From the IMG/VR virus record IMGVR_UViG_2681813271_000013: a stretch of DNA of 8,511 nucleotides; one strand, 5' to 3'. Under the pieces are notes generated by a model. That model was given only the letters and a program-made list of their open reading frames with translations, did not search any database and was not told the DNA's origin. The translations under genes and the position numbers were made by a program. Of the stretch, positions 1-8,511 are shown one piece after another. Numbering within the stretch: position 1 is the stretch's first letter; each line of letters opens with the position of its first letter. Source of the DNA: a virus. Taxonomy: Duplodnaviria; Heunggongvirae; Uroviricota; Caudoviricetes.

Positions 1-2
1 AG

Positions 3-875
3 ATACAGAAGGTTCAGGTTGATACAAATAATAACCTGAACAGCATGTGGGCTGTGAAGCTGCAGCAGATGCAGGACGGACGCCTTTATATCGCGGGTAT
101 TGGTGCCGGTATTGAGAACACCCCTGACGGCATGCAGAGTCAGGTGCTGCTGGCGGCGGACAGGATTGCGATGGTTAATCCTGCGAATGGCAACACAAAA
201 CCGATGTTTGTTGGTCAGGGCGATCAGATATTCATGAACGACGTGTTCCTGAAACGCCTGACGGCCCCCACCATTACCAGCGGTGGAAATCCATCGGCAT
301 TTTCCCTGACTCCGGACGGAAAGCTGACCGCTAAAAATGCGGATATCAGTGGCAGTGTGAATGCGAACGCCGGGACGCTCAACAATGTCACGGTAAATGA
401 AAACTGTACGATTAAGGGCATGCTGGAGGCGACTCAGGTCAGAGGTGACTTCGTTAAAGCTGTATCCAAATCATTTCCGAAACAGGCTGGTACGTGGGGT
501 AACACGGAAACACCAAACGGGACGGTTACAGTCACCATAAGCGATGATCATAACTTTGACCGCCAGATTATTATTCCGCCCATTATTTTTAACGGTATAG
601 CGTATGACGATCCGGGGAGCGGAAATAACCCAGGAGGCACGCGATACACGGGTTATGGTTTTGAAGTTCGCAAAAACGGCGTATTAATCGCATCCAGAGA
701 AACTAAAGGTGCCATTCCCGGTAGTTACAGTGCAGTTATTGATATGCCTAGTGGTGGTGGTAGCGTCACTCTGGAGTTTAAGATTTTCCAGAAAGGCAAT
801 CAGGGGGCAGGCAATATCACCGACTGTACGGTGATTGTGACCAAAAAAGCGGCTTCCGGCATCAGTATTCGTTGA
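3..875 (+). CDS. J: Tail tip host-specificity protein J, C-terminal part (5' partial, continues upstream of window)
   Basis: Frame 3 is open from the first base of the window (IQKVQVDTNNNLNSMWAVKLQQMQDGRLYIAGIGAGIENTPDG...) to TGA at 873-875. The protein resembles the C-terminal region of lambda J as I remember it, and sits directly upstream of lom as in lambda. No search run. Confidence 0.75.
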   Translation: MQKVQVDTNNNLNSMWAVKLQQMQDGRLYIAGIGAGIENTPDGMQSQVLLAADRIAMVNPANGNTKPMFVGQGDQIFMNDVFLKRLTAPTITSGGNPSAFSLTPDGKLTAKNADISGSVNANAGTLNNVTVNENCTIKGMLEATQVRGDFVKAVSKSFPKQAGTWGNTETPNGTVTVTISDDHNFDRQIIIPPIIFNGIAYDDPGSGNNPGGTRYTGYGFEVRKNGVLIASRETKGAIPGSYSAVIDMPSGGGSVTLEFKIFQKGNQGAGNITDCTVIVTKKAASGISIR

Positions 876-897
876 AATATTTATAACCCCAATAAAT

Positions 898-922
898 GGC
901 GTCAGGAATGACGCCTTTTTTA
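898..922 (+). terminator. Rho-independent terminator after J
   Basis: Hairpin ggcgtca-ggaa-tgacgcc (898-915) followed by a T-run (916-922), 23 nt upstream of the lom ATG. GAGAGG at 935-940 is a plausible RBS for lom. Confidence 0.6.
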
Positions 923-945
923 TTGCAGAAAAGCGAGAGGTAATT

Positions 946-1686
946 ATGCGTAAAGTTTGTGCAGCCATTTTGTCCGCAGCCATTTGCCTGGCCGTATCCG
1001 GTGCGCCTGCATGGGCGTCTGAACATCAGTCCACGCTGAGCGCGGGGTATCTTCATGCCCGGACCAACGTTCCCGGCAGTGATGATCTGAACGGGATTAA
1101 CGTGAAATACCGTTATGAGTTTACGGACGCGCTGGGGCTGATTACGTCCTTCAGTTATGCCAATGCTGAGGATGAGCAAAAAACGCACTACAGCGATACC
1201 CGCTGGCATGAAGATTCCGTGCGTAACCGCTGGTTCAGCGTGATGGCGGGGCCGTCTGTACGCGTGAATGAATGGTTCAGCGCGTATGCGATGGTGGGTG
1301 TGGCTTACAGCCGTGTGTCGACTTTCTCCGGGGATTATCTCCGCGTAACTGACAACAAGGGGAAAACGCACGATGTGCTGACCGGAAGTGATGACGGTCG
1401 CCACAGCAACACGTCTCTGGCGCACTGACGGTTNNNNNNNNNNNNNNNNNNNNNNNNNNNNNNNNNNNNNNNNNNNNNNNNNNNNNNNNNNNNNNNNNNN
1501 NNNNNNNNNNNCGATGTGCTGACCGGAAGTGATGACGGTCGCCACAGCAACACGTCTCTGGCGTGGGGGGCTGGCGTGCAGTTTAACCCGACCGAATCCG
1601 TGACCATTGACCTTGCTTATGAAGGTTCCGGTAGTGGTGACTGGCGAACGGATGCATTTATTGTTGGTATCGGATACCGTATCTGA
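946..1686 (+). CDS. lom: Lom outer-membrane protein (Ail/Lom/OmpX family beta-barrel), interrupted by an N-gap
   Basis: ATG at 946 with upstream RBS. N-terminus MRKVCAAILSAAICLAVSGAPAWA is a typical signal peptide ending AWA. The frame is the same before and after the gap and ends ...DAFIVGIGYRI then TGA at 1684-1686. As assembled, the pre-gap flank carries an in-frame TGA at 1426-1428, so the track ORF stops at 1428. Without the duplicated flank the protein would be about 199 aa (lambda Lom is about 206 aa). Confidence 0.8.
1434..1511. other. Assembly gap (78 N) inside lom, flanked by a duplicated 52-bp sequence
   Basis: 1371-1422 and 1512-1563 are identical (cgatgtgctgaccggaagtgatgacggtcgccacagcaacacgtctctggcg). 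The bases after the left copy (cactgacggtt) match the second lom copy at 2886-2896, not the right flank. Confidence 0.9.
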
Positions 1687-1792
1687 CAACAGACGCCGAT
1701 TTATCTTCTGTAAATATTGTTATGATACGCAGGTTCATCCACCTTATGGGGTGAACTGCGTTTGAGGAAACGTAAAGTTACACTGTCCTGAA

Positions 1793-1823
1793 GCCCGTGG
1801 CGTCACTGCTGCGGGCTTTTTTT
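1793..1823 (+). terminator. Rho-independent terminator after lom
   Basis: GC-rich inverted repeat gcccg (1793-1797) ... cgggc (1812-1816) followed by a T-run at 1817-1823, immediately upstream of the ATG at 1838. Confidence 0.55.
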
Positions 1824-1837
1824 ATTGGTGGAAAAGT

Positions 1838-2445
1838 ATGACAGTAAAAATTTCTGGCGTGCTTAAAGATGGCACAGGAAAACCAGTACAGAACTGCACC
1901 ATTGTGCTGAAGGCCAGACGAACCAGCAGCACGATGGTGGTGAACACGGTGGCCTCTGAAAATCCGGATGAAGCCGGACGTTACAGCATGGATGTTGAGC
2001 ATGGTCAGTACAGCGTCACCCTGCTGGTTGAAGGTTTTCCGCCTTCACATGCCGGGACCATTACCGTCTATGAAGGTTCCAGACCAGGTACGCTGAATGA
2101 TTTTCTCGGTGCCATGACGGAGGATGATGTCCGACCGGAGGCACTGCGCCGCTTTGAGCAGATGGTGGAAGAGGTGTCACGTAACGCCTCCGCGGTTGCA
2201 CAGAATACGGCAGCCGCGAAAAAATCAGCCAGCGAGGCGGCAACTCATGCAACCGATGCTGCAGCCTCAGCACGTGCCGCCAGCACGTCAGCCGGACAGG
2301 CCGCGTCGTCGGCTCAGTCAGCGTCTTCCAGCGCAGGAACGGCATCGACAAAGGCCCGTGAAGCAGCAAAAAGTGCTGCTGCAGAGTCATCAAAAAGCGC
2401 GGCAGCTACCAGCGCCAGTGCCGCGAAAACGTCAGAAACGAATGC
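1838..2445 (+). CDS. stf: Side tail fibre protein, N-terminal fragment (allele 1); continues in frame into a lom-like sequence as one 353-aa ORF (1838-2899)
   Basis: [26 protein letters not shown]...[14 protein letters not shown]... is roughly 90% identical by eye to the start of the main stf at 2998 and resembles the lambda Stf N-terminus. A single N at 2446 marks the switch to lom-like sequence. Confidence 0.6.
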
Positions 2446-2446
2446 N

Positions 2447-2933
2447 GCAGCCATTTGCCTGGCCGTATCCGGTGCGCCTGCATGGGCGTCTGAACATCAG
2501 TCCACGCTGAGCGCGGGGTATCTTCATGCCCGGACCAACGTTCCCGGCAGTGATGATCTGAACGGGATTAACGTGAAATACCGTTATGAGTTTACGGATA
2601 CGCTGGGGCTGGTGACGTCATTCAGCTATGCAGGAGACAAGAATCGCCAGCTGACCCGTTACAGCGATACCCGCTGGCATGAAGATTCCGTGCGTAACCG
2701 CTGGTTCAGCGTGATGGCGGGGCCGTCTGTGCGCGTGAATGAATGGTTCAGCGCGTATGCGATGGCGGGTGTGGCTTACAGCCGTGTGTCGACTTTTTCC
2801 GGGGATTATATCCGCGTAACTGACAATAAGGGGAAAACGCACGATGTGCTGACCGGAAGTGATGACGGTCGCCACAGCAACACGTCTCTGGCGCACTGAC
2901 GGTTTCATCGTGGGTGTCGGTTATAAATTCTGA
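2447..2933 (+). pseudogene. lom: Second, divergent lom copy lacking its signal peptide and carrying a 3' deletion/frameshift
   Basis: 2447-2896 aligns with lom 976-1425 with scattered substitutions and one replaced patch. After ...SNTSLA the sequence reads cac tga, an in-frame stop at 2897-2899. The following bases encode a Lom C-terminus-like peptide (DGFIVGVGYKF then stop at 2931-2933) in another frame, consistent with an 83-nt deletion between two ctggcg direct repeats relative to copy 1. Confidence 0.65.
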
Positions 2934-2960
2934 TTAGCCAGGTAACACAGTGTTATGACA

Positions 2961-2986
2961 GCCCGCCGGTTCAGGCGGGCTTTTTT
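2961..2986 (+). terminator. Rho-independent terminator upstream of stf
   Basis: gcccgcc (2961-2967), loop ggttca, ggcgggc (2974-2980), then tttttt (2981-2986). Confidence 0.6.
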
Positions 2987-2997
2987 GTGGGGTGAAT

Positions 2998-5900
2998 ATG
3001 GCAGTAAAGATTTCAGGTGTACTGAAAGACGGCACAGGAAAACCGGTACAGAACTGCACAATCCAGCTGAAAGCAAAACGTAACAGCACCACGGTGGTGG
3101 TGAACACGCTGGCCTCAGAAAATCCGGATGAAGCCGGGCGTTACAGCATGGACGTTGAGTACGGTCAGTACAGCGTTATTCTGTTGGTGGAAGGATTCCC
3201 GCCGTCACATGCCGGGACCATCACCGTGTATGAAGATTCCCGACCCGGTACGCTGAATGATTTTCTCGGTGCCATGACGGAGGATGATGCCCGTCCGGAG
3301 GCACTGCGCCGTTTTGAGCTGATGGTGGAAGAGGTGGCGCGTAACGCGTCCGCGGTGGCACAGAACACGGCAGCCGCGAAGAAATCAGCCAGCGATGCCA
3401 GCACATCAGCCCGTGAGGCGGCAACCCATGCGACTGATGCTGCAGATTCAGCACGTGCAGCCAGCACGTCAGCCGGACAGGCCGCTTCGTCGGCTCAGTC
3501 AGCGTCTTCCAGCGCAGGAACGGCATCAACAAAGGCCACTGAAGCCTCAAAAAGTGCTGCCGCTGCAGAGTCCTCAAAAAGCGCGGCGGCTACCAGTGCC
3601 GGTGCGGCGAAAACGTTAGAAACGAATGCGGCAGCGTCACAACAATCAGCAGCCACTTCTGCATCCACCGCGACCACGAAAGCGTCAGAAGCTGCCACCT
3701 CAGCCCGGGATGCGTCGGCTTCAAAAGAGGCGGCAAAATCATCAGAAACGAACGCATCATCAAGCGCCAGTAGCGCAGCTTCCTCGGCGACGGCGGCTGC
3801 AAATTCTGCGAAGGCGGCCAAAACGTCCGAGACGAACGCCAGGTCTTCTGAAACGGCAGCGGGACAGAGTGCCTCAGCTGCGGCAGGCTNNNNNNNNNNN
3901 NNNNNNNNNNNNNNNNNNNNNNNNNNNNNNNNNNNNNNNNNNNNNNNNNNNNNNNNNNNNNNNNNNNNNNNNNNNNNNNNNNNNNNNNNNNNNNNNNNNN
4001 NNNNNNNNNNNNNNNNNNNNNNNNNNNNNNNNNNNNNNNNNNNNNNNNNNNNNNNNNNNNNNNNNNNNNNNNNNNNNNNNNNCAACCGATGCTGCAGCCT
4101 CAGCACGTGCCGCCAGCACGTCAGCCGGACAGGCCGCGTCGTCGGCTCAGTCAGCGTCTTCCAGCGCAGGAACGGCATCGACAAAGGCCCGTGAAGCAGC
4201 AAAAAGTGCTGCNNNNNNNNNNNNNNNNNNNNNNNNNNNNNNNNNNNNNNNNNNNNNNNNNNNNNNNNNNNNNNNNNNNNNNNNNNNNNNNNNNNNNNNN
4301 NNNNNNNNNNNNNNNNNNNNNNNNNNNNNNNNNNNNNNNNNNNNNNNNNNNNNNNNNNNNNNNNNNNNNNNNNNNNNNNNNNNNNNNNNNNNNNNNNNNN
4401 NNNNNNNNNNNNNNNNNNNNNNNNNNNNNNNNNNNNNNNNNNNNNNNNNNNNNNNNNNNNNNNNNNNNNNNNNNNNNNNNNNNNNNNNNNNNNNNNNNNN
4501 NNNNNNNNNNNNNNNNNNNNNNNNNNNNNNNNNNNNNNNNNNNNNNNNNNNNNNNNNNNNNNNNNNNNNNNNNNNNNNNNNNNNNNNNNNNNNNNNNNNN
4601 NNNNNNNNNNNNNNNNNNNNNNNNNNNNNNNNNNNNNNATGCCGCAGCATCACAAAAATCGGCAGAAAGCGCCGCATCATCCGCTTCAACAGCCACAACG
4701 AAGGCTGGCGAAGCCACTGAGCAGGCCACGGCAGCAGCGAGGTCTGCTTCTGCAGCAACGCGCGCTGAGACAGCGNTCAAAAACAGCGGCTGCATTATCT
4801 GCCAGTGCCGCGTCAACAAGTGCCGGGCAGGCCTCAGCCAGTGCCACCGCCGCCGGAAAATCGGCAGAAAGCGCCGCATCATCCGCTTCAACAGCCACAA
4901 CGAAGGCTGGCAAAGCCACTGAGCAAGCCACTGCAGCAGCGAGGTCTGCTTCTGCAGCAAAAACCTCTGAAACAAATGCAAAGACTTCAGCAGACAATGC
5001 TGCTTCCTCTAAGGCAGCAGCCGCATCGTCAGCCAGTTCAGCGGCGTCATCGGCATCATCTGCGTCTGCTTCAAAAGATGAGGCGACCAGACAAGCGTCA
5101 GCAGCGAAAGGTAGTGCCACGACAGCAACAACGAAAGCATCAGAGGCGGCAGGCAGTGCGACGGCTGCATCTCAGAGCAAAGTTGCTGCTGAATCCGCGG
5201 CAACGCGCGCCGAGACAGCAGCAAAACGGGCAGAGGATATTGCATCCGCCGTGGCGCTTGAGGATGCGAGCACGACGAAAAAGGGGATAGTACAGCTCAG
5301 CAGTGCGACCAACAGCACTTCCGAGTCACTGGCGGCAACGCCAAAAGCGGTTAAGGCGGTAATGGGTGAAACGAACAAGAAAGCGCCCTTAAATAGTCCT
5401 GCACTGACCGGAACGCCAACAACACCAACTGCGCGACAGGGAACGAATAATACCCAAATCGCAAGCACGGCTTTCGTTATGGCTGCGATTGCCGCCCTTG
5501 TAGATTCGTCACCTGATGCACTGAACACGCTGAACGAGCTGGCTGCGGCGCTGGGCAACGACCCGAATTTTGCGACCACCATGACTAACGCGCTTGCGGG
5601 TAAGCAACCGAAAGATGCCACTCTGACGGCGCTGGCGGGGCTTGCTACTGCGGCAGACAGGTTTCCGTATTTTACGGGGAATGATGTCGCCAGCNCGGAA
5701 AATCGGCAGAAAGCGCCGCATCATCCGCTTCAACAGCCACAACGAAGGCTGGCGAAGCCACTGAGCAGGCCACGGCAGCAGCGAGGTCAGCTTCCGCAGC
5801 GAAGACATCCGAAACGAACGCGAAAGCGTCGGAAACCCGTGCAGAATCCTCAAAAACGGCTGCCGCATCGTCCGCCAGTTCGGCGGCGTCATCGGCATCA

Positions 5901-7811
5901 TCGGCGTCTGCTTCAAAAGATGAGGCGACCAGACAGGCGTCAGCAGCGAAGGGCAGCGCCACGACGGCATCCACGAAGGCGACAGAGGCTGCTGGTAGTG
6001 CGACGGCAGCAGCTCAGAGCAAAAGTACGGCGGAATCTGCAGCAACGCGCGCTGAGACAGCGGCAAAACGGGCAGAGGATATTGCATCCGCCGTGGCGCT
6101 TGAGGATGCGAGCACGACGAAAAAGGGGATAGTACAGCTCAGTAGTGCGACTAACAGCACTTCCGAGTCACTGGCGGCAACACCAAAAGCCGTTAAGGCC
6201 GCGTATGACCTGGCTAACGGGAAATACACCGCACAGGATGCAACGACAGCACAGAAAGGGATAATCCAGCTAAGCAGCGCGACCAACAGCACGTCTGAAA
6301 CGCTGGCGGCAACGCCAAAGGCAGTAAAAGCAGCCAATGACAATGCTGAGAAACGTCTGCAGAAAGATCAGAACGGTGCGGATATCCCTGGCAAAGACAC
6401 CTTTACGAAAAATATTGGTGCCTGCCGTGCCTTCGGTGGGTCAGTAAGCACAACAACAGGAAACTGGACGACTGCACAGTTTATCGAGTGGCTGGATTCT
6501 CAGGGAGCATTTAACCATCCATACTGGATGTGCAAGGGTTCCTGGTCTTATGGCAATAATAAAATCATTACTGATACTGGCTGCGGTAATATTCATCTCG
6601 CCGGAGCTGTCATTGAAGTAATGGGGATAAAGTCAGCGATGACGATCCGCATTACCACTCCGACCACATCCAGCGGTGGCGGAACAACCAACGCCCAGTT
6701 TACCTATATTAATCACGGAACAGATTATTCACCTGGCTGGCGAAGGGACTATAACTCCAGAAATAAGCCAACGGCATCAGAGATCGGGGCGCTACCGTCA
6801 GGTGGAACAGCAGTATCATCAGTTAATCTGGCTTCAAAAGGTCGGGTAGCCGCGCTGACAGACAATACGCAGGGGGCAGCAGGTCTTGAGTTATACGAGG
6901 TGTATAACAACGGATATCCAACAGCGTATGGAAATATCATTCACCTGAAAGGGATGACAGCCGTTGGCGAAGGTGAGTTACTCATCGGCTGGAGTGGTAC
7001 AAGCGGTGCTCATGCTCCGGCATTTATTCGTTCACGACGGGATACGACCGACGCAAACTGGTCGCCGTGGGCGCAGCTTTACACCTCGGCTCATCCTCCT
7101 GCAGAGTTTTATCCAGTCGGTGCACCAATCCCGTGGCCATCAGATACCGTTCCGTCTGGTTATGCCCTGATGCAGGGGCAGACTTTTGACAAATCTGCTT
7201 ACCCGAAACTTGCAGCCGCTTATCCGTCAGGCGTGATCCCTGATATGCGTGGCTGGACGATTAAGGGCAAGCCCGCCAGTGGTCGTGCCGTATTGTCTCA
7301 GGAACAGGATGGCATTAAATCGCACACCCACAGCGCCAGCGCATCCAGTACGGATTTGGGGACGAAAACCACATCGTCGTTTGATTACGGCACTAAATCC
7401 ACGAATAACACCGGGGCGCATACGCACAGTCTGAGCGGCTCTACAAGTTCAGCTGGGGCCCACCAACATAGTCAGACTGGGCCCAGAACGAATAGCGGGA
7501 GTCAACCTACTGGAATGTTTCCGGCAGGGAGTACTCAAGTTAGCGGGACTAATCAGGTTGGTATCAGTGGCTCATTAACCAGTGGCACCTCCCAATGGGT
7601 AGGTAAATCATCTTCAGAAGGAAACCATACACACTCACTGTCCGGCACAGCAGCATCTGCGGGTGCACACGCGCATACTGTCGGTATTGGTGCTCATACG
7701 CACTCTGTTGCGATTGGTTCACATGGACACACCATCACCGTTAACGCTGCTGGTAACGCGGAAAACACCGTCAAAAACATCGCATTTAACTATATTGTGA
7801 GGCTCGCATAA
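2998..7811 (+). CDS. stf: Side tail fibre protein Stf (lambda Stf / StfR-like; T4 gp37-related tip), gapped and with frame discontinuities
   Basis: ATG at 2998 gives [26 protein letters not shown]... (the track starts at GTG 2992). A long Ala/Ser/Thr-rich repetitive shaft follows. The C-terminal part (frame 3, about 5697-7808) contains [24 protein letters not shown] fibre repeats, the [16 protein letters not shown]...[30 protein letters not shown] tip, and ends ...[18 protein letters not shown] with TAA at 7809-7811. The reading frame changes at N-run 3890-4082, N-run 4213-4638, and single N's at 4776 and 5695, so true length and repeat number are unknown. Confidence 0.75.
3890..4082. other. 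Assembly gap (193 N) in the stf repeat region
   Basis: Run of N; the sequence after it (4083-4212) matches allele 1 rather than the preceding allele 2. Confidence 0.9.
4083..4212 (+). repeat. 130-bp island identical to stf allele 1 (2250-2379), isolated between two gaps
   Basis: Exact match by eye to 2250-2379 (caaccgatgctgcagcctcagcacgtgccgcc...aaaaagtgctgc). It differs from the corresponding allele-2 stretch at about 3422-3550. Confidence 0.85.
4213..4638. other. Assembly gap (426 N) in the stf repeat region
   Basis: Run of N. Confidence 0.9.
4854..6132 (+). repeat. Two copies of a ~435-bp stf shaft repeat unit (4854-5290 and 5696-6132), roughly 90% identical
   Basis: Both begin ccggaaaatcggcagaaagcgccgcatcatccgcttcaacagcc and end ...gaggatgcgagcacgacgaaaaaggggatagtacagctc. 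They encode (A)[19 protein letters not shown]...[33 protein letters not shown] partial, collapsed version is at 4648-4775. Confidence 0.8.
5275..6334 (+). repeat. Three phage tail-fibre repeat motifs GI(V/I)[11 protein letters not shown](S/T)[10 protein letters not shown] (about 5275-5362, 6119-6202, 6251-6334)
   Basis: Direct reading of the translated stf frames. The motif looks like the short fibre repeat found in lambda Stf and T4 gp37-type fibres; I recall it as Pfam Phage_fiber_2, unverified. Confidence 0.7.
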
Positions 7812-8327
7812 TGGCATTCAGAATGAGTGAACAAGCACGGACCATAAAAATTTATAACCTGCTGGCCGGAACTAATGAATTTATTGGTGAAGGTGACGCA
7901 TATATTCCGCCTCATACAGGTCTGCCTGCAAACATCGTGGCATCTCGTTGAAGATCATCGGGGTAAAACGGTTTATGACGTGGCTTCCGGCGACGCGTTA
8001 TTTATTTCTGAACTCGGCTCATTACCGGAAAATGTCACCTGGTTATCCCCGGAAGGGGAGTTTCAGAAGTGGAACGGCACAGCCTGGGTGAAGGATACGG
8101 AAGCAGAAAAACTGTTCCGGATCCGGGAGGCGGAAGAAACAAAAAACAGCCTGATGCAGGTAGCCAGTGAGCATATAGCGCCGCTTCAGGATGCTGTGGA
8201 TCTGGAGATCGCAACGGAGAAAGAAACCTTGTTGCTGGAAGCCTGGAAAAAGTATCGGGTGTTGCTGAACCGTGTTGATACATCAACTGCACCGGATATT
8301 GAATGGCCAGTAGCACCTATAGGGTAA
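7811..8327 (+). pseudogene. tfa: Tail fibre assembly protein Tfa, disrupted by an internal deletion/frameshift
   Basis: ATG at 7811 overlaps the stf stop (TAATG). Frame 2 gives [41 protein letters not shown] then IVASR and stop at 7949-7951. The conserved continuation [28 protein letters not shown]...[16 protein letters not shown] runs in frame 3 from about 7935 to TAA at 8325-8327. The track ORF 7875-8327 is this C-terminal part with a spurious start. Confidence 0.75.
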
Positions 8328-8410
8328 ATTCGTAATGATTACCTAAATACGTTATTCTTTTGTTAAAAAAGTGATTTTGCTATAGGTAGGGAGTATGTTC
8401 TTGGATTAAG

Positions 8411-8443
8411 AATAAAAAATCGCCATGAAAGAGCTTCATGGCG
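8411..8443 (-). terminator. Intrinsic terminator oriented for minus-strand transcription
   Basis: Perfect 9-bp inverted repeat cgccatgaa (8421-8429) / ttcatggcg (8435-8443) with loop agagc. On the minus strand the stem is followed by ATTTTTTATT (complement of 8411-8420). On the + strand the downstream sequence is not T-rich. Confidence 0.5.
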
Positions 8444-8511
8444 AGTACATAAACGTACAAAATGTGATGAAAGTAGAGTGGCGTAAGCCACTATATTAAG
8501 ATATGACAATA

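Follow-up and report, generated by a model that had tools for sequence, protein, structure and literature searches.

Among described systems, the side tail fibre (Stf) of lambda (Ur-lambda) and StfR of Escherichia coli K-12 are closest to the fibre genes analyzed here, and a trimeric proximal coiled coil, residues 102-393 in lambda, has been published for Ur-lambda gpStf (PMC12617516). The window, which is the entire 8511-nt draft contig CXCM01000192.1 (GCA_001256555.1), shares the following features with these systems: (i) the gene order J-lom-stf-tfa, recognized from Pfam matches to J, Ail_Lom and Caudo_TAP and annotated likewise in complete genomes, including that of Shigella sonnei 53G; (ii) a collar domain (phage_tail_N, PF08400) at the N-termini of both of its stf genes, stfA (E 1.7e-70) and stfB (E 1.5e-72), the N-terminal 94 aa corresponding to the solved collar of lambda Stf (PDB 9E7M/9MGH; E 9.5e-53 for stfB); (iii) at the sequence level, a shaft after the collar with heptads as in the published coiled coil, which aligns ungapped with K-12 StfR over aa 1-477; and (iv) a tip in stfB that resembles T4 gp37 (PDB 2XGF, E 3.4e-82; a further match is 8JU3, E 2.2e-86). 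Each Stf is predicted to be an ordinary lambda-type side tail fibre, with a collar, a heptad shaft, Phage_fiber_2 motifs, a receptor-binding C-terminus and Tfa-assisted assembly.

Differences were also found. E. coli homologs of the 465-aa class, into which stfB fits, have a shaft that exceeds that of lambda by 105 aa (15 heptads), and the window holds only fragments of both stf genes, in scrambled order. This apparent giant broken fibre gene is most probably (probability roughly 0.93) an artefact, in which two paralogous prophage J-lom-stf loci, here called A and B, were interleaved in a short-read scaffold.

Order of pieces and reading frames in the window

Pieces of the two lambdoid loci follow one another in the order B/A-A-B-junk-A-B. 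The window opens with sequence of origin B (1 to about 1100), continues with origin A (about 1100 to 1422) and ends its first part with 11 nt of origin B (1423-1433) before a 78-nt N-run (1434-1511). An A piece (1512-2445) is joined by a single N at 2446 to a B piece (2447-3889), so that stfA nt 608 is followed by lom codon 11. The stretch 3890-4776 consists of a 193-nt N-run (3890-4082), a duplicated A island, a 426-nt N-run (4213-4638), a 137-nt A/B chimera and a single N (4776) that forms another join. Then comes an A piece (4777-5694), which a further single N (5695) joins to the last B piece (5696-8511). Colinearity breaks at 6/6 N features, and outside 1-1433 every allele switch falls exactly on an N.

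The first N-run is a spurious gap: since 1512-1563 is an exact 52-nt repeat of 1371-1422 across it, the contig ends on its two sides overlap. The scaffold gaps 3890-4082 and 4213-4638 have no real counterpart; just 76 nt separate the B pieces flanking 3890-5695 in S. sonnei 53G.

Between 2998 and 7811 there is no single continuous stf ORF. Each segment has one stop-free Ala/Ser/Thr-rich frame, and the phase shifts at every break, giving five frame phases and four N breaks; the codon-start position modulo 3 is 1 in 2998-3889, 2 in 4083-4212, 0 in 4639-4775, 1 in 4777-5694 and 0 in 5696-7811. The original prediction, which listed the N-runs 3890-4082 and 4213-4638 and the single Ns 4776 and 5695 and held that every break coincides with a frame change or an allele switch, was right on both counts. 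Its view that more than one tail-fibre gene is combined in the window also stands, as de-interleaving yields two loci, each present at about 100% identity in N-free sequence. In these N-free references the same sequences form a continuous fibre ORF, of 1027 aa in S. sonnei 53G, and an open frame in the viral contig (L014/L143) described below; each stf is a normal continuous ORF in gap-free sequences elsewhere.

The two source loci

Locus B is found in the finished chromosome of S. sonnei 53G (HE616528.1), which contains one J-lom-stf-tfa identical to the B pieces of the window. All genes and gene pieces of the window lie on the + strand. The first 1127 nt are 100% identical to the 53G locus and encode the C-terminal end of the tail-tip protein J, or host-specificity protein (1-875; Pfam Phage_Tail_Tip and Ig_GpJ_C). 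The pieces 2447-3889 and 5696-8511 match the 53G region L009 at 6303-7745 and 7822-10637, respectively, with 100% identity and no gaps, and lie 76 nt apart there; the 53G stf is a single ORF of 3084 nt, encoding 1027 aa. The true stfB would comprise 2998-3889, the 76 missing nucleotides and 5696-7811, and would have the same 3084 nt and 1027 aa. Its first part (2998-3889; nt 1-892, aa 1-297; L009 6854-7745, 100%) encodes the collar domain and heptad coiled-coil shaft, and its second part (5696-7811; nt 969-3084, aa 324-1027; L009 7822-9937, 100%) encodes, as judged from Pfam families, the distal shaft, two Phage_fiber_2 motifs, a Mu-S-like middle region, a collar domain and the gp37-like tip. 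The stfB gene is preceded by lom from codon 11 onwards (2447-2932; 100% identical to 53G) and followed by tfa, encoding the tail-fibre assembly protein (7811-8327; Pfam Caudo_TAP).

Both flanking genes of locus B carry frameshifting deletions. In lom, 83 nt are deleted at 2893/2894, where complete E. coli genomes are 83 nt longer, and the truncated 160-aa Lom, named from S. sonnei Ss046, occurs on 861 contigs. In tfa, 65 nt are deleted at about 7934, as E. coli matches are split into two pieces by 65 additional nt; a 150-aa ORF (7875-8327) remains, and 53G has an identical called ORF of this length. We considered whether these N-free deletions are assembly artefacts and rejected this, as both proved genuine; thus, an N-free oddity is not automatically an assembly error.

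Locus A was identified in one N-free IMG/VR viral contig (L014/L143). The block 1512-2445 (934 nt) is 100% identical to L014 (380-1313), 4777-5495 differs from L014 1573-2291 by 1 mismatch in 719 nt (99.9%), and 5545-5694 is 100% identical to L143 (1-150); the whole piece 4777-5694 is 98.9% identical to E. coli NCTC86. In L014 the two A blocks are 259 nt apart and share an open frame of 528 aa or more, which extends in L014/L143 to a C-terminus and stop of its own. The true stfA is accordingly reconstructed as 1838-2445, 259 missing nucleotides, 4777-5694 and a C-terminal part of ~1 kb that lies outside the window. The first A block starts with the 3' end of an A-type lom (1512-1686), which by lom alignment does not have the 83-nt deletion, and includes stfA nt 1-608 (1838-2445; aa 1-202; L014, 100%), encoding the collar domain at the N-terminus and the first part of the heptad shaft. 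The piece 4777-5694 corresponds to stfA nt 868-1785 (aa 290-595; L014/L143 and Pfam) and encodes the distal shaft, a Phage_fiber_2 motif and a lambda-like middle region, which aligns with lambda orf-401 and orf-314. It tracks complete lambda-like Stf genes to ...GATGTCGCCAGC and then jumps, while real genes go on with CTGGCAACCCTGACAAAAGT..., in agreement with the earlier observation that a lambda-Stf-like segment ends abruptly at 5695. Compared with stfB, stfA is shorter by 8 aa, that is, by one heptad and one Ala. The original prediction had regarded the true stf structure and repeat number as unknown; stfB is readable in S. sonnei 53G, and stfA in the IMG/VR contig.

Invertible tail-fibre segments of the Gin/Cin/Pin type comprise Mu G, P1 C and e14 P. 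The locus to which stfA really belongs may resemble them: like its closest complete relatives, it has tfa, an inverted tfa' and an inverted alternative fibre C-terminus, joined in MLI121 by a recombinase gene. Inverted repeats are found at the fibre constant/variable junction in the stfA relatives and in L143, and a recombinase is also annotated in NCTC86. In contrast to such segments, the window contains none of these locus-A elements; its A path ends 55 nt upstream of the crossover-like repeat.

Misplaced and chimeric pieces

The island 4083-4212 duplicates stfA sequence 2250-2379 with 130 of 130 nt identical, and is likewise 100% identical to L014 1118-1247. Its source, 2250-2379, belongs to the N-terminal part of the first stf, whereas the identity to the N-terminus of the second stf is only 92%; the suspected allele-1 island inside the allele-2 gene is therefore real.

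Exact-match mapping and alignment characterized 4639-4775 as a chimeric filler of 137 nt. It begins with 27 nt that truly continue stfA beyond 2445 and then alternates between A and B, changing over at words of 10-11 nt that occur in more than one heptad (AAAATCGGCAG, TCTGCAGCAA). No complete E. coli genome matches the filler beyond its nt 17-120, and its 3' junction was not found in genome and metagenome contigs. It is very unlikely that the filler samples an stf variant truly present as a minority in the culture, with fibre length varying within the strain; such a variant would arise by recombination at short words that different heptads have in common (AAAATCGGCAG, TCTGCAGCAA), removing 109 and 81 codons from the coiled-coil shaft.

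The first lom copy (946-1433) is a silent chimera in which the sequence up to about 1084 is of B type and 1128-1356 is of A type; A and B are identical in 1357-1422, and the last 11 nt of the copy (1423-1433) are the junction of the 83-nt deletion of B. Among 35 A/B-diagnostic sites in 992-1422, all six at 1035-1084 equal B, all 29 at 1128-1356 equal A, and none matches neither. No N marks the change of allele between 1085 and 1127, which is silent. The resulting 160-aa product occurs on this contig only, and the hybrid Lom is absent from the protein collection.

Shaft periodicity and origin of the layout

The shaft follows a strict heptad with the consensus A-[TS]-x-A-x-[TS]-S, present in about 49 copies over roughly 345 aa and unbroken from about aa 110 to 455. 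In 53 heptad rows, Ala occupies position 1 in 36 and position 4 in 47, and Ser occupies position 7 in 38. The top autocorrelation lags are all multiples of 7 (25/25; z about 4-9). This pattern agrees with the published architecture, so that the shaft is predicted to correspond to the proximal coiled coil already described for lambda Stf; it fits the published Ur-lambda fibre model and is nothing new in kind. Natural differences in shaft length come in whole heptads (-1 in the CUVET20-416 gene, -15 in lambda). The degenerate shaft repeats of the original prediction are thus truly periodic, with a period of 7 aa (21 nt), not ~435 bp. The emphasis on a repeat-rich shaft was partly justified, given the heptad-word joins within 4639-4775 and the natural variation in whole heptads, but a tandem array is not supported.

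One stf gene with a long shaft of ~435-bp tandem units, whose copies the assembler failed to resolve and count, is extremely improbable as the source of the window. It would accord with the truly repetitive shaft protein and with two 504-nt stretches, 4854-5357 and 5696-6199, that are 88.1% identical without gaps and in the same orientation. These stretches, however, are not head-to-tail, being offset by 842 nt with the non-repeat lambda-like region between them; both map to nt 969-1472 of one stf in complete genomes, in single copy, and 5696-6199 is locus B (100%) whereas 4854-5357 is locus A (about 100%). In addition, TRF detected no long-period tandem array in the window, the autocorrelation at a lag of 145 aa (435 bp) has z = -1.4, and when four intact stf genes (K-12 stfR and E. 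coli L001-L003) were each compared with themselves by BLAST, no DNA repeat within them exceeded 87 nt. The array is refuted by 53G, where stf runs uninterrupted for 3084 nt, matches the flanking segments with full identity and has just one counterpart of the unit (L009 7822-8325). The two "~435-bp units" are the same region of two paralogous genes and not tandem copies.

A real tandem duplication and rearrangement, J-lom-stf'-lom-stf-tfa, at the decayed mosaic end of a prophage, with the Ns as small sequencing gaps, is also very improbable, even though Shigella prophages are heavily decayed and the frameshifting deletions in lom and tfa are genuine. It does not explain why allele switches outside 1-1433 sit exactly on Ns or why contig ends overlap across the first N-run; neither the frame nor the order of the island and the 137-nt filler is biologically plausible, and the single locus of finished 53G is identical to the B pieces. 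Moreover, the layout of the window was not found in any of 5,426 complete E. coli genomes, where the best single place covers 84% of the 8511 nt within 5446 bp. Somewhat less improbable, yet still unlikely, is that the alleles stem from two different strains, through mixing or contamination of the culture or the reads, rather than from two prophages of one chromosome. Such a mixture could explain why locus A was not located in a finished S. sonnei genome and why the reconstructed hybrid Lom is missing from the protein collection; the latter, however, follows from the silent change from B to A. Several such loci are usual in complete E. coli genomes (median 3, up to 15), and WS3294A (H5, H38) and S8 (H24, H83) each hold an A-like and a B-like locus. 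Loci A and B probably reside in the same genome, as the source is an isolate assembly; locus A was confirmed in an IMG/VR contig, not in a finished S. sonnei chromosome. The assembly GCA_001256555.1 itself probably comes from S. sonnei, given the 100% identity to 53G and the neighbouring CXB* accessions, which belong to S. sonnei drafts.

Interleaving of two paralogous loci by mis-scaffolding agrees with the switch at 6/6 N features and with the identity of the B segments to 53G (100%) and of the A segments to L014/L143 (99.9-100%). Exact A/B-shared runs of 1127, 71, 66, 105 and 80 nt lie at or beside contig ends; that of 66 nt has its last base at 1422, and that of 105 nt extends across the end of the B gap. 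An assembler would break or collapse contigs at such stretches (66-1127 nt), read-pair scaffolding across them would alternate A and B pieces, and gap filling may then have added the misplaced or chimeric bits. The window resembles other mis-scaffolded multi-copy prophage regions of short-read enterobacterial drafts in its breaks at exact shared repeats, N-runs unequal to true distances, duplicated contig ends and single-N joins at words a few bases long. Nothing in it is unusual for this class, one chimeric join (1085-1127) being silent and without N; it is an artefact within an already known gene family.

The contig is consequently unsuitable for tail-fibre typing, host-range inference or repeat counting. 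Taken together, the silent N-free switch and the two real N-free deletions imply that Ns alone do not reveal every chimeric join or every pseudogene. Among the public gene calls, ORF 1838-2899 is a chimera of an Stf N-terminus fused to Lom, and ORFs 4639-6132 and 6093-7811 are artificial splits; such products may introduce false domain architectures into protein databases. The homologous proteins in databases are mostly "partial" products from sub-kilobase contigs.

Two colinear fibre loci merged in one contig

The window spans contig CXCM01000192.1 (assembly GCA_001256555.1) in full and represents the tail end of a lambdoid prophage, in which Pfam recognises the C-terminus of J (1-875) as well as lom, tfa and the side-tail-fibre gene stf. 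It carries two copies of lom (946-1433/1512-1686 and 2447-2932), two stf N-termini (1838-2445 and 2998-3889) that are 85% identical to each other, and six N features (1434-1511, 2446, 3890-4082, 4213-4638, 4776 and 5695). The original prediction described the stf shaft at 3350-6132 as a tandem-repeat array stitched from more than one fibre gene and broken by four N features, each with a frame change or allele switch. These N features lie exactly at the predicted positions, and the frame indeed changes at every break: the codon phase runs 1, 2, 0, 1, 0, with one stop-free Ala/Ser/Thr-rich frame per segment. The merging of more than one tail-fibre gene is also confirmed, as the segments resolve into two colinear paths with gap-free references. 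We thus consider the chimera to be real and the tandem array not, the predicted feature having arisen as an artefact of assembly within a gene family that is well known (probability about 0.93).

Locus B is represented by two pieces, 2447-3889 and 5696-8511, that match positions 6303-7745 and 7822-10637 of L009, a region of Shigella sonnei 53G (HE616528.1; PMC5447701), with 100% identity and without gaps. These pieces are separated by 76 nt in 53G, versus 1806 nt in the window, where the insert consists of Ns, an island (4083-4212), a 137-nt filler fragment (4639-4775) and a segment of locus A. The 53G stf gene is a single 3084-nt ORF encoding 1027 aa, and in-frame stfB is composed of 2998-3889, the 76 nt and 5696-7811. 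None of the window segments has a 100% match in complete E. coli genomes (best per-segment identity 96-99%), because the source is Shigella-like.

The reference for locus A is an N-free IMG/VR contig (IMGVR_UViG_2695420708_000011), two parts of which, L014 and L143, keep the reading frame open throughout: (i) 1512-2445 is identical to L014 380-1313, (ii) 4777-5495 matches L014 1573-2291 with 1 mismatch, and (iii) 5545-5694 is identical to L143 1-150. Between the pieces 1512-2445 and 4777-5694, 259 nt are missing. As predicted, the lambda-like segment 4777-5694 tracks real Stf genes up to GATGTCGCCAGC and then returns into the shaft, whereas the real genes go on CTGGCAACCCTGAC...; on the N-free contig, stfA proceeds past window position 5694 with LATLTKVGRDILAK... 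on to its own stop. In-frame stfA therefore includes 1838-2445, the 259 nt, 4777-5694 and approximately 1 kb that is not in the window. The true stf structure, which had been described as unknown, is readable for both genes from the gap-free sequences.

When the stfA middle region was searched against a collection of 5.8 billion proteins, the great majority of its close homologues proved to be partial products from contigs of less than 1 kb, for example a 256-member cluster with its representative on an 889-nt contig, which shows that short-read assemblies routinely break up stf genes.

Allelic units and the heptad repeat of the shaft

The two units of about 435 bp that had been proposed as tandem repeats are present at 4854-5357 and 5696-6199 (504 nt, 88.1% identity, ungapped, offset 842), but they are alleles rather than tandem copies: in complete E. 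coli genomes, both fall on nt 969-1472 of a single stf gene. TRF detected no array of long period in the window. When four intact stf genes, K-12 stfR and three further E. coli genes (L001, L002 and L003), were each compared with themselves, the longest internal DNA repeat measured 87 nt; it is a pair of Phage_fiber_2 motifs located 132 nt apart. At the best place among 5,426 complete E. coli genomes, 84% of the 8511-nt window is found inside only 5446 bp; thus, the window stacks paralogous material. Places of this kind occur in these genomes with a median of 3 and a maximum of 15 per genome.

The shaft does vary in length in nature, as had been suggested, but the unit of variation is 21 nt and not 435 bp. 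In the autocorrelation of the shaft (aa 110-480 of three intact proteins), the top 25 lags are all multiples of 7 with z of about 4-9; the remaining lags have a mean of about -0.5, and lag 145 has z = -1.4. The heptad consensus is A-[TS]-x-A-x-[TS]-S, with Ala at position 1 in 36 of 53 rows, Ala at position 4 in 47/53 and Ser at position 7 in 38/53, and approximately 49 of the 53 rows share one unbroken register. Natural variants differ by whole heptads (-7 aa in the CUVET20-416 gene and -105 aa in lambda). Compared with stfB, stfA has one heptad and one further Ala fewer, in agreement with the N-free contig. The trimeric Ur-lambda gpStf comprises a collar domain (residues 1-91), a linker and a proximal coiled coil (residues 102-393) (PMC12617516); judging from the sequence, the heptad shaft probably corresponds to this coiled coil.

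Small pieces, silent switch and a probable origin of the chimera

At 4083-4212 lies the island predicted to be a piece of the first allele inside the second; it matches 2250-2379 of the first stf at 100% identity, against 92% for the second stf, and is a misplaced duplicate of stfA. The filler has a more complex composition. Its nt 1-27 are the true stfA continuation after 2445, exact to L014 1310-1336, after which the sequence jumps at the 11-mer AAAATCGGCAG to B-type and later A-type variants, and a second jump at TCTGCAGCAA leads into B-type sequence identical to 6036-6062. Among complete E. coli genomes, no match to the filler extends beyond nt 17-120. Exact-pattern scans of genome and metagenome contig collections did not find the 3' junction of the filler (4756/4757), and a scan of the genome contig collection, whose species representatives evidently do not include the source genome, did not find the 5695 junction with its N included. 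It is highly improbable that the filler is a real minority stf variant with a short shaft, for which the exact 39-mer GCGAGGTCTGCTTCTGCAGCAACGCGCGCTGAGACAGCG would be the marker. The filler also led to a third stf copy being considered; it is not required, because every variant site in the filler equals either A or B, and the two loci account for all of them.

Segment 1-1433 is a chimera too, and its switch is not marked by an N. Among its 35 A/B-diagnostic sites, those in 1035-1084 are of type B and those in 1128-1356 of type A, which places the B-to-A switch in lom within 1085-1127, 43 nt identical in both loci. The resulting 160-aa "Lom" from 946-1428 is found only on this contig. The last 11 nt of the segment (1423-1433) are the deletion junction of lom B, and beyond the N-run 1434-1511, 52 nt are repeated from before the gap. 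A protein identical to the reconstructed Lom(A) was not found by protein search, owing to this silent switch.

A and B have exact stretches of 1127, 71, 66, 105 and 80 nt in common. The longest one covers 1-1127; the 66-nt run stops exactly at 1422, the fork of the deleted and undeleted lom, and the 105-nt run (4807-4911) straddles the end of the B gap. The assembly would therefore have failed on inter-paralogue repeats longer than the read or k-mer length rather than on an intragenic tandem array. Islands within N-runs, and single Ns that join pieces at very short shared words, are what scaffolders and gap-fillers leave behind. S. sonnei drafts from Holt et al. 2012 bear neighbouring accessions (CXB*), which points to that project as the source here too.

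Public gene calls on the contig include chimeric or artificial proteins (1838-2899, 4639-6132 and 6093-7811). The 353-aa product of 1838-2899 is a Stf N-terminal domain (PF08400) fused to Lom (PF06316), and such products can contaminate protein databases.

Fibre families, deletions and flanking elements

Both stfA and stfB belong to the lambda Stf / E. coli StfR family and are unexceptional in it, the matches being to PF08400 at the N-terminus, to PDB 9E7M/9MGH (E 9.5e-53) and to the Phage_fiber_2 and Collar domains. The stfB middle resembles Mu S (8JU3), and its tip resembles T4 gp37 (2XGF, E 3.4e-82). All of 5696-7811 aligns to the closest E. coli genes (L001 and L002) except 7439-7629 in the tip, where a receptor-binding loop seems to show ordinary mosaicism.

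Two N-free deletions in locus B were suspected to be assembly artefacts, given two-piece matches to the best complete E. coli genomes; both are present in 53G. In lom B, an 83-nt frameshifting deletion at 2893/2894, between two CTGGCG hexamers, leaves a 160-aa truncated Lom; it is identical in the finished 53G sequence, and the truncated protein, named from S. sonnei Ss046 (Q3YZL0_SHISS), occurs on 861 contigs. In tfa (7811-8327), 65 nt are absent at about 7934 relative to complete E. coli genomes, and the frameshift leaves a 150-aa ORF (7875-8327). The same truncated ORF is called in HE616528.1 and has entries in 104 blocks of the contig collection; the gene for the tail-fibre chaperone thus appears to be truly a pseudogene in the lineage.

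Downstream of the stfA stop, the N-free contig carries tfa together with tfa' and an alternative C-terminal segment, the latter two inverted. The closest complete relatives of locus A have the same elements, with a recombinase gene nearby, and inverted repeats with a ...ACCTCGGTTTAC... core flank them. This layout (L003 7553-7584 / 10640-10671; L004 5973-6753 / 8190-8970; L143 1182-3259) resembles the Gin/Pin-type invertible fibre segments; none of the elements is inside the window, the A path of which ends 55 nt upstream of this repeat. Beyond the end of the locus B prophage, 53G carries IS1 copies (L009 11258-11955 and 18237-18934), other transposase fragments and an integrase gene, a flank that is typical of decayed Shigella prophage remnants.

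Follow-up and report, generated by a model that had tools for sequence, protein, structure and literature searches.

The side-tail-fibre locus and its assembly

The stretch of DNA analysed here, which we call the window, is 8,511 nucleotides long (IMG/VR record IMGVR_UViG_2681813271_000013). It carries a remnant of lom, two parts of the side-tail-fibre gene stf and, directly 3' of stf, a tail fibre assembly gene (tfa) that is divided between two reading frames (Table 1). The start codon of tfa (ATG, 7811-7813) overlaps the stop codon of stf (TAA, 7809-7811) to give TAATG; the same overlap is found in lambda, and the position directly behind stf with overlapping stop and start is shared by lambda and E. 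coli 13P477T. A preliminary description made from the letters of this DNA had placed the fibre gene downstream of tfa. This is incorrect, as the cognate stf lies upstream and ends at 7811.

Table 1. Coordinates of the features of the window
Feature	Position	Strand	Remarks
N runs	1434-1511, 3890-4082, 4213-4638		
Single Ns	2446, 4776, 5695		
lom remnant	2447..2930	+	83-bp out-of-frame deletion at 2887/2888
stf 5' part	2998..3889	+	Pfam phage_tail_N; 100% identical to 53G; cut by scaffold gap at 3890
stf 3' two-thirds	5696..7811	+	frame 3, gapless; corresponds to the intact 1027-codon stf of 53G
tfa 5' fragment	7811..7951	+	41 native codons, 5 out-of-frame codons (IVASR), TGA
150-codon ORF	7875..8327	+	21 junk codons, then Tfa 64-193
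Deletion junction in tfa	7932..7935		ancestral codons 42-63 (65 bp) gone
tfa 3' remainder, frame 3	7935..8327	+	residues 64-193 + stop; complete Pfam Caudo_TAP match

Six N stretches interrupt the window, which is a draft scaffold with gaps, and the caution over draft quality voiced in the preliminary description was thus reasonable. The tfa gene itself sits in the gap-free stretch 5696-8511, which is 99.9% identical to the corresponding locus of S. sonnei 53G, while the segment 2447-3889 matches that locus at 100% identity. The scaffold joins bring together, in alternation, segments of at least two lambdoid prophages. We considered the upstream region as a real mosaic made of lom, an stf N-terminus fused to lom, and a second stf interrupted by a nonsense codon and by a frameshift. 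This was rejected: the N runs and single-N joins, together with the plain J-lom-stf-tfa order in the finished 53G genome, identify the mosaic as an artefact. Two open reading frames fall with it, namely the apparent stf::lom fusion at 1838-2899, produced by a scaffold join, and the long ORF at 4195-6132, which crosses N positions.

Two hairpins were also observed. Between lom and the start of stf, at 2940-2990, lies a hairpin rich in GC with a T run behind it (GCCCGCCGGTTCAGGCGGGCTTTTTT); it is conserved in E. coli 13P477T and looks like an intrinsic terminator. At 8420-8444, on the minus strand and facing tfa from downstream, a terminator-like hairpin consists of an 11-pair stem and then a T run, which suggests that it marks the end of a convergent transcript.

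An out-of-frame deletion within tfa

The preliminary description read tfa as split by a frameshifting deletion with both parts still recognisable, and the frame structure and alignments bear this out. The native frame (ORF 7811-7951) comprises 46 codons and ends at a premature stop (7949-7951), so the uninterrupted reading frame of about 190-200 codons expected of tfa is absent from the window; the rest of Tfa is encoded in frame 3, which stays open over 7848-8327. With two intact Tfa proteins as tblastn queries, one from E. coli 13P477T (193 aa) and one from lambda (194 aa), residues 1-41 align to frame 2 at 7811-7933 (100% and 98% identity, respectively), and residues 62-193 align to frame 3 at 7929-8324 (94% and 89%). 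Homology to Tfa is thus found on both the N-terminal and the C-terminal part, and the joint E value of about 1e-92 for the two parts against intact Tfa is far beyond chance. The Pfam Caudo_TAP match (intact residues 72-191; E = 2e-44) lies wholly inside the frame-3 remainder, as does the conserved C-terminal helical region of Tfa.

The lesion was sized by DNA alignment of the window with the intact tfa genes of E. coli 13P477T and lambda. Against E. coli 13P477T, the sole indel is one gap of exactly 65 bp. Against lambda, the 65-bp gap is accompanied by an extra 3-bp indel near the divergent lambda 3' end; this alignment also confirms the lambda Tfa sequence that the preliminary description had quoted. 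The breakpoint was placed by script between window positions 7932 and 7935, inside the interval 7925-7940 that the preliminary description had proposed for inspection. The dinucleotide CA at 7933-7934 is a 2-bp microhomology found at both ancestral breakpoints, and a search for direct repeats longer than this CA at the tfa breakpoints found none. The deletion takes away residues S42-A63, that is 22 residues, in good agreement with the earlier estimate of roughly 20. Since 65 leaves a remainder of 2 on division by 3, the loss shifts the reading frame; from the native start, the 41 native codons are followed by IVASR and a stop. Compared with intact orthologues, the gene is therefore disabled by an out-of-frame deletion and a premature stop.

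Distribution of the junction

The same junction occurs well beyond the window. Its 30-mer is present on 3 IMG/VR contigs, 109 contigs named Shigella sonnei have records of the 46-aa product that is specific to the deletion, and the junction-containing 150-aa ORF is found in 104 blocks of the collection, including the finished S. sonnei 53G chromosome (HE616528.1). The fetched junction-bearing set includes 9 NCBI assemblies and 3 IMG/VR contigs. All 15 deletion-bearing loci that were fetched contain the 30-mer; 14 of these match the window at 100% identity across as much of the 517-bp tfa region as each one contains, and 13, with 53G among them, are identical over all 517 bp.

These data bear directly on the proposal, raised in the preliminary description, that the split stems from an indel made in sequencing or assembly, in a low-coverage draft of a genome whose real tfa is intact. 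The state of the window, a draft scaffold broken by six N stretches and built from pieces of more than one prophage, speaks for such an error. The gene nevertheless lies in a gap-free stretch, the loss of 65 bp is atypical of read errors, and the same junction is seen in the finished 53G genome, in the 9 NCBI assemblies, in the 3 IMG/VR contigs and on 109 contigs overall. Its recurrence in 53G and in more than 100 independent assemblies refutes a draft error, to which we assign practically no probability. An identical junction in a finished genome and in many assemblies means that the lesion is genuine and clonally inherited: the tfa deletion is a real, heritable S. sonnei allele and not an assembly artefact.

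In E. coli, the picture is one of intact genes. When 5,426 complete E. coli genomes were searched with a 52-bp probe that had the junction at its centre, no match spanned the junction, so the possibility that intact homologues carry the same junction in a single frame found no instance there. The 701-bp tfa region was matched in 5,210 of the 5,426 genomes, in 3,676 of them over at least 80% of its length; among the matches listed, every E. coli hit spans 65 bp more than the 701-bp query. Thousands of E. coli genomes thus have an intact tfa orthologue in a single frame, and only one clonal lineage, S. sonnei, shows the split. A junction search of the GTDB species-representative genomes returned no match; these representatives evidently include no copy of the S. 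sonnei allele, and with the allele missing from the set, this null result says nothing on its rarity. A literature search for a description of the S. sonnei tfa lesion found nothing relevant.

One IMG/VR contig shows the junction in another setting. In L005 (IMGVR_UViG_2690316166_000013, 3356-4771), the 65-bp tfa junction stands behind a 296-aa macro-domain gene, and the 5' end of tfa has 7 differing positions, which all fall in the part equivalent to window 7815-7859. E. coli genomes with an L005-like macro-domain arrangement have an intact tfa. Either co-resident prophages have recombined, or L005 is a chimeric contig put together from short reads.

The distribution also weighs on a further reading, in which a programmed +1 ribosomal frameshift would fuse both frames into a shortened Tfa. 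Frames 2 and 3 are indeed both open over 7848-7951, and a +1 shift in this interval would yield a fusion protein. Such a protein, however, would still be without 22 or more residues of the N-terminal half, and no prfB-like or other known +1 motif is found at the CGT TGA A stop or elsewhere in 7848-7951. Moreover, the thousands of homologues are single-frame, the split is limited to the one lineage, and neither a two-frame arrangement nor a shift site is conserved in homologues. We therefore give programmed frameshifting next to no chance.

Probable consequences for Tfa and decay of the prophage

Taken as a whole, the locus is very probably a tfa pseudogene in a degraded lambda-like prophage of S. 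sonnei, in which one 65-bp deletion leaves no full-length chaperone to be made. We propose the following course of events. The 65 bp of codons 42-63, in the N-terminal half of tfa, would have been lost in one step, by illegitimate recombination or slippage between two CA dinucleotides. Ribosomes starting at the native ATG at 7811, translationally coupled to stf, would then read five wrong codons and stop at 7949-7951, so that the product would be a 46-residue peptide, and the remaining 130 codons would be left without a start signal of their own. With no full-length Tfa coming from the locus, the upstream Stf would not be folded by its cognate partner. The lesion would have arisen once and been passed on by clonal inheritance thereafter. 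Judging from the sequence, the chaperone function is probably lost, and the Stf of this prophage presumably cannot fold with its cognate Tfa; neutral decay is the probable cause of the loss.

What the deletion takes from the protein can be viewed against Mu Tfa, the only structurally studied relative. Residues 112-174 of Mu Tfa (PDB 5YVQ chain B) align with query residues 126-191 (E = 1e-8), whereas the N-terminal half has no detectable sequence similarity, and the deletion is mapped to the fibre-binding domain by position only. In the summary of North et al. given in PMC9608196, fibre binding falls to the N-terminal domain of Mu Tfa and trimerisation to its conserved C-terminal helices, and the same two-module logic would apply here. 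The deletion and frameshift together remove or disconnect the first 63 residues of Tfa, and the lost residues would, by analogy with Mu, fall in the fibre-binding half.

It is conceivable that the gene is split and still useful, with a translated C-terminal fragment that would retain some chaperone or trimerisation activity and may serve Stf or the fibres of other prophages in the same host. The candidate starts are the ATG at 7875, or the GTG at 7980 by re-initiation after the stop at 7949. The open 150-codon ORF does begin with ATG, and it keeps the full Caudo_TAP domain and the C-terminal helices; public S. sonnei records name 7875-8327 'tail fiber assembly protein', and tfa ORFs that have lost the N-terminus, P0018 for example, are widespread in E. 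coli. Against this, no convincing Shine-Dalgarno sequence precedes either candidate start, and no plus-strand promoter-like site is found nearby. The fragment is also without the first 63 residues, the positional counterpart of the fibre-binding half of Mu Tfa, and the neighbouring lom is broken as well. The S. sonnei copies are identical through recent clonal descent, and thus offer no selection test. On balance, we regard a useful fragment as improbable. Less probable still is that the C-terminal 130 residues or the 46-residue peptide would be expressed and retained for a role that benefits the host or acts between prophages, for example in trans on fibres that belong to co-resident or superinfecting phages.

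Truncated copies of tfa are familiar from other prophages. tfaD and tfaS are tfa pseudogenes of cryptic prophages of E. coli K-12, and P0018-type N-terminally truncated ORFs were seen on 167 E. coli contigs, so Tfa remnants without the N-terminus are common in other prophages. All of these are, like the S. sonnei copy, inactivated or truncated tfa genes in defective lambdoid prophages; they differ in that the lesion in the window is an internal loss of 65 bp with both flanks kept, and not a terminal truncation or rearrangement. The closest intact relatives are lambda tfa (orf-194) and the E. coli tfaQ/tfaR-type genes (Pfam PF02413, Caudo_TAP), with 94-100% protein identity flanking the lesion and the same placement directly after stf with the TAATG overlap. 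These are single ORFs of 193-194 codons, whereas the tfa of the window is without residues 42-63 and has its frame shifted. A parallel is lambda PaPa (orf-401/orf-314, as compared with Ur-lambda), in which the side-tail-fibre module is also disabled by a small frameshift while the other tail genes are intact. There, the 1-base loss lies in stf and tfa is unharmed; in S. sonnei, 65 bp are missing from tfa, and 53G has an intact stf.

The state of the neighbouring genes agrees with the pseudogene reading. In 53G, the gene order is H-M-L-K-I-J (1165 aa), lom (160 aa, truncated), stf (1027 aa, one ORF) and tfaΔ65. The 83-bp deletion in lom lies between CTGGCG direct repeats and is identical in the finished 53G genome; it is a second inactivating lesion beside tfa and independent of the tfa deletion. 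On the 3' side of tfaΔ65, 53G has about 0.8 kb of AT-rich DNA, an IS1 and further transposase and regulator fragments. The IS1 (InsA and a DDE transposase) occupies positions 11258-11955 of the fetched 53G locus (L015), about 0.8 kb past the right end of the window, and is followed by fragments of an AraC-type regulator, other transposases and then an integrase. The right end of the 53G prophage is thus heavily IS-disrupted. Two adjacent accessory genes with out-of-frame deletions and a nearby IS form the pattern of a decaying prophage, as the preliminary description had supposed. The genome of S. sonnei is rich in both IS elements and pseudogenes, and this pattern fits it. Decay is not uniform, however, since stf and the tail genes up to J remain intact ORFs in 53G.

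The tfa lesion is a matter of ordinary prophage decay, in a pseudogene that is already contained in published, annotated genomes. For annotation, the ORFs at 7811-7951 and 7875-8327 should be recorded as one tfa pseudogene, and not as a 'phage tail protein' and a 'tail fiber assembly protein'. The importance outside annotation is small. The junction of the 65-bp deletion (GGTCTGCCTGCAAACATCGTGGCATCTCGT) may serve as a lineage marker, as it is found in S. sonnei assemblies and in none of the 5,426 complete E. coli genomes. The finding adds one more case to the pseudogene accumulation that is typical of Shigella prophage remnants.
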